Below are positions 1 to 64,000 of a stretch of 64,000 nt of DNA, piece by piece (positions within the stretch are counted from its first letter, which is position 1; each line of letters begins with the position of its first letter). A program made the translations under genes and the position numbers. Source of the stretch: an uncultured Thermus sp. (GTDB lineage: Bacteria; Deinococcota; Deinococci; Deinococcales; Thermaceae); the NCBI GenBank assembly GCA_947085095.1, contig CAMTVD010000014.1, forward strand, positions 96,001-160,000, given 5' to 3'. Under the pieces are notes generated by a model that saw only the letters and a program-made list of their open reading frames with translations, made no database searches and was not told the origin of the DNA.

Positions 1-1
1 G

Positions 2-427
2 TTTCCCGACCTCGAGGGCCTGCGCCTGGGGGCCTACTTCCACGACCTGGGCAAGCTGGCCCTCCCCGACAAGGTCCTGAAGAAGCCCGCCGCTCTCTGC
101 ACCGAGGAGTGGCGCCTGGTGGAAACCCACCCCGAGGTGGGCCTGGAGATCTTGCAAAGCCTTCCCTTCCTGCCCAAGACCGCCCTGCACGTGGTCCTCT
201 ACCACCACGAGCGCTGGGATGGCTCGGGCTACCCCAAAGGCCTCAAGGGAGAGGAGATCCCCCTGGAGGCCCGCATCTTCGCCGTGGTGGACGTGTGGGA
301 CGCCCTACTCTCTTCCCGCCCCTACAAGGAGGCCTGGAGCGAGGAGAAAGCCCGGCAGGAGCTTTGGGCCCAGGCGGGGAAGACCCTGGACCCCCGGGTT
401 GTCCAGGTCTTCCTGGAAATCGTCTAA
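2..427 (+). CDS. HD-GYP domain phosphodiesterase, 3' part (truncated by the window edge)
   Basis: Frame is open from base 2: GAYFHDLGK...HHERWDGSGYPKGLKGEEIP...ARIFAVVDVWDAL...RPY, the HD-GYP signature. Confidence 0.9.
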   Translation, partial: FPDLEGLRLGAYFHDLGKLALPDKVLKKPAALCTEEWRLVETHPEVGLEILQSLPFLPKTALHVVLYHHERWDGSGYPKGLKGEEIPLEARIFAVVDVWDALLSSRPYKEAWSEEKARQELWAQAGKTLDPRVVQVFLEIV

Positions 428-2242
<1,815 letters not shown>

Positions 2243-2269
2243 AACGCCCCTTTCTAGGGGAAATCTCCC

Positions 2270-2458
2270 CCTGCCTTTGGCCCTCCCCCGCGGTTGTCCC
2301 CCCCTCGCGGGGCTGGCTTTCCCTTGGGGGTTCTTGGGCGGGCGGGGCGGGCACACCCCGGGCGGCATCCGCGGATCCCTCGATCTTTCCCGGCCTTGGC
2401 CGGTTATCCCCTTGCGGGGTCCGCCACCTCGTGAGGCCAGATGGCCCCCTGCGCTTCC
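2270..2458 (-). ncRNA. glmS ribozyme/riboswitch-like RNA, variant (3' boundary approximate)
   Basis: Minus strand reads AAGCGCAGG-GGGCC(AUCU)GGCCU-CACGAGG-U-GGCGG-[insert]-AUCGAG-GGAU-CCGCGG-AUG-CCGCC-CGGG(GUGUG)CCCG. Conserved blocks are in the same order as in canonical glmS ribozymes, in the glmS 5' UTR. Confidence 0.8.
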
Positions 2459-2486
2459 CGCCTTCAGGGGCAAAAGCCCCAGGGGG

Positions 2487-2539
2487 AGTATAGGGGAACC
2501 CTTCCGGGCTTGACAAGACCCGGATGAGCCTTTTATGAT
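2487..2539. promoter_or_regulatory. Overlapping divergent sigma-A promoters for slpA (+) and glmS (-)
   Basis: Plus strand: TTGACA 2510-2515, 18 nt, TATGAT 2534-2539. Minus strand: TTGTCA 2516-2511, 18 nt, TATACT 2492-2487. Confidence 0.8.
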
Positions 2540-2670
2540 ACCTGCGGGCGCAAGGTCAAAGCCAGGGCCGAGGGTTGCCCGCTGGCCTTGCACCTGGGGC
2601 AGAAAGCGGAGAGGAATCGCGGTAACTCGCCCGCCCAAGCCCCAAACCTCCAAAGGAGGTGTAGGGAGAT

Positions 2671-5370
2671 ATGAAGAAAAGGCTTGTCACACTACTGGCC
2701 GGGCTTTTGACCGTCCTCTCCATGGGGTTCGGTCTGGCCCAGTTCTCCGACGTGCCCGCTGGGCACTGGGCCAAGGAGGCCGTGGAGGCCCTGGCGGCCA
2801 AGGGGATCCTCGTGGGCTTCCCGGACGGCACCTTCCGGGGCAACGAGGGGCTCACCCGCTACCAGGCCGCCCTCATCATCTACCGCCTCCTGCAGCAGAT
2901 TGAAGAGGAGCTGAAGGCCAAGGGCACCTCCCCCACCATGGAGGCCCTTTCCGCTGAGGAGCTGGAGACTCTGAAGAACGCGGTCCAGGAGCTGGCTGCG
3001 GAGCTGGCCGCCCTGGGCGTGCGGGTCTCGGCCCTTGAGGACAGCGCCGCCACCAAGGAGGACATCGCCCGCCTCGAGGCCCTGATCGCCGAGCTAAAGG
3101 CCCAGCCGGCCCCCGAGCCCGGCATGGACGCCGCTGCCCTGCAGGACCTAGCCGACCGGGTGGAGGCCGCCTCCATCGCCGCGGACACCGCCTTGGCCCA
3201 GGCCCAGCAGCTGGCCGAGCAGCTTGATGCCCTGGCCCAGGACGTGGAGGGCGTGAAGGGTGACCTGGCGGCTCTTTCCACCCAGGTGGAGGCCAGCGCC
3301 CAGGCCATCCAGGCCCTGAACGAGCTGGCCGTCCTCCTCAACCAGGACGTCCTCACCCTGCAGGATCGGGCCACCGCCCTGGAGAAGGGGCTGGCCGACC
3401 TCAAGGCCCAGCTTGGGTCCATTGACTTTGAGGAGTTCGCCACCCGCGAGGACGTGGCCGCGGTGCAGGAGTTCGTGGCCGCCCTGCGCTCCGACCTGGT
3501 GAACCTCTCCGAGAAGGTGGCCAGGCTGGAGGGCACCGTGGGCACCCTTTCCGGCAAGGTGGCCACCCTGCAGCGCAACGCCTTCACCATCAGCGGGAGC
3601 CTGACGCTAACCTACACTGCCAGCGACGCTAATAACTTCGGTGCTTACGACATTGACCGTGTCATCGGGGGCACCTTCCTGTCCAGCGGCGACCCTGACA
3701 ACGACAAGAACGTTGTGGAGCACGCTGACCCTGTGACCTCCGTTTCTGGCTCCACCGCCGCCAGCCTGAGCCTCACCCTCAAGACCGGTCCCTTTGACGC
3801 CAAGTCGTCCGGCGGGGCCAACAGCTACCCCGGCCTGGTGCAGTTCAGCCTGACCGGCTCCTGGACGACCCCCGGCGTTGGCGCTTCGGTCGGCGCCAAC
3901 CTGGTGGTGGACAAGGTCTCCACCACCCTCGCCGTGGCCCGGGACCAGGCCCTCTCCTTCACCTTCGGCCAGTCGGTGAACACCAAGTTCACCGAGTACG
4001 TGATGGACAACGAGCGCAACAGCCTCGGCCATGGCTTCGTGGCCACCCTGAAGGGCCTGCCCCTGGGCACCACCGTCACCGCCGCCTATGGGGAGAGGGA
4101 CCCGGGCACCGCTAACTACGACTACTTTAGGGCCATCCGCTTGGCCATCGCCCCCAGCCAGGCTTTCTCCGTCGGCCTCTCCTACGCCCAGCATGACGCG
4201 CCCTCCGTCGAGGAGGTGGGAGGCGTGGACGGGAGCCTGGACCTGGGGCCCGTGAAGCTCTCTGGGGAGTACTTCCGCTTCGGCAACAACATCCTCGCGC
4301 CGGGCTACTTCGAGGGCGGCTATGTCCGGGCTGAGCTGGGCCCGGTGAAGGCCAACTATCGCGGCCTGGCACCTGGCGCCAACAACCCTGCTGGGCTCAG
4401 TAACGACAACGATAACCCCTTCCGGGACGGCCAGCGGGGCTTCACCGTGGAGGCGGGCCTGCCCCTCTTGGGCTTGGACCTGGGCCTCCTCTACAACCTC
4501 CAGATGGATAGCACCTTTGGCGTCCCCAGCGCCAGCGCCTTCCGGGCCAGCCTGGGCGTGGGCTTGCCTGCGGGCTTCAGCTTGAGCGCCCGGGTGACCT
4601 TAGCCAGCAACATCTCAGGCGAGTGGTTTCCCCAAACCCTCAACTTTGCTCCGGGCGTGCCTGGCCCCACTACCCCTACGGATTACGCCACCGCCATCAC
4701 CGCCAGCCTCAGGCACGATGGCGCAGCCCAGAACGCCGCCATCAAAGGGCTCAACCTCACCCTCGCCTACACTAACCGCACCCTATTGGGTGGACCTAAC
4801 GACGGCTTGGCCTTCTTCGGCGACTTCGGCGGCCTGGCCCTGGGTCCCCTCAGCGTGGACAAGGTGGTCTTCCGCTACAACGACAGCAACCTCCAGAACG
4901 CTGCTGCGGGCCAGACCCTGAAGGGCGGCATCCGGGGCGGCCTCAGCCTGGCGGGCCTGCCGCTTAGCCCTGCCATCACCGGGGAGTTTGCCACCCGGGT
5001 GAGCGACGGCGGTCTCTCCGAGACCAAGTTTGGCTTCGGCCTGAGGTTCGGCCAGTTCTTCTGGGACAAGAGCGTCCTGGAGGTCAAGGCGGCTCAGTAC
5101 AGCGCAGTGGGCCTTGTCATCACCCCTCCTAACACAACTGACGCTGATAGGGCCTTTGACGCTTCCGCCGACTCGCTCTACACCTCTGCGGCTGGCCTGG
5201 GCGGCAACCTCTCCGGCGTCTACGTGACCTGGACCTACTGGGACCTCTCCTTTGCCTACGGCTTCTTCAGCAACCAGACCCTGGGGACCCTCTTCTCCGA
5301 TATCTTCAACCGCACCACCACCGGGGACTACGGCCGCGCCTTCCGCATCAGGTACACCGTCAACTTCTAA
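2671..5370 (+). CDS. slpA: S-layer/outer-membrane protein SlpA (signal peptide, SLH domain, coiled coil, beta-barrel)
   Basis: [36 protein letters not shown] motif; long heptad region; beta-rich C-terminal half ending in Phe; AGGAGG SD; divergent from glmS as in Thermus. Confidence 0.95.
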
Positions 5371-5383
5371 GCGCCCTGGCCCT

Positions 5384-5415
5384 GCCCCCCGCCCCAAAGG
5401 GGCGGGGGGCTTTTT
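5384..5415 (+). terminator. Intrinsic terminator of slpA
   Basis: GCCCCCCGCCCC-AAA-GGGGCGGGGGGC followed by TTTTT. Confidence 0.9.
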
Positions 5416-5457
5416 CCACCCCAGTCAAGGCCGGGCGGGGGCCCTATACTCTAAAGG

Positions 5458-7464
5458 ATGACCTTCCGCTACCGGGGGCCAGCGCCCAAGGGGGACCAGC
5501 CGAGGGCCATCGCCGAGCTGGTGGAGGCCCTGAAGGCGGGGGAGCGCTACGTGACCCTCCTCGGGGCCACGGGCACGGGGAAGACGGTGACGGTGGCCCG
5601 GGTCATAGAGGCCCTGGGGCGGCCCGCCTTGGTCCTCGCCCCCAACAAGATCCTGGCGGCCCAGCTTGCGGCGGAGTTTCGGGAGCTCTTTCCGGAGAAC
5701 GCCGTGGAGTACTTCATCAGCTACTACGACTACTACCAGCCCGAGGCCTACGTGCCGGGGAAGGACCTCTACATAGAGAAGGACGCCAGCATCAACCCGG
5801 AGATTGAGCGCCTGAGGCACTCCACCACCCGAAGCCTCCTCACCCGGCGGGACGTGATCGTGGTGGCCTCGGTCTCGGCCATCTACGGCCTCGGGGACCC
5901 GAGGGAGTATCGGGCGAGGAACCTGGTGGTGGAAAGGGGCAAGCCCTACCCCCGGGAGGCCCTTCTGGAGCGGCTTCTTGAGCTCGGCTACGAGCGGAAC
6001 GAGATAGACCTCGCCCCGGGGCGCTTCCGGGCCAGGGGGGAGGTGCTGGAGATCTTCCCCGCCTACGAGACGGAGCCCCTCCGGGTGGAGCTCTTTGGGG
6101 ACGAGGTGGAGCGCATCCTCCAGGTCCACCCCATCACGGGGGAAAGGCTTCGCGAGCTTCCCGGCTTCGTCCTCTTCCCCGCCACCCACTACCTAAGCCC
6201 GGAGGGGCTAGAGGAGATCCTGAAGGAGATAGAGAAGGAGCTCTGGGAGAGGGTCCGCTACTTTGAGGAGCGGGGGGAGGTCCTCTATGCGGCGCGCCTC
6301 AAGGAGCGCACCCTCTACGACCTGGAGATGCTACGGGTCATGGGCACCTGCCCGGGGGTGGAGAACTACGCCCGCTACTTCACCGGAAAGGCCCCGGGGG
6401 AGCCTCCCTACACCCTTCTGGACTACTTCCCCGAAGACTTCCTGGTCTTTTTGGACGAGTCCCATGTGACCGTGCCCCAGCTCATGGGCATGTACCGGGG
6501 GGATTACGCCCGCAAGAAGACCCTGGTGGACTACGGCTTCCGCCTCCCCAGCGCCCTGGACAACCGCCCCCTTCGCTTTGAGGAGTTTTTGGAAAGGGTG
6601 CCCCAGGTGGTCTTCGTTTCCGCCACCCCGGGGCCCTTTGAGCTTCAGCACTCCGGGCGCATCGTGGAGCAGATCATCCGCCCCACGGGGCTTCTGGACC
6701 CCCTGGTGCGGGTCAAGCCCACGGAGAACCAGATCCTGGACCTCATGGAGGGGATAAGGGAGAGGGCCAGCCGGGGCGAGCGCACCCTGGTCACCGTGCT
6801 CACCGTGCGCATGGCCGAGGAGCTCACGAGCTTCCTGGTGGAGCACGGGATACGGGCGCGCTACCTCCACCACGAGCTGGACGCCTTTGAGCGCCAGGCC
6901 CTGGTCCGGGACCTGCGCCTGGGCCACTTTGACTGCCTGGTGGGCATCAACCTCCTCAGGGAGGGCCTGGACCTGCCCGAGGTGAGCCTGGTGGCCATCC
7001 TGGACGCTGACAAGACGGGCTTTTTGCGGAGCGAGCGAAGCCTCATCCAGACCATGGGCCGGGCGGCCCGGAACGAGAGGGGCGAGGTCTGGCTCTACGC
7101 CGACAGCGTCTCCGAGGCCATGGAGAAGGCCATCCGGGAGACGAACCGGAGAAGGGCCCTCCAGGAGGCCTACAACCGGGAGCACGGCATCGTGCCCAAG
7201 ACCGTGGAGAAGGGGGTGCGGGCGGTGATCCGCCCCGAGGGGTACGGGGAGGTTCCCCTAGTTGAGGGGGCTTTGGAGGACACCGAGGACCTGAAGGAGC
7301 GCCTGGCGGAGCTGGAGCTCGCCATGTGGCAGGCGGCGGAGGAGCTGGACTTTGAGCGGGCGGCGAGGCTTCGGGACGAGATCCGGGCTTTGGAGGCCCA
7401 CCTCCAGGGCCTGAAGCCCCCGGAGCCCGTACCGGGAAGCCGCAAGCGGCGGAGAAGGCGCTAG
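5458..7464 (+). CDS. uvrB: Excinuclease ABC subunit B
   Basis: GATGTGKT Walker [11 protein letters not shown] hairpin, DESH, C-terminal UVR domain ([11 protein letters not shown]); TATACT 7 nt upstream of ATG. Confidence 0.98.
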
Positions 7465-8528
7465 GCCAGGAGGAGAACGGGGTTCTCCAGGTAGAGGGCC
7501 AGCCGCTCCAAAAGCTTCCGGGCCAGGGGGGCCTCGAGGCCGGAGGCGGCCAGGACCCCATCGGGGGAGAGGAAGAGGCTCGGGCGGCCAGTGTGGACCT
7601 CCTCCTCGCCGAAGAAGCAGAGGAGGCCCTCCCCCTCCTCCCCCGCCTCCTGGTGGAAGAGGGCCAGGAAGGAGGGGCTGGGCCTGAGGCCCCTCACCCC
7701 TTCCCCCTCCACCCGGCCGAGGAGGGCCCTATGGGGGAGCTCCAGCTCGGCGAGGGCCCTTTCCGCCGCCCTGAGGAGGAAGGGCAGAGGGGTTTCCGGC
7801 ACCCCGTGGACCCGGTGGAAGGCGGCCAGGGCCCGGGCTATGCCTTCCAAGTCCACCCTCCTTCGGTGCACCCTGAGGGGCCCCGCCGCCAGGCCTGGGG
7901 CGGGCACGGGGGCCACCCCCAGGAGGGGGGCTGGGGGAGCCTCCTGGGTGGGGAGGGCTTCCCCCTGGGCGGAGGGCTCTTCCGGCTTCTTTTCCCCTTC
8001 CACCTCTTCCAGGGCGGGGGGAAGGGCTTCCTGGGCTTCGGCCTGCAAAAGGTCTTCTTCCCAAGCCTCCAGGGCCTCAGGCTCCGGCAAGGGCGCGGCT
8101 TCCAGGAGGTCTTCTTCCCAGGCCTCGAGGGGCTTTTCGGCCTCCTCCTCGGGGAGGAGAAAAGCCTCCTCCTCCCCCTCCTCCAGGAGGTCTATTTCAG
8201 AGAAGTCCAAGGCCAGCTCCTCCTCGGGCACCTCCTCCACCTGCAGAGTAGGGGTCTTGGGGGCTTCGGGGATGAGCTCGGCAAGGTCCACCCCTTCCCT
8301 TTCCAGGGCGGCTTGGGCCCGCTTCAGCTCCTCCTCGGGGGGCAGGGGCGGGGGGGCCTCGGGCATGGGGGGGAGGTCCACCTCCCCCGCCATCACCTTG
8401 GCCAAAAAGGCCAGGATGTCCCGCTCCACAATGGTGCCATCCGGACCTGTGCCCTTCAGCCTGCGCCAGTCTATGCCGTTCTCCTCGGCGAGCCGCCGGG
8501 CCAGGGGCGTGATTTTGGGTTCTTCCAT
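7461..8528 (-). CDS. E3-binding-domain protein with acidic linker and degenerate E2-like C-terminus
   Basis: N-terminal [33 protein letters not shown] (peripheral subunit-binding domain); C-terminal [16 protein letters not shown] resembles the E2 end. Confidence 0.75.
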
Positions 8529-8548
8529 CCTGGCCCTATGATAACAGG

Positions 8549-9613
8549 GTGGAAGCGCGCTTTGCCGAGCTCCTCGCGGCCTACTGCCTCGAGGCCGCCC
8601 CCGGGGAGACCGTCTTGGTGGAGGTGGAAACCCCAGCGTTGCCCCTTCTTCCCCACCTGAAGCGGGCCCTCCTCCAGCGGGGGGCCTACCCCCTCTTCCG
8701 CCTCAGCTACCCGGGGGAGGCCCGGGACTTCCTCCTTTACGGGGGAAGGTGGCTGGAAACCATCCCCGAGGTGGAGCGGGCCCTCTACGAGAAGGCGGAC
8801 AAGTTCCTGAGGGTCCTTTCCGCCGAGAACCCTCTGGAGGCGGCCTCCCTGGACCCCGGCCTCGCCCTCAAGCACCAGCGGGCCTGGCGGCCCCTAAGCG
8901 AGCTCCGCCTGCGGAAACGCTGGACCCTCACCCTCTACCCCACGGTGGGCTACGCGGTGGGGGCGGGCATGGGCACCCAGGAGTTTCGCGCCTACCTGGA
9001 AAGGGCCCTCTTCCTGGACCGGGAGGACCCCGTGGCCGCCTGGCGGGAGCTTGCCGCCTTCCAGGAGGAGCTCATCGCCCGGCTTTCCCAGGGGAAGACC
9101 CTGCGCATCCTGGCCCCGGGTACGGACCTCACCCTTTCCGTGGCGGGGCGCACCTGGGTGAACTCCGACGGGCGGCGGAACATGCCCTCGGGGGAGGTCT
9201 TCACCGGGCCCCTCGAGGCCTCCGCCGAGGGCGAGGTCCGCTTCAACCTCCCCGCCTTCGTGGGGGGCAGGCGGGTGGAGGGGGTCTACCTCCGCTTCCG
9301 GGGGGGAGAGGTGGTGGAGGCGAAGGCGGAGGTGGGGGAGGGCTATCTTAGAGAGGCTCTGGCCACCGACCCTGGGGCCAGGCGGCTTGGGGAGGTGGGC
9401 CTCGGCACCAACTTCGGCCTGGACCGCCCCACGGGCCTCATCCTCCTGGACGAGAAGATGGGGGGCACGGTCCACCTGGCCCTGGGCCAAAGCTACCCGG
9501 AGACCGGGGGGAGGAACGAGAGCGCCCTCCACTGGGACCTGGTCCTTTCCTTGAAGGAGGGGAGGCTCCTTTTGGACGGCAAGCCCCTCCTGGTGGAGGG
9601 CCGCTTCGTCTAA
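8549..9613 (+). CDS. Aminopeptidase, M29 family
   Basis: NMPSGEVFTGP, LGEVGLG, DEKMGGTVHLALG, SALHWD motifs. Confidence 0.9.
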   Translation: MEARFAELLAAYCLEAAPGETVLVEVETPALPLLPHLKRALLQRGAYPLFRLSYPGEARDFLLYGGRWLETIPEVERALYEKADKFLRVLSAENPLEAASLDPGLALKHQRAWRPLSELRLRKRWTLTLYPTVGYAVGAGMGTQEFRAYLERALFLDREDPVAAWRELAAFQEELIARLSQGKTLRILAPGTDLTLSVAGRTWVNSDGRRNMPSGEVFTGPLEASAEGEVRFNLPAFVGGRRVEGVYLRFRGGEVVEAKAEVGEGYLREALATDPGARRLGEVGLGTNFGLDRPTGLILLDEKMGGTVHLALGQSYPETGGRNESALHWDLVLSLKEGRLLLDGKPLLVEGRFV

Positions 9614-10380
9614 AGGTCCTGGCGCTCAAAGACCAAGGCGGCCAGGAGGGCGAAGCCCAGGGTGTAGATGAGGAGCAGGGAGAGGCCAAGCGAAGCCGCC
9701 TCCGGCCGCAGGTGCAGGTCCAGATAGGTGGTGAGGAGGAAGGGGGTGAGGGCGGGGAAGGCCACCAAAAGGCGCATGAGGAGGAGGGTGGCCACCGCCG
9801 CCAGGGCCCCCGCCGTGGTGGAGAGGAAGAGGGTGCCGTAGAGGAGGGCCAGGGAGGCGAGGGGCAAAAGCACCGCCCCCGCCAGGAGGTGGGCCTTTAG
9901 GAGCTCCTTCAGGGCCATGGTCGGGGTGAGGAGGCCCGTGCCCGCGAACCCCCCTTCCCCCAGGCCCGTGCCTCCGAAGAAGGGGCCAAGGCCGTGGGGC
10001 AGGCCCGCGAGCATCCCCCCCAGAAAGCTCGCGCCCAGGAGCACGAAGGGGTAGAGGAGGAGGGCTTGGAGCTTGGCCAAAAGGAGAAGGGTGCGGGGCA
10101 GGGGCCTTAGGAGGAGGCTTTTTAGGGTGCCCTGGGCCACCTCGCCACCCATGGACTCGCTGGCCGCCATCATCACCAAAAAGGGGAAGAGGAACTCCAT
10201 CCCCGCAAGAAGGCTCAGGGCCACCACCTGCCAGCCCGAGGCCAGGACCAGACCGTAGACCTCCTGAAGCCCGGGGGCCAAAGCCCAGAGGAAGGGGAGG
10301 AGGAAGGCGGCCAGTAGCCCGATCCGCACGGAGCGGAGCCGGAAGAGCTTGAAAAGTTCAAGGAGGAAGAGTCTAAGCAT
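9610..10380 (-). CDS. ABC-2 type transporter permease
   Basis: Multiple TM segments; GEVAQGTLKSLLLRP motif; coupled to an ABC ATPase. Confidence 0.85.
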   Translation of the reverse strand: MLRLFLLELFKLFRLRSVRIGLLAAFLLPFLWALAPGLQEVYGLVLASGWQVVALSLLAGMEFLFPFLVMMAASESMGGEVAQGTLKSLLLRPLPRTLLLLAKLQALLLYPFVLLGASFLGGMLAGLPHGLGPFFGGTGLGEGGFAGTGLLTPTMALKELLKAHLLAGAVLLPLASLALLYGTLFLSTTAGALAAVATLLLMRLLVAFPALTPFLLTTYLDLHLRPEAASLGLSLLLIYTLGFALLAALVFERQDL

Positions 10381-11251
10381 GCTTCACCCGTTCCTGGTAG
10401 TAGGCCATGAGGTCAAAGCCCTGGGGGAAAAGGGCCCGCACCCGGTAGCCTTCCCTTACGAGGGCCTTGAGGGCCGCCTCCTGGTCCCCCTCAAAGAGGA
10501 TGGCCCCGCCCTGGAGCCGGGCGGAGGCCACCTGGGGCAGGGTCTTGAGGAGGGCCAGGGCGCCTTCCAGGGGGTGGGCCTCGAGGCGGTACACCTCCCG
10601 GCCCCCTAAGGCCACCTCGTCCAGAAGCCTTCCCCCGCCCAGGATGCCCACTTTGTGGGCGTAGCGGGAGACCTCCTGCAGGTGGTGGGTGGAGAGGAGG
10701 ACGGCCACCCCTTCCCGGGCAAGTTCCCGGAGGAGGCCGTGGACCAGCTCCACCCCCTCGGGATCCAGGCCCGAGGTGGGCTCGTCCAGGACCAGGACCT
10801 TGGGTCTGTGGAGGATGGCCGCCGCCAGCCCCAGGCGTTGCCGCTGCCCCAGAGAGTAGCCCTCCACCTTCTGGTCGGCCACGGCGAGGAGCTTGAGCCG
10901 GGCCAGGACCTCGCTCACCCGGGCCTCCTCCTTGACCCCGGTAAGGTAGGCGGAAAGGCGCAGGTTCTCCCGCCCGGTGAGGTAGGGGTAGAAGGCGGCA
11001 GGGGCCTCCACCACCGCCCCCAGGTGGCGCCTGGCGGCGGGGGTCTTGTGGACGTCCTCCCCCATGATGAGGGCCCGGCCAGTGGTGGGGAAGGCCAGGC
11101 CCGTGACGAGACGTATCAGGGTGGTCTTGCCCGAGCCGTTGGGGCCCGCCAGGGCGTAAACCTCCCCCGGGCGCACGGCGAGGCTCACCCCTTCCAGGAT
11201 GGGCTTCCGGCCGTACCGCTTGCCGATGCCCTCTAGCCTCAGGGCTTCCAT
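10373..11251 (-). CDS. ABC transporter ATP-binding protein
   Basis: GPNGSGKT, YSLGQRQRL, LDEPTSGLD; ATG at 11251 with TAGTAT 7 nt upstream. Confidence 0.92.
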   Translation of the reverse strand: MEALRLEGIGKRYGRKPILEGVSLAVRPGEVYALAGPNGSGKTTLIRLVTGLAFPTTGRALIMGEDVHKTPAARRHLGAVVEAPAAFYPYLTGRENLRLSAYLTGVKEEARVSEVLARLKLLAVADQKVEGYSLGQRQRLGLAAAILHRPKVLVLDEPTSGLDPEGVELVHGLLRELAREGVAVLLSTHHLQEVSRYAHKVGILGGGRLLDEVALGGREVYRLEAHPLEGALALLKTLPQVASARLQGGAILFEGDQEAALKALVREGYRVRALFPQGFDLMAYYQERVKHA

Positions 11252-11269
11252 GGGTGCTATACTACCCAA

Positions 11270-11369
11270 GCCCCCGGTCCAGCGCGGCGGTCCGGGCGTG
11301 AACCGGGTCAGGTCCGGAAGGAAGCAGCCCTAAGCGCCACGGGTCGGGTGCCGCTGGGTAGCCGGGGGC
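11270..11369 (+). ncRNA. ffs: Signal recognition particle RNA (4.5S)
   Basis: Contains TCAGGTCCGGAAGGAAGCAGC (domain IV); ends pair GCCCCCGG/CCGGGGGC; TATACT just upstream. Confidence 0.95.
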
Positions 11370-11372
11370 GGT

Positions 11373-11393
11373 TTATCCACAGGGTTATCCACA
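11373..11393 (+). promoter_or_regulatory. Two tandem perfect DnaA boxes
   Basis: TTATCCACA at 11373-11381 and 11385-11393. Confidence 0.65.
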
Positions 11394-11450
11394 GGCCCAG
11401 CTGGCCCTTGCCCACGGGCTCCCGGATAAAAAGCTCCTTGGACACGTGGT

Positions 11451-12659
11451 TTATCCCCCCTTCCTTTCCCTGGGCCATGTCCTGACCACCCCCTTTTCCA
11501 CAAGGGCTTGGACCTCCTCGGGGCCGAGGCCGGCCTCGAGGAGGACCTCCTCCGTGTGCTCCCCCAGGAGGGGTGGGGGGAGGCCGGGGGAAGCGGGGGT
11601 GCGGGAGAGGAAGCGCAAGGGGCTCGCCAGGGTGGGAAGGGCCCCCAGGAGGGGGTGGGCTAAGGTCCAGACCGCTCCCCGGGCCCCGGCCTGGGGGTCA
11701 GCAAAGGCCTCCTTCAGGTCGTTCACCGGGGCGGCGGGCACGCCCGCCTCCTTGAGCCTTTCCAGCCAGTAGGCCCGGGGGCGGGTCCTTAAAACCTGGG
11801 CCAGCGCCCTTTCCACCCCCTGCCGGTTCTCCACCCGCATCGGGTTTCTCGGAAAGCGCTCCTTGAGCCCGGGAAGCTCCAGGACCTGGCAGAGCCTGGC
11901 GAACTGCTCGTCGTTGCCCACCGCCAGGACGATCCAGCCGTCCGCCGCGGGAAAGGCCCCGTAGGGCACGATCTGGGCGTGGGCGTTGCCGAGCCTTTTT
12001 GGGGGGGCCCCGGTGAGGAGGTAGCTCTCCCCCAGGTTGGCCAGGGCGAAGAGGCCCACATCGTAGAGGGAGAGGTCTATGTGCTGGCCCTGGCCGCTCC
12101 TTTCCCGCTCCAAGAGGGCCGCAAGGACCGCCACCGCCCCCATCATCCCGGTCATGACGTCTATCCAGGCCACCCCCACCTTCATGGGGGGGCCCTCCGG
12201 CTCCCCGGTCACGGACATGATGCCCGTGTAGCCCTGGAGGGCGGCGTCGTACCCGGGCTCCTGGGCCCTGGGCCCCGTGTGGCCGAAGCCGGTGATGGAG
12301 AGGTAGACGAGCCTGGGGTTCTGGGCCTTCAGGCTCTCGTAGTCCAGGCGGTAGCGCCCAAGGTCCCCGGTCTTGAAGTTCTCCACCAGCACATCGGCCC
12401 CCGCCGCAAGCCGCCGCGCCACTTCCTGGCCCTCTTTAGTCTTCAAGTCCAGGGCCAGGCTCCGCTTCCCCCGGTTCACGGCGAGGAAGTAAGCGCTTTC
12501 CCCCTTGAGAAAGGGCGGGCCCCAGCCCCGGGTCTCGTCCCCCCAGGGGGGCTCTACCTTGACCACCTCGGCTCCCAGGTCCGCCAGGATCATGGTGCAA
12601 AGAGGCCCCGCCAGGACCCGGGAGAGGTCCAGGACCTTGATGCCGGAAAGGGGCTTCAT
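11451..12659 (-). CDS. CaiB/BaiF family III CoA-transferase
   Basis: KVLDLSRVLAGP...LADLGAEVVKVE, NRGKRS, GYDAALQ, PPLLGEHT. Confidence 0.93.
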   Translation of the reverse strand: MKPLSGIKVLDLSRVLAGPLCTMILADLGAEVVKVEPPWGDETRGWGPPFLKGESAYFLAVNRGKRSLALDLKTKEGQEVARRLAAGADVLVENFKTGDLGRYRLDYESLKAQNPRLVYLSITGFGHTGPRAQEPGYDAALQGYTGIMSVTGEPEGPPMKVGVAWIDVMTGMMGAVAVLAALLERERSGQGQHIDLSLYDVGLFALANLGESYLLTGAPPKRLGNAHAQIVPYGAFPAADGWIVLAVGNDEQFARLCQVLELPGLKERFPRNPMRVENRQGVERALAQVLRTRPRAYWLERLKEAGVPAAPVNDLKEAFADPQAGARGAVWTLAHPLLGALPTLASPLRFLSRTPASPGLPPPLLGEHTEEVLLEAGLGPEEVQALVEKGVVRTWPRERKGG

Positions 12660-12689
12660 GGGGGCATATTACGCCGGTATAGTGAAGGG

Positions 12690-13475
12690 GTGGGCCAGAT
12701 GCTGCGGCACCTTTTCGTTTTCGGCGTTCTCCTCTTCGTGGCCCTTCCCTTCCTCTGGATGGCCTACGCCGCCTTCATGCCCAAGGAGGTGGTGTACTCG
12801 GGGGAGCTCTTCTCCCGGGTGGGCTTCAGCCTGGAGAACGTGCGGGGCCTGGAGAAGGAGGGTTTTTGGGGCCGCCTCCTCTTCTCCCTGGCCCTCTCCT
12901 CGGGGGTGGTCCTCCTCCAGCTTTTCACCGCCCTCCTGGCCGCTTACGCCCTCCGGGCAGGGCTTGGGCTCCTTCCCTTCTACCTGGTCCTGATGGCGAT
13001 CCCGGCGGAGCTCCTCCTCGTTCCCCTCTACGGCATCCTCAAGGGTCTTGCCCTTTTGGACACGGTCTTGGCCCTCCTCCTTCCCTTCGCCGCCAGCCCC
13101 TTCGTCATCTACCTGGTCTACCAGGCCATGCGGGCCGTGCCCGAGGAGCTTCTGGAGGCGGCTCGGCTGGACGGGGCGGGGCACCGGGTCCTCCTTTTTA
13201 GGATCCTTTTCCCCCTGGTGCGGCCCACCCTGGTGGCCGCGGGGGTGCTGGCTTTCGCCGCCCACTGGAACCTGGTCCTCTACCCCCGGGTGGTGGTCAC
13301 CGACTCCCGGTTATGGACGGTGCAGACCTGGCTCACTGACCTGCAGCGCAAGTACCCCACGGACTGGGGCCTCCTCTCGGCGGCGGCCCTCCTCAGCGTT
13401 CTCCCCATCGCCCTCCTCTACCTGGCCTTTGAGCGGCGGGTGGTGGCCACCTTTGAGGAGGGGCTGAAAGGGTAG
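12690..13475 (+). CDS. Carbohydrate ABC transporter permease (MalG/UgpE-like), no partner genes adjacent
   Basis: EAA loop PEELLEAARLDGAG; TM segments; GTG 12690 after TATAGT (alternative ATG 12699). Confidence 0.88.
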   Translation: MGQMLRHLFVFGVLLFVALPFLWMAYAAFMPKEVVYSGELFSRVGFSLENVRGLEKEGFWGRLLFSLALSSGVVLLQLFTALLAAYALRAGLGLLPFYLVLMAIPAELLLVPLYGILKGLALLDTVLALLLPFAASPFVIYLVYQAMRAVPEELLEAARLDGAGHRVLLFRILFPLVRPTLVAAGVLAFAAHWNLVLYPRVVVTDSRLWTVQTWLTDLQRKYPTDWGLLSAAALLSVLPIALLYLAFERRVVATFEEGLKG

Positions 13476-13520
13476 CTTGACGGGCCCTTGGGCCCTGGCC
13501 TACCCTGGCCCCATAAGGGG

Positions 13521-14078
13521 GTGAAAGCCGTGCGCGCTTTGGTGTGGGGGCTTGTCTTGCTCCTAACCGCCTGCGTTCCCGTGGCCATGCTTCGCCCTCC
13601 GGAGCCCGCGAGGGGGCTGGAGGTGAGCGTGGGGGGGAGCGTGCTCAACAACCCCTTCGGGGAGCAGAACCCGGTGATTGCCCTTCCCTACCTGGCCGTG
13701 GCCGTTGGCGAGGGGGCGCTGGAGTACAACTTCTCCGTCCAGTGGGGCCTCCGGGGTGGGGTCAAGCTGGGCCTGGGCCCCGGATTGGCCCTGGATGCGG
13801 GCCTTACCGTGCCTCCTGGTTTTTGGGATGTCGAGGGCTGGCCCACAGGTATGCCTGTGGTCCTGGACGGCGGGGTCATCCTGGGCAGGGACGGGTTCTA
13901 TTTCTCTCCCAGGCTCCACCTCATCGGCGTTCCCGGTTCCGGTGGGGGGCTCGGCTACCAGCTTTCCCTCGGGGCTTACCGCCGGGACTGGGTGGCGGAG
14001 GTGGGGGCCATGGGAGGGTTTGGCGGGGGCTTCCTCCTTAGCCTTTCCGCCGCCTGGCGCTTTGGAACCGCTCCCTGA
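13521..14078 (+). CDS. Hypothetical lipoprotein with small beta-barrel-like body (start approximate)
   Basis: Lipobox LTAC; Gly-rich amphipathic strands; ends AAWRF-GTAP. Confidence 0.6.
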
Positions 14079-15294
14079 GGGCCTTTAGCCTCTCCCGAAC
14101 CCTCTCCTCAAAGCCCTCCCCGGTGGCCTCAAAGAGGAGGAGGCCCTCTAGCTCCTCCGGCAGGTACCTCTGGGCAAAGCTCCCCTCCTTGTCCCCGTGG
14201 TAGTAGGCGTACCCCTTCCCGTGCCCCAGGGCTTTGGCCAGGCCGGTGGGGGCGTTCCTCAGGTTGAGGGGCACGGGGGCCTCGGGGTGGGCCCTGGCGG
14301 CCTCCTCCGCCCGCTGCCAGGCCTGGTAGAGGCTGTTGGACTTGGGGGCCAGGGCCAAATAGACCGCCGCCTCCACCAGGGCCAGCTCCCCTTCCGGGCT
14401 CCCCAGGGCCTCGTAGGCCTCCTTGGCGGCCACGGAAAGCCTAAGGGCCAGGGGGTCCGCCAGGCCCACGTCCTCCAGGGCCACCCGGATGAGCCTCCGG
14501 GCCAGGTACCGGGGGTCGGCCCCGCCCTTTAAAAGCCTCGCCAGGTAGTAGAGGGCGGCGTCCACGTGGTTTCCCCGGAGGCTTTTGTGCAGGGCGGAGA
14601 CCAGGTCGTAAAACCGGTCCCCCTCCCGGTCCATGCCGAGCCTTTCCGCCCCCAGGGCCTCCCGCACGCTCCCAAGGTCCACCCGGCCAAAGGCGGCGGC
14701 GAGCTCCAGGGTGTTCAGGGCGAAGCGGGCGTCCCCTTCCGCCGCCTGGGCCAGCAGGCGGAGGGCCTCCTCCTCGTAGGCCACCCCGGGGAGTCCCCTG
14801 GGGTCGTAAAGGGCCCGCCGGAGGAGGGCCAGGACGTCCTCCTCCGAGAGGGGTTTCAGGGGGAGGAGGCGCAACCTGGAGCGGAGGGCGGGGGTGAGGA
14901 GGAAGGCGGGGTTTTCCGCGGTGGCCCCAATCAGGGTGAGGAGGCCCGACTCCAGGTGGGGGAGAAGGGCGTCCTGCTGGGCCTTGTTGAAGCGGTGGAT
15001 CTCGTCCAGGAAGAGGACGAGGCCCCCTTCCTGCCTGGCCCTTTCCACCGCCTGGCGCACCTCCTTGAGCCCCCCCTCCACGGCGGAGAGCTTCAGGAAG
15101 GGCCTTCCCGTCCCCTCGGCCAGGAGGCGGGCCAGGGTGGTCTTCCCCGTGCCGGGGGGGCCGAAGAGGACCATGGAGGAAAGTTTCCTCGCCTCCAGCA
15201 TCCGCCTGAGAAGCCCCTTCTCCCCCGTGAGGTGGGGCTGGCCTAGGACCTCCTCGAGGGTTCTAGGCCTAAGGCGCTCCGCCAGGGACTCCAT
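14038..15294 (-). CDS. rarA: Replication-associated recombination protein A (AAA+ ATPase)
   Basis: [45 protein letters not shown]. Confidence 0.95.
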
Positions 15295-15332
15295 CCTCCC
15301 CATCCTAAGGGGGTGTGGTAGGCTTTGGGGGA

Positions 15333-16016
15333 ATGCGGGGGCTTTTCCTTCTTCCCTGGGGCCTCTTCCTAATGGGCCTCCTTCCCTTGGGGGTAGGGGA
15401 GCCTTCGGGGGAGGTGGACCGGGGGCTTGGGCTCCTCCTCGCCGCCTTTCTCCTGGCGGGGGTGGGAAGCCTTTACTCCCGTTTTCCCGTGGCCTTTTCT
15501 GTGCAGCTTTTCCTGGTTCTGGGTCTGGGGCTTCTGGCCTTCCAACTGGCTTTAGAGAGCGCCCTCTCGCTCACGGGGCTGGAGGTCCCCCCCTACGCCG
15601 CCTTGGGCGGGGTCCTGGGGGCCTTGGCCCTGGGAGGGGCCTTCTTCCTGGGGACGGGGCAGGAGGCCCCCCTGCTTCCCCCCCTGCCCCGGCTGGGGAG
15701 CCGGGAGGACCTGCAAAGGATGGCGGGGGCCCTCGAGGGCCTGGCCCTGCGGCGACCCCTGGTCCTGGTCTACCTGGGCACCCCGGTCTCCCCGGAAACC
15801 CTGCTTGGGGAGCTCAGGCGGGGGGATCTGGCCTTCCAGGTGGGGGGGGGCTACCTCCTGGTCCTGCAGCTGGGCCGCCCCGAGGACGCCCTGGGCCTTC
15901 TGAGGCGCCTCAAGGAGCGCTTTCCCCTCTCCGCCTACGCGGTGGAGCGCTGGCAGGGGGGAAGCCTGGAGCGGGTGCTTGCCCGCCTCGAGGCCGAGGC
16001 CCTCCTGCAGAGCTAA
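15333..16016 (+). CDS. Membrane protein with degenerate GGDEF-like C-terminal domain
   Basis: About four TM helices, then LVLVYL...[19 protein letters not shown] (GGDEF-fold remnant lacking the acidic motif). Confidence 0.55.
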
Positions 16017-16151
16017 CCGCCGGGGAGAAGCCCTGCTGGGGTTGGTGTAAAGCTTCCCGGGCTACACCCCTTGAAGGTGTAGGAGAGCGGGGCCTACCTC
16101 CCCCCAAGGGTTACTCCAAGGCTCTACCCTTAGGTCCAAGGAGGGTAAACC

Positions 16152-16226
16152 ATGGAGAAGGGCAAGGAGATCAGCCAGGCGTGGCAGGAGGCCTTGGAAA
16201 CCTACGGGGAGCGGGAAGAGGAGTAA
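16152..16226 (+). CDS. Putative 24-aa small protein MEKGKEISQAWQEALETYGEREEE
   Basis: AAGGAGGG SD, ATG, GC3-rich codons, TACCCT -10 at 16125-16130, hairpin downstream. Confidence 0.5.
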   Translation: MEKGKEISQAWQEALETYGEREEE

Positions 16227-16289
16227 TCCTTTCCCGGAAGGCCCTAAACGCCTTCACGGGACAAGCGGGGGGCCTTGGCCCCCCGGCCC

Positions 16290-18053
16290 CTATTTGCCCA
16301 CCAGCCGCTTCCTTTCCGAGGGGTTCAGGACCCTTTTCCTCAGGCGCAGGCTCTTGGGGGTCACCTCCAGGAGCTCGTCCTCGGCCAGAAACTCCAGGGC
16401 CTCCTCCAGGGAGAGCCTCCTTGGGGGGATGAGGCGGATGTTCTCGTCGGAGCCCGCCGCCCGCACGTTGGTGAGCTTCTTGCCGATGGTGACGTTCACG
16501 TCCAGGTCGTTCTCCCGCACGTGCTCCCCCACGATCATGCCCACGTAGACCTCGGTCCCGGGCTCAATGAAGAACTGGACCCTTTCCTGCAGCCGGTTCA
16601 GGCTGTAGGCGGTGGCCACCCCCGCCTCCATGGCCACGGCGCTCCCCGTGGTGCGGGTGGGGATGGCCCCGGCCTGGGGGCCGTAGCCGTGGAAGGTGTG
16701 GCTCATGGTCCCCTCCCCGCCGGTGAGGGAGAGGAAGAGGCTGCGGAAGCCGAAGAGGGCCCGGGCCGGCACCACGAACTCCGCCCGCACCCTGTGGCCC
16801 ACCTCCATGTGCACCATCTCCGCCCGCCTGGAACCCAGGGCCTCCATGACGCTGCCGAAGCGGTCCTGGGGGGTTTCCACCACCAGGAGCTCGTAGGGCT
16901 CCAGGCCGTCCTTGAAGAGGACCCGGGGCTGGCCCACGCTGAACTCGTACCCCTCCCGGCGCATGGTCTCCAGGAGGATGGCCAGGTGGAGCTCCCCCCG
17001 GCCCCTCAGCTCAAAGACCTCGGGGGCCACCTCCTCCACCTCCAGGGCCACGTTGGTGCGGAGCTCCTTCTCCAGGCGCTCCTTGAGCTTCTGCCCCGTC
17101 ACGTACCGGCCCTCCCGGCCGGCGAAGGGGGAGGTGTTGGCGGTGAGGGTGAGGGCCACGGTGGGCTCGTCCACCCGCAGCCGGGGCAGGGCCTCGGGGG
17201 CCTCCTTGGCGGCGATGGTGTCCCCGATCTCCGCCCCCTCCAGGCCCGCCAGGGCCAGGATGTCCCCGGGAAGGCTTTCCTCCACCTCCACCCGCTCCAG
17301 GCCCTGGTGGGTGTAGAGGGCGGCCACCCTGGCCTCGAGGGCCCCCGTCTCCTTGAGGATGACCACCCCTTCCCCCTTGCGCACCCGCCCCCGGGAGACC
17401 TTGCCGATGGCCACCCGGCCCAGGTAGGGAGAGTGGTCCAGGTTGGCCACCAGGAGCTGGAAGGGGCCCTCCTCCACCCTGGGCGGGGGCACGTGTTCCA
17501 GGATGGTCTGGAAGAGGTCGGAGAGGTCCTCCTTGGGCTCCTCCCGCCAGGCCCGGCCCTCCCGGCCGATGGCGTAGAGGTAGGGGAAGTCCAGCTGCGC
17601 CTCCGTGGCCCCTAGCTCCACCATCAGGTCAAAGACCAGGTTCAGCACCTCGTCGGGGCGGGCTTCCTTCTTGTCCACCTTGTTGAGGACCACGATGGGC
17701 TTGAGGCCGGCCTCGAGGGCCTTCCTGAGGACGAACCGGGTCTGGGGCATGGGGCCCTCGGCGGCGTCCACCAGGAGGAGGACCCCGTCCACCAGGGAGA
17801 GGGCCCGCTCCACCTCTCCCCCGAAGTCCGCGTGGCCGGGGGTGTCCACGATGTTGACCTTGACCCCCCGCCAGATGACGGCGGTGTTCTTGGCCAGGAT
17901 GGTGATGCCCCGTTCCCTTTCCAGGTCGTGGGAGTCCAGGATCCGCTCCCCCTCGTCCTTGAGGAGGGCCTTGGCCTGCCGCAGCATGGCGTCCACCAGC
18001 GTGGTCTTGCCGTGGTCCACGTGGGCGATGATGGCGATGTTTCTAATCTCCAT
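16290..18053 (-). CDS. typA: Translational GTPase TypA/BipA
   Basis: [49 protein letters not shown]. Confidence 0.97.
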
Positions 18054-18105
18054 GGGCGCACCCAATCCCCCCACTCTACCACGGAAAGGCCCTTAGGATA
18101 AGGGC

Positions 18106-20006
<1,901 letters not shown>

Positions 20007-20010
<4 letters not shown>

Positions 20011-20657
20011 GCCCCGGGCCACATTGGGGAAGGACCAAAGAGGACAGTATGGAGCGCAAGATGGTGGAGATAGAAGAAACCGGGCTGACCTTTGAAACCG
20101 AGCTGGACCTGGTCCGCCTCGAGGCCCTGGCCGCCGAGTGGCTCCAGGTGATTGGGGAGGACCCCAAGCGGGAGGGCCTCCTCAAGACCCCAGAAAGGGT
20201 GGCCAAGGCCTGGGCCTTCCTCACCCGCGGGTACCGGCAGAGCCTGGAAGAGATCGTCAACGGGGCCATCTTCCAGGCCGAGGGGAGCGAGATGGTGGTG
20301 GTCAAGGGCATAGAGTTCTACTCCCTGTGCGAGCACCACCTCCTCCCCTTCTTCGGCCAGGTACATATTGGCTACATCCCCAACGAAAAGATTCTGGGGC
20401 TTTCCAAGTTCGCCCGCATCGTGGACCTGTTCGCCCGCCGCCTCCAGGTGCAGGAAAGGCTTGCGGTGCAGATCGCTGGGGCCATCGGGGAGGTCCTGGA
20501 GCCCCGGGGGATAGGGGTGGTGGTGGAGGGGATTCACCTCTGCATGATGATGCGAGGGGTGGAAAAGCAGCACTCCCGCACCATCACCAGCGCCATGCTG
20601 GGGGTCTTCCGGGAGGACGCCAAGACCCGGGAGGAGTTTTTAAGCCACTTGAAGTGA
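20007..20657 (+). CDS. folE: GTP cyclohydrolase I (alternative start ATG 20049)
   Basis: [46 protein letters not shown]. Confidence 0.97.
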
Positions 20658-20658
20658 G

Positions 20659-20684
20659 AAAAGGCCCCGCCCGGAGGCGGGGCT
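20659..20684. terminator. Terminator between folE and the convergent surface-protein operon
   Basis: GCCCCGCC-CGGA-GGCGGGGC with a U-tract on the minus strand. Confidence 0.75.
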
Positions 20685-20688
20685 GGGC

Positions 20689-21114
20689 TTATTCCGGGGC
20701 GGGAGGTGGGGCTGGGATTTCGCACCCGGGGATGGCCATCTGGGGGGCTAGCCCCAGGACCAACACCGGGATCTCCGCCTCCCCCACGCCCTCCACGCGC
20801 AACCGCAGGATACCGCTTTGCGCCCCTGGGGGCACCCGGAACATGAGGGTGGCGGGGTCTTGGGCCTGGGTGATCTCGGGATCCTCGGCGGGAAGGTCCG
20901 GGGGGAAGAGGGCGTAGCTAAGGCCCTGGTCCCAGTCCTCCTGGGTGCCGAAATCGTTCCCCTTGAGGGCCATCCAGTCCCCCGCCCGCACCGGGCAGCC
21001 CGCCACCACATCGGGTTGCACCGCCTGGATGCGCAGGGCGCCCGTGGTCTTGATGCCTTGGGGGGCGGAGCAAGCGGCGAGGGCCAGTAGGCCCAGGAAA
21101 AGGATTCTTCTCAT
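20689..21114 (-). CDS. Lipoprotein with IPT/TIG-like Ig domain
   Basis: Lipobox LAAC; GDWMALKGNDFG...LMFRVPPGAQSG IPT-like pattern. Confidence 0.7.
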   Translation of the reverse strand: MRRILFLGLLALAACSAPQGIKTTGALRIQAVQPDVVAGCPVRAGDWMALKGNDFGTQEDWDQGLSYALFPPDLPAEDPEITQAQDPATLMFRVPPGAQSGILRLRVEGVGEAEIPVLVLGLAPQMAIPGCEIPAPPPAPE

Positions 21115-21168
21115 CTCATCCTCCTAGGGAACCCCCAGGCGGGGTGGGGCCGCCTGGGGTTTGGTTCC

Positions 21169-22338
21169 CTACTCCGAGCAGTGGCCAGGGCCAATCAGGC
21201 CGTTGTTGTACTGGTCCAGGGTGGCGGCGTGAGCCTTGGCCTGTTCGGAAACCGCCCTGCTTAAGGACGAGGAGGGGGTGTAGGTCTTGAAGAAGGTGTC
21301 GGCCCAAGCCATGGCCGCGTCCACCTGCGGCGTGGTGGCGGCCCCATTCAGCTTGTTGAGGAGGGCGGCGATGTACTGGTGGGCCAGGATGTAGTAGGCG
21401 TTGCCGCCCGAAGGGGGCGTCCAGATGACCTGGTAGTAGCTCTGGCCCGAGAGGTAGAAGAGGGTGTCCTCGCCAATCAGGGCCCAGGTGTCGTCGTAAG
21501 GGGCGGGGCCGTACTTGGAGTGGGTCTTCCAGTAGCCTGGGGTCAGGGTGCAGCCGCCCTGGCAGGGCACGGACACCCTCACCGTGGCCGAGGCGCTTCC
21601 CTTGGTGCCGGTGGTGCTGGTGGTGAAGGTGGCGGTGTTCTTCACCTCGTGCTCCCCGCAGGTGTCAAAGCGCACCCAGCGCTCAAAGAAATAGGTCTGG
21701 GAGATGACCCCCTGCGGGTTGATGGTGCTGATGGCCCCTGTGGGGGTGGCCGAGGGGTCGTCCACGGTCACGCCGCCGTCCACCACCGTGGTGGGGTGGG
21801 TGAAGCTGAAGTCCTTCTGGGCGGTGGCGGTGTTGGGGAAGGTGGCGCCGTCGGTGCCCCAGCGCACGCTGGCCGTGTTGGTGCGGGGCTGTCCGTTGGG
21901 CAGGGCCTGGCTGTAGGTGCAGACCAGGCTGGCCCCTTCGGCAAGCGTGTGGGGGAAGCTCACCCCGCAGTCCAGGCTCACGCTCTCCCCGGTGGAAAGG
22001 GTGTCCGTGGGGGCCTGGAGGACCACGGCCCCTACCCCGGTGTTCTTGATGGTGACCGTGCCCTCCACCTTGAAGTCCGTGTCCTGGGGGGTGCCCACCA
22101 GGTCCACGGCGTACTTCACCAGGTAGGACTGCCCCGGCGTGAGGAGGAGCTGGCCGCTTGCGGGGTCGGTAACCCGCTTTTGGATGGTCCAGGTGTAGGT
22201 GCGCTTGAAGCTGGGGTTGGCGGTTTTTTCCACCGTGACCGCAGGGCCTACCGCCAACTGGGGCTTCAGGCCTTGGGGGGCTTGGGAGCAGGCTCCCAAA
22301 AGCCCCACCGCCAGTAGAACGCTGTACCAATGCCGCAT
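21169..22338 (-). CDS. Thr-rich lipoprotein with Ig-like domains (candidate adhesin or accessory subunit)
   Basis: Lipobox LGAC; VTIKNTG...CTYS...NTASV Ig-like strands; GCTLTPGYWKTH C-terminal domain. Confidence 0.7.
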   Translation of the reverse strand: MRHWYSVLLAVGLLGACSQAPQGLKPQLAVGPAVTVEKTANPSFKRTYTWTIQKRVTDPASGQLLLTPGQSYLVKYAVDLVGTPQDTDFKVEGTVTIKNTGVGAVVLQAPTDTLSTGESVSLDCGVSFPHTLAEGASLVCTYSQALPNGQPRTNTASVRWGTDGATFPNTATAQKDFSFTHPTTVVDGGVTVDDPSATPTGAISTINPQGVISQTYFFERWVRFDTCGEHEVKNTATFTTSTTGTKGSASATVRVSVPCQGGCTLTPGYWKTHSKYGPAPYDDTWALIGEDTLFYLSGQSYYQVIWTPPSGGNAYYILAHQYIAALLNKLNGAATTPQVDAAMAWADTFFKTYTPSSSLSRAVSEQAKAHAATLDQYNNGLIGPGHCSE

Positions 22339-22361
22339 AGCTAATCCCTTCCTTTCCCAAA

Positions 22362-25300
22362 TCAGTGGTTCGCGCTTTCCGAGGGGACGCTAAGGCCCAC
22401 CTGTCCCAAGGCCTCCCCATCGGCTAGCACCAAAAGGGTGTGTTGGCCGGGGTTTAAGGCTACCTCCCCGGCCCAGGTGTAGCCGTCCTCGCTTGTGAGG
22501 GCGAAAGACTGGCCTTCTTTCCGTAGGACCACCTGGGTGGCCCGAAAACGCAGGGTGAGGCGCACCTTGGGCCCCTCGAGGGCCAGGGGGCTGTAGAGGG
22601 GGCCCGCCACCACCTGGAGGAAAAGGGGGGCTTCGGCCTCCTCCCGGCCCTTGGCCTGGACCTTGAGGGTGTGGAAGCCGGGGGGAAGGGGAAGGCGCAC
22701 CTTGACGGCGTAGTAGTTCTCCCCCTGGGGAAGAAGGGGTACCCGCCCGCTGGGGAGTTCCAGCCAGACCTCCCGGGCCTCCCCTTGGACCAGGGCCTTC
22801 ACCTCCACCTCGGCCCCGGCCAGGGGGACGGGGGGGTCCAGGGTGGCCACCAGGCTGAGGCGCTCGGCGGTGTAGGTTACCTCCACCTCCCGCCTGGGGG
22901 GGGTCACCTCCACCCGGACCCGGGGGGAGGGGGCCTCGAGGGCCACCTGGACCTCGGGGGCCTTGGCCGTCCGGTAGCCTTGGGGCAGGTAGCGGGGGTC
23001 AGGGTAGACGCGGTAGCTGCCGGGGAAAAGCCCGCCGAGCAGGGCCCGGCCGTTCATGTCGGCCCGGGTGCAGCGCACCACCGGCCCCTCGGCGCACACT
23101 CCGGCGTAGGCCAGCCCCCCCTCGCGCTCCTGGTCCCAGACCTCCACCCAAAGCTGGGTGGCGGGGGCGAAGGGGAGGGGCTTCTCCAGCCGGGTGTTCA
23201 GCCTGACCTCCAGGGTTTCCTCCCCTACCAGGGCGAGGGTGGCGGGCAGGTTGGGGAAGAGGAGGCGGCCTTGGCCGGGGGCGGCCAGGAGGCGGTAGCG
23301 GCCCTGGGCGTCCGTGGTCTCGCAGGCGCTTCCCAGGCAGACTTTGAGGCCCGCCAAGGGGGTTTCCCCGGGGTCTAGGCGCCCGTTCAGGTTCTCGTCC
23401 CGGAAGGCCTGGCCCACCACCTCCCCCCCCTTGCGCCCGCCGAAGAGGTCCACCACCTCCTTGGGGGTGGCGAAGGTGAGGGCCTGGGCGTAGAACAGGG
23501 TGAGGCCGAAGCCGTGGCGGGCCTCCCCGCCTCGCAGGGTGAGGGTGTAGGAGGCCCCCAGGGCCAGGCCCGGTTCCAGGAAGTTCCGCTGGTAAAGGCT
23601 AAGGCCGAAGCGCTGGCTGGCCTCGGTCTCCAGGCGGTACTCGTAGAAGAGGCGGCTTTGCAGGCTTCCGGTCCAGAGTTGGCTCCAGGCGGCCCCGTAA
23701 AGGGTGAGGTCCCTGTTCGTGCCCCACCTGGTGAGGTACTGGCCCTCCAGGTTCCCCCCGGGAAGGGGTATGCGCAAGGTGGCGCTCCCCTCCCAGAGGG
23801 GGCTTTCCTGGCTCACGTGGCGCAGGCTTGCCGAGAGGCTGAAATCCCGGGTGCCCAGGGCCAGGCTGGCCTGGTAGATCTGGCTTTCCGGGGCTTCCCC
23901 GGAAAGGGGCCGGTTGAGGCCATAGCTGAGGCCCAGGCTCCCCGTGTACTCCCCAGGCTGGCCGAAGACCACGCCGAGGCTTGGGGTAAGGCCGAAGCCC
24001 CGGTTTTCCCCCTGCTGGCGGTAGCTCCCCGTGAGGCTCAAGAAGGCCCCCGCCAGGGGCTGGTAGTAGAGGGTGGCCTGGTTCTGCCACAGCCCCGTCT
24101 GGGAACCCAGCTGCAGGCTGGTGCTGGCCCTGAGACCCAGGGGGTAGAGGCGCCGGGTGCCCCCGGCCAGGCCCAGGGTGTGGATGCCGGCGAAGGGTAC
24201 CCCGCTGTAGCTCTGCACCAGCTCCAGCTCCTGGGTCTGCCAGGTGAGGCTCTGGCTGAAGCCGAAGGAGAGGCGGTACTCCCCTGCGGCCTGGCCGGAG
24301 AGGTCCGTGCCCAGGCCCAGACTCAGGCCTGCCCCCAGGGGCAGGCGGTAGCGGAGGCTCAGGGCGTCCTGCCGCCCCAGGGGGGTGGTCTGGGTGCTCA
24401 GGTGGCCCTGGAGGTCCAGGGTTTTGTCCAGGCTCACCCCGCTGGCCCGCAGGCCCAGGGCCTGGGGACGGTAGGTGCCCTCCAGGCTCAGGCGCAGGGC
24501 CTGGAGGCGGAAGCTTCCCGCCAGGCTGAAACTCCCTCCCCCGCCCTGGGCCCGGGCCTCCCAGCCCTCCCCCTTCAGGCTCAGGGTGAGGCTTTGCGGA
24601 GGGCGCAAGGGGTTTTCCAGGTCCCCGCTCAGGGGGCCTGGGGTGGCGCTGGCGCTCACGTAGTCGGAAAGGGCGCCGGAGAGGCTGGGCAACACCTGGT
24701 AGCCCACCTGCCCCCGGAGCTGGCCCTGCTCCCAGCTGGCCCCTAAGGATAGGGCCAGGCCCAGACCCAGGGTGAGCGCGGGGTCCTGGCTACGGCCTCG
24801 GCTGCCCAGGGGGTCCTTGAAAAGGACGATGACCCCCGCCTCCCTCCGGGCCTCGGCCTTGCCCTTGGGGGTGGCCCGGAGCTTCAGGTAGAAGCGGTAG
24901 CCCGCAGAGATCTCCCCCCTTAGGCTCACCAGGACCCGCACCGCCCCTGTCTCCCCGGGGGCCAGGCTCAGGCCCGGAGGGTTCAGGAAGACTTGGGCCA
25001 TGGCCGCCTCGGCCTCCAGGAGGACTTCCTCGGACTGGTTGGAGCGGTTGGTCACGTAGACGGGAAACTCAAAGGGCCCCCCCAGCTCCACCTCGAGGGT
25101 GGTGGGGGCGGAGAGGGCGATCTCGGTGCGGGGGAGGACCCTAAGCTCCACCTCGGTCCGGGCCACCTCCTTTTCCTCCACGTAGGCCACCACCCGGGCC
25201 AGGCCCCGGCTGCCCGCGGGCAGGGGGGGGACCCGCAGGGTGAAGCTCACCTCCTCCACCCTGCCCTCCAGCACCGCCACCCGTTCCAGGGAGAGGGCCT

Positions 25301-25469
25301 GCCAGCCCTCCGGGGGCTCGAGGCGGAAGCGCACCGTGCCCTGCCCCTCCACCTTCAAGCCCAGGGTGAGGTAGTCCCCGGGGGTGCCCGCCAGGCCCGG
25401 GGTAGGGAGAAAGCGCACCTGGGCGAAAGCTGCGCCCAGGAGGAGAAAGAGGGGCAGGAAGAGGCGCAT
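22362..25469 (-). CDS. Large outer-membrane usher-like protein (Ig domains, beta-strand-rich core, SdrD-B/CnaB-like domains)
   Basis: Signal peptide; long run of amphipathic beta-strands; GQAFRDENLNGRLDPGETPLAG motif; next to a chaperone-like gene. Confidence 0.65.
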   Translation of the reverse strand: MRLFLPLFLLLGAAFAQVRFLPTPGLAGTPGDYLTLGLKVEGQGTVRFRLEPPEGWQALSLERVAVLEGRVEEVSFTLRVPPLPAGSRGLARVVAYVEEKEVARTEVELRVLPRTEIALSAPTTLEVELGGPFEFPVYVTNRSNQSEEVLLEAEAAMAQVFLNPPGLSLAPGETGAVRVLVSLRGEISAGYRFYLKLRATPKGKAEARREAGVIVLFKDPLGSRGRSQDPALTLGLGLALSLGASWEQGQLRGQVGYQVLPSLSGALSDYVSASATPGPLSGDLENPLRPPQSLTLSLKGEGWEARAQGGGGSFSLAGSFRLQALRLSLEGTYRPQALGLRASGVSLDKTLDLQGHLSTQTTPLGRQDALSLRYRLPLGAGLSLGLGTDLSGQAAGEYRLSFGFSQSLTWQTQELELVQSYSGVPFAGIHTLGLAGGTRRLYPLGLRASTSLQLGSQTGLWQNQATLYYQPLAGAFLSLTGSYRQQGENRGFGLTPSLGVVFGQPGEYTGSLGLSYGLNRPLSGEAPESQIYQASLALGTRDFSLSASLRHVSQESPLWEGSATLRIPLPGGNLEGQYLTRWGTNRDLTLYGAAWSQLWTGSLQSRLFYEYRLETEASQRFGLSLYQRNFLEPGLALGASYTLTLRGGEARHGFGLTLFYAQALTFATPKEVVDLFGGRKGGEVVGQAFRDENLNGRLDPGETPLAGLKVCLGSACETTDAQGRYRLLAAPGQGRLLFPNLPATLALVGEETLEVRLNTRLEKPLPFAPATQLWVEVWDQEREGGLAYAGVCAEGPVVRCTRADMNGRALLGGLFPGSYRVYPDPRYLPQGYRTAKAPEVQVALEAPSPRVRVEVTPPRREVEVTYTAERLSLVATLDPPVPLAGAEVEVKALVQGEAREVWLELPSGRVPLLPQGENYYAVKVRLPLPPGFHTLKVQAKGREEAEAPLFLQVVAGPLYSPLALEGPKVRLTLRFRATQVVLRKEGQSFALTSEDGYTWAGEVALNPGQHTLLVLADGEALGQVGLSVPSESANH

Positions 25470-25470
25470 C

Positions 25471-25956
25471 CTAGGGTTGCCTCAGGGCGGTGACCAGGGC
25501 TTCGACCATGTAGCTTCCGGCGCGCTCGTTGCCGAGAAGCTCTAGGGCGAACTCCAAGCGGATCTCCAGCCAGTCCCCGGTGGGACCCGCTTGCGTGTAG
25601 ATGATCTGCGGGGTGCCGTCGGCCCTGAGCCAAAGCCCCCCGTTGACCCGGTAGAGCACCTGTCGGGCGGGTAGGAGGAGGTTCCCGTTCTGGTCCTTGA
25701 GGTCGGGGATCTGCAGGACCAGGCTCCAAACCTCGGGGGCGTTGGAAAAGACCTGGACCGGCAGAACCCCCCCTTCCAGGTTGCTGGCGGGGTAGATGGC
25801 GGGGAAGCTCTTGGGGGGGTAGTCCTCCAGCTCAAAGGCGATCTGGGTGGTGGGGGTGCGCAGGGCTATGGTTTCGGGGATCAGGGTCTGCACGATCCAG
25901 GTGGCCTGGGCCAGGGCGGGAGCCAGCCAGAGGAGGCCGACCATCAGGGCTTTCAT
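25471..25956 (-). CDS. Secreted pilin-like minor subunit
   Basis: Signal peptide ending ALA-Q; C-terminal AGSY plus beta-strand; N-terminal motif shared with the 26850-27683 product. Confidence 0.6.
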   Translation of the reverse strand: MKALMVGLLWLAPALAQATWIVQTLIPETIALRTPTTQIAFELEDYPPKSFPAIYPASNLEGGVLPVQVFSNAPEVWSLVLQIPDLKDQNGNLLLPARQVLYRVNGGLWLRADGTPQIIYTQAGPTGDWLEIRLEFALELLGNERAGSYMVEALVTALRQP

Positions 25957-26798
25957 GGGCTACCTCCTTTTTCTCCCTCCGGAGGGGGAGGCGGGGCTGG
26001 GGGGGCCGCCAGGGGGGTGCGCAGGGTAAAGGGCAGGTCGGCGGCCACGTCCTTGCTGGGATCGCCGTAGTTGAGGATGGCCAAGGCGGTGTAGTTCCCC
26101 ACAGGAAGGGGCCCCACCAGGGCGATGGGCAGGATGCGCACCTGTCCGGGAAGCACCACCTCCTCTTCTATGAGGACCTCGGCCACCTTGCGGCCGGAGG
26201 TGTCCCGCACCTCAAAGCGTCCGGAAAGTTTCTGGGCGGTGTTCCCCGTGTTTTGGTACTGCAGGGCGAACCGGAAGGGGTCTTGGGGTTTCTGAGGGGC
26301 GCTGGGGACGATGCCGGTGATCCGCCCCGAAGAGGTGAGGGGGGGGATGTTGACGTAAAAGACGTGGGCCATCCGCACCCGGAAGGTGGCCAGGGGCACC
26401 CCGGGAGGGGGGTTGGGGTCCTCGGCCTCCAGGAAGAGCACGCCCCAGTGGGTGCCTGGAGCGGCCTCCTTGGGCACGGTGAGGGTGTAGGTGAGGGGGC
26501 GGGAGGCCTTGGCCTCCAGCAAGAACTCCGCTGGGGCGAAGGTGGCCCAGGGGCTGGCGCTCTCCTTCAGGGTGCCCACGGGCAGGAACTGAATCTTCCC
26601 CATGGGGTCGTAGGTCCAGTCCCCAAGGCTTGCCCGGACCCGCACCGGGCGGGTGCCCACGTTATGGATCCGCAGGGTTTGGGTGAGGGTTTCCCCCGGC
26701 TTGGCCTCCTTGAGGAGGACCGGGGGCTCCACGCCCAGGGTGCTTTGGGCTAGGGCACTCAGGGCCAGGGTGAGGAGGAGGGGAAAGGCTCGCTTCAT
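25953..26798 (-). CDS. PapD-like/DUF916-like periplasmic pilus chaperone
   Basis: Signal peptide; GVEPPVL...TLRIHNVG...SPWATFAPAEFLL...TVPKEAAPGTHWGVLFLE; second Ig domain with NTGN. Confidence 0.72.
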   Translation of the reverse strand: MKRAFPLLLTLALSALAQSTLGVEPPVLLKEAKPGETLTQTLRIHNVGTRPVRVRASLGDWTYDPMGKIQFLPVGTLKESASPWATFAPAEFLLEAKASRPLTYTLTVPKEAAPGTHWGVLFLEAEDPNPPPGVPLATFRVRMAHVFYVNIPPLTSSGRITGIVPSAPQKPQDPFRFALQYQNTGNTAQKLSGRFEVRDTSGRKVAEVLIEEEVVLPGQVRILPIALVGPLPVGNYTALAILNYGDPSKDVAADLPFTLRTPLAAPPAPPPPPEGEKGGSP

Positions 26799-26808
26799 GG
26801 CGCTCCAG

Positions 26809-26840
26809 AAAAGGGGCCTGGCCCGGGAGGACCAGGCCCC
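26809..26840 (-). terminator. Stem-loop/partial terminator after the putative major subunit gene
   Basis: Minus strand GGGGCCTGG-N10-CCAGGCCCC-TTTT between the subunit and chaperone genes. Confidence 0.7.
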
Positions 26841-26849
26841 GTGCCTCAC

Positions 26850-27683
26850 CTACCAGGAGGTGGTGGTGAGGGTGTAGGTCAGGTTCGCGGTGCTCTTGCC
26901 CCAGAGGTCGGCGTTGACCTTGATGGCCACCACCACCAGGTCGTCCAGCCAGCTCTTGTAGCCGCACCGCTCGGGGTTAAGGCCAGAACGGTAGCCCGTG
27001 GGCCCGGCCTGCAGGTTCTTGGGCACCAGGTGCCGGGTGGCCCCGTTGGGCAGCTCGTAGACGCCCGTGGCCGCGCCGAAGGTGTCGCAGGGGTTGTCCT
27101 GGATGTAGAGGTGCTGGATCCCCTGGGCCCCATGGGGGTCGTTGCGGGTCACGGTCAGGTCCCAGCGCTTGCCGTTGGAGAACTTCTGCAGGATGAAGGA
27201 GCGCCAGCAGACGAAGTAGTTCTTGCTCCCGGGCACCAGTTCCCCGTTCTTGTCCAGTTTGATGGGGGGGTAGGCGGTTACCGCCCCACCGCCGTGGATG
27301 GTGATGTTGGGCCAGGTGGCCACGCCGTAGCTGGTCCCCAGGGGCAGGACCTGCACCTGGTTGTAGAAGTTGTCCCCCAGCTGGGTCGTGACGTCTTGAT
27401 CCGTGAGGCCGTAGACGCAGACCATCTGGTTCCCGAAGTCCGGGGTGGGGTTGGGCCAGTTGGCCCCGTCCAGGCTCGTGAGGTCAAAGGTCAGCGTGGT
27501 CACGTCCAGGTGCAGGGCCGTGGCCTTGGGGAGGATGAGCTCAATGGTCTGGTACACCGAGGCCGAGTCTGCCCCCTTGGCGTAGGCGTCGGGGCCGTTG
27601 CCCTTGGTGGGGGCGAGGACGGGCGCCTGGGCCAGGGCCAGGGAAGCCATAGCCAGTACCGCTGCCAAAATGCCTTTGCGCAT
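26850..27683 (-). CDS. Secreted putative major fibre subunit (277 aa)
   Basis: Signal peptide; AGGAGG SD; strongly GC3-biased codons; four Cys; C-terminal strand ANLTYTLTT; first gene of the operon. Confidence 0.65.
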   Translation of the reverse strand: MRKGILAAVLAMASLALAQAPVLAPTKGNGPDAYAKGADSASVYQTIELILPKATALHLDVTTLTFDLTSLDGANWPNPTPDFGNQMVCVYGLTDQDVTTQLGDNFYNQVQVLPLGTSYGVATWPNITIHGGGAVTAYPPIKLDKNGELVPGSKNYFVCWRSFILQKFSNGKRWDLTVTRNDPHGAQGIQHLYIQDNPCDTFGAATGVYELPNGATRHLVPKNLQAGPTGYRSGLNPERCGYKSWLDDLVVVAIKVNADLWGKSTANLTYTLTTTSW

Positions 27684-27749
27684 AATGCCCTCCTAAATCT
27701 GTTCCTGGAGGTGGTGGCCTCTCGGAACGTTCTCACGGTACCCTCAGGG

Positions 27750-27770
27750 GCGTTACCGGAGCGTTACCGG
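27750..27770. promoter_or_regulatory. Direct repeat GCGTTACCGG x2 (11-bp period), candidate activator site
   Basis: Perfect 10-mers at 27750-27759 and 27761-27770, 9 nt upstream of a minus-strand TACCGT -10 (27740-27735). Confidence 0.6.
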
Positions 27771-27836
27771 TCATGGGAGTTTCCCCAAGGGGGAAAGGCC
27801 AGGGTGTGGTATTCTAGGGCCAAGGTAGGTAACGGC

Positions 27837-29492
27837 TTGAAACGCCCGGTTAACGATCCCGTTTACGCTTTGCCCCTTCATGGCCGGCCGCGTCTCTTGC
27901 GGGAGGGGAAGGAGGTGCGCCTGGCCCAAAAGGGTTTGGCCCTCCTCTACTTTTTGGCCCTCGAGGGCCCCACCACCCGGGCCCGGCTCGCCGACCTCCT
28001 CTACGGGCACGGGGCCGGCCTGCAGAACCTCAGGGTGGAGCTCCACCGGCTGGCCCAGGCCCTGGGGAGGGAGGTCTTTCCCAGGGGCCAGGACCCCCTG
28101 GTCCTGCCCTCCTGGATTCGCCTGGAAGCCCAGGGGGAAGGGGTGGTCCTGGAGGGCCTCGAGGCGGTGGCGGGGCTTGCGGACTGGGTCTTTGCGATGC
28201 GGGACCGCTACCTGGCCTCCCCGGGGAGCGGCGCCCGGAAGGAGCTTTTGCAGGAGCTTTCCTCCTTGGGTCCCCCTTTTCTTCTGGTGCTTCGGGGGCG
28301 GCTGGGGGCGGGACACCGGGCCTTCGCCCAGGCCCTGGCGGTGGCCTTGGGCCTGCCCTTCCACGAAACCCTGCGGCCCACGGGCCTGGTCTACCTGGAA
28401 CCCCCGTATCCCCCGCTGGCCGTCAAAGAAGTCCTCCGTTCCCAGGCGGTTTTGGTGGTGCGGCTGGACCCTGGGGAGGAGCCCCGGTTTTTCCTGGAGC
28501 TGAGGGCCCAGTACCCTCCAGACCGCACCTGGGTTTTGGACCTTCCCCCCCTGACCTGGCCTGAGGCCAGGGAAGCCCTGTTGAAGGGGGTGCCCTTCGC
28601 TGAGGCGGCCCAGGCCTACTTCCTGGCCGGGGGGCAGCCGGAGTGGATCCCGGAGTGGCGGGCCTGCCCAGAGAGCCCCAAGCGCCCCCTGGCCCAGCTC
28701 CGCCTCCAGACCCGTTTCCTGAGCGAGCCCGCCCGCCTAGCTCTGGAGCGGCTTTCCGCCGTTCCTGGAGTGATCCCCCAGGAGGTGCTGGATGCCCTCG
28801 AGGCCCTGCCCCACTTGGAAGAGCTGGAGCGCCGGGGCTTCTTGGTCTACCAGGGAGGGTACCGCTTCGCCAAGGAGGGGGAGCGGCGGCTTCTCTACAG
28901 CGCCCTGGCCCCGGGGCGGCGGCGGGAGCTCCACGAGCGGGCCGCCACCGCTTTGGCCCTCTCGGGCCGGGGCCAGGAGGAGGCCCTCCACCGCCTGGCC
29001 CTGGGGGAGTCCTATGAGGAGCTCCTTTCCCTGCACCCGGGGTTTTCGGGCCAGAAGTTGGGGAAGCGGTCCGTGGGCCGCGGGGCCGAGCGGGTCCTCC
29101 TTCCCCAGGGAGGGGAGGGGGTCTTCTCCGGGGAAAGGGGGTTCTGGGTGGCCCTCCTGGAGCCCGGGGAGGAGGCGCGCCTGCTTTTTGAGCCCCAGGA
29201 CGAGTACCTGCTCCTGGAGGTGGCGGGGGAGGCCTACAGCCCCGGGGATGCCCTGGGCCTTTTCCTGGGGCTTCGGGCCTCTAGAGGGGAAGGGTACGTG
29301 AGGCTCCAGGGGGCCTTCCTCCAGCGCTTCCTCCTGCCCCCGGGGGCCCTGGCCCTGCGCCTTTTCGGCCTGGGGGTGGCGGAGTTCGCCCTTAAGGCCT
29401 TTCGCCCAAGGCCGGTAGGGCCGGAAGCCTGGGACCTAACGGCGGAAGAGGTAAAGGAGCAAGGTGAGGAGGAGGGAAAGGAGAAGGGCTGA
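27837..29492 (+). CDS. SARP/AfsR-like transcriptional regulator with degenerate STAND ATPase region (start uncertain; TTG 27837)
   Basis: LHGRPRL...KGLALLYFLALEGPTTRARLADLLY...NLRVELHRL wHTH; GRLGAGHR degenerate P-loop; GGQP; YRF motif. Confidence 0.7.
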   Translation: MKRPVNDPVYALPLHGRPRLLREGKEVRLAQKGLALLYFLALEGPTTRARLADLLYGHGAGLQNLRVELHRLAQALGREVFPRGQDPLVLPSWIRLEAQGEGVVLEGLEAVAGLADWVFAMRDRYLASPGSGARKELLQELSSLGPPFLLVLRGRLGAGHRAFAQALAVALGLPFHETLRPTGLVYLEPPYPPLAVKEVLRSQAVLVVRLDPGEEPRFFLELRAQYPPDRTWVLDLPPLTWPEAREALLKGVPFAEAAQAYFLAGGQPEWIPEWRACPESPKRPLAQLRLQTRFLSEPARLALERLSAVPGVIPQEVLDALEALPHLEELERRGFLVYQGGYRFAKEGERRLLYSALAPGRRRELHERAATALALSGRGQEEALHRLALGESYEELLSLHPGFSGQKLGKRSVGRGAERVLLPQGGEGVFSGERGFWVALLEPGEEARLLFEPQDEYLLLEVAGEAYSPGDALGLFLGLRASRGEGYVRLQGAFLQRFLLPPGALALRLFGLGVAEFALKAFRPRPVGPEAWDLTAEEVKEQGEEEGKEKG

Positions 29493-29648
29493 GGTGAGGG
29501 GGATGTACACCCTTAGACCCTCCCGCTCTATGCGGATGTCCCCGGGCAGGTGGCCGAACCAGGCGAAGAGCTTGGGGAAGTAGAGGAGGAGAAGCCCTAG
29601 GAGAAGGAGGAAAAGCCCGGCATAGACCAGGACCTTACCCAGCTCCAT
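29436..29648 (-). CDS. DUF2905 small membrane protein
   Basis: FGHLPGDIRIER...YIPLTSALLLS. Confidence 0.88.
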   Translation of the reverse strand: MELGKVLVYAGLFLLLLGLLLLYFPKLFAWFGHLPGDIRIEREGLRVYIPLTSALLLSLLLTLLLYLFRR

Positions 29649-30543
29649 CCCGCACCTCCAGATAGGCGGTGAGGGCCGCCCCCAGAAGCCCGGCCTCAGG
29701 CCCCAGGAGGGCCCGCCTCAGGGGAGGGGCTTCCCAGCCCTGAAGGTAGTGGCGGAAGGTCTTTTGCAGGGTTTCCCAGTACTCCTCGGGGGCGTTCAGG
29801 GCCACCCCGCCCCCCAGGATGACCACCCCGGGGTCAAAGGCCTTGACCAGGCTGGCCAGGCCTATCCCCACGTACCGGGCTCCCTGGAGGAGGATGCGCT
29901 CGGCCTTGGGGTCCCCTTCCTGGAAGAGCTGGAAGAGCTCCCTTGTGTTCACCCAGCGCCCGTAGGCGTAGCCCGCCTCCCGCTCCAGGGCCCGGCCTGC
30001 GGCCAGGGCCTCCAGGCACCCCTCCAGGCCGCATCCGCACACCGGCCCCCCGGGGAGGAGGGTGGTGTGGCCCAGCTCCCCCCCTTGCCCCCTCTCCCCC
30101 CTCAGGACCCGCCCCTCCAGGACCACGCCCCCGCCGATCCCGGTGGAAACGGTGAGGAAGAGGGAAGACCTCTGCCCTTTGCCCGCCCCCAGGTGGTGCT
30201 CGGCCAAGGCGGCGGCGTTGGCGTCGTTTTCCAGGTGGACGGGCCTTCCCGTGGCCTCCTCCAGGAGGCGGCGGATGGGGAAGTCCACCATATTGGGGAT
30301 GTTGGGGGTAAAGCGGATCTTCCCTTCCCGGAAGTCCAAGGGGCCGGGGGTGCCGAGGCCGATGGCCACCGCCCTCACCCCCGCTTCCGCCTCCGCCCGC
30401 CTCGCCGCCTCCGCCAGGGCCTCCACCACCGCCACTCCCCCCTCCTTGGGGGTGGGGAGGAGGACCCGGGAGAGGAGCCTTTCCCCGTCAAAGGCCCCGG
30501 CGGCGATCTTGGTGCCCCCCAGGTCCAGACCCACCACGGTCAT
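29635..30543 (-). CDS. glk: ROK-family glucokinase
   Basis: GLDLGGTK, ENDANAAALAE, STGIGGG, GELGH, CGCGLEGCLE. Confidence 0.92.
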   Translation of the reverse strand: MTVVGLDLGGTKIAAGAFDGERLLSRVLLPTPKEGGVAVVEALAEAARRAEAEAGVRAVAIGLGTPGPLDFREGKIRFTPNIPNMVDFPIRRLLEEATGRPVHLENDANAAALAEHHLGAGKGQRSSLFLTVSTGIGGGVVLEGRVLRGERGQGGELGHTTLLPGGPVCGCGLEGCLEALAAGRALEREAGYAYGRWVNTRELFQLFQEGDPKAERILLQGARYVGIGLASLVKAFDPGVVILGGGVALNAPEEYWETLQKTFRHYLQGWEAPPLRRALLGPEAGLLGAALTAYLEVRDGAG

Positions 30544-30776
30544 GGGATCTCCTCCTCCAAAAGGGCCTCGGCTTCCCCATAGAGGGCCTCGGGGACCCAA
30601 AGGGCCACGTCCCCCATGTAGGTGCCCAAGGCGGCCTCGGGCAGGCCGGAGAAGGGGGTTTCCAGGACCACGGGGAGGCCCTTGGCCTCGAGGCGGGCCC
30701 TCATCCCCTCGGCCACGGGCCTGGGGGCGGAGAGGAGCTTGCGGTAGGGGATACCGGCGATCAGGCGGCGTTCCAT
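30540..30776 (-). CDS. Small hypothetical protein (DUF2007-like)
   Basis: MERRLIAGIPY...AEGMRARLEAKGLPV...LWVPEALYGEAEALL; overlaps both neighbours. Confidence 0.7.
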   Translation of the reverse strand: MERRLIAGIPYRKLLSAPRPVAEGMRARLEAKGLPVVLETPFSGLPEAALGTYMGDVALWVPEALYGEAEALLEEEIP

Positions 30777-31831
30777 AGGGCCTCCACAAGGCGCACGTAG
30801 TCTTGGCCCGCGGCCTCCACCTCCGAAAGGGGGATGGCCTCCTTCAGGGTGTGGGCCAGGGCGGGGTCCCCGGGGCCAAAGCCCAAAACCGGGGCCTTGG
30901 CCCCCAGGTAGGGGGCATCGGTGGTGAAGGGCCAAAGCCCGGCCTCCGTCTGCCCCAGGGCCTTGAGGGCCACTTGGAGGAGGGGGTGGTCAGGGGGGAG
31001 GCGGTAAGGGGGCCAGAGGGCGGGGATTACCATGCGCACCTCCCCCGAGGCCCGCTCCTCCTCGGGGACGTAGACCGAGGCGGTTCCCAAGGTCTTAAGG
31101 ATCTCCCAAAGCTTTTCCAGGTCCGCCTCCGGCTCGTAGCGCACGTCCAGGTAGAGGCGCACCACCCCTGGGGTCTGGTTGCGGGCCCCGGGGAAGGTGT
31201 CCACCCGGGTGGGGGTGAGCTTGAGGCCGGGAAGGGGGGGAAGCTCCCTCAAGGAGAGAAGGTAGTCCGCCAGGTCGTAGAGGGCGTTCTCCGGTCCCGA
31301 AAGGGCGGCGTGCCCTGCCTCCCCCTCAAAGTCCAAGAAGACCTCGGCCCGGCCCCGGTGCCCCCGCATGAGCCTGCGCCCCGAAGGCTCCCCCAGGATG
31401 AAGGCCAGGGGGGAAAGCCTCTTTGCGGCGTAGCGGCTCCCCAGGCCCCCCACCTCCTCCTGCACCGTGGCCAGGAAGCGCACCCGCCCCTTAAGGGGCC
31501 TTCCCTTCAGCTCTTCCAGGGCCAGGAGCATGGCCACCAGGGGGCCTTTCATGTCCACCGCCCCCCGGCCATAGACCAGCCCCCCCACAAGGGTCCCCTG
31601 GGGGTGGGGCCAGGCGGCCACGTCCCCGGCGGGGACCACGTCCAGGTGCCCGGCCAGGACCACCTCGGGCTCCTTTTCCCCCAGGAGGGCCTCCACGTTG
31701 CCCGCCTCGTCCAGCCCCGCCTCGAGGCCCATCCCCTTCAAGGCCTCCAAAAGGAGGGCCGCCGCCTCCCCCTCCTGCCCGGGGAGGCTTTCCGCCTGGA
31801 GGAGGCGGGAGAGGAGCCTGACCCAGTCCAC
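30761..31831 (-). CDS. M20 family metallopeptidase/deacetylase (ArgE/LysK-like)
   Basis: GHLDVVP, GRGAVDMKG, QEEVG, GEPS, AHT. Confidence 0.88.
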   Translation of the reverse strand: MDWVRLLSRLLQAESLPGQEGEAAALLLEALKGMGLEAGLDEAGNVEALLGEKEPEVVLAGHLDVVPAGDVAAWPHPQGTLVGGLVYGRGAVDMKGPLVAMLLALEELKGRPLKGRVRFLATVQEEVGGLGSRYAAKRLSPLAFILGEPSGRRLMRGHRGRAEVFLDFEGEAGHAALSGPENALYDLADYLLSLRELPPLPGLKLTPTRVDTFPGARNQTPGVVRLYLDVRYEPEADLEKLWEILKTLGTASVYVPEEERASGEVRMVIPALWPPYRLPPDHPLLQVALKALGQTEAGLWPFTTDAPYLGAKAPVLGFGPGDPALAHTLKEAIPLSEVEAAGQDYVRLVEALWNAA

Positions 31832-31835
31832 GCCC

Positions 31836-32552
31836 CTATCCTACACCCCGGGCCAGAGCCGCCTGGTAGAGGGCGATGCCCAGGGCCACGGAGGCGTTCA
31901 AGGACTCGGCCTCGGGCCGGATGGGGATGCGGAAGAGCTCGTCGCAACTTTCCCTCACCAGCCTGCGCATCCCTTCCCCTTCCGAGCCCACCACCAGGGC
32001 CAGGGGCCTTGTGAAGTCCAGCTCTCTCGGGGTCTTCTCCCCCCCCAGGTCCAGGCCGTAGACCCAAAGCCCCCGTTCCTTGAGCTCTTTGAGGGCCCGG
32101 GGAAGGTTCTTCACCCGGATGACGGGAAGCTTCAGGGCGGCCCCGGCGCTGGCCTTCAGGGCCAGGGGGGAAAGGGGGGCGGCCCGCCTTTCCTCGGAGA
32201 GGACCCCGTGGGCCCCCAGGGCCAGGGCGCTCCGGATCATGGCCCCGTAGTTCCGGGGGTCGGTGATCCCGTCCAGGACCACCAGGAGGGGGGGGTCCTT
32301 CCGGGACGCCGCCAGGCGGAAGGCCTCGTCCAGGGGGGCGTAGCGGGGCTCCTCCACCTCCGCCGCTACCCCCTGGTGGTGGGTGGTCCTGAGGAGGGTG
32401 TCCAGCTCAATGCGGGGGACCAGGGTGTACTGGGCCCCAAGCCCCTCCAGCTGGCGGAGGAGCCAGCCTTCCACCCCCTTGGCCACCAGGACCCGCCGGG
32501 CCCGCCCCTCCTTCAGGGCCTCGAGGACCGGGTTCCGCCCGTAGATCCACAT
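31836..32552 (-). CDS. rlmB: 23S rRNA 2'-O-methyltransferase, TrmH/SPOUT family
   Basis: IYGRNPV, HQGV, DPRNYGAMIRSA, GSEGEG, SLNASVA. Confidence 0.88.
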   Translation of the reverse strand: MWIYGRNPVLEALKEGRARRVLVAKGVEGWLLRQLEGLGAQYTLVPRIELDTLLRTTHHQGVAAEVEEPRYAPLDEAFRLAASRKDPPLLVVLDGITDPRNYGAMIRSALALGAHGVLSEERRAAPLSPLALKASAGAALKLPVIRVKNLPRALKELKERGLWVYGLDLGGEKTPRELDFTRPLALVVGSEGEGMRRLVRESCDELFRIPIRPEAESLNASVALGIALYQAALARGVG

Positions 32553-32597
32553 GGCCCGAGTCTACGACGCTGGTATGATGTTGGGGAAGGAGGCGCT

Positions 32598-33032
32598 ATG
32601 TACAAGACCATCCTTATGCCCACGGACGGGAGCCCCTGTAGCTTCCAGGCCATGGAACACGGCCTCAGCCTGGCCCAGGCCCTAGGGGCCAAGGTCCACT
32701 TCCTCTACGTCCTGGAGAACCCCGCCCAGGCCATCTGGATCGCCCCGGAAAGCGTCCCCTATGGCCTTGAGCTTCTGGAGGACCTGAAGAAGGCGGCGGG
32801 GGAGGCCATCGCCAAGGCCCTGGCCCTGGCCCGGGAGAGGGGGGTGGAGGCCACGGGGGAGGTGAAGGAGGGGGTGCCCATCCCCACCATCGTGGAGGCG
32901 GCCCAGGGCTTTGACCTTTTGGTCATGGGCACCCACGGGCGCACCGGCCTGGACAAGCTCCTCCTGGGCTCGGTGACGGAAGGGGTCCTGCACCGGGTCT
33001 CCATCCCCGTCCTGGTGGTGCGCTGCCGCTAG
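32598..33032 (+). CDS. Universal stress protein
   Basis: MYKTILMPTDGS...DLLVMGTHGRTGLDKLLLGSVTEGVL; AGGAGG SD. Confidence 0.93.
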   Translation: MYKTILMPTDGSPCSFQAMEHGLSLAQALGAKVHFLYVLENPAQAIWIAPESVPYGLELLEDLKKAAGEAIAKALALARERGVEATGEVKEGVPIPTIVEAAQGFDLLVMGTHGRTGLDKLLLGSVTEGVLHRVSIPVLVVRCR

Positions 33033-33056
33033 GTCAGCCCCCAAGGGCTTACCTTG

Positions 33057-33572
33057 ATGCGCCTTGTTTCGGTCTTCGTCTCCTCCCGGCTTTCCCCGGA
33101 GGACCCCCTTTACCCCAGGCTGGTGCGCTACGGGGAGGTCCTGGCCGAGGAGGGGTTTGGCCTCGCCTCGGGAGGGTACCAGGGGGGGATGGCCGCCCTG
33201 GCCCGGGGGGTGAAGGCCAGGGGAGGGCTGGTGGTGGGGGTCACGGCTCCCGCCCTCTTTCCCGAACGGAAGGGGCCTAACCCCCACGTGGACCTGGAGC
33301 TTCCCGCGGCCACCCTGCCTGAGCGCATCGGCCGCCTTTTGGACCTGGGGGCGGGGTATCTGGCCCTGCCCGGGGGGGTGGGCACCCTGGCGGAGCTCAC
33401 CCTGGCCTGGAACCTCCTCTACCTGCGGCGGGGCCTGGGGCGGCCCCTGGCCGTGGACCCCTACTGGCTTTCCTTCCTCCGGCCCCACGGGGAGATCGCC
33501 CGGGAGGATTTGGATTTGATACAGGTGGTTGCGGACGAAAAAGACTTGAGGGCCTTCCTGAGGTCGCTATGA
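33057..33572 (+). CDS. LOG family nucleotide-binding protein
   Basis: [19 protein letters not shown]. Confidence 0.88.
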
Positions 33573-33937
33573 GCGAGACCCTTCTCGTCCACGTCCCCGA
33601 CTTGGGCCAGGGGGTGAGCTTTTACCAGGCCTTGGGCCTGGCCCTCGAGGCGCTGCTCCCCGAAAAGGAAGCCCTCCTGGCCCCGGGGGAAGGCCCCCTC
33701 CTCCTCCTCCGGCCGGGGACGGGAGGGGTGGAGCGGGGGCCGCAAAGGCCCAGGCCCGAGGGGCGGGGCTTCGCCCGGCTGAGGCTGGAGGAGGGGCGGT
33801 TGGTCTTCTTGGTGGAGAGCCTGGCCCACGAGCGGCTCCGCCTCTCCAAGTATGGCCTTCCCTTCCTGGAGGCCGGGGCGCACCTCCTCCTCTTTGACCC
33901 CGGGGAAAACCCCATCCTGGTGCGGGAGGGCCCGTGA
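33569..33937 (+). CDS. Hypothetical VOC/glyoxalase-like protein
   Basis: VHVPDL...FYQALG and FDPGEN patterns; ATGA overlap. Confidence 0.65.
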
Positions 33938-34683
33938 AGCGGCTTTGGCTTCTGGACCTGGACGACACCCTCCTCCAGGACCACGGGGTGAGCCAGGAGG
34001 TCCTGGAGGCCTTGGGAAGGGCTTTGGGGGTGGAGGGGCTTTTCCCGGCGGTGAAGGCCAAGGCCGAGGCCCACTTCCTTAAGGCTCCCTTTTACCCCTG
34101 GGCCGAGGCCATCGGCCACTCCGCCCTGGAGGCCCTCTGGGCCCGGTACTCCACCCCGGGCCTGGAGGGCCTGGCCGCCTGGGCCAAGGGCTTCCGCCAG
34201 AGGGTCTTCCGCGAGGCTTTGGAGGCCCTGGGAGGGCCGGTGGAAAGGGCCGGGGAGCTGGCCGAGGCCTTCTTCCGGGAGAGGCGCCGCTACCCCCTCT
34301 TTCCCGAGGTGCCGGAGTTCCTCGCCGCCCTGAAGGAAATGGGGGCCATCCCCGTCCTCCTCACCAACGGGGTGCCGGACCTGCAGCGGGAGAAGCTGGT
34401 GGGGTCGGGGCTAAAGGAGGCCTTCCCCCTCACCCTGGTCTCCGGGGAGGTGGGCCTGGGCAAGCCGGACCCCAGGCTCTTCCGCATGGCCCTTTGCGCC
34501 TATGGGGTGGCCACAGAGGAGGCGGTCATGGTGGGGGACAACCCGGAGCGGGACATCCAGGGAGCCCTGCTCGCCGGGGTCACCGCCGTCTGGGTGGACC
34601 GGGGCCACCGCCCCCCTGACCCCCGCTTCCCCCCCCACCTCACCGTGAGGGACCTGCGGCAGGCCCTGGCCCTTTTGGGGTAG
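33934..34683 (+). CDS. HAD-superfamily hydrolase
   Basis: DLDDTL, LTNG, GKPD, VGDNPERDI. Confidence 0.92.
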   Translation: MKRLWLLDLDDTLLQDHGVSQEVLEALGRALGVEGLFPAVKAKAEAHFLKAPFYPWAEAIGHSALEALWARYSTPGLEGLAAWAKGFRQRVFREALEALGGPVERAGELAEAFFRERRRYPLFPEVPEFLAALKEMGAIPVLLTNGVPDLQREKLVGSGLKEAFPLTLVSGEVGLGKPDPRLFRMALCAYGVATEEAVMVGDNPERDIQGALLAGVTAVWVDRGHRPPDPRFPPHLTVRDLRQALALLG

Positions 34684-34693
34684 GCTTGGGGCC

Positions 34694-35080
34694 ATGTACG
34701 AGGTCCTCCTCCTCCACAACCTGTTGCGCTGGGCGGTCCTCCTCTTCGGGGCCTGGGCCCTTTTGGAGCCGAAGCCCCGCCCTGGGGCCTTCTTCGCCCA
34801 CACCCTTACCCTGCAGGTGGTCCTGGGGGTGGTCCTGGCCTTCCTTAGCCCCCTTTTCCAGGGGGCCCTGGTGGCCCTGGACGAGGTCATGCGCACCCCC
34901 GGCGAGGCCCGCTACTTCGTGGCGGAGCACTGGGTGGGGGGGCTTTTGGCTTTGGGCCTGGCCCACGGGGGGCTTGCCCAGGCCCGCAAAGGGAAGCCCT
35001 TGGCCCGGCTCCTCTTCGCCCTAGCCTTCCTCGTCCTCCTCCTCTCCATCCCCTGGTTCCGGCCCCTTTTCCGGCTCTAA
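34694..35080 (+). CDS. Hypothetical membrane protein with conserved-looking His residues
   Basis: About four TM helices; LHNLLRW, EHWVG, IPW. Confidence 0.7.
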   Translation: MYEVLLLHNLLRWAVLLFGAWALLEPKPRPGAFFAHTLTLQVVLGVVLAFLSPLFQGALVALDEVMRTPGEARYFVAEHWVGGLLALGLAHGGLAQARKGKPLARLLFALAFLVLLLSIPWFRPLFRL

Positions 35081-35120
35081 GGGGCGGCCCAGGGTCTTTT
35101 CCACGAGCCTCGGACGCTAT

Positions 35121-35675
35121 TTAAAGCAAGCGGGCCACCTCCAGGCTCACCTCGGGGAAGGCCAGGGGGCTCACCCTGTCCCTGGGCCTGAGGAGGGAGG
35201 CCTCCCGGTAGCCCTGGGACGAGGGGGAGCGGAAGAGGTGGAGCGCCCTCTCCTCCAGGTCCAAAACCCACACCTCCGGGATTCCGTGCCGGGCGTATAG
35301 GGGCACTTTGCGCTCCAGGTCATGGGCCTTGGAGGACTCGGCCACCTCCACCAGGAGGAGAACATCCTCGGGGCCAGGGTGGGCCTCCAGGTACAGGTCC
35401 TCCCGAGGCTTGAGGAGGGCTAGGTCCGGTTGCGGCTCAGAGAAGGTGTCCAGACGCACGGGGTCGTGGATGGCCATGAGGCAGCGCCCCTGGGCCTCGA
35501 GGGGAGAGAGGAGGAGGCGCAGGCGGCGCAAGGCGGCGGCGTGGCGGCTTCCGATGGGGCTCATCTGCCAAAGCTCCCCTTCCAAGAGCTCCACCCGGTC
35601 GTCCTCCCCTAGGAGGCCTGCTTCCACCATCCGGTGGTACTCCTCCGCGGTGAAGCGCTTGCGAACCGGGGTCAT
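35121..35675 (-). CDS. Uma2 family PD-(D/E)XK endonuclease-like protein
   Basis: RVELLEG...MSPIG..H, EPQPD, LVEVAESS...D...K...YA..GIPEVWV. Confidence 0.92.
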   Translation of the reverse strand: MTPVRKRFTAEEYHRMVEAGLLGEDDRVELLEGELWQMSPIGSRHAAALRRLRLLLSPLEAQGRCLMAIHDPVRLDTFSEPQPDLALLKPREDLYLEAHPGPEDVLLLVEVAESSKAHDLERKVPLYARHGIPEVWVLDLEERALHLFRSPSSQGYREASLLRPRDRVSPLAFPEVSLEVARLL

Positions 35676-35679
35676 GGTT

Positions 35680-36471
35680 TCAGTCTAACCCGTAGGCCAC
35701 CGCCGCGTACCCCACCACCCGCCTCCCGTCCCCGGAGGCCTCGGCGCTGGTGGCGTAGGCGAGGAGCCTGGGTTTCCAGCCCAGGCGGCGGGCCAGGGCG
35801 GTGAGGCTGGCCCAGGGGAGGCGGCCGCAGGCCTCGGCCTGGGCCAGGGCCTCGGCCTCTAGGCTTAGGGCGGCCTCCAGGGTCCTCCCGTCCCGCTCCC
35901 GGGCCAGGGGGTCCGGGTGGTAGTGGGAGAGGTCGCTACTGGCCACGAGGAGGTCCGTGGGAAGGAGCTCCTCCAGGAGGGCTTCGGCCACCTTGAGGGG
36001 GTCTGCCTCCCCGAAGAGGAGGGGGAGGATGGGCACCCCGGGGAGGGTCACCTGGAGGAAGGGGAGGAGGACCTCGAGGCTGTGCTCCTCCAAGAAGGGC
36101 TCCTCTAGCTCCAGGAAGGGGGAGCCCTTCCTTAGAAGCCTCCCGCCCCCCTCCAGGTCCACGGCCACCTCCCCCAAGGGGGTGCGCCAGGCCCGGTAGG
36201 GGTAGAAGGCCACCCCCAAAAAGGGGACGAAGTGGCTGGGGCCCAGAAGAAAGGCCCTCCCCGCCCGTCCCCGCCAGCCGGAGAGGGCCTGGAAGCTTTC
36301 CGCCGCCACCTTCCCCGAGTAGAAGTAGCCCGCGTGGGGGGAGAGGACCCCCCGGGCCCTCGAGGGCGGGGTCTTGGCGGCCCTTAGGAGGGCTTCCACC
36401 TCCTTCCGCAGGGCCTCCTCATCCTTAGGGTAAAAGTACCCCGCCACCCTTTCTTTCCTCACCAGGTCCAT
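35680..36471 (-). CDS. amrB: AmmeMemoRadiSam system protein B (MEMO1 family)
   Basis: VAGYFYP, PHAGYFYSG, GPSH, EHSLEV, SSDLSHY, ACG, VVGY. Confidence 0.9.
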   Translation of the reverse strand: MDLVRKERVAGYFYPKDEEALRKEVEALLRAAKTPPSRARGVLSPHAGYFYSGKVAAESFQALSGWRGRAGRAFLLGPSHFVPFLGVAFYPYRAWRTPLGEVAVDLEGGGRLLRKGSPFLELEEPFLEEHSLEVLLPFLQVTLPGVPILPLLFGEADPLKVAEALLEELLPTDLLVASSDLSHYHPDPLARERDGRTLEAALSLEAEALAQAEACGRLPWASLTALARRLGWKPRLLAYATSAEASGDGRRVVGYAAVAYGLD

Positions 36472-37511
36472 ACCCCAGGGATCCTCCTCCCGCACCCCGG
36501 GCAAACCCCGGGCTCCTGCCAGAGGGCTTCCACCCTGAACCCCCGCCTGCGGAGAAGGAGGCGGCCGCAGTCCGGGCAGAAGGTGGAGCTCCTTGCCTCG
36601 TCCAGGACGTTGCCCACGTAGACGAACCTCAGCCCCTCCTCCTTGGCGATCCCGTGGGCCCTGACCAGGGTGGCGTGGCGGGTGGGCCTTAGGTCGGGCA
36701 TGCGGAAATCGGGGTGGGCGGCGGTGAGGTGCCAGGGGATCTCCGGGGAGAGGCCTTTGAGGAAGCGGGCCATGGCCCGGATCTCCTCCTCCCCGTCGTT
36801 GTAGCCCTCCAGGAGCAGGCTGGTCACCTCCACCCAGACCCCCAAGGCCACCAGGTGCTCCAGGCTCTCCAGGACGGGCTTAAGCCGGGCTCCGCAGACC
36901 TCCCGGTAGAACCTCTCGCTGAAGCCCTTCAGGTCCACGTTGGCCGCGTCCAGGTAGGGGCGGATGTAGTCCCAGGCCTCCTTGGTCTCAAAGCCGCTGG
37001 TCACGAAGACGTTCTTCATGCCCCGGGCCTTGGCCAGCTTGGCGGTGTCGTGGGCGTACTCTATAAAGACGGCGGGCTCGTTGTAGGTGTAGGCGAGAAG
37101 CCTCACTCCCAGGGCCTCGGCCTCGGCCACGATCCTTTCCGGGGGCCAGTCCTCGCCGATGGGCCGGTCCAGATGGCCCTCCGGGCTCACGGAAAACTCC
37201 CGGAACTGGGAGATGGCCCAGTTTTGGCAGAAGGCGCAGAAGAGGTTGCAGCCCACGGTGCCCAGGGAGAGGATCCCCTCCCCGGGGTGGAAGTGGTAGA
37301 GGGGCTTCTTCTCCACCGGGTCCAGGTGCACCGCGGCCGCCTTGCCGTAGGTGACCAGGTAAAGCCTCCCGCCCAGGTTGCGGCGCACCCCGCACTTCCC
37401 CGCCCCCCCTGGGGGAACCGCGCAGTAGTGGGCGCAGGCCCGGCACTGCACGTAGCCCTTGGGCAGGGGGCGCTTCAGGTCCGCTTCCCTTAGGGTGGTG
37501 GTCAGGGTCAT
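36459..37511 (-). CDS. amrS: AmmeMemoRadiSam system radical SAM enzyme
   Basis: CxxCxxxC N-terminal site, DPVEKKPLYHFHPG, GCNLFCAFCQN, TYNEP, C-terminal CxxC pairs. Confidence 0.92.
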   Translation of the reverse strand: MTLTTTLREADLKRPLPKGYVQCRACAHYCAVPPGGAGKCGVRRNLGGRLYLVTYGKAAAVHLDPVEKKPLYHFHPGEGILSLGTVGCNLFCAFCQNWAISQFREFSVSPEGHLDRPIGEDWPPERIVAEAEALGVRLLAYTYNEPAVFIEYAHDTAKLAKARGMKNVFVTSGFETKEAWDYIRPYLDAANVDLKGFSERFYREVCGARLKPVLESLEHLVALGVWVEVTSLLLEGYNDGEEEIRAMARFLKGLSPEIPWHLTAAHPDFRMPDLRPTRHATLVRAHGIAKEEGLRFVYVGNVLDEARSSTFCPDCGRLLLRRRGFRVEALWQEPGVCPGCGRRIPGVWTW

Positions 37512-37541
37512 TTGATAGCGCTAATCTCAGTATAGCAAACT

Positions 37542-38951
37542 GTGGGCGTGGCTCCCTTTCCCCCCGAGAAGGAAGAGGACTTCGCCCCCTTCTTCCCCAA
37601 GGAGGTCCTGCGCCGGGGCCTGGCCTACGCCAAGGAGGGCCGGGTGCGCCGGATCTACCGGGTGGGGGAGCGGCTCCTTGGCGAGGTCCAGGGCTCGGCC
37701 CCCGAGCCCTACCGGGTGGAGGTGGGGCCGGGCCTTTGGGGAAGCTGCACCTGCCCTTATCCGGACTTCCCTTGCAAGCACGCGGCGGCCCTCCTCTACG
37801 CCTACCTCGAGGCCCGCCCCCGGGAGGACCTCATGGAGGTCCTGGACCGCCTCTCCCCGGAAGAGGCGAAGGGCCTTTTGCGGGGCCTGGCCCAGGTGCC
37901 GGAGGTGGCCCTTTTCCTGGGGGAGGCCCTCCTCCCCGAGAGGAGCTTCCTAGAGGCGGTGCGGGCCCTGCGCCAGGCTTTTTTCCTGGGGGGCGGGGAG
38001 AGGGAGGCCAGGGAACTTCTCTTCAGGCTAAGGAAGGCCAAGGCGAAGGAGGTCTTGGCCTTTCTGGAGGCCCTCCTCGAGGCCCCCTTTGACCCGGAGC
38101 CCTACCTCCGGGCCGGGGTGGGGCGGTACCGGGAGGTTTCCCAAGACCCCCTCCCCCTTCTCCACCTCTACCTGAGGGCCCTTTCCCCTGCCTTGGAGGA
38201 GGCCGTCCTGGACTTGGGGAAAAGGGAGCCAGAAAGGCTTCTTCCCCACCTTGCCGGCAAGGACCCTGGGGGGTTCAAGCGGGCCTTGAAGGTCAGGCTC
38301 CTCTTCGCCTTAGGACGGGAGGAGGAGGCCTTGGGCCTCATGCGGGAGCACCTGGAGGGCCCCGAGGACTACCTGGCCCTGGTGGAGCGCCTCCTCGCCC
38401 TGGGCCGGGAGGCGGAGGCCCTGCGCTACGCGGAGGAGGCCCTAGCCTGGTTCGGCAAGGACCCGAGGCTCTTCCCCTTGGCGGACCTCCTGGCGAGGAG
38501 GCGGGGAAGGCCCGAGGACCTCCTCCTCCGCTTCGCCCTGAAGCCCAGCCTCGAGGACTACGCCGCCCTCAAGGCCCTCCTGGGCAAGGCCTTTCCGGAA
38601 AAGCGGCGGGAGCTTTTGCGCCTGGTGAAAGACCCCGTTCTCCTCGCCCGCATCCACCTCCTGGAGGAGGACTGGCGGGCCTTGGACCGCCTCCTGAAGG
38701 GGGCTTCCCCGGAGGCCTACCCCGCCTTGGCGGAGGCCCTGGAGGAGCGGCTTCCCCAGGAGGCCCTGCGCCTCTACCTGGAGGCGGCCCAGGGGCTCAT
38801 TGCGGCCATGGGGCGGAGCCGCTACCGGGAGGCGGCCAGGCTCCTGGCCCGGGCCAGGGCCCTGGACCCGGGGCGGGTGGCCGCCTTCCTGAAGGGCCTG
38901 AAGGCCCTCTACCCCCACCGCCGGGCCCTGTGGGAGGAGCTTGGCTCTTAA
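37542..38951 (+). CDS. SWIM zinc-finger protein with helical repeat C-terminus
   Basis: RGLAY...VQGS...Y.V...CTCP...CKHAAA. Confidence 0.85.
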   Translation: MGVAPFPPEKEEDFAPFFPKEVLRRGLAYAKEGRVRRIYRVGERLLGEVQGSAPEPYRVEVGPGLWGSCTCPYPDFPCKHAAALLYAYLEARPREDLMEVLDRLSPEEAKGLLRGLAQVPEVALFLGEALLPERSFLEAVRALRQAFFLGGGEREARELLFRLRKAKAKEVLAFLEALLEAPFDPEPYLRAGVGRYREVSQDPLPLLHLYLRALSPALEEAVLDLGKREPERLLPHLAGKDPGGFKRALKVRLLFALGREEEALGLMREHLEGPEDYLALVERLLALGREAEALRYAEEALAWFGKDPRLFPLADLLARRRGRPEDLLLRFALKPSLEDYAALKALLGKAFPEKRRELLRLVKDPVLLARIHLLEEDWRALDRLLKGASPEAYPALAEALEERLPQEALRLYLEAAQGLIAAMGRSRYREAARLLARARALDPGRVAAFLKGLKALYPHRRALWEELGS

Positions 38952-39095
38952 TACCACCCCATGCTGGCTTGCGCCCGCATGGGGGCCCCGGCAAAAGGTT
39001 CCTGGGGAAGTGGACCGAAGCAGGAAACTAGGATATAAGTGCCCTGCCGTGGCTTTCGCCGCGGTGGGGACCCCAAAAGCAAGGTGGCCACTTAA
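38948..39095. repeat. Intergenic double-hairpin element (REP/MITE-like)
   Basis: Hairpins at 38957-38984 and 39042-39069; TTAA at 38948-38951 and 39092-39095. Confidence 0.45.
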
Positions 39096-39129
39096 CGGCT
39101 TTCTCAGCCTCCTTGGGGAGAATAGAGGG

Positions 39130-40146
39130 GTGGAGCGGTTTCCCTGGGTAGAGGTTTTTCGCGGCCTGGCCATCTTGGAGGTGGTCCTGCACCACCTCCT
39201 GGGCCGCTTTCTGCGGGAGGTGCCCCCGGAAACACCCCTCTGGTTCCTCCTGGCGGCCTTAAACCGCACCCTCCACTTCGCCGTGCCCGCCTTCCTCTTC
39301 CTCACCGCCTTGGTGATCGGGGCCAGCTTCTGGCGCTCCTTCTCCCTGGGGCGCTACCTGCGAAACCGGGCCCTAAGGCTCCTCTGGCCCTACCTCCTTT
39401 GGAGCGGGGTCTACCTGGCCTTCCGCTACTGGGATTACGGGGTCTTCCAGCCGGAGCGCATCCCCCACCAGCTCCTCTGGGGCAAGGCCTACTTCCACCT
39501 TTACTTTCTGGCGGTGGCCCTCCAGCTCACCCTTATTCTGCCCCTCTTCCTCCCCATGGTGCGGGGGCGGGTCCACGGGGGCTGGTTTCTCCTCCTGGGC
39601 CTAGGGGGCACCCTTCTCATCTACCTCCTCAACCGCCACTACCGCTTCCTGCCCTATCCCGGGAGCTTCGTCCTATGGTACCTTCCCGCCATCGCCTTGG
39701 GCCTTTACCTAGCGAGCCGCCTGGAGCTTCTTCCCCGTCTCCTCCGCCTCTGGCCCCTGGCCCTGGGCCTGGCCTTGCTGGGGCTTGGCCTTTACCTGCC
39801 CCTGGCCCTCGAGGCCCTGCAGAAGCGGCCCGTCAACACCATGCACTACCAGCTGGCCCACTGGCTCTACACCACGGCCATGGCCTTCCTCCTCCTGGCC
39901 CTGGCCCACCGCTTGGCCCAGACTCGCTGGCGGCCCCTTCTGGCCTTCCTGGGCCGCTACTCCCTGCAGATCTACCTCCTCCACCCCATGGTGGTGCGCC
40001 TCCTGGAGAAAAACCCCACCTTCCCCGAACCCCTGGGCCTCAAGCCCGCCTTTTTGATATACCTCGTTCTGGTCCTAGGCCTCCCTCTGCTCCTGGCCCA
40101 CCTTCTGGCCCGGGTCCGGGCCTCCCTCCTCCTTTTTGGCCGATGA
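39130..40146 (+). CDS. Acyltransferase family 3 membrane protein
   Basis: RGLAILEVVLHH, FAVPAFLF, RALRLLWPYLLWS, YFHLYF, YSLQIYLLH. Confidence 0.9.
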   Translation: MERFPWVEVFRGLAILEVVLHHLLGRFLREVPPETPLWFLLAALNRTLHFAVPAFLFLTALVIGASFWRSFSLGRYLRNRALRLLWPYLLWSGVYLAFRYWDYGVFQPERIPHQLLWGKAYFHLYFLAVALQLTLILPLFLPMVRGRVHGGWFLLLGLGGTLLIYLLNRHYRFLPYPGSFVLWYLPAIALGLYLASRLELLPRLLRLWPLALGLALLGLGLYLPLALEALQKRPVNTMHYQLAHWLYTTAMAFLLLALAHRLAQTRWRPLLAFLGRYSLQIYLLHPMVVRLLEKNPTFPEPLGLKPAFLIYLVLVLGLPLLLAHLLARVRASLLLFGR

Positions 40147-41033
40147 GGCGCCTCTGGCTTCTCCTTCCCCCACTTGCCCTGGTCCTCTTGGGGCTTCTGA
40201 AGCCCCCGCCTCTGGTCTGGGAGGGGGAGGGGGTCCGGTACCGGCGGGCGGGGGTGGGCCTCTTCGCCCAGGTCTGCCGCCCAAAGGGACCGCCCCAGGG
40301 AGCGGTTCTCCTGGTCCCCGGGGGGTTTGGCCCCCCCACGGCCAGCATGCTGGCCCGGTGCCGGGCCTGGGCGGAGCGGGGCTTTTTGGGCGTGGTGCCC
40401 CACCTGCGGGGCCGTGGAAAGAGCGGGGGGAGGATCACGGGCTGCCTGGAGGAGGCGGAGGACCTGGCCCACCTGGCCCGCCTTCTCCCGCGGCTTGGGG
40501 CGGACCGGCACGCCTATGCGGGCTACTCCCTGGGGGCCTGCGTGGCCCTCAAGGCGGCGGCCCTCGAGGGGAAGGCCAGGGGGGTGGTCTTCGCCATCGG
40601 CCCCGTGGACTTCGCCGAGCAGGTGGCCATCCTGAGGCGAAGCCGCCCCGAGGCCCTTTCCCGCTGGCGGGAGATCTTCGGCGACACCCCGGAGGTCCTG
40701 GCCCGCCAAAGCCCCCTACCCTACGCTTCCCGCCTTCAGGCCCCCCTCCTCGTCCTCCAGGCGGGCAACGACCCCCTGATTCCCCCCACCCAGGCCTGCC
40801 GCCTTAGGGACGTGCGGGAGGCCATGGGGCGGCGGGTCCACCAGGTGGCCCTGACCCGGGAGGGGGAGGTTTGGACGGGGCCCCTCACCAAGGGCCGGGC
40901 CTGCCTCCGGCCCACGGGCTTTGGCCCCGAGGAGGACGACCACCTGATCCTCTTCCCGGACCTGCACCACACGGTGATCCCCGCCATGGAAGCCCTGTCG
41001 GAGCGGTTCCTCCTGGCCTGGATGCGCCCTTGA
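40143..41033 (+). CDS. Alpha/beta hydrolase (S9/DLH-like) with N-terminal anchor
   Basis: GYSLG nucleophile elbow, D and H candidates; ATGA overlap with the acyltransferase. Confidence 0.8.
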   Translation: MRRLWLLLPPLALVLLGLLKPPPLVWEGEGVRYRRAGVGLFAQVCRPKGPPQGAVLLVPGGFGPPTASMLARCRAWAERGFLGVVPHLRGRGKSGGRITGCLEEAEDLAHLARLLPRLGADRHAYAGYSLGACVALKAAALEGKARGVVFAIGPVDFAEQVAILRRSRPEALSRWREIFGDTPEVLARQSPLPYASRLQAPLLVLQAGNDPLIPPTQACRLRDVREAMGRRVHQVALTREGEVWTGPLTKGRACLRPTGFGPEEDDHLILFPDLHHTVIPAMEALSERFLLAWMRP

Positions 41034-41058
41034 CAAGCCAGAGGGTTTCCGCCATAGT
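41030..41058 (+). promoter_or_regulatory. Sigma-A promoter for the tRNA-Ser pair
   Basis: TTGACA-17 nt-CATAGT. Confidence 0.75.
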
Positions 41059-41077
41059 GGGGCTTGCGGCCAGTCCT

Positions 41078-41168
41078 GGAGGGTTGGCCGAGCGGTTGAA
41101 GGCGGCGGTCTTGAAAACCGCTGTGGGCCTTGCGCCCACCGGGGGTTCGAATCCCTCACCCTCCGCCA
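41078..41168 (+). tRNA. tRNA-Ser(UGA)
   Basis: Cloverleaf with long variable arm, anticodon loop CT-TGA-AA, GGTTCGAATCC, encoded CCA. Confidence 0.96.
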
Positions 41169-41176
41169 AAGCCCAT

Positions 41177-41271
<95 letters not shown>

Positions 41272-41296
41272 GGGCCCGGGAAAACCCGGGCCTTTT
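41272..41296 (+). terminator. Intrinsic terminator after the tRNAs
   Basis: GGCCCGGG-AAAA-CCCGGGCC-TTTT. Confidence 0.85.
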
Positions 41297-41307
41297 ATCC
41301 TATAGGG

Positions 41308-41973
41308 GTGGTCCTCCCCTTGCCGCCCCTCCTCCCCTGCCGCTTCCTGAGGAGAATCAACCGCTTCCTGGTGGAGGCGGACGTGGGGCTCCTGCACCTC
41401 CCCAACTCCGGGCGCATGGGGGAGCTCCTCCTGCCCGGAACCCCCTGCCACTACCACCAAAGGCCCACCCCCAGGACCCTGGGCCGGATGGTCTTGCTGG
41501 AGCGCCAGGGGGTGCTGGTGGGGGTGGACGCCTCCCTGGCGGGGGACTTGCTGGAACTCCTCCTGCGCTCGGGCTATTTCGGGGCCCTGGAAGCCCTGAG
41601 GCGGGAGGTGCGCCTTCAGGGGGAGAGGCTGGACTTCTGGGCCAGGCTTTCCGGGAAGGAGGCCTTTTTGGAGGCCAAGAACTGCAACCGGGTGGAGGGA
41701 AGCCTGGCCCTCTTCCCCGACGCCCCCACCAGGAGGGGGGCCCGGCACCTCAGGCTCCTCGCCGACTTCGCCCGTCAAGGGGGAAGGGCCTACGCCGTCT
41801 GGATGGTGCAACACCCCCTGGCCCGGGGCTTCGCCTTGGACCCGGAGGACCAGGCGCTCTACCAGGCGGCCCGGGAGGCCAGGGAGGCGGGGGTGGGGCT
41901 CCTGGCCTTCCGGGTGCGCCCCACCCTGAGGGCACTTCGCGTGGAGGACCCCCTCCCCTGGATCTGGCCCTAG
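41308..41973 (+). CDS. sfsA: DNA/RNA nuclease SfsA
   Basis: RINRF, HLPNSGRMGEL, RLDF, EAKNC, FPDAPTRRGARHL. Confidence 0.92.
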   Translation: MVLPLPPLLPCRFLRRINRFLVEADVGLLHLPNSGRMGELLLPGTPCHYHQRPTPRTLGRMVLLERQGVLVGVDASLAGDLLELLLRSGYFGALEALRREVRLQGERLDFWARLSGKEAFLEAKNCNRVEGSLALFPDAPTRRGARHLRLLADFARQGGRAYAVWMVQHPLARGFALDPEDQALYQAAREAREAGVGLLAFRVRPTLRALRVEDPLPWIWP

Positions 41974-42716
41974 CCCCCCAGGAGGATCTGCAGGGCCACC
42001 ATGAGGGCCACGGCCAGGGTGAGGACGGTGGCCACCCCACCGGCCTCCGCCTCCTTGAGGGCCTCGGGGAGGATCTCCGCCACCGCCATCCAGATCATGG
42101 CCCCGGCGGCGAAGCCCAGGCCCACGGGCAGGGCAGGCTTGAAGAGCTCCACGAAGAGGAAGGCGGGCACGGCCATAAGGGGCTGGGGTAGGCTGGAGAA
42201 GACGCTCCAGAGGGCGGCCCCCAGGACGTTCACCCCCCTGGGGATGAGGACCAGGCTGATGGCCAGGCCCTCGGGAATGTTGTGCACGGCGATGGCCAGG
42301 GTGATGAAGACCCCCAGGGCCTCCCCGCCCCCGAAGGCCACCCCCACCCCCACCCCTTCGGCGAAGGAGTGGAGGGTCATGATGCCCACGATCATCAGGG
42401 CCTTGCGGGCGTCCAGGCCGTTTAGGGTGCCAAAACTCACCTCCCGGCCCCGGAGGTAACGGTGGGAGAGGAGGATGAAGAGGAGGCCCAAGAGGATGCC
42501 CAAAAGGGTCCGGGGGAGGCTCTCCTGCACCCCCTCGTAGATGAGGCCGAAGCTGGCGGAGAGCATAAGCCCGGCGGCGGCGGCGTTGGCCAGGCCCAGG
42601 TGCCGCTTAAGGATGTTCTTGGTGAAGAGGAAGGGTAGGGCCCCGAGCCCCGTGGCCACCGCGGTGAGCAGAGCGTAGAGGAAGACCGTCCCGGGGGAGA
42701 TGGGCAGAGCCTCCAT
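41970..42716 (-). CDS. ZIP family metal transporter
   Basis: LHSFAEG, IAVHNIPEG, FAAGAM; ATG 42716 with TAAAAT 7 nt upstream. Confidence 0.92.
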   Translation of the reverse strand: MEALPISPGTVFLYALLTAVATGLGALPFLFTKNILKRHLGLANAAAAGLMLSASFGLIYEGVQESLPRTLLGILLGLLFILLSHRYLRGREVSFGTLNGLDARKALMIVGIMTLHSFAEGVGVGVAFGGGEALGVFITLAIAVHNIPEGLAISLVLIPRGVNVLGAALWSVFSSLPQPLMAVPAFLFVELFKPALPVGLGFAAGAMIWMAVAEILPEALKEAEAGGVATVLTLAVALMVALQILLGG

Positions 42717-42726
42717 GGCGGTCATT

Positions 42727-43419
42727 TTATTGCAAGTGAGTATTGATAGCAATAAGCCACTCCCGCACCACCCGGGCCACCGTTTCCCGGTCCCGGTCCA
42801 GGAGGAGGTCGTGGCCGCTTTCCGGGAAGACCCGGTAATCCTTCCTGGGGCTTCCCAAAAGCTCATAGTACCGGCGCACCCCCTGGACCACGCGGTCCTG
42901 GCCCGCCTCCACCACCAGGGCGGGGGCCTGCACCTTGGGGAGGACCTCTGGGGTCCTTCGCATCAGGGCCAGAAGCTCCAGCACCGAGCGGGTGGGGAAG
43001 TAGGGGTAGTTGGGGTTGGCCTTTTTCAGCTCTGGGTCCCGGATGGAGTCGGGGCCGGGGAAGCGGGGGATGAGCCAGGCCAGGAGGGGGGCCAGGGGGG
43101 CCAGGGGGCTTTTCAGGGCCAGGGCGGGGGCTAGGGCCACCAGGGCCCTGGTGGGCCTCTCCGCCGCCAGGTGGGCGGCCAGGAGGGCCCCCATGGAAAG
43201 CCCCACCACCCCCCGGGGTTCGGGCAGGGCGGCGTAGGCCTCACGCGCCGCCAAAAGCCAGTCCTGCCAGCGCACCTTTAGGAGGTCCTCGGGCCTGGTG
43301 CCGTGGCCGGGAAGGGCGGGCTGGCTCACGGCAAACCCCGCCTCCCTCAGGACCTGGGGCAAAGGACCCAGGGTGAGGAGGGGGTGGGAGGTGAAGCCGT
43401 GCAGCAGGAGGAGGTTCAT
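42727..43419 (-). CDS. Carboxylesterase/lipase (alpha/beta hydrolase)
   Basis: LLHGFT, LPGHG, GLSMG, D.V, SGH. Confidence 0.9.
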   Translation of the reverse strand: MNLLLLHGFTSHPLLTLGPLPQVLREAGFAVSQPALPGHGTRPEDLLKVRWQDWLLAAREAYAALPEPRGVVGLSMGALLAAHLAAERPTRALVALAPALALKSPLAPLAPLLAWLIPRFPGPDSIRDPELKKANPNYPYFPTRSVLELLALMRRTPEVLPKVQAPALVVEAGQDRVVQGVRRYYELLGSPRKDYRVFPESGHDLLLDRDRETVARVVREWLIAINTHLQ

Positions 43420-43474
43420 GCCTCAGAATACCCCGTCTGGACGCCCGAGGAGGGGCATGGTAAAACGGGGGGGA

Positions 43475-44257
43475 ATGCTTTCGGGCAACCTCGCGGAGTT
43501 CCCTTTTCCTTCCCTGGTGGGCGCCCTCATGCAGGCGGGGCGCACGGGGCGGCTCCTCCTCCGCCCCCCTTTTTTGGAGGCCGAGGTCTACCTGAGGGGT
43601 GGCCAGGTGGTCCACGCCCGGGTCCAGGCCGGGGAGCGGGCCCTCGAGGGGGAGGAGGCCTTGGACCTCCTGGTGGGGCTCAAGCGCGCCCCCTTTGCCT
43701 TTGAGCCCGAGGTCCTCCCTCCTCACACCACCCTCCTCGGGGGGCTTTTGGTCCCCGCCCGGTTGGCAGAGGCCCAGGCTGTTTGGCAGGGGCTGGACCT
43801 CCCCACCGACTGGGGGTATATTCTCCGCCTCTCCCCGGGGGGTGGGGAGGTGGAGCTTTCCCCGGAGGTTCTGGGGGTGCTGGCCCAGGTGGAGGGGAGG
43901 CGCATCGCCGAGGTGCTTCTGGCCCCGGGCCCCTTGCGCTTGGCCCGCGTCCTGAACACCCTCTTGGGGATGGGGATTCTGGAGGCCGTTCCCCAGGTGG
44001 CCATTTCCCCCACCCCCCTCCTGGTCCTCCCCATCTACGGCCCGGGCTCGGGGGTGGCCTACGTGGACGAGCCCCTTTACGCGGGGTGGGCCCGGGCCAT
44101 CCGCCACGGGTTCCGCCTCAGGTTGAACCCTATGGGGATCCTCATGGAGGTGCGCCCCAGGCCCAACATCCCCGGGCGGCTGGGGCTTTTGGAGGAGGAC
44201 CTTAGACGCCTCCGCCTGCGCCGGGGGGATAAGGTGGAGGTGGTGCCGGAGGTGTAG
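43475..44257 (+). CDS. DUF4388 domain protein (alternative ATG 43457)
   Basis: LSGNLAEFPFPSLV...RTGRLLL...VYLRGGQVVHA. Confidence 0.8.
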   Translation: MLSGNLAEFPFPSLVGALMQAGRTGRLLLRPPFLEAEVYLRGGQVVHARVQAGERALEGEEALDLLVGLKRAPFAFEPEVLPPHTTLLGGLLVPARLAEAQAVWQGLDLPTDWGYILRLSPGGGEVELSPEVLGVLAQVEGRRIAEVLLAPGPLRLARVLNTLLGMGILEAVPQVAISPTPLLVLPIYGPGSGVAYVDEPLYAGWARAIRHGFRLRLNPMGILMEVRPRPNIPGRLGLLEEDLRRLRLRRGDKVEVVPEV

Positions 44258-44259
44258 GC

Positions 44260-45615
44260 ATGGATATCCTGACCCTGAACGAGTATCTGAACCGTATCGT
44301 CTACGGCTTCCCCATGAAGCTGGTCTTCCTCCTGGTGGGGGCCTATCTGGTCATCTTCCGGATCCGCTGGTTCAGCGCCCCCTTGCGGATGCTGAGGGTT
44401 TCCTTCAGCGAAACCTTCGGGGCCATCCGCGAGCGAGCCTACGGCTTCGGCGGCCAGATCACCCCCTTCCAGGCCACCATGGTGGCCCTTTCCGCCACCA
44501 TCGGCACCGGCCACCTCCTCGGCATGCTGGCGGCGGTGCTTCTGGGAGGCCCCGGGGCCGTCTTCTGGATGTGGGTGGGCTACTTTTTTGGTACGGGCAG
44601 CAAGTTCGCCGAGGCCACCCTGGCGGTGCACTACCGCCGCCGCTACGCCGACGGCTCGGTGTCCGGGGGGCCCATGCACTACCTCTACCGGGGCCTGCCC
44701 AAGCTCAGGTTTCTGGCCTACCTTTTCGCCTTCTTCGCCGCGCTGAGCGCCTTCGGCATCGGCAACCTGGCCCAGGCGGGGGCGGTGGGCGGGGCCCTTT
44801 CCCCCTTGGGGGCTCCCCCGGCCCTGGTGGGCCTCCTCCTGGCCCTCCTGGTGGGGGTGGTCCTGGGCGGGGGGATCGTCTGGGTGGCCCGCTTTGCCCA
44901 GGTGGTGGTGCCTTTGAAGCTCCTCCTCTTCCTTTTGGCCATGGGGCCCCTCCTCGTCCTCTACGGAGGGCGGCTTTGGGAGGCGCTTTCCCTGGTCTTC
45001 CAGGCCGCCTTCAGCCCCGAGGCCGCCCTAGGGGGGGCGGCGGGGTACAGCCTCTACGCCGCCATCAACGCTGGCCTTGGCCGGGGGATCTTCGCCAACG
45101 AGGCGGGGCTGGGCTCCGCGGCCATCGCCCACGCCCAGGCCCAGGTGGACCACCCCGTGCGCCAGGGGTTCTGGGGGGTCACGGAGATGTTCGTGAGCTT
45201 CCTGGTCACCAGCCTCACCGCCCTCACCTTCATCGCCTCGGGGCTTTGGCAGAAGGGGGGAAGCGCCACCGAGGCGGCCCAGGCCCTCTTCCAGGCCCAT
45301 CCCTTGGGCGGGGTGATCCTGGCCCTTACCGTGGCCGTCTTCGCCCTGGGGACCATGGTGGCCTGGGGCTTCTACGGGGAGGAGGCCGCCGCCTTCCTCT
45401 TCGGCGAGGGAATCCGCTGGCCCTACCGCCTTACCTTCGCCACCCTGGCCTTCGTGGGGCCCTTGGGGGGCCTCGAGGCCTTCCTGGCCATCTCCGACAC
45501 CCTAAACGGCCTCATGGCCCTCCCCAACCTCCTGGGCCTGGTCCTCCTCGGGGGGGTGGTGGGGCGGCTCGTCTACGGCTTCTTCCGCGGGGAGCCCTGG
45601 GTGCCGCCCCGCTAG
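44260..45615 (+). CDS. Alanine/glycine:cation symporter (AGCS family)
   Basis: ATIGTG, GGPGAVFWMW, GGPMHY, RGIFANEAGLGS, NGLMALPNL. Confidence 0.93.
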   Translation: MDILTLNEYLNRIVYGFPMKLVFLLVGAYLVIFRIRWFSAPLRMLRVSFSETFGAIRERAYGFGGQITPFQATMVALSATIGTGHLLGMLAAVLLGGPGAVFWMWVGYFFGTGSKFAEATLAVHYRRRYADGSVSGGPMHYLYRGLPKLRFLAYLFAFFAALSAFGIGNLAQAGAVGGALSPLGAPPALVGLLLALLVGVVLGGGIVWVARFAQVVVPLKLLLFLLAMGPLLVLYGGRLWEALSLVFQAAFSPEAALGGAAGYSLYAAINAGLGRGIFANEAGLGSAAIAHAQAQVDHPVRQGFWGVTEMFVSFLVTSLTALTFIASGLWQKGGSATEAAQALFQAHPLGGVILALTVAVFALGTMVAWGFYGEEAAAFLFGEGIRWPYRLTFATLAFVGPLGGLEAFLAISDTLNGLMALPNLLGLVLLGGVVGRLVYGFFRGEPWVPPR

Positions 45616-46010
45616 CGGAAAAGCTCCCTTACCGCCTTTTCCAGCTCCTCCCCCGCCTTTTTGTCCAGGGTGAGCTTGACCTTGAGGGCCACCCGCAGGG
45701 CCTCCTCCTCGAGGGCCTCCCGGCTTTGGCACTCCTCCAGCCGCTTCACCAAGGGCTCGGCCCGGGGACCCAGACGGGCCTTGAGGAGGTCCACGAGCCT
45801 CCTGCAGAGCTCCGTGGGCCCTTCCACGGGGACGATCAGGCCCCGCTTCAGGAGATCCGCCAGGACCAGGTAGGCCTTCTCCCCCAGGCCGCTATCCCGC
45901 ACCACCTCCTCCTCGGTGCGCCGCCCATCGCAGAGGGTGTAGACCCGCCACTCCTCGGGGGTGGGCTTCCAGTCGCCCTCGGGGGGGTTGGGGTTGCGGC
46001 GGAAGATCAT
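45612..46010 (-). CDS. Hypothetical protein (winged-helix-like N-terminus)
   Basis: TPEEWRVYTLCDGRRT; host-like codon usage. Confidence 0.7.
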   Translation of the reverse strand: MIFRRNPNPPEGDWKPTPEEWRVYTLCDGRRTEEEVVRDSGLGEKAYLVLADLLKRGLIVPVEGPTELCRRLVDLLKARLGPRAEPLVKRLEECQSREALEEEALRVALKVKLTLDKKAGEELEKAVRELFR

Positions 46011-46012
46011 GG

Positions 46013-46297
46013 TTAGAGGGAGGCCACCACGGCCTCCACCAGCCTCAGGACCAGGTAGACGAAGATCGCTCCCAGGAGGAGGATGAGGGAGAGGAGGAGA
46101 AGGAGGAGGCTAGAAGGCTCCTGCCAGGTGAGGAGGAGGACCCCCAGGTAGGCCAGGGCGAAGAAGGCGATGAGGAAGAGGAGCTGCTTCATCCTTTCCC
46201 CCACGATCCCCCCGGGGGTGGACCCCTTGAGACGGAAGCCGTAGAGGGTGTTGTAGGCCATTACCACCAAGCCCATGAGGAGCAGGATCTTTTCCAT
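46013..46297 (-). CDS. Small membrane protein
   Basis: Three hydrophobic helices, in operon. Confidence 0.7.
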   Translation of the reverse strand: MEKILLLMGLVVMAYNTLYGFRLKGSTPGGIVGERMKQLLFLIAFFALAYLGVLLLTWQEPSSLLLLLLSLILLLGAIFVYLVLRLVEAVVASL

Positions 46298-46306
46298 AAA
46301 CCCACT

Positions 46307-46585
46307 CTACCCTACCCATTCCCGGATGGGAACCAGCTCCCCCCCCTGGACCTCCTTGCGCACGGGGCGGTAACGGCGGTCAAACCAGATCTCCAGCACC
46401 GCCCGGTCCAGGCTCCTGGGGGCCACGATCTCCTTGCGCACAAAATAGCCCGTTTCCGTGGGGGAGATCTCCATGCTCTTGGAGAGCCTGATCTCCACCA
46501 CCTCCCCGCTTCTTGTGCGCACCCGCACCCGGAAGGCCAGGGGTCCTTCGGGCTTCACGTGGGGGTCCCTGCGGAAAAACCACAC
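46307..46585 (-). CDS. Hypothetical protein (92 aa)
   Basis: GTG 46585 after the GGAGG at the end of the ybaK-like gene; C-terminal part of the long 46307-47281 ORF. Confidence 0.7.
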   Translation of the reverse strand: MWFFRRDPHVKPEGPLAFRVRVRTRSGEVVEIRLSKSMEISPTETGYFVRKEIVAPRSLDRAVLEIWFDRRYRPVRKEVQGGELVPIREWVG

Positions 46586-46587
46586 GG

Positions 46588-47064
46588 CTACGCCTCCTTG
46601 AGGTCCGCCACCTGGGCCCCGGTGAGGGCGAGGAGCTCTTCCGGGGTGAGGGCGAAGAGGGCCTTGGGGGTGCCCCCCGCTGCCCATACCCGAGGGTAGG
46701 CCAGCAGGTCCCGATCCAGGAAGGCGGGGAGGGGGGTGTTGTGGCCCACGGGCGGCACCCCGCCGATGGCGTAACCCGTGAGGGCCCGCACCTCCTCCGG
46801 CGTGGCCCGGCGTAAGGAGCCCCCCACCAGGGCCTCGGCCTTCTTGGGGTCCAGGCGGTTTTTTCCGCTTACCAGGAAGAGGTAAGCCCCTCCTTCCCCC
46901 ATGAAGACCAGGCTCTTCACGATCTGCCCCACCCCGGCCCCCACCGCCTTTGCCGCCTCCTCCGCCGTGCGGGTGGAGGCGGGGAGTTCCGTCACCTGGA
47001 GGTGGGGGAAACCCCGCCCCTTCAAGGCTTCCTGGACCCTTTGGGCGGAAGGGGAGAGGCTCAT
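46588..47064 (-). CDS. YbaK/EbsC family aminoacyl-tRNA deacylase
   Basis: TAEEAA...QIVKSLVF, TGYAIGGVPPVGH, WAAGG. Confidence 0.92.
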   Translation of the reverse strand: MSLSPSAQRVQEALKGRGFPHLQVTELPASTRTAEEAAKAVGAGVGQIVKSLVFMGEGGAYLFLVSGKNRLDPKKAEALVGGSLRRATPEEVRALTGYAIGGVPPVGHNTPLPAFLDRDLLAYPRVWAAGGTPKALFALTPEELLALTGAQVADLKEA

Positions 47065-48176
47065 AGGGCGTAGAGGAGCTCGGCCAGGAGGGCGGCCCGC
47101 CGGGGGATCTCCGGCACCACCACGTACTCCGTCCGCTGGTGGGCATCCCCGCCGAAAAGACCCAGGCCGTCCAGGGTGGGCACCCCCAAGGCGGCGGTGA
47201 AGTTGCCGTCGGAGCCGCCCCCCACCCGGCCTGGCCTGAGGCTGAGGCCCAGGCTTTCCCCGATGGCCCGGGCCTTTTCAAAGAGGGCCAGGCTTTCCGG
47301 GGTGGGCTCCATGGGGGGGCGGTTGAGCCCGCCGGAAAGCGCCAGCTTGGCCCCGGGGAGGAGGGGCCTAAGAGCCTTGAGGCCCTCCTCCACCCGCCTC
47401 GCCTCCTCCAGGGTCCAGGCCCTGAGGTCTATTTCCACCCAGGCCTCCTCGGCCACCACGTTGCTTACCGTGCCCCCCCGGATCACGTTGGGACCCAGGG
47501 TGGTGCCTTTTTCCCGGTCCTCGAGGGCCGCCACCTTGAGGACCTGGTGGGCGAGCTCCAGGATGGCGTTCACCCCCTTTTCCGGCTCCACCCCCTGGTG
47601 GGCCGCTTTCCCCAGGGCCTTGAGGCGGTAAAGGCCCACCCCCTTGCGGGCCACCTTCAGGTCCCCTTCCGCCGTGGGGGGCTCCAGGACCAAGGCGGCC
47701 CGGGCCTTTTTGGCGGCGGCCTCTATGAGGGGGCGGCTTTCCGGGGAGCCCACCTCCTCGTCGGGGGTGAAGAGGATTTCCAGGGGGGGAAGCCTCCTTC
47801 CCGTGGCCTCCGCGTGGCGCAGGGCGTAGAGGAGGGCGATGATCCCCCCCTTCATGTCGTAGACCCCGGGGCCTACGGCCCGGTCCCGCTCCAGGCGGAA
47901 GGCCTCGGGGAAGCTCCCCTTGGGGTGGACGGTGTCGTAGTGGCAGAGGACGAGGACCGGGGAGCCTTCCCCTTCCCGCTTCAGGAGGAGGACGGGGCCT
48001 TTAGGGGTGTCCTTACGGGAAAGCCGCCCCTTAAGGGGTCCAAAGGCCTCCTCCACGAAGAGGGCCGCTTCCTTGAGGCCCGCCAGGTCCCCCGAGGGGG
48101 ACTCCCGGCGCACGAAGGCCTCGAGGTCCTTGAGGAAGGAGGGCAGGTTAGCCTTCATCCATTCCCAGGTTTCCAT
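47061..48176 (-). CDS. M20 family glutamate carboxypeptidase-like hydrolase
   Basis: HYDTV, GPGVYDMKGG, DEEVGS, LEP, GGGSDGN, DGLG. Confidence 0.9.
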   Translation of the reverse strand: METWEWMKANLPSFLKDLEAFVRRESPSGDLAGLKEAALFVEEAFGPLKGRLSRKDTPKGPVLLLKREGEGSPVLVLCHYDTVHPKGSFPEAFRLERDRAVGPGVYDMKGGIIALLYALRHAEATGRRLPPLEILFTPDEEVGSPESRPLIEAAAKKARAALVLEPPTAEGDLKVARKGVGLYRLKALGKAAHQGVEPEKGVNAILELAHQVLKVAALEDREKGTTLGPNVIRGGTVSNVVAEEAWVEIDLRAWTLEEARRVEEGLKALRPLLPGAKLALSGGLNRPPMEPTPESLALFEKARAIGESLGLSLRPGRVGGGSDGNFTAALGVPTLDGLGLFGGDAHQRTEYVVVPEIPRRAALLAELLYAL

Positions 48177-48372
48177 GGTCTCATTATGCCTTGGGGGCGG
48201 GAGGCCTGTGCCCCTTGGCAAAGAGCACCCCCCGTGGTATAAAAGAAGGGTATGCCCTTCGGGGCCGGTTCACACGGGAGGGGGAAATAGGCTTCTCCCC
48301 CGCCTTTTCGTGTGAGCGCGCTTAGAGCGCCCGCCTTCCCGAGGGAAGGCGTGTAAGGAGGAAAGAGGCGGC

Positions 48373-49971
48373 ATGGAAGAAAAGGCGACCCAGACCCCAG
48401 AAAAGACCTTCAGCATGGAACAGGCCCTTCAGGAAACCGAGGCCCGCCTGGAGAAGCGGGTGCGCCCCGGCCAGGTCCTGACGGGCAAGGTGGTCTTGGT
48501 GGGTTCCGAAGGCGTGGCGGTGGACATCGGCGCGAAGACGGAAGGCATCATTCCCTTCAACCAGCTCACGGAGAAACCCCTTTCCGAGGAGGAGCTCAAG
48601 GGGCTCCTCAAGCCGGGGGACGAGGTGCGGGTTCAGGTGCTCCGGGTGGACCCCGAGACCGGGCAGATCCTCCTTTCCCGCAAGAAGGTGGAGGCCACGG
48701 AGCACTGGGACCGCATCCGGGAGCTCTACGAAAAGGGCGAGCCGGTCACCGTCAGCGTGAAGGAGAAGGTCAAGGGGGGCTTGGTCGCCGAGCTGGACGG
48801 CGTGCAGGCCTTCATCCCCGCTTCCCAGCTGGACCTCAGGCGCATCCCCAACCTGGACGCCTACGTGGGCCAGCAGCTCCTGGTCAAGATCATTGAGTTC
48901 CACCGGAAGAAGGGGCGGGTCCTCCTCTCCCGCCGGGCGGTCCTCGAGGAGGAGCAGAAAAAGGCCAAGGAGGCCTTCTTCCAGAGCTTGGCCCCCGGCC
49001 AGGTGGTGGAGGGGACCGTGGTGGACGTGACCGAGTTCGGGGCCTTCGTCAACCTGGGGCCCGTGGACGGCCTGGTGCACCGTTCCGAGATCACCTGGGG
49101 GCGGTTTAACCACCCCAAGGAGGTCATCCACAAGGGGCAGAAGGTGCGGGCCCAGGTGGTTTCCGTGGACCCCGAGAAGGAGCGGGTCAACCTTTCCATC
49201 AAGGCCCTGATCCCCGATCCCTGGACCACCGTGGCCGAGAAGTACCCGGTGGGAAGTCGGGTGCGGGGCAAGGTGGTGGGCCTCACCCAGTTCGGGGCCT
49301 TCGTGGAGGTGGAGCCTGGCCTCGAGGGGCTCATCCACATCTCCGAACTCTCCTGGACCAAAAGGCCCAAGCACCCCTCCGAGGTGGTGAAGGAGGGGGA
49401 CGAGGTGGAGGCGGTGGTCCTTCGGCTGGACCCCAGTGAGCGCCGCCTTTCCCTAGGGCTCAAGCAGACCCAGCCCGATCCCTGGCAGCAGTTGGTGGAG
49501 AAATACCCTCCCGGTACCGTGGTCAAGGGCAAGGTTACCGGGGTCACGGACTTCGGCGTCTTCGTGGAGCTGGAGCCCGGCATGGAGGGCCTGGTCCACG
49601 TCTCCGAGCTGGACCACGCCCGGGTGGAGAACCCCGCCGCCCTCTTCAAGAAAGGAGAGGAGATGGAGGTGGTGGTCCTCAACATTGACCCCGTGGAGCA
49701 GCGCATCTCCCTTTCCCGCAAGCGCCTCCTGCCCCCGCCCCCGCCCAAGACGGAGGAGGAGCGTCCCCGCCGGGCCAAGGGCAAGGAGGTCCGGGGCAAG
49801 CGCAAGCCCAAAGGCCGCCCGGAGGAGCGCCGGGAGTACGAGTACGGGGCCGTGGCCGAGTACAACCTCTACGATGCCTCCGCCGTGCCCACCGCCACCA
49901 CCAGCGTGAAGCTGGGCGACCTCTACGGGGACCTCCTGGCCAGCCTGGGGCTGGAAGAGGAGAAGAAGTAG
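48373..49971 (+). CDS. rpsA: 30S ribosomal protein S1
   Basis: Tandem S1 domains (FGAFV...GLVH/GLIHISEL); AAGGAGG SD. Confidence 0.97.
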   Translation: MEEKATQTPEKTFSMEQALQETEARLEKRVRPGQVLTGKVVLVGSEGVAVDIGAKTEGIIPFNQLTEKPLSEEELKGLLKPGDEVRVQVLRVDPETGQILLSRKKVEATEHWDRIRELYEKGEPVTVSVKEKVKGGLVAELDGVQAFIPASQLDLRRIPNLDAYVGQQLLVKIIEFHRKKGRVLLSRRAVLEEEQKKAKEAFFQSLAPGQVVEGTVVDVTEFGAFVNLGPVDGLVHRSEITWGRFNHPKEVIHKGQKVRAQVVSVDPEKERVNLSIKALIPDPWTTVAEKYPVGSRVRGKVVGLTQFGAFVEVEPGLEGLIHISELSWTKRPKHPSEVVKEGDEVEAVVLRLDPSERRLSLGLKQTQPDPWQQLVEKYPPGTVVKGKVTGVTDFGVFVELEPGMEGLVHVSELDHARVENPAALFKKGEEMEVVVLNIDPVEQRISLSRKRLLPPPPPKTEEERPRRAKGKEVRGKRKPKGRPEERREYEYGAVAEYNLYDASAVPTATTSVKLGDLYGDLLASLGLEEEKK

Positions 49972-49979
49972 GAGGCGGT

Positions 49980-50010
49980 AAAAAAGCCCCCGCCCGAGGG
50001 CGGGGGCTTC
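49980..50010. terminator. Terminator between convergent rpsA and fbcB
   Basis: AAAAAAGCCCCCGCCC-GA-GGGCGGGGGCTT. Confidence 0.85.
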
Positions 50011-50022
50011 CGCTTTCCGGGC

Positions 50023-51285
50023 CTAGAGGGCTTTTTCTTCCTCCTTCTTCCCGTAGAAGATCCGCATCAGGGTGTAGGAGAGGAAGAAGGTGAGGAGGGG
50101 CCCGCCCAGGACCAGGGTCCAGAGAACGGCGTTGTTCCCCAAGAGGGAGCCCTGTTGCTGGAAGTCTATCTTGTAGCCCGCCAGGGTGCTCATGAGGAAG
50201 AAGACCAGGAGGGCCAGGATGACGCTGGTGCGCACGGGGTGCTCCGAGGGGAGCTCCAGGTAGCGCATCTTGTCCTTGCGGGTGTCCACGAAGGGAAGGA
50301 GGAGGGCCACGATGCCCAGAATCCCGGGAATCAGGACCCCGCCGATGAACTCAGGGCCAACGGTGGCCCCGAAGAGCTGGAACTGCCAGCTTGCGGGGAT
50401 GATCTGGAGAAGCCCGTAGAGCCAGAGGAAGTACCAGTCGGGCTTCACCGCCGGAGTGGTGGGGGTGGGGGGGCCGAAGGCCTCCACGGGGTGGGCCAGG
50501 AAGGCCCCCGCGATCATGGTCATGATGCCCACGTAGAGGGCGAAGAGGATGACCATCATGACCATCTGCTGGGGGTACATGGGCACGCCCAGGATCTTGC
50601 CCGGGGCCACCTTCTCCGCGTAGCGGGGCTGGGTGTGCTTCTGCTTGATCATGACCGCCAGGTGGAGCCCGATCAGGGCCATGAGGAGGAGGGGAAGCCA
50701 GAGGACGTGGAGGCTGTAGAGGCGGGGAATGGACTGGGCGGAGCCCGGGAACTCACCTCCAAACATCACCTCGGCCAGGGTGGTGCCCACCCAGGGGATG
50801 GAGGCGGCGATCCCGTAGCCGATGCGGGTGGCGGTCACGGCGTAGTTATCGTAGGGGAGGGCGTAGCCGGTGAAGGCGGTGACCACCGCCAGGCCCAGAA
50901 GGGCCAGGCCCACCAGGTAGTTGATTTCCCGGGGCTTCTTGTAGGCCCCCGAGAGGAGAATGCGGAGCATGTGCAAGAAGGCGGCGGCGATCATCACGTT
51001 GGCCGACCAGTGGTGGAGGCTACGGATCACCGCCCCGAAGGGAAGGCTGTCTATGTAGAGGACGCTGGCGTAGGCAGCGGGCACGGTGCGGCCGTCGGGG
51101 AGCTTCACCTCCCGGATGGAAGGCTCAAAGTTCAAGGTGAGGAAGATGCCGGTGAGCACCAGGACGATGAAGGCGAAGAGGGTGATCTCCCCCAGGAAGA
51201 AGGAATGGTGCACCGGGAAGGCCTTGCGCAAGACCTTCTGGTAAAGGCCCGTGAGGTCCAGGCGTTCGTCTAACCACTTGTACAT
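50023..51285 (-). CDS. fbcB: Cytochrome b of the bc complex
   Basis: Heme His motifs (RSLHHWSA, FLHMLR), TGYALPYD, PDWY. Confidence 0.93.
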   Translation of the reverse strand: MYKWLDERLDLTGLYQKVLRKAFPVHHSFFLGEITLFAFIVLVLTGIFLTLNFEPSIREVKLPDGRTVPAAYASVLYIDSLPFGAVIRSLHHWSANVMIAAAFLHMLRILLSGAYKKPREINYLVGLALLGLAVVTAFTGYALPYDNYAVTATRIGYGIAASIPWVGTTLAEVMFGGEFPGSAQSIPRLYSLHVLWLPLLLMALIGLHLAVMIKQKHTQPRYAEKVAPGKILGVPMYPQQMVMMVILFALYVGIMTMIAGAFLAHPVEAFGPPTPTTPAVKPDWYFLWLYGLLQIIPASWQFQLFGATVGPEFIGGVLIPGILGIVALLLPFVDTRKDKMRYLELPSEHPVRTSVILALLVFFLMSTLAGYKIDFQQQGSLLGNNAVLWTLVLGGPLLTFFLSYTLMRIFYGKKEEEKAL

Positions 51286-51294
51286 GCTTCCCTC

Positions 51295-51924
51295 CTAGAC
51301 GTGGCGGAAGAAGCCCGCTTCCGCCTTCACCCCCACCTCGCCCAGGAACTCCCCGGCGGCCACCAGGACGCCTTCTTCCACCTTAAGGGGAAGCTGGGGT
51401 ACAGGCCTGGGCGGGGGGCCAGCGATGACCCTGGCTCCGCGGGCGAGGTCATAGATTCCACCGTGGCAGGGACAAAGGGCTGCCTTCTTGTCCGCCACCC
51501 ACTGGCTCACGATGCAACCCAGGTGGGTGCAGACGGCGGAGTAGGCCACGATCCCTTCCACCCCGTTCTGGGCCACCTCGGGGGCGAGCTCCTCGGGGTT
51601 ATAGCGCACCACCAGGACGGTGTTTTTGGCCTCGCCGCTTTTCACCACCTTGGTCTTGGGGTCCATGGGGTAGGCCAGAACGAAGGGGTCGCCGGGCTTG
51701 AGCTCCTCAGGGCGGATGGGTTTAGGCTCACCCCCGCCTTGGGCGTAAACCAGAATGTCTCCCGGCTTCAGGGGTTCCTTCTCCGGGGTGACCTCGGCCT
51801 TGGGGCGCAGGCTCGCCCCCACGTAGAAGGCGGAAACCAAGGAGAGGCCGATTCCGGTGCCGATGGCGGTCTTCAGGAAAAGCCGCCTGCGGGATCTTTG
51901 CAAGCGAATCTCGCGTTCGTCCAT
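51295..51924 (-). CDS. fbcF: Rieske iron-sulfur protein
   Basis: Tat motif [14 protein letters not shown] and CPCHG. Confidence 0.95.
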
Positions 51925-51934
51925 GCTTCACCTC

Positions 51935-52417
51935 TTACCAGGGGAAGTGGCTCTTCTCCTCCTCGGTGATCACCTCGTCCCGGCCGAAGAACTTCTTGTA
52001 AATGCCCAAAAGGGCGGCTACCACTAGGCTGATGGTTCCGAAGACAAAGCCCTGGAGCCAGGTGGGGTTATGCCCGGTCTGGGCGGCGTAAACGAGAAGG
52101 CGCACAAAGAAACCGGAGAGGGCGGTGAGGAGAAGAACCAGGACCACACCCACCGCTACCGGTGCGGTGGAGGGAGTGGGGAAATGGCGGCCAGGGCGAA
52201 GCTCTATCCCTTCCAGCCAGTAGGAGACCAGGCCGATTAGTCCGTAGAGGAGTAAGACAGCGCCAAAGGCCATGAGGCCAATCTGGCCCACGGAAAGCTT
52301 TTGTGGAACGTGGCCCAGCAGGCGGGCGATGTGGAGCCCATCCAGGTAGGCCATGTAGAAGAGGCCTGCGGCCAGGATGAGGGCGAAGGTGGGTACGATG
52401 GGGTCATTGCGGTACAT
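51935..52417 (-). CDS. fbcX: Hydrophobic bc-complex subunit
   Basis: Four-TM protein between cytochrome c and Rieske genes, as in the Thermus fbcCXFB order. Confidence 0.8.
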   Translation of the reverse strand: MYRNDPIVPTFALILAAGLFYMAYLDGLHIARLLGHVPQKLSVGQIGLMAFGAVLLLYGLIGLVSYWLEGIELRPGRHFPTPSTAPVAVGVVLVLLLTALSGFFVRLLVYAAQTGHNPTWLQGFVFGTISLVVAALLGIYKKFFGRDEVITEEEKSHFPW

Positions 52418-52430
52418 GCCTTAGCCCTCC

Positions 52431-53156
52431 TTATTCCACCGGGCCGAAGTTGTTGCCGAAGCTGTTGCGGATGTAGGTGGCCACGGCTTTGAGCTCCTCT
52501 TCCGAGAAGGCGGCTCCCACCGGGGGCATCGCCCCGCGCCCGTTCTTTACGACGCTAAGGATCATCTGGGCGTCCTTTAGGTTGGCGTTGCCCGCCAGGG
52601 CAGGCATAACCGGGGGCATTCCCTGGCCGTCTGCCCCATGGCAGGCGGCGCAGTTGGCCTCGTAGATGGACTTACCCTTTTCCATGAGGGCGGGGTCCAG
52701 GCCAGCGGCAGGCTGGGCGGGGGCTTCCCCGTGGGCGGCCTCCTTAGCGGGCGGGGCCAGTTGGGCGGCGACCTGCTCCGCCGCCGGGGAGAGGGCGAAG
52801 TAGGCCCAGATGCTCCCTAGGACCGCCACCGTGGCCACGGCGTACCAGATGGGGTTGAAGCGCACGGGCTCCACCGGGAGTTCGGGCTCGCCCACGGCGA
52901 GGCGGAGCTCCACCTCCCCCGCCACCTCGCTCCCCTCGTCCAGGCCTAGGACAGAGACGCTGGGGTAGTTGTTCACGGTGAAGGAGATTTCCCGCACCTC
53001 CTGGCCACCGCCCCGGAAGTGGGTCACCACCCTTAAGGTGTGTTCCCCATCGGGGATCCTCCGGGTATCCAGCTTGAGGCGGTAGGGGGGTTCCTTGAGG
53101 ACCGCGAGGGGTTCCGCGGCCCCGTCCAGGTAGACTTCGATCCGGTCTACGACCAT
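52431..53156 (-). CDS. fbcC: Membrane-anchored monoheme cytochrome c of the bc complex
   Basis: N-terminal beta domain, TM helix, CAACHG, distal Met (GAMP); GGAGG SD before ATG 53156. Confidence 0.88.
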   Translation of the reverse strand: MVVDRIEVYLDGAAEPLAVLKEPPYRLKLDTRRIPDGEHTLRVVTHFRGGGQEVREISFTVNNYPSVSVLGLDEGSEVAGEVELRLAVGEPELPVEPVRFNPIWYAVATVAVLGSIWAYFALSPAAEQVAAQLAPPAKEAAHGEAPAQPAAGLDPALMEKGKSIYEANCAACHGADGQGMPPVMPALAGNANLKDAQMILSVVKNGRGAMPPVGAAFSEEELKAVATYIRNSFGNNFGPVE

Positions 53157-53237
53157 CCTGCCTCCCTTTTGTGAATGGGGGTACAAAACCCCACTCCACC
53201 ACTATAAGACCCCTAGGACAAGGACAGATGTCCCAGC

Positions 53238-53999
53238 TCACACCAGGCCCTGGAGGCGGCCGAGGCTCTGGCGCACGCCAGGTGCCCCACCGCCCACCTC
53301 GAGGGCCGCCGTTCCCGAAAAGCCCTTGAGGAAAGGGGCGAGCTTTTCCCAGGGAACGCTTCCCGTCCCCACGGGCAGGTGGTCGTCCCTTTGCCCGTGG
53401 TTGTCGTGGAGGTGGAGGTGGAGGAGCTTTTCCCCCAGGGCCTCGAGGTAGAGGAAAGGCCCCCTGGGCCCCAGTTCCACCAGGGCGTGGCCCACGTCCA
53501 GGCAGAAGCCGTACTGGGGGAAGCGGGCGAGGAGGTCCTTAAGGGCTTCGGGTCCCTTGAGGAGATCCTCTTCCGAGAGGGCCAGGTTCTCCAGGGCGAT
53601 GGGGAAGGGGAGGGGGAGGAGGGCGGTGAGGGTCTTTTCCAGGGCCTCCTGGGCCAGGGAGAGGGCCATGGGGTGGCGGACGGGCACCTGGCCCGTGTGC
53701 AGAACCCCCACCCTGGCCCCCAGGGCCTCCCCGAACTCCAGGGCCCTCTTGATGCGGTCTTCCGAAAGCTGGCGCACGCTTTTGATGAGGCTTGCCGGGT
53801 TCAGCTCCACGAAGGGGAGGTGAAGGGTGAAGCCCACCCCCAGGGCCTCCCCCGTGGCCTTGAGGCTTTTGGGATCAGGCAGGGGAAGCACCTCGTGGAG
53901 GTCGTAGGCCACCTCCAGGTCCACGCCCAGCTCCGCCGCCAGGCGGAAGCCCTCCTCGTAGCCCAGTTCCGCGTTAAAGGGGCTGAAACCTAGACGCAC
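53238..53999 (-). CDS. Sugar phosphate isomerase/epimerase (xylose-isomerase-like TIM barrel)
   Basis: LHLPF, ALEN, CLDVGH, HLHDN..DDH, ALE. Confidence 0.85.
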   Translation of the reverse strand: MRLGFSPFNAELGYEEGFRLAAELGVDLEVAYDLHEVLPLPDPKSLKATGEALGVGFTLHLPFVELNPASLIKSVRQLSEDRIKRALEFGEALGARVGVLHTGQVPVRHPMALSLAQEALEKTLTALLPLPFPIALENLALSEEDLLKGPEALKDLLARFPQYGFCLDVGHALVELGPRGPFLYLEALGEKLLHLHLHDNHGQRDDHLPVGTGSVPWEKLAPFLKGFSGTAALEVGGGAPGVRQSLGRLQGLV

Positions 54000-54007
54000 G
54001 CGCCCTC

Positions 54008-55204
54008 CTAGCGGATGGCCTCCGCCTTCCTCTGGGCCTCCTCCAGGGCCTTCTGGGGGGGAACGCCCCCCTTCAGGCTCCTCTCCAGGGCCTCGGCCAG
54101 GAGGCTGGCCCAGGCGGAGAACTGGGTAAGGCGGGGCCTCTCCTGGGCGTGGGCGATCTGTTCAAAGGCCACCTTGCGGAAGGGGTTCTCCCGGTAGAAG
54201 TCCTCCAGCAAGGGGATGGCGGACTTGCGCACGGGCACGTAATAGCTGGCCTCCACCCAACGGGCCACGTTTCTGGGCTCCATGAGGTACTTCCAGAACT
54301 CTATGGCCCCCCGCACCTGGGCCTCGGAGGCCCCCCTCAGGACCACCAGCTGGGCCCCGCCCATGGGCACCTTCCCCCCGGGCTCCCGGGGCACGGGGGC
54401 CACCCCCAGGGTGAAGGCGAAGGAGAAGTTCTCCGCGGCGGGCCAGTTGGCGATGGAGGCCATGACCATCATTCCCTTGGTGCGCACGAAGTCCAGCTGG
54501 GCGAAGGTGGACTCGGCCATGCTCCGCACGGAGAGGGCCCCGGCCCGGTTCAGGCGGGTCAGCATCTCCAGGGCCTCGAGGGCCTCCTTGGAGGTGAAGT
54601 TGGGTTTTCCCTCCTTGGTCAGGCTCCCGCCCCGGCTCGTCACCATGGCCTCAAAGAGCCAGGCCTGGGGGTCGGTGACGAAGATGAAGCCCTTGGTCTG
54701 GCGGGAGGAGAGGGCCTTGGCCACCTCCTCAAACTCCTTCCAGTTCCTGGGGGCCTTTAGGCCCTTGGCGCGGAAGGTGTCCAGGTTGTAGAAGAGGACG
54801 GGGGTGGAGGTGTTCAGGGGGAGGCCGAACCGTCGCCCCTCCATCACCCCGTAGTTCCAGGCGGGCTCAAAGAGGTCTTCCAGGAAGCTCCTTTCCAGGT
54901 TCAGATAGGGGTCCAGGGCCAGGGCCCGCCCCTCTCCCACCAGGCGGGGAAAAAAGGAGATCTCCGCCTGGAAGAGGACCGGGGCGGCCCCGGTGCGCAG
55001 GGCGGCCACCAGCTTGGTCTCGGCGTCCCGGTAGTCCCCCACGTACTGGGGGGAGGCCCGGTAGAGGTTTTGCCTGGCGTTGAACTCCTGGGCAAAGGCG
55101 GCGAGGAGGCGGCCTGCGGGGCCGTCCATGGAGTGCCAGAAGGTCACCTCGGTCTGGGCCAGGGCGGGGGCCAGGAGGAGGAGGAGGGGCCAGAGCTTCT
55201 TCAT
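54008..55204 (-). CDS. ABC transporter substrate-binding protein (UgpB-like)
   Basis: Signal peptide; FWHSM, LPLNTSTPVLFYN, PMGGA. Confidence 0.88.
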   Translation of the reverse strand: MKKLWPLLLLLAPALAQTEVTFWHSMDGPAGRLLAAFAQEFNARQNLYRASPQYVGDYRDAETKLVAALRTGAAPVLFQAEISFFPRLVGEGRALALDPYLNLERSFLEDLFEPAWNYGVMEGRRFGLPLNTSTPVLFYNLDTFRAKGLKAPRNWKEFEEVAKALSSRQTKGFIFVTDPQAWLFEAMVTSRGGSLTKEGKPNFTSKEALEALEMLTRLNRAGALSVRSMAESTFAQLDFVRTKGMMVMASIANWPAAENFSFAFTLGVAPVPREPGGKVPMGGAQLVVLRGASEAQVRGAIEFWKYLMEPRNVARWVEASYYVPVRKSAIPLLEDFYRENPFRKVAFEQIAHAQERPRLTQFSAWASLLAEALERSLKGGVPPQKALEEAQRKAEAIR

Positions 55205-55240
55205 GAGGGGGATTCTACCACCCGGTTGGTCAAGCCGGGG

Positions 55241-56434
55241 TCAAGGGCGCCGCTCCACCGCCAGGGCCTTCTTCTGGGCCTCCTCGAGGGCCACCCGGGG
55301 CTTCACCCCCAGTTTCAGGCTCCGCTCCAGGGCCTCCTCCAGGAAGCCGTACCAGACCACCAGCTCCGGGTCCTGGCTCCAGGGGCGGGCCACCTCCGCC
55401 TGGGCGAAGACCTGGCCCCTCTCCGGGTCCTTCAGGAAATCGGCGAGCTCCCTCTCCGCCTCCTTGCGCAAGGGAAGGTACCAGGTGGTGCGCACCCACT
55501 CCGCCTGGCGCTTGGGCTCCAGGAAGTGGCGGAAGAAGGCCGCCGCCCCCTGGGCCTGCTCGGGGCTTGCCCCCTTAAGGACCACCAGCACCGCCCCGGA
55601 GAGGGGCACTCCTCCCCCCGCTTCCCGGGGCAGAGGGGCCATCCCCACCTGGAAGGGGAGGGCGGTCTGGGCCAGGACCACGGGGAGGGCGGTGGTGGGG
55701 CCTACGCCCATGAAGACCTTGGTGCGCAGGAAGTCGGCCACGGCGAACTGGGCCTCCGCCAGGTTCCTGGCCTGGGCGTGGCCCTTCTGCACCATGCGGT
55801 GGAGCATCTCCAGGGCCTCCACCACCTCCTTGGAGGTGAAGGCGGGAAGCCCGTCCTTTACCAGGCTCCCCCCCAGGCTCATGACCAGGGCGTTGAAGCT
55901 CCAGATGTCCGTGGAGACCACCAGGCCCTTGGCGGTGCGGCCCGTGAGGCGGGCGGCGGCCTCTTCCACCTCGGCCCAGGTCCTGGGGGGCCTCAGCCCC
56001 CTGGCGCGGAAGGCGTCCTTGTTGTAGTAGAGGGCGGGCACGGAAAGCCCCAGGGGGAGGCCATAGGTTCTCCCCCTAACCTGGCCCGCCCGGAGCATCT
56101 CCGGGTAGAGGTCCTTGGGGAGGTTCTGGAGATGGGCGTCCAGGGGCAGGGCCACCCCTTCCTGGGCCAGGCGGGGCAGGAAGGAGAGTTCCCCGTGGAA
56201 GAGGACCGGGGCTCCGCCTGCGCGCAAGGCGGCCAGGAGCCTGACCCCCGCCTCCCGGTAGTCGCCCACGTAGCGGGCCTCGAGGCGGTAGACCTTCTGG
56301 CCCTCGTTAAAGCTCTGGATGGCCGCTTCCAAGACCTTGTCCCCCGGGGGGCCGGCGGTGTGCCAGAAGGGGATGGCCACCTGGGCCTGGGCCAGGGAGG
56401 CCAGGATGAGGAGGGGCAAGGGAAACCGTCTCAT
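55241..56434 (-). CDS. ABC transporter substrate-binding protein, paralogue of the downstream gene
   Basis: Signal peptide; FWHT, YVGDYR, LYYNKD; collinear similarity to 54008-55204. Confidence 0.88.
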   Translation of the reverse strand: MRRFPLPLLILASLAQAQVAIPFWHTAGPPGDKVLEAAIQSFNEGQKVYRLEARYVGDYREAGVRLLAALRAGGAPVLFHGELSFLPRLAQEGVALPLDAHLQNLPKDLYPEMLRAGQVRGRTYGLPLGLSVPALYYNKDAFRARGLRPPRTWAEVEEAAARLTGRTAKGLVVSTDIWSFNALVMSLGGSLVKDGLPAFTSKEVVEALEMLHRMVQKGHAQARNLAEAQFAVADFLRTKVFMGVGPTTALPVVLAQTALPFQVGMAPLPREAGGGVPLSGAVLVVLKGASPEQAQGAAAFFRHFLEPKRQAEWVRTTWYLPLRKEAERELADFLKDPERGQVFAQAEVARPWSQDPELVVWYGFLEEALERSLKLGVKPRVALEEAQKKALAVERRP

Positions 56435-56444
56435 CCCCTAAAGC

Positions 56445-57224
56445 TTACCGGGCCCCGGGTGAGAGGGCTGAAAGGGGGAGCCCTATTTCCCTTAGGAAGG
56501 GCGAGGCCCTGTGGTAAAGGACCGCCCGCACCTCCAGGAACCGCTTGCGGGCTGTGAGGCCAGGGAACCCCTCGGGTAGGAGTTCCGCGGGCAGGAGGGG
56601 GTCCAGAAAGAGAATCTTGCGCATCTCGTGGACCAGGCGGGTGAGGGCTTGGAAGGCCTCGAGGGGGTCCTGGGGGTGGGGGGGCGCTAGGCCCAGGGAG
56701 CGGTACTTGGACTCCGCCTCTTCCAGGGCGAAGGCCCGGAGCACCTCCTCCCTAGAGCCCAGGTGCCTTCCCCGGAAAAAGGTGGCGGGAAGGCCGTAAA
56801 AGGCCAGGAGCTCCTGGGTGGCCTTGAGATCGGCGCTTGCGCCCAGATAGAGCCCGCTTTGCAGACTCCCGTAGCCCAGAAGGGCCATCTCCCGCTTGAA
56901 GCGCTCCCGCTCCCCCCGCGCCTTGGGGCCCTCGGGCAGGACCAGGAGGAAGGTGCCGTCCCAGGGGGGCAGGGGCTCGTAAAGGCGGCGGCGCACCTGG
57001 CGCACCTGCCAGTAGACCCGTTCCGAGAGGGCGTAGCAGGCCACCCGCCCCTGCCTTTCCGCCACCACCCAGCCCCGCTTGGCGCTCCGGGAAAGCGCCG
57101 CCCGCACCGCCGCCTCCGAAAAGCCCAGGGCGGCCATCATGGCGATGATGGCCTTCAGGGGGGCGTGCCTCTCTGGGTAAAAGTACTCCGCAAAAAGTGT
57201 GAAGATGGTGGACCGGGCCCTCAT
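56445..57224 (-). CDS. PaaX-family transcriptional regulator
   Basis: RSTIFTLF.EY...VRAALSR...GW; WDG; DPLLPAELLP. Confidence 0.85.
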   Translation of the reverse strand: MRARSTIFTLFAEYFYPERHAPLKAIIAMMAALGFSEAAVRAALSRSAKRGWVVAERQGRVACYALSERVYWQVRQVRRRLYEPLPPWDGTFLLVLPEGPKARGERERFKREMALLGYGSLQSGLYLGASADLKATQELLAFYGLPATFFRGRHLGSREEVLRAFALEEAESKYRSLGLAPPHPQDPLEAFQALTRLVHEMRKILFLDPLLPAELLPEGFPGLTARKRFLEVRAVLYHRASPFLREIGLPLSALSPGAR

Positions 57225-59203
57225 CCGAACGCTGGCTCCAGCTGCCTTTCCCGGTACTCCCTGAGGGCGCCTTCCAGGAAGGTGGCAAGGGGCATGGCCC
57301 CCAGGTTGCCCTTGTGGCGGCGGCGCACGCTCACCGCGCCCTCGGCCTTCTCCTTCTCCCCCACCACCAGGACGTAGGGGACCTTCTTCAGTTCGGCGTC
57401 CCGGATGCGGGCCTGCATCCTCTCGGGCCGGGTGTCCGCCTCGGCCCGGAGGCCCGCCTCCTTGAGCCTATGGGCCACCTCCAGGGCGTAGTCCTCCTGT
57501 TTTTCCGATACCGGCACCACCACTGCCTGCACCGGGGCAAGCCATAGGGGGAAGTCCCCGGCGAAGTGCTCTATGAGGATGCCGATGAAGCGCTCCAAGG
57601 AGCCGAAGGGGGCCCGGTGGAGCATGACCGGGCGGTGCTCCTCGCCATCGGGGCCCACGTAGGTGAGGCCGAAGCGCTCGGGGAGGTTGTAGTCCACCTG
57701 GATGGTGCCGAGCTGCCACTCCCGCCCCAGGGCGTCCTTCACCACGAAGTCCAGCTTGGGGCCGTAGAAGGCGGCATCCCCCTCCTCCACCGTGTAGCGG
57801 AGGCCGGCCTCGAGGGCCGCCTCCTCAATCTGCCTTTCCGCCAAGGACCACTTGGCCTCGTCCCCCACGTACTTTTCGCTTTTCGGGTCCCGGGTTCCGA
57901 TGCGGGCGCGGTAGTCCTTGAGGCCCAAGGTGGCGAAGACCTTCAGCACCAGGTCCAAGACCCCCAGGAACTCCCCCTTCACCTCTTCGGGGGTGCAGAA
58001 GATGTGGGCATCGTCCTGGGTGAAGCCCCGCGCCCGGGTGAGGCCCAGAAGCTCCCCCGCCTTTTCGTAGCGGTAGACGGTGCCGAACTCCGCCAGGCGC
58101 AGGGGAAGCTCCCGGTAGGAGCGCTTTTTGTGGGCGTAGATGCGGATGTGGTGGGGGCAGTTCATGGGCTTCAGGAGGTACTCCTCCTCTTCGCCCCGCT
58201 CCTTGAAGCTGATGGGGGGGAACTGGCTTTCGGCGTAGTAAGGGTAGTGGCCCGAGGTCTGGTAGAGCTCCAGGCTGCCGATGTGGGGGGTGGTGACCAG
58301 CTGGTAGCCCCGCTTCACCTGCTCCTCCCGCATAAAGGCGATGAGCTCTTCCCGGATCACGTTCCCCTTGGGAAGCCAGAGGACCAGTCCCTTCCCCACC
58401 ATGGGGTCAATGAGGAAAAGCTCCAGCTCCCGCCCCAGGCGGCGGTGGTCCCGCTTCTTGGCCTCCTCCAGCTGCCAGAGGTACTCCCTAAGCTCCTCGG
58501 CGGTGCGGAAGGCCACCCCGTAGACCCGTTGCAGCATGGGCCTTCTTTCGTCCCCCCGCCAGTAGGCCCCGGCCACGTGGGTGAGCTTGAAGTGGGGGGG
58601 GATGCGCCCCGTGGAGGGCACGTGGGGGCCGCGGCAGAGGTCGGTGAAGCCAAACTCCTCGTCCCCCTGCTGGTAAAAGCTGATCTCCTCCTCCTCGGGG
58701 AGGTCCAGAATGAGCTCCGTCTTGTAGGGGTCCTTCCCCTGGTAGCGGGCCAGGGCCACCTCCCGGGGGAGGACGTAGCGCCGCAAGGGGAGGTCCCGTT
58801 TGAGGATCTCCCGCATTCTTTCCTCAATCTGGGGCAGGTCCTCGTCGGAGAGGGGCTCGGGGGCGTCTATGTCGTAGTAGAAGCCCTTTTCTATCACCGG
58901 GCCCACCCCGAGCCTCACGCTTTCCGGGTCGTGGCCCTTTTCCCGGAAAAACTCCTTCACCGCCTGGGCCAGGACGTGGGCCAGGGTGTGGCGGAAGAGG
59001 TGCTGGTACTCGGGGTCCTTCTCCGTGAGGAGGCGCACCGTGGCTCCCGGGGGAAGGGGTTTGAGGAGGTCGTAGACTTCCCCGTTCACGATGGCCCCCA
59101 CCGCCGCCTTAGCTAGCCCGGGGCCGATGCGCTCGGCCACGTCCCTGGCGGTGGCCCCCTCGGGGACCTCGAGGGCCTTCCCATCCGGCAGGTAAACCGT
59201 CAT
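57221..59203 (-). CDS. thrS: Threonyl-tRNA synthetase
   Basis: TGS domain, RHTLAH, DLCRGPH, RDHRRLG, KPMNCP, HRAPFGSLERF; ATG 59203 with TATAGT 7 nt upstream. Confidence 0.98.
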   Translation of the reverse strand: MTVYLPDGKALEVPEGATARDVAERIGPGLAKAAVGAIVNGEVYDLLKPLPPGATVRLLTEKDPEYQHLFRHTLAHVLAQAVKEFFREKGHDPESVRLGVGPVIEKGFYYDIDAPEPLSDEDLPQIEERMREILKRDLPLRRYVLPREVALARYQGKDPYKTELILDLPEEEEISFYQQGDEEFGFTDLCRGPHVPSTGRIPPHFKLTHVAGAYWRGDERRPMLQRVYGVAFRTAEELREYLWQLEEAKKRDHRRLGRELELFLIDPMVGKGLVLWLPKGNVIREELIAFMREEQVKRGYQLVTTPHIGSLELYQTSGHYPYYAESQFPPISFKERGEEEEYLLKPMNCPHHIRIYAHKKRSYRELPLRLAEFGTVYRYEKAGELLGLTRARGFTQDDAHIFCTPEEVKGEFLGVLDLVLKVFATLGLKDYRARIGTRDPKSEKYVGDEAKWSLAERQIEEAALEAGLRYTVEEGDAAFYGPKLDFVVKDALGREWQLGTIQVDYNLPERFGLTYVGPDGEEHRPVMLHRAPFGSLERFIGILIEHFAGDFPLWLAPVQAVVVPVSEKQEDYALEVAHRLKEAGLRAEADTRPERMQARIRDAELKKVPYVLVVGEKEKAEGAVSVRRRHKGNLGAMPLATFLEGALREYRERQLEPAFG

Positions 59204-59271
59204 GGTTTCCACTATACCGCTTTCCCGCCCCCCGGCTTGACCTGGCCCGGCCTTTGGTTGACCCTGGAAGG

Positions 59272-59550
59272 GTGAAGCGGGTTTCCCTTCGCCAAGCCAA
59301 AGCCCAGCTTTCCCGGCTTCTCAAGGAAGTGGCCCTGGGGGAGGGGGTGGTCCTCCTGCGAGGCGCGGAGCCCGTGGCCCTCTGGGTGCCCTACCGGGCC
59401 AAGGGGAGGAAGCGCCGCTTCAAAGGCCGCCTGCGCATCGGGGAGGACTTTGACGCCTCCCTTCCCCCGGAGATGGCCCAGGCCTTCGGCCCACGCCTTT
59501 CTCTTTGGCGGGGGACGAGCGGCTTTCCCCTGGGGCCCGCAAGGCCATAG
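59272..59550 (+). pseudogene. Phd/YefM-type antitoxin, native stop apparently lost
   Basis: VSLRQAKAQLSRLLKEVALGE.VV...PVA...GRLRIGEDFDASLPPEM; runs on into the toxin remnant. Confidence 0.65.
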
Positions 59551-59720
59551 AGGAGGGGGAAGAAGTCTATGTGAGCGCGGCCAGCGTTTGGGAGATGGCC
59601 ACCAAAGCCGGCCTGGGCCGCCTGGAGTTGCCCGAAGACCTGGAAAGCTTCCTCCTTGAAGCCATGAAGGACCCCTTTGACCGCCTCCTGGTGGCCCAGG
59701 CCTTCAGGGAGGGGCTTACG
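59492..59720 (+). pseudogene. VapC (PIN) toxin remnant
   Basis: HAFL in one frame, then GDERLSPGARKAIE..EVYVSAASVWEMATK..LGRL...KDPFDRLLVAQA in another; lacks the start and LLDT, has an internal deletion and a truncated C-terminus. Confidence 0.75.
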
Positions 59721-59741
59721 GGCTCCAGAGGGTTTGGTAGC

Positions 59742-60914
59742 CTACCCCTCCTCGGGAAGCTTCCTGCCCGCATAAAGGGCCAGGGCGTAAAAGGAGGCCG
59801 CCAGAAGGAATAGGGCGGGAAACCCCAGCCGGTCGGAAAGGTACCCGCCGAGGACCGTGGAGAAGGCGAAGAAGCCGGCCAGGGTGTTGGCGAGGCCGAT
59901 GGAGGCGCTTCTTTCCTCCGGGGGGGCCAGGTTGAGGAGGTAGGTGGTGGTGGCGAGGCCGAGGGCGGCCAGGTAGGCCCCCTGGAGGAGGAAGACCAGG
60001 CCAAAGGCGGAAGGGGGGAGGAGGAGGGCCAGAAGGGGGGTGAGGAGGGCCAGAGCGGCCCCCATCTGCAACACCCCCTTGGAACCCCTCTCCGCCAGCC
60101 TGGCCCATAGGAGGTTGGAGAGGGTGAAGGCCAGGGCGTAAAGGGCCAGGTAGAGGCCGAGCTCCTCCTTCTGCCCCAGGATCCGCACCGCGTAGACCGC
60201 GTAAAAGGGCTCGGCCATCCCTGCCAGGCCCAGAAGGAGGCGGACCCTCAGGTAGCGGCGGAACCCCGGGCGCTTTAGGGGCGTCCCCAGGTCCAGCCGG
60301 GCCTCCTTGGGGGGCTCCTCGGGTTCCTCCGTGAGGCCAAACAGGTACCAGCCCAGGCCAAAGGCCAGGGCCCCCAGGGCGAAGAGCAAGGCGTAGGGCA
60401 GGGGGAAAGGGAGGGAAAGGGCCAGGACCTCCCGCACCAAAAAGCCTGCCAGGAAGGCGAGAAACCCTCCCACCAGGTTGCGGGCGCTGAAGAGAGCGGC
60501 CCGCTTTTCCACCGGCGTGGTCTTGGCCACCACCTCCCAGAAGGGGAGGCTACTGACCCCGGTGAAGAGGGCGTTCAGGAGGAGACCCAGGAGAAAGCTT
60601 GTGAGGAGGAGGGTGGGGTTTTGCCCGAAGAGGAAGGCGGAGAAGGCCATGAGGACCACCCCGGAAAGCCTCAGGGCGGCCACCCGCCGGTAAAGGACGA
60701 TCTTCCGGGGCAGGCGGGCCACCCAGGGGGCTAGAAAGGCCTGGGGGATCATGCCCCCCGCCTGCAGGAGGGCGGGGAGGAGGCCGATCAGGGCTCCCGG
60801 GGCCCCCAGCTTGGCGGCGAAGCCGGAGAGGACGATGTTGGGGTTCAAGAAGGTGTCCCCCAGCCACACCAGCCAGCCGTTTACCACCGCCAGGCGGTAG
60901 TTTTTCTCCCGCAG
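59742..60914 (-). CDS. MFS transporter (start uncertain; possibly CTG 60914)
   Basis: About 12 TM helices; LLNLAPPEER, LGGYLSDRLG. Confidence 0.85.
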   Translation of the reverse strand: MREKNYRLAVVNGWLVWLGDTFLNPNIVLSGFAAKLGAPGALIGLLPALLQAGGMIPQAFLAPWVARLPRKIVLYRRVAALRLSGVVLMAFSAFLFGQNPTLLLTSFLLGLLLNALFTGVSSLPFWEVVAKTTPVEKRAALFSARNLVGGFLAFLAGFLVREVLALSLPFPLPYALLFALGALAFGLGWYLFGLTEEPEEPPKEARLDLGTPLKRPGFRRYLRVRLLLGLAGMAEPFYAVYAVRILGQKEELGLYLALYALAFTLSNLLWARLAERGSKGVLQMGAALALLTPLLALLLPPSAFGLVFLLQGAYLAALGLATTTYLLNLAPPEERSASIGLANTLAGFFAFSTVLGGYLSDRLGFPALFLLAASFYALALYAGRKLPEEG

Positions 60915-60930
60915 GTCTAAGATGGTAAGG

Positions 60931-61890
60931 ATGCTGCTTTTACCCTCCCTCGGGCCCTTCCACATCCTGCACCCACGCTACAACGCCGCCACGGTCCTGG
61001 CCATCCTGGAGAAGGCCCGCCCCCCGGTCCTCTACCTGGCCTCCCTCTCGGAGGAGGACCTGAAGACAGGGCGCTGGCGGGAGGAGGACCCCCTTCTCTT
61101 CCACCTCCTCCCCTGGGCGGAGGACCGGGGTGTCCCCGTGGTGGCCCTGGACGAGGAGGCCCACCTCAAAGGGGAGGCGGAGGCCTTCCGCGAGGCGCTG
61201 GCCCAGCACCCCCTGGGCAAGCCCTACCTGGAGCGCATGGCCGCTTACGAGGAAGCCCTTCTGGCCCTCCTCAAGACCCCCCTTACCCCCGGGGTCTTGG
61301 GCTCGCCGGACTACCTGGCCAGGCTGAAGGCGGCGTATGGGGGCTTTGTCCAAGCCTTTGGCGAGGGCCCGGCCACGGGCTTCCGCGAGCGGCGCATGGC
61401 CAAGGTGGTGGAGGCCCTAAAGGGGAAGGATGGGGCGGTGATCGCCGAGGTCCTGGACTACCCCTTCCTGGCCGAGGCTTTTCCGGATGCCCTTCCCGGG
61501 GAGCACGAGCCCACGGAGGCGGAAAGGGAGCGGGCCCTCTTGGACCGGGCCTGGCAGCTTCGGGAGGGGGACGACTGGGCGGGGCTTCTGGAGGGGCTTT
61601 TCGCCCTTGGTAGCCCGGAGGCCCTTTATCTGGCGGCCCAGGTTTACCTGGGGGCGGGGGAGTGGCGGGAGGCCCTAAGCCTCATGGAGGAGGTCTTCCG
61701 CATGGATTTCCAGCACCCGGAATACCTCCCGGGCTATGTCCTCGCCCGCTTCGGCCAGCTTCTGGACCTGGCCGGGGAGCGGGAAAGGGCCATCAGGGCC
61801 TACCGGGGGGTCTTGGCCCTCTCCTGGACCCCGGAGGAGGCCCGGGCCATCGCCCAGGCGGGCCTGAGGACCCCTTTCCGGTTGGCTTAG
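60931..61890 (+). CDS. Hypothetical protein with C-terminal TPR-like helices
   Basis: ARFGQLLDLAGERERAIRAY; TAAGAT 7 nt upstream of ATG. Confidence 0.75.
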   Translation: MLLLPSLGPFHILHPRYNAATVLAILEKARPPVLYLASLSEEDLKTGRWREEDPLLFHLLPWAEDRGVPVVALDEEAHLKGEAEAFREALAQHPLGKPYLERMAAYEEALLALLKTPLTPGVLGSPDYLARLKAAYGGFVQAFGEGPATGFRERRMAKVVEALKGKDGAVIAEVLDYPFLAEAFPDALPGEHEPTEAERERALLDRAWQLREGDDWAGLLEGLFALGSPEALYLAAQVYLGAGEWREALSLMEEVFRMDFQHPEYLPGYVLARFGQLLDLAGERERAIRAYRGVLALSWTPEEARAIAQAGLRTPFRLA

Positions 61891-61938
61891 GGATGGACTG
61901 GGTCATTTGCCCCGTCTTCAGGGGGTTATGCTCAAGGC

Positions 61939-62355
61939 ATGGAGGTGGAGATCCGCCGCGCCCGGCACGCCCAGTACCTGCGCCTGGCCGCGGCCCACGC
62001 CGGGCCCCTGGGGCCCGCCCTCCTGGGCCACCCGGAGCTGGCCCCCCTGTACGAGCAAGCCTACGCCACCTGCTCCGGGGCCCCGGGCTTTCCCTGCCAG
62101 GGGGTGGGGGGGGAGCCCAGGGTCTGCCTGGTGCGGCGGCTGGAACACCTGGCGCGAAGCGCCCTGAGGGGTGGGAAAAGGCGGCGGGAGCAGGAGAAGC
62201 AGGTGGTGGAAGGGCTCATCGCGTGCATGATCCACCTGAAGGGAGAGTTTCCTCCGCAGTTCCTGCCGGTCCTCGAGGCCACCCAGACTTTTTTGGAGAA
62301 AGATCTAGGATACCTCCGGGGAGAAACCTCCCCGGAGACGCTCACCCGCCCCTAG
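61939..62355 (+). CDS. Hypothetical protein
   Basis: TATGCT 6 nt upstream of ATG; Cys/His cluster; host-like codons. Confidence 0.7.
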   Translation: MEVEIRRARHAQYLRLAAAHAGPLGPALLGHPELAPLYEQAYATCSGAPGFPCQGVGGEPRVCLVRRLEHLARSALRGGKRRREQEKQVVEGLIACMIHLKGEFPPQFLPVLEATQTFLEKDLGYLRGETSPETLTRP

Positions 62356-62552
62356 AGCAGGTGGTACATGCGGCCCAGGATCAGCATGATGGCCACGGTG
62401 GCCGCGGAGAGGATGATGAGGGCCAGCATGAAGAGAATGAAGCGCAGGTCAAAGGTTTCTCCTTCCGTGGTGAGGACCCGGGGGTTCAAGATCAGGTAGA
62501 AAAGCAGGGTTACCAGAGCCGCTCCTAGAGCGAAAAGGACAATATAGACCAT
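62352..62552 (-). CDS. Small two-TM membrane protein (66 aa)
   Basis: GGAGGGAG SD, MVYIVLFALG..., two hydrophobic helices. Confidence 0.7.
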   Translation of the reverse strand: MVYIVLFALGAALVTLLFYLILNPRVLTTEGETFDLRFILFMLALIILSAATVAIMLILGRMYHLL

Positions 62553-62563
62553 ATCTCCCTCCC

Positions 62564-63187
62564 TTACCAGAGGCTGAGAAGCGCCTCTAGACTTGGCCTC
62601 AAGTTTACCAGCCCTACCCCGTAGGTGGGAATCCCCAGGGCCCGGCCCACCGCCCCCAGGTAAGGGCCTTCCCCCTGGGGTAGGGAAAGGGGCAAGGGTG
62701 GGCTTTCCCAGGCGGCGTAGGCCCGCACCTCCTTGTAGACCAGGCCCGTGGGGGCTTGGACGTGGAGGACCAGGGGCTCCTCCAAAGCTTCCAGGGGTTT
62801 CCACCCCCCTGGGGTCTCCTTGCCTCCCGGAAAGTGGACCCCCAGACCCTCCCCGGGGAAGGCCAGGAGGAGGCGGTTTGGCCGGTGGGTCTTCAGGAGG
62901 TGCTCCAAGGGGGGGCGGGTGGGGCCGCTGAGGGGAAGTTCCTCTAGGGTGGGGGAGAGAGGGGAGGGGTCCAGGGCCAGGAGGAGGCGTCCCCGAAAAG
63001 CCAGGCCGTTTAGGGATTGGAGCACAGGGATGGCCTCGGTGTAGGGAGCGTAGAGGAGAAGGGTGCTCCCGCCCCGATGCCCCTCCAGGTAGCAGAGGAG
63101 GGTGCCAAACTCGTCTATGGCGGCCCGAAGGTGCTCGGAGAGGATCTCTAGGTCCCGGGAGAGGCTTTCCAGAAGTTCGGAAGCCAT
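62564..63187 (-). CDS. Hypothetical protein (weak resemblance to a degenerate M20/M42 peptidase fold)
   Basis: IDEFGTLL...TLLLYA; -10-like TAGCAT upstream of ATG. Confidence 0.6.
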   Translation of the reverse strand: MASELLESLSRDLEILSEHLRAAIDEFGTLLCYLEGHRGGSTLLLYAPYTEAIPVLQSLNGLAFRGRLLLALDPSPLSPTLEELPLSGPTRPPLEHLLKTHRPNRLLLAFPGEGLGVHFPGGKETPGGWKPLEALEEPLVLHVQAPTGLVYKEVRAYAAWESPPLPLSLPQGEGPYLGAVGRALGIPTYGVGLVNLRPSLEALLSLW

Positions 63188-63210
63188 GGGTTCATGCTAT
63201 CCTAAACCCC

Positions 63211-63933
63211 GTGCGCTACCTGGTCCTCTCGGATATCCACGGGAACTGGCCCGCCCTCGAGGCCGTCTTGCAAGAGGCCCCGGCCTTTGACCGGGTCCTC
63301 TTCCTGGGGGATGCGGTGGGCTACTACCCGGACGGGGACCGGGTTTTGGACTGGCTTCTGGAGGTGGAGGCCACCTGCGTCCTGGGCAACCACGATGCCT
63401 GGCTTCTGGCCCTGGACCGCCTGCCCTTGGAGGGGGTGGTCCTGGAGATCCTGGCCTGGCAGCGGGCGCATCTGGCCCCCCGACACCTGGAGTTTCTGGC
63501 CTCCTGGCCCTGGCGGAGGGAGGAGGCGGGGGCGCTTCTCGTCCACGGAAGCCCCTGCGACCCCCTGGAGTACCTGGACGACCTCCCCCTGGCCCGGGAG
63601 GCCTTTGCCTGCACCGAGGCCCGCCTTGCCTTTCACGGGCACACCCACCTGGCGGGGGCCTTTTTGGAGCTCCAGGGGCCCAAGCCCTGGGTCCGCTACC
63701 AGGCCTTTCCCGAGGGGGGGGAGCTCATCCTGCCCCCCACGGTGCGGGCCTTGGCCAACCCTGGATCCGTGGGCCAGCCCCGGGACGGGGTTCCGGGGGC
63801 GGCCTTCGCCCTTTGGGAAGGGGATCGCCTGGAGTACTTCCGGGTAAGCTACGATCTGGAGAGGGTGAGGCAGCGCCTAGAGGAGGAGGGGTTCCCCACG
63901 TGGCTCCACACCCGGCTCACCCAGGGGGCATAA
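63211..63933 (+). CDS. Metallophosphoesterase (calcineurin-like)
   Basis: SDIHGN, GDAVGY, GNHD, HGSP, GHTH, NPGSVGQPRDG. Confidence 0.93.
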   Translation: MRYLVLSDIHGNWPALEAVLQEAPAFDRVLFLGDAVGYYPDGDRVLDWLLEVEATCVLGNHDAWLLALDRLPLEGVVLEILAWQRAHLAPRHLEFLASWPWRREEAGALLVHGSPCDPLEYLDDLPLAREAFACTEARLAFHGHTHLAGAFLELQGPKPWVRYQAFPEGGELILPPTVRALANPGSVGQPRDGVPGAAFALWEGDRLEYFRVSYDLERVRQRLEEEGFPTWLHTRLTQGA

Positions 63934-64000
63934 TCGGCCACGAGGCCATCCTGGATCTCCTTCCGAGGCTTCGGGCCTCCACCCTTCTCTTCTCCGGCCC

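Follow-up and report, generated by a model that had tools for sequence, protein, structure and literature searches.

A probable glmS ribozyme whose core is enlarged by two hairpins, located in the leader of a Thermus glmS gene

The Introduction of PMC11602151 covers the mechanism and architecture of the canonical glmS ribozyme, with its P4 internal loop (IL4) and L4 tetraloop. The canonical types of the corresponding Rfam family, RF00234, are those of Bacillus subtilis, B. anthracis and Thermoanaerobacter tengcongensis. Deinococcus-Thermus glmS variants featuring additional stems in the core and altered core-supporting substructures were reportedly described by McCown, Roth and Breaker in 2011 (RNA). 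The part of PMC5473149 that cites their study states that some members had been overlooked owing to variation in a substructure supposed to be conserved. The literature searched, including sections of PMC11602151, PMC5473149, PMC3766115, PMC8637638 and PMC10187678, yielded no account of the Thermus-type build detailed below.

The DNA analysed here (hereafter, the window) is a 64-kb stretch in which a glmS ribozyme element spans positions 2462-2280 of the minus strand, within the 5' untranslated leader of glmS. This element is very probably the glmS ribozyme of the organism, in a build common to its whole family and to a neighbouring family. All features discussed below are on the minus strand unless otherwise indicated. 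The glmS coding sequence (428..2242, 604 aa) starts with an ATG at 2242-2240, preceded by AGAAAGGGG, and was assigned by matches to TIGR01135 (840.8 bits; cut-off 418) and NF001484 (854 bits). The element shares the strand of the gene and lies 38 nt before its start codon. A preliminary description had already placed a variant ribozyme in the glmS leader, and its coordinates, read on the minus strand, match base for base. Its overall limits (2270..2458) need revision, as the 5' end was set too short (the P0 helix reaches 2462) and the last structured pair is at 2280, rather than at 2270.

A predicted sigma-70-type promoter (2487..2516) features the hexamers TTGTCA (2516-2511) and TATACT (2492-2487), separated by an 18-nt spacer, with 10 of 12 positions matching the consensus. 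Promoter-like sites in the 2150-2750 interval, identified by consensus match alone, number two, compared with a mean of 0.0 in 50 shuffles. Transcription probably starts near position 2480, which would leave about 25 nt before the cleavage site. A search for sequencing runs gave 24, all available as contigs, each with a share of 0.07-0.10 of the sampled words. The same 2150-2750 interval has no terminator-like site, which fits a ribozyme needing no expression platform. Two mechanical open reading frames overlap the leader (1932-2516 on the minus strand and 2277-2513 on the plus strand). Both were rejected as coding, since relatives exhibit 1-2-nt indels in loops and compensatory changes in stems.

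The core strands follow one another in the order typical of glmS ribozymes (A/GCGC, ACGAGG, AUCGA and GCGGAUGCC), and each block has its counterpart in the RF00234 consensus shown with the matches of relatives. For the ordered motif AGCGCA..ACGAGG..GCGGATGCC, the 64-kb window has a single match and 100 shuffles have none. The predicted scissile bond falls between A(-1) at 2455 and G(+1) at 2454, the position initially proposed, where the A|GCGC motif aligns with A|GCGCC of the RF00234 consensus. AGCGCA is invariant in 65 of the 66 rows of the alignment described below; in the remaining row (L080, genus g29), the site is present behind a 136-nt P1 insert. The P1 hairpin (2434..2447), in which G8-C12 pair with G17-U21 around the loop AUCU, carries both-sided changes in 5/5 pairs, and 97.6% of its cells pair in the 66-row alignment (helix 3). 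P1 length is highly variable among relatives, inserts reaching 136 nt. The core strand ACGAGG (2427..2432) is found in 65/66 rows, the one departure being ACGCGG in row L088. The G of ACGAGG is position 40, counting along the printed RF00234 consensus, and we take it to be G40, the general base. The presence of CACGAGG in place of GACGAGG, earlier listed as a difference from canonical RNAs, is ordinary variation as judged from the alignment. Position 2433 is C, G or U among relatives (C in 13 rows and G in 15 within the genus of the window), and also varies among members detected by RF00234.

P2.1 is formed by GGCGG (2421..2425) and CCGCC (2361..2365). Both-sided changes occur in all five pairs of this helix (helix 4) and 100% of cells pair; for instance, GGUGG faces CCACC in genus g4. 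The P2 region AUCGA-GGGA-UC (2374..2384; AUCGAG at 2384-2379) features the pairs G74-C81 and A75-U80. Both are invariant in the 63/63 rows having letters at these positions, in agreement with uCGA...UCG of the RF00234 consensus, and pairing is consistent but unproven since P2 shows no covariation. The 5' strand of P2.2 (2449..2453) is made of C2, G3, C4, a bulged A5 and G6; the 3' strand (2366..2373) comprises C82, G83, C84 and G85, followed by the GAUG of a conserved GCGGAUG block, and CCGCGG is read on the minus strand at 2374-2369. In 65-66 of 66 rows, standard pairs are found at 2-85, 3-84 and 4-83, single unpaired cells coming from row L080; being devoid of variation, these three pairs are no more than consistent with pairing. 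At 6-82, 57 rows have a GC pair, 6 have AU and 1 has another combination. In contrast, the canonical register 5-82 pairs in 6/64 rows and is unpaired in 58/64, and the shifted P2.2 register suggested in the preliminary description hence gives the better fit. The GC/AU switch at 6-82 divides two groups of families, and may reflect one evolutionary event. UCCGCGGAUG is present in every row of f1 (the family of the window) and f4, and UCUGCGGAUG in families f5 and f3. The double-pseudoknot core made of P2.1, P2 and P2.2 is thus present, with a P2.2 register that departs from the canonical one.

The most conspicuous feature of the element is a 36-nt block containing two hairpins (2420-2385), located between P2.1 and P2, where the Rfam consensus has about 3 nt. 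The insert is carried by 61 of the 66 rows. Its coordinates had been given exactly in the preliminary description, and both hairpins covary. Hairpin Ia (2408..2419; CCCC-GCAA-GGGG, helix 5) has both-sided changes in 3/4 pairs, with 97.9% of cells pairing in the 66 rows; in the MAFFT-only alignment, pairing is 100% and both-sided changes are seen in 2/4 pairs. In genus g11 this hairpin reads UCUC...GAGA, and in g7 and g12 its tip is extended by 50-80 nt. Hairpin Ib (2390..2403; helix 6) was correctly located but drawn as CCGGCC-AA-GGCCGG. A stem of five pairs closing a 4-nt loop (CCGGC-CAAG-GCCGG) is a better drawing, given that relatives feature CCGG-GAAA-CCGG and similar forms. Both-sided changes occur here in 4/5 pairs, with 98.3% pairing in the 66 rows, and in 3/4 pairs, with 100% pairing, in the MAFFT-only alignment. 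The g11 version reads GCAGC...GCUGC, and tip inserts reach about 110 nt (row L089).

The two hairpins are joined by the linker AUAA (2404..2407), and a purine linker, GAAAG (2385..2389), precedes P2. Nearly every row with the insert has the former as AU(A/U)A, and G47, A48, U49 and A51 do not vary in alignment A2; the latter conforms to RAAAR in insert-bearing rows. The AUAA linker may correspond to uUuA, the joiner of canonical RNAs. The insert very likely makes the joint between P2.1 and P2 a four-way junction.

The flanking and peripheral helices are also well defined. P0 is formed by GGCGGG (2457..2462), at -8 to -3 relative to the cleavage site, and CCCGCC (2337..2342), which immediately follows P3. 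Both-sided changes are found in 5/6 pairs and 91% of cells pair in the 66-row alignment, while in the MAFFT alignment both-sided changes are limited to 1/6 pairs. In an alignment-free test on 65 of the 66 rows (L080 left out), the 5' strand forms 5.74 pairs with its own partner strand, compared with 4.05 in cross-genus swaps. P0 is also formed in the MFE fold, and shorter versions (3-6 pairs) are found in members without the insert. A description of P0, a helix linking the leader to J3/4, was not found in the literature searched. In the P3 hairpin (2343..2360; helix 8), C95-G99 pair with C108-G112; both-sided changes occur in 3/5 pairs and 100% of cells pair. The loop of P3 includes the 5' strand of the P3.1 pseudoknot (GCCC, 2352-2349), the 3' strand of which is GGGC (2280..2283; helix 9). 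Although absent from the model, P3.1 has both-sided changes in 4/4 pairs and 94.3% pairing; in g11, for instance, it reads GAACC/GGUUC. The P4/P4.1 domain (2285..2330) consists of the stems CCCCC/GGGGG and GG/CC, a purine-rich internal loop (GAAA/ACAA) and an inner hairpin, P4.1 (CCCC-GCGA-GGGG), capped by a GNRA loop. Within this domain (helices 10-12), 13/13 pairs have both-sided changes and 89-98% of cells pair. The outermost pair of P4 is C:G in the window and G:C in most relatives, and GGGAAAGCC and GGACAAC are nearly invariant.

The 66-row figures were obtained from alignment A3, in which the rows are kin rather than independent and the nested helices were fitted to a model. Overall, 95.9% of cells pair in the 66 rows, compared with 81.6% in shuffles, and none of 500 shuffles reaches the former value. 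Slid controls pair at 38-55% in the same rows. Both-sided changes are seen in 42/52 pairs, compared with 23.1 +/- 2.0 in shuffles; the covariation among relatives proposed earlier as a check is observed, the two inserted hairpins included. In a structure-naive MAFFT alignment of 31 rows, the corresponding figures are 95.4% versus 90.1% pairing, and 20/52 pairs versus 7.9 +/- 1.7. Loops and hairpin tips vary freely, and the core is invariant. The thermodynamic fold of the element does not stand out from those of randomized sequences (z = -0.12), as 79 of 200 shuffles are equally stable. In this 73% GC stretch, stability is hence no evidence, and support comes from conservation and covariation.

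RF00234 (gathering cut-off 37 bits; Rfam 15) matches neither the window, nor the 321-nt leader at E<=10, nor any site in the whole genome, where the best hit, elsewhere, scores 11.6 bits. The model also failed to match any of 16 genomes of the same genus. The expectation that standard models could miss the variant was thus borne out. Other Rfam matches obtained in the 321-nt leader under laxer filters (BLV_package, mir-665 and CRISPR-DR36) are at chance level and unrelated. By blastn, the leader was found in 24/24 genomes of the same genus and in 4/4 genomes of family f4. We used a covariance model (R1) built from 31 Thermus-type leaders only, and matches were obtained in 35/35 genomes of family f1, 18/23 of f4, 13/19 of f5, 5/36 of f3 and 0/36 of f2. 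In the sister families f5 and f3, R1 and RF00234 match identical loci, three of which are above the Rfam cut-off. These are G051:C1:2156007-2156168 (R1 69.1 bits, RF00234 47.4), G109:C140:4422-4618 (52.4 and 55.5) and G053:C1:27543-27725 (41 and 43.5). Because both models detect the same loci, the element is homologous to glmS ribozymes.

RF00234 scores 42-55 bits on natural relatives that do not carry the insert, 29.3-33.3 bits on the insert-bearing g21 (6/6 genomes) and no more than 28.8 bits on g11 and g4. The failure of RF00234 reflects the limited reach of that model, and a match to it is not what defines the RNA family. In a tight signature scan, the Thermus-type build was found only in records of Thermus, Meiothermus, Thermaceae, Oceanithermus and Deinococcota, and in five uncultured ones. 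Among the 77 stretches retrieved by the scan, 36 (from Microbacterium and other high-GC taxa) have no R1 match at E<=0.01, and were set aside as motif coincidences or unrelated sequences.

On these grounds, the RNA very probably adopts the usual glmS plan, made of P1, the P2/P2.1/P2.2 double pseudoknot, P3/P3.1 and P4/P4.1. Lineage-specific additions are the two hairpins in the P2.1-P2 joiner, P0 linking the 5' leader to the strand following P3, and a bulged A5 with a G6-C82 pair. The architecture is derived from conservation and covariation, and the steps of the mechanism from the canonical system, by analogy with which we infer self-cleavage and GlcN6P dependence. Accumulating glucosamine-6-phosphate would bind the preformed core and serve as cofactor, and self-cleavage would take place at the A2455/G2454 bond. 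This would leave the glmS mRNA downstream with a 5'-OH end and open to degradation by RNase J, and GlmS synthesis would therefore fall. RNase J is encoded in the genome (TIGR00649, 521 bits; cut-off 400).

Other readings of the data were weighed. The lack of an Rfam match and of a thermodynamic signal would be expected of a chance resemblance, or of a decaying relic devoid of function. This view is hardly credible, being contradicted by the absence of the motif order from all 100 shuffles, the occurrence of the element in all 35 family genomes, the compensatory changes in 42 of 52 pairs, and a core that stays fixed while loops and hairpin tips change freely. A more serious question is whether the fold of the glmS ribozyme has been kept and its function changed, the RNA using another small-molecule cofactor or none, or acting as a non-cleaving sensor of GlcN6P, unlike the Bacillus type. 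An altered function is thinkable because the hairpins are inserted at a joiner which, in canonical ribozymes, contributes to the ligand pocket. What the insert replaces is the uUu of this joiner, the middle U of which is highly conserved (upper-case) in the RF00234 consensus. As the conserved U of uUuA has no obvious aligned counterpart, the pocket could differ. Moreover, P2.2, beside the cleavage site, is in a changed register, and no experiment on the Thermus-type form was found in the literature searched. However, A|GCGC, AUCGA and GCGGAUGCC are invariant across four families and ACGAGG is kept in 65/66 rows, a pattern that a functional active site would produce; the conserved AU(A/U)A linker could provide the missing joiner residues, and the association with glmS is unchanged. 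We consider such a change of function distinctly unlikely.

The glmS-ribozyme explanation leaves room for different views of the unusual build. In line with the thermophilic character inferred in the preliminary description, the two hairpins and P0 may be an adaptation to high temperature, acting as clamps that prevent the core from unfolding at 65-75 C. All sampled families with records of Thermus, Meiothermus, Oceanithermus and Thermaceae share the build, its helices are G+C-rich, and peripheral helices can increase the thermostability of ribozymes in general, as stated in a section of PMC11602151. Yet the same hairpins are found in family f5 (g21 and g18), where the leaders are 50-60% GC and the genomes measure 4.3-5.2 Mb, and a shorter P0 (3-6 pairs) is also present in members that do not carry the insert. 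Thermal adaptation is accordingly a possible, if somewhat improbable, origin of the build. As an account of why the build exists, it does not conflict with the glmS-ribozyme explanation. It is also conceivable, but in our view quite unlikely, that the Thermaceae-type RNA is a structurally distinct glmS subclass, in which a four-way junction and its AU(A/U)A and RAAAR linkers make up the joiner anew and P0 clamps the substrate strand. Were this the case, cofactor affinity, specificity or product release would differ from those of the Bacillus type, with tuning, for instance, to high temperature or to another set point for GlcN6P.

The Thermus-type form is not covered by Rfam 15. Since the database misses the ribozyme in 35/35 genomes of the family, annotations based on Rfam show these organisms as lacking it, and surveys undercount the class. 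The 66-member alignment, with two insertion-tolerant tips, P0 and the shifted P2.2, could seed a second or better Rfam model. A naturally thermostable glmS ribozyme with a four-way junction would also be a useful comparison for the solved Bacillus and Thermoanaerobacter structures.

Compared with canonical RF00234 members, the predicted ribozyme of the window has the same location in the glmS 5' UTR and shares A|GCGC, ACGAGG, P2.1, AUCGA...UC and GCGGAUGCC, along with P3 and its P3.1 pseudoknot, the purine-rich internal loop of P4 and a GNRA-capped P4.1. In contrast, the 36-nt two-hairpin block takes the place of about 3 nt, P0 is additional, position 5 is A instead of C and is apparently bulged, with a G6:C82 pair, and J3/4 is longer. 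Additional core stems and altered core-supporting substructures, as reportedly described by McCown, Roth and Breaker (2011), are also what is seen in the window. The importance of the RNA is chiefly for annotation: rather than a new mechanism, it represents a variant of one already well understood.

On the minus strand, an ORF starting with MCGIVGY, identified as glmS (TIGR01135, 840.8 bits; cut-off, 418), is preceded by 215 nt in which the core elements of the ribozyme follow in order. The cleavage-site strand AA/GCGCAGG, in which the predicted site separates A(-1) at 2455 from G(+1) at 2454, is followed by the short P1 hairpin, CACGAGG (2433-2427) and GGCGG (2425-2421). Two hairpins, CCCC-GCAA-GGGG and CCGGCC-AA-GGCCGG (Ia and Ib, within 2420-2385, between P2.1 and P2), precede AUCGAGGGAUCCGCGGAUG, CCGCC (2365-2361) and a G+C-rich 3' domain that ends near 2280. 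A search for AGCGCA..ACGAGG..GCGGATGCC in this order gives a single copy in the window and no copy in 100 shuffles. A site resembling a promoter (TTGTCA-18 nt-TATACT, 2516-2487, minus strand) matches the consensus at 10 of 12 positions, against a shuffle mean of 0.0 sites, so that the transcript would be expected to start some 25 nt 5' of the predicted cleavage site. Within 2150-2750, nothing resembling a terminator was found.

Other features surround the element. A small hairpin, GGGGC-UUUU-GCCCC (2467-2480, minus strand), lies exactly at the predicted transcript start and is common to the closest relatives of the window only (rows L003-L005, L011 and L015). A GGGG-AGAUUU-CCCC hairpin is possible between the ribozyme and the start codon (2247-2270, minus strand), and its CCCC could alternatively form pairs with the GGGG in the ribosome-binding site AGAAAGGGG. 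Other members of the genus have no conserved counterpart of this leader segment, and the hairpin was therefore not considered part of the switch. A second promoter-like site on the plus strand (TTGACA-18-TATGAT, 2510-2539, 11 of 12 consensus matches) is arranged back to back with the glmS promoter, the -35 boxes overlapping, and faces an 899-aa ORF (2671-5370, plus strand). Residues 23-131 of this ORF match only the start of the 'iron uptake porin' model (63.8 bits, cut-off 100); its N-terminus may represent an anchor domain of the S-layer-homology type in a large envelope protein.

By blastn, conserved copies of the leader occur in all 24 same-genus genomes and in 4/4 genomes of family f4 (the families of the host's order are denoted f1-f5, f1 being that of the window, and its genera g). 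A MAFFT alignment of 31 leaders (A2), with the structure written on the row of the window, was used to build the covariance model R1. Searching 150 genomes of the order, R1 found matches in 35/35 f1, 18/23 f4, 13/19 f5, 5/36 f3 and 0/36 f2 genomes. In f5 and f3, R1 lands on the same coordinates as the Rfam glmS model RF00234. For instance, the two models score 69.1 and 47.4 bits, respectively, at G051:C1:2156007-2156168, 52.4 and 55.5 bits at G109:C140:4422-4618, 41 and 43.5 bits at G053:C1:27543-27725, and 76.5 and 31.7 bits at G063:C39:7530-7739. Since a model built solely from Thermus-type RNAs recognises bona fide glmS ribozymes, the family relationship is settled despite the blindness of RF00234 to the window. 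The element qualifies as a genuine, lineage-typical glmS ribozyme, as its reading as a glmS variant in the preliminary description had proposed. Family f2 either has no glmS ribozyme or has yet another build: RF00234 gave seven matches in 6/26 f2 genomes, at 14.7-19.5 bits, none of them convincing.

The architecture of the element is established. In A3, the 66 R1 matches aligned to the model, we counted covariation over 52 pairs in 12 helices, including two pseudoknots outside the model. Standard pairs occupy 95.9% of cells, a value reached by none of 500 shuffles (81.6 +/- 0.4%), and 42/52 pairs change on both sides (shuffles, 23.1 +/- 2.0); as the rows are relatives and the events are not independent, these numbers measure consistency with a structure. 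When the 3' partners were slid by 1-3 columns, 38-55% of cells were paired. Both-side changes affect all pairs of P1 (5/5, 97.6% of cells paired), P2.1 (5/5, 100%), the unmodelled P3.1 (4/4, 94.3%) and P4/P4a/P4.1 (13/13, 89-98%), most pairs of hairpins Ia (3/4, 97.9%) and Ib (4/5, 98.3%), and 3/5 pairs of P3 (100%). The two pairs of P2 and three of P2.2 are invariant. Because A3 is fitted to the model, the count was repeated on the plain alignment A2, in which 95.4% of cells are paired, compared with 90.1% in the control, and 20/52 pairs change on both sides (7.9 +/- 1.7); hairpins Ia and Ib are 100% paired, with both-side changes in 2/4 and 3/4 pairs. The most striking example comes from genus g11, in which UCUC...GAGA takes the place of the CCCC...GGGG of the window, and GCAGC...GCUGC that of its CCGGC...GCCGG. 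An unaided minimum-free-energy fold recovers P1, P2.1, both hairpins and the additional helix P0. The fold energy is no better than that of shuffles (z = -0.12), as expected at 73% GC.

P0 pairs GGCGGG at -8 to -3 (2462-2457), beyond the 5' limit (2458) of the element as originally noted, with CCCGCC (2342-2337), located directly after P3. In A3, 91% of its cells are paired and 5/6 pairs change on both sides; in A2, where other genera have the J3/4 strand out of register, only 1/6 do. For this reason, P0 was also assessed without an alignment, with the cleavage site and the P3 end of each RNA as anchors (65/66 rows; one 5'-incomplete row was left out). RNAs form 5.74 contiguous pairs with their own strand and 4.05 when strands are exchanged between genera (3,222 swaps). 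Of the 26 representatives that differ in their 5' strand, 73% have at least five pairs, compared with 33% of swaps. Compensations include UUCGGG/CCCGAA, GACGGG/CCCGUU, CGCGGG/CCCGCG, GCGAG/CUCGC and GCGGA/UCCGC. The helix is reduced to GGG/CCC in g5, g3 and g18.

Both inserted hairpins are present in 61/66 A3 rows, namely all 42 of f1, all 16 of f4 and, within f5, two g21 rows and one g18 row. The five rows that lack them (g15, g5 twice, g3 and g24) have the best RF00234 scores among the rows. The build may be linked to thermophily, as the preliminary description has it, but the insert also occurs in f5, where the leaders have 50-60% GC and the genomes measure 4.3-5.2 Mb. Large additions are found at the hairpin tips (about 80 nt in Ia of g7, at least 50 nt in g12 and, in a single g11 row, about 110 nt in Ib); since these are tolerated, the tips must be directed outwards from the core. 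Both linkers are conserved, AU(A/U)A separating the two hairpins and RAAAR following the second. The sequence AU(A/U)A suggests a stand-in for the canonical uUuA joiner, which would imply two insertions flanking the joiner rather than one block replacing it. In rows L097 (g24), L032 and L039 (both g5), it is the P2 loop that is enlarged, by 20-30 nt, and the P2.1-P2 joiner is still short, indicating several distinct ribozyme builds within the order. In g29 (L100, 369-484 and 668-698), P1 contains a 136-nt insert in which 6.2 copies of an 8-nt tandem repeat (GAAGCGGT) precede 3.8 copies of its complement (CGCTTCAC), an arrangement that would prolong P1 as a long helix; the repeat recurs directly downstream of the ribozyme.

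P2.2 departs from the canonical register, in which position 5 pairs with 82: here this combination is A.C, and 5-82 is unpaired in 58/64 rows. The shifted bulge suggested earlier, with G6-C82 paired and A5 bulged, fits the data (GC in 57 rows, AU in 6, other in 1); one row has an uncompensated U at position 5. The register switch divides f1/f4 from f5/f3 and may have happened only once. CACGAGG, listed in the preliminary description as a difference from GACGAGG, does not hold as one, the first base being C in 13 and G in 15 own-genus rows and U elsewhere. Counted along the RF00234 consensus, the ACGAGG strand has its G at position 40 from the cleavage site, matching the number of the putative general base in the B. 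anthracis structures.

The expectation that standard models could miss the element was borne out. A search of 8 kb with RF00234 (E<=1) gave no match, nor did the 321-nt leader at E<=10 under the most permissive filters available. In the whole genome, the model again misses the element, its best score (11.6 bits) lying elsewhere. Among 121 genomes of the order, it matches 26/26 of g3, 16/19 of f5 and 0/16 of the window's own genus; matches in g11 (4/8) and g4 (2/12) all score at most 28.8 bits, under the 37-bit cut-off. Weak matches align AGCGCAGGG, P1, UACGAGGUGGCGG and GCGGAUGCCGCC correctly and skip 33-49 nt where the model expects a P2 hairpin of about 10-12 nt. The effect of the insert can be followed in part through natural relatives: those without it score 42-55 bits, insert-bearing g21 scores 29.3-33.3 bits (6/6 genomes), and insert-bearing f1 and f4, in which P2.2 differs as well, score 28.8 bits or less or have no match. 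The preliminary description is accurate apart from CACGAGG, and every coordinate in it is correct.

A tight Thermus-type signature scan of 185,579 species genomes gave 77 stretches, 41 of which match R1. Record titles of 36 of these 41 read Thermus, Meiothermus, Thermaceae, Oceanithermus or Deinococcota; the other five are labelled uncultured, one of them Thermotogae and cut by a contig end. The remaining 36 stretches, from Microbacterium and other high-GC taxa, lack an R1 match and were rejected as Thermus-type ribozymes. Seven Microbacterium records (L114, L118, L120, L122, L130, L149 and L155) share the 21-base gapped signature with nearly the same spacing and no structural-model match; they are probably conserved unrelated sequence, perhaps coding.

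In the canonical system, as outlined in PMC11602151, GlcN6P binds a preformed core and joins acid/base catalysis of 5' UTR cleavage, after which the cleaved mRNA is turned over. A gene for RNase J is present in the genome of the window (TIGR00649, 521 bits; cut-off, 400). Collins et al. reportedly found in 2007 that the 5'-OH cleavage product is an RNase J substrate. By analogy with the canonical chemistry, GlcN6P-assisted self-cleavage would occur at A2455/G2454 and be followed by mRNA turnover. No expression platform would be needed, which fits the unconserved leader 3' of the ribozyme and the lack of a predicted terminator.

McCown, Roth and Breaker (RNA 2011;17:728) are said to have described several Deinococcus-Thermus structural variants with additional stems within the catalytic core, and reportedly also with changed core-supporting substructures; these are presumably the RNA found here, with or without P0 and the shifted P2.2 register. 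PMC5473149 cites McCown et al. only for members missed through variation in a supposedly conserved substructure. Within the texts it reached, a full-text literature search returned no description of the Thermus-type build. The Thermus-type glmS ribozyme is very probably already covered by the literature, and the value of the element lies in annotation and in a thermostable structural comparison with known glmS ribozymes rather than in new biology.
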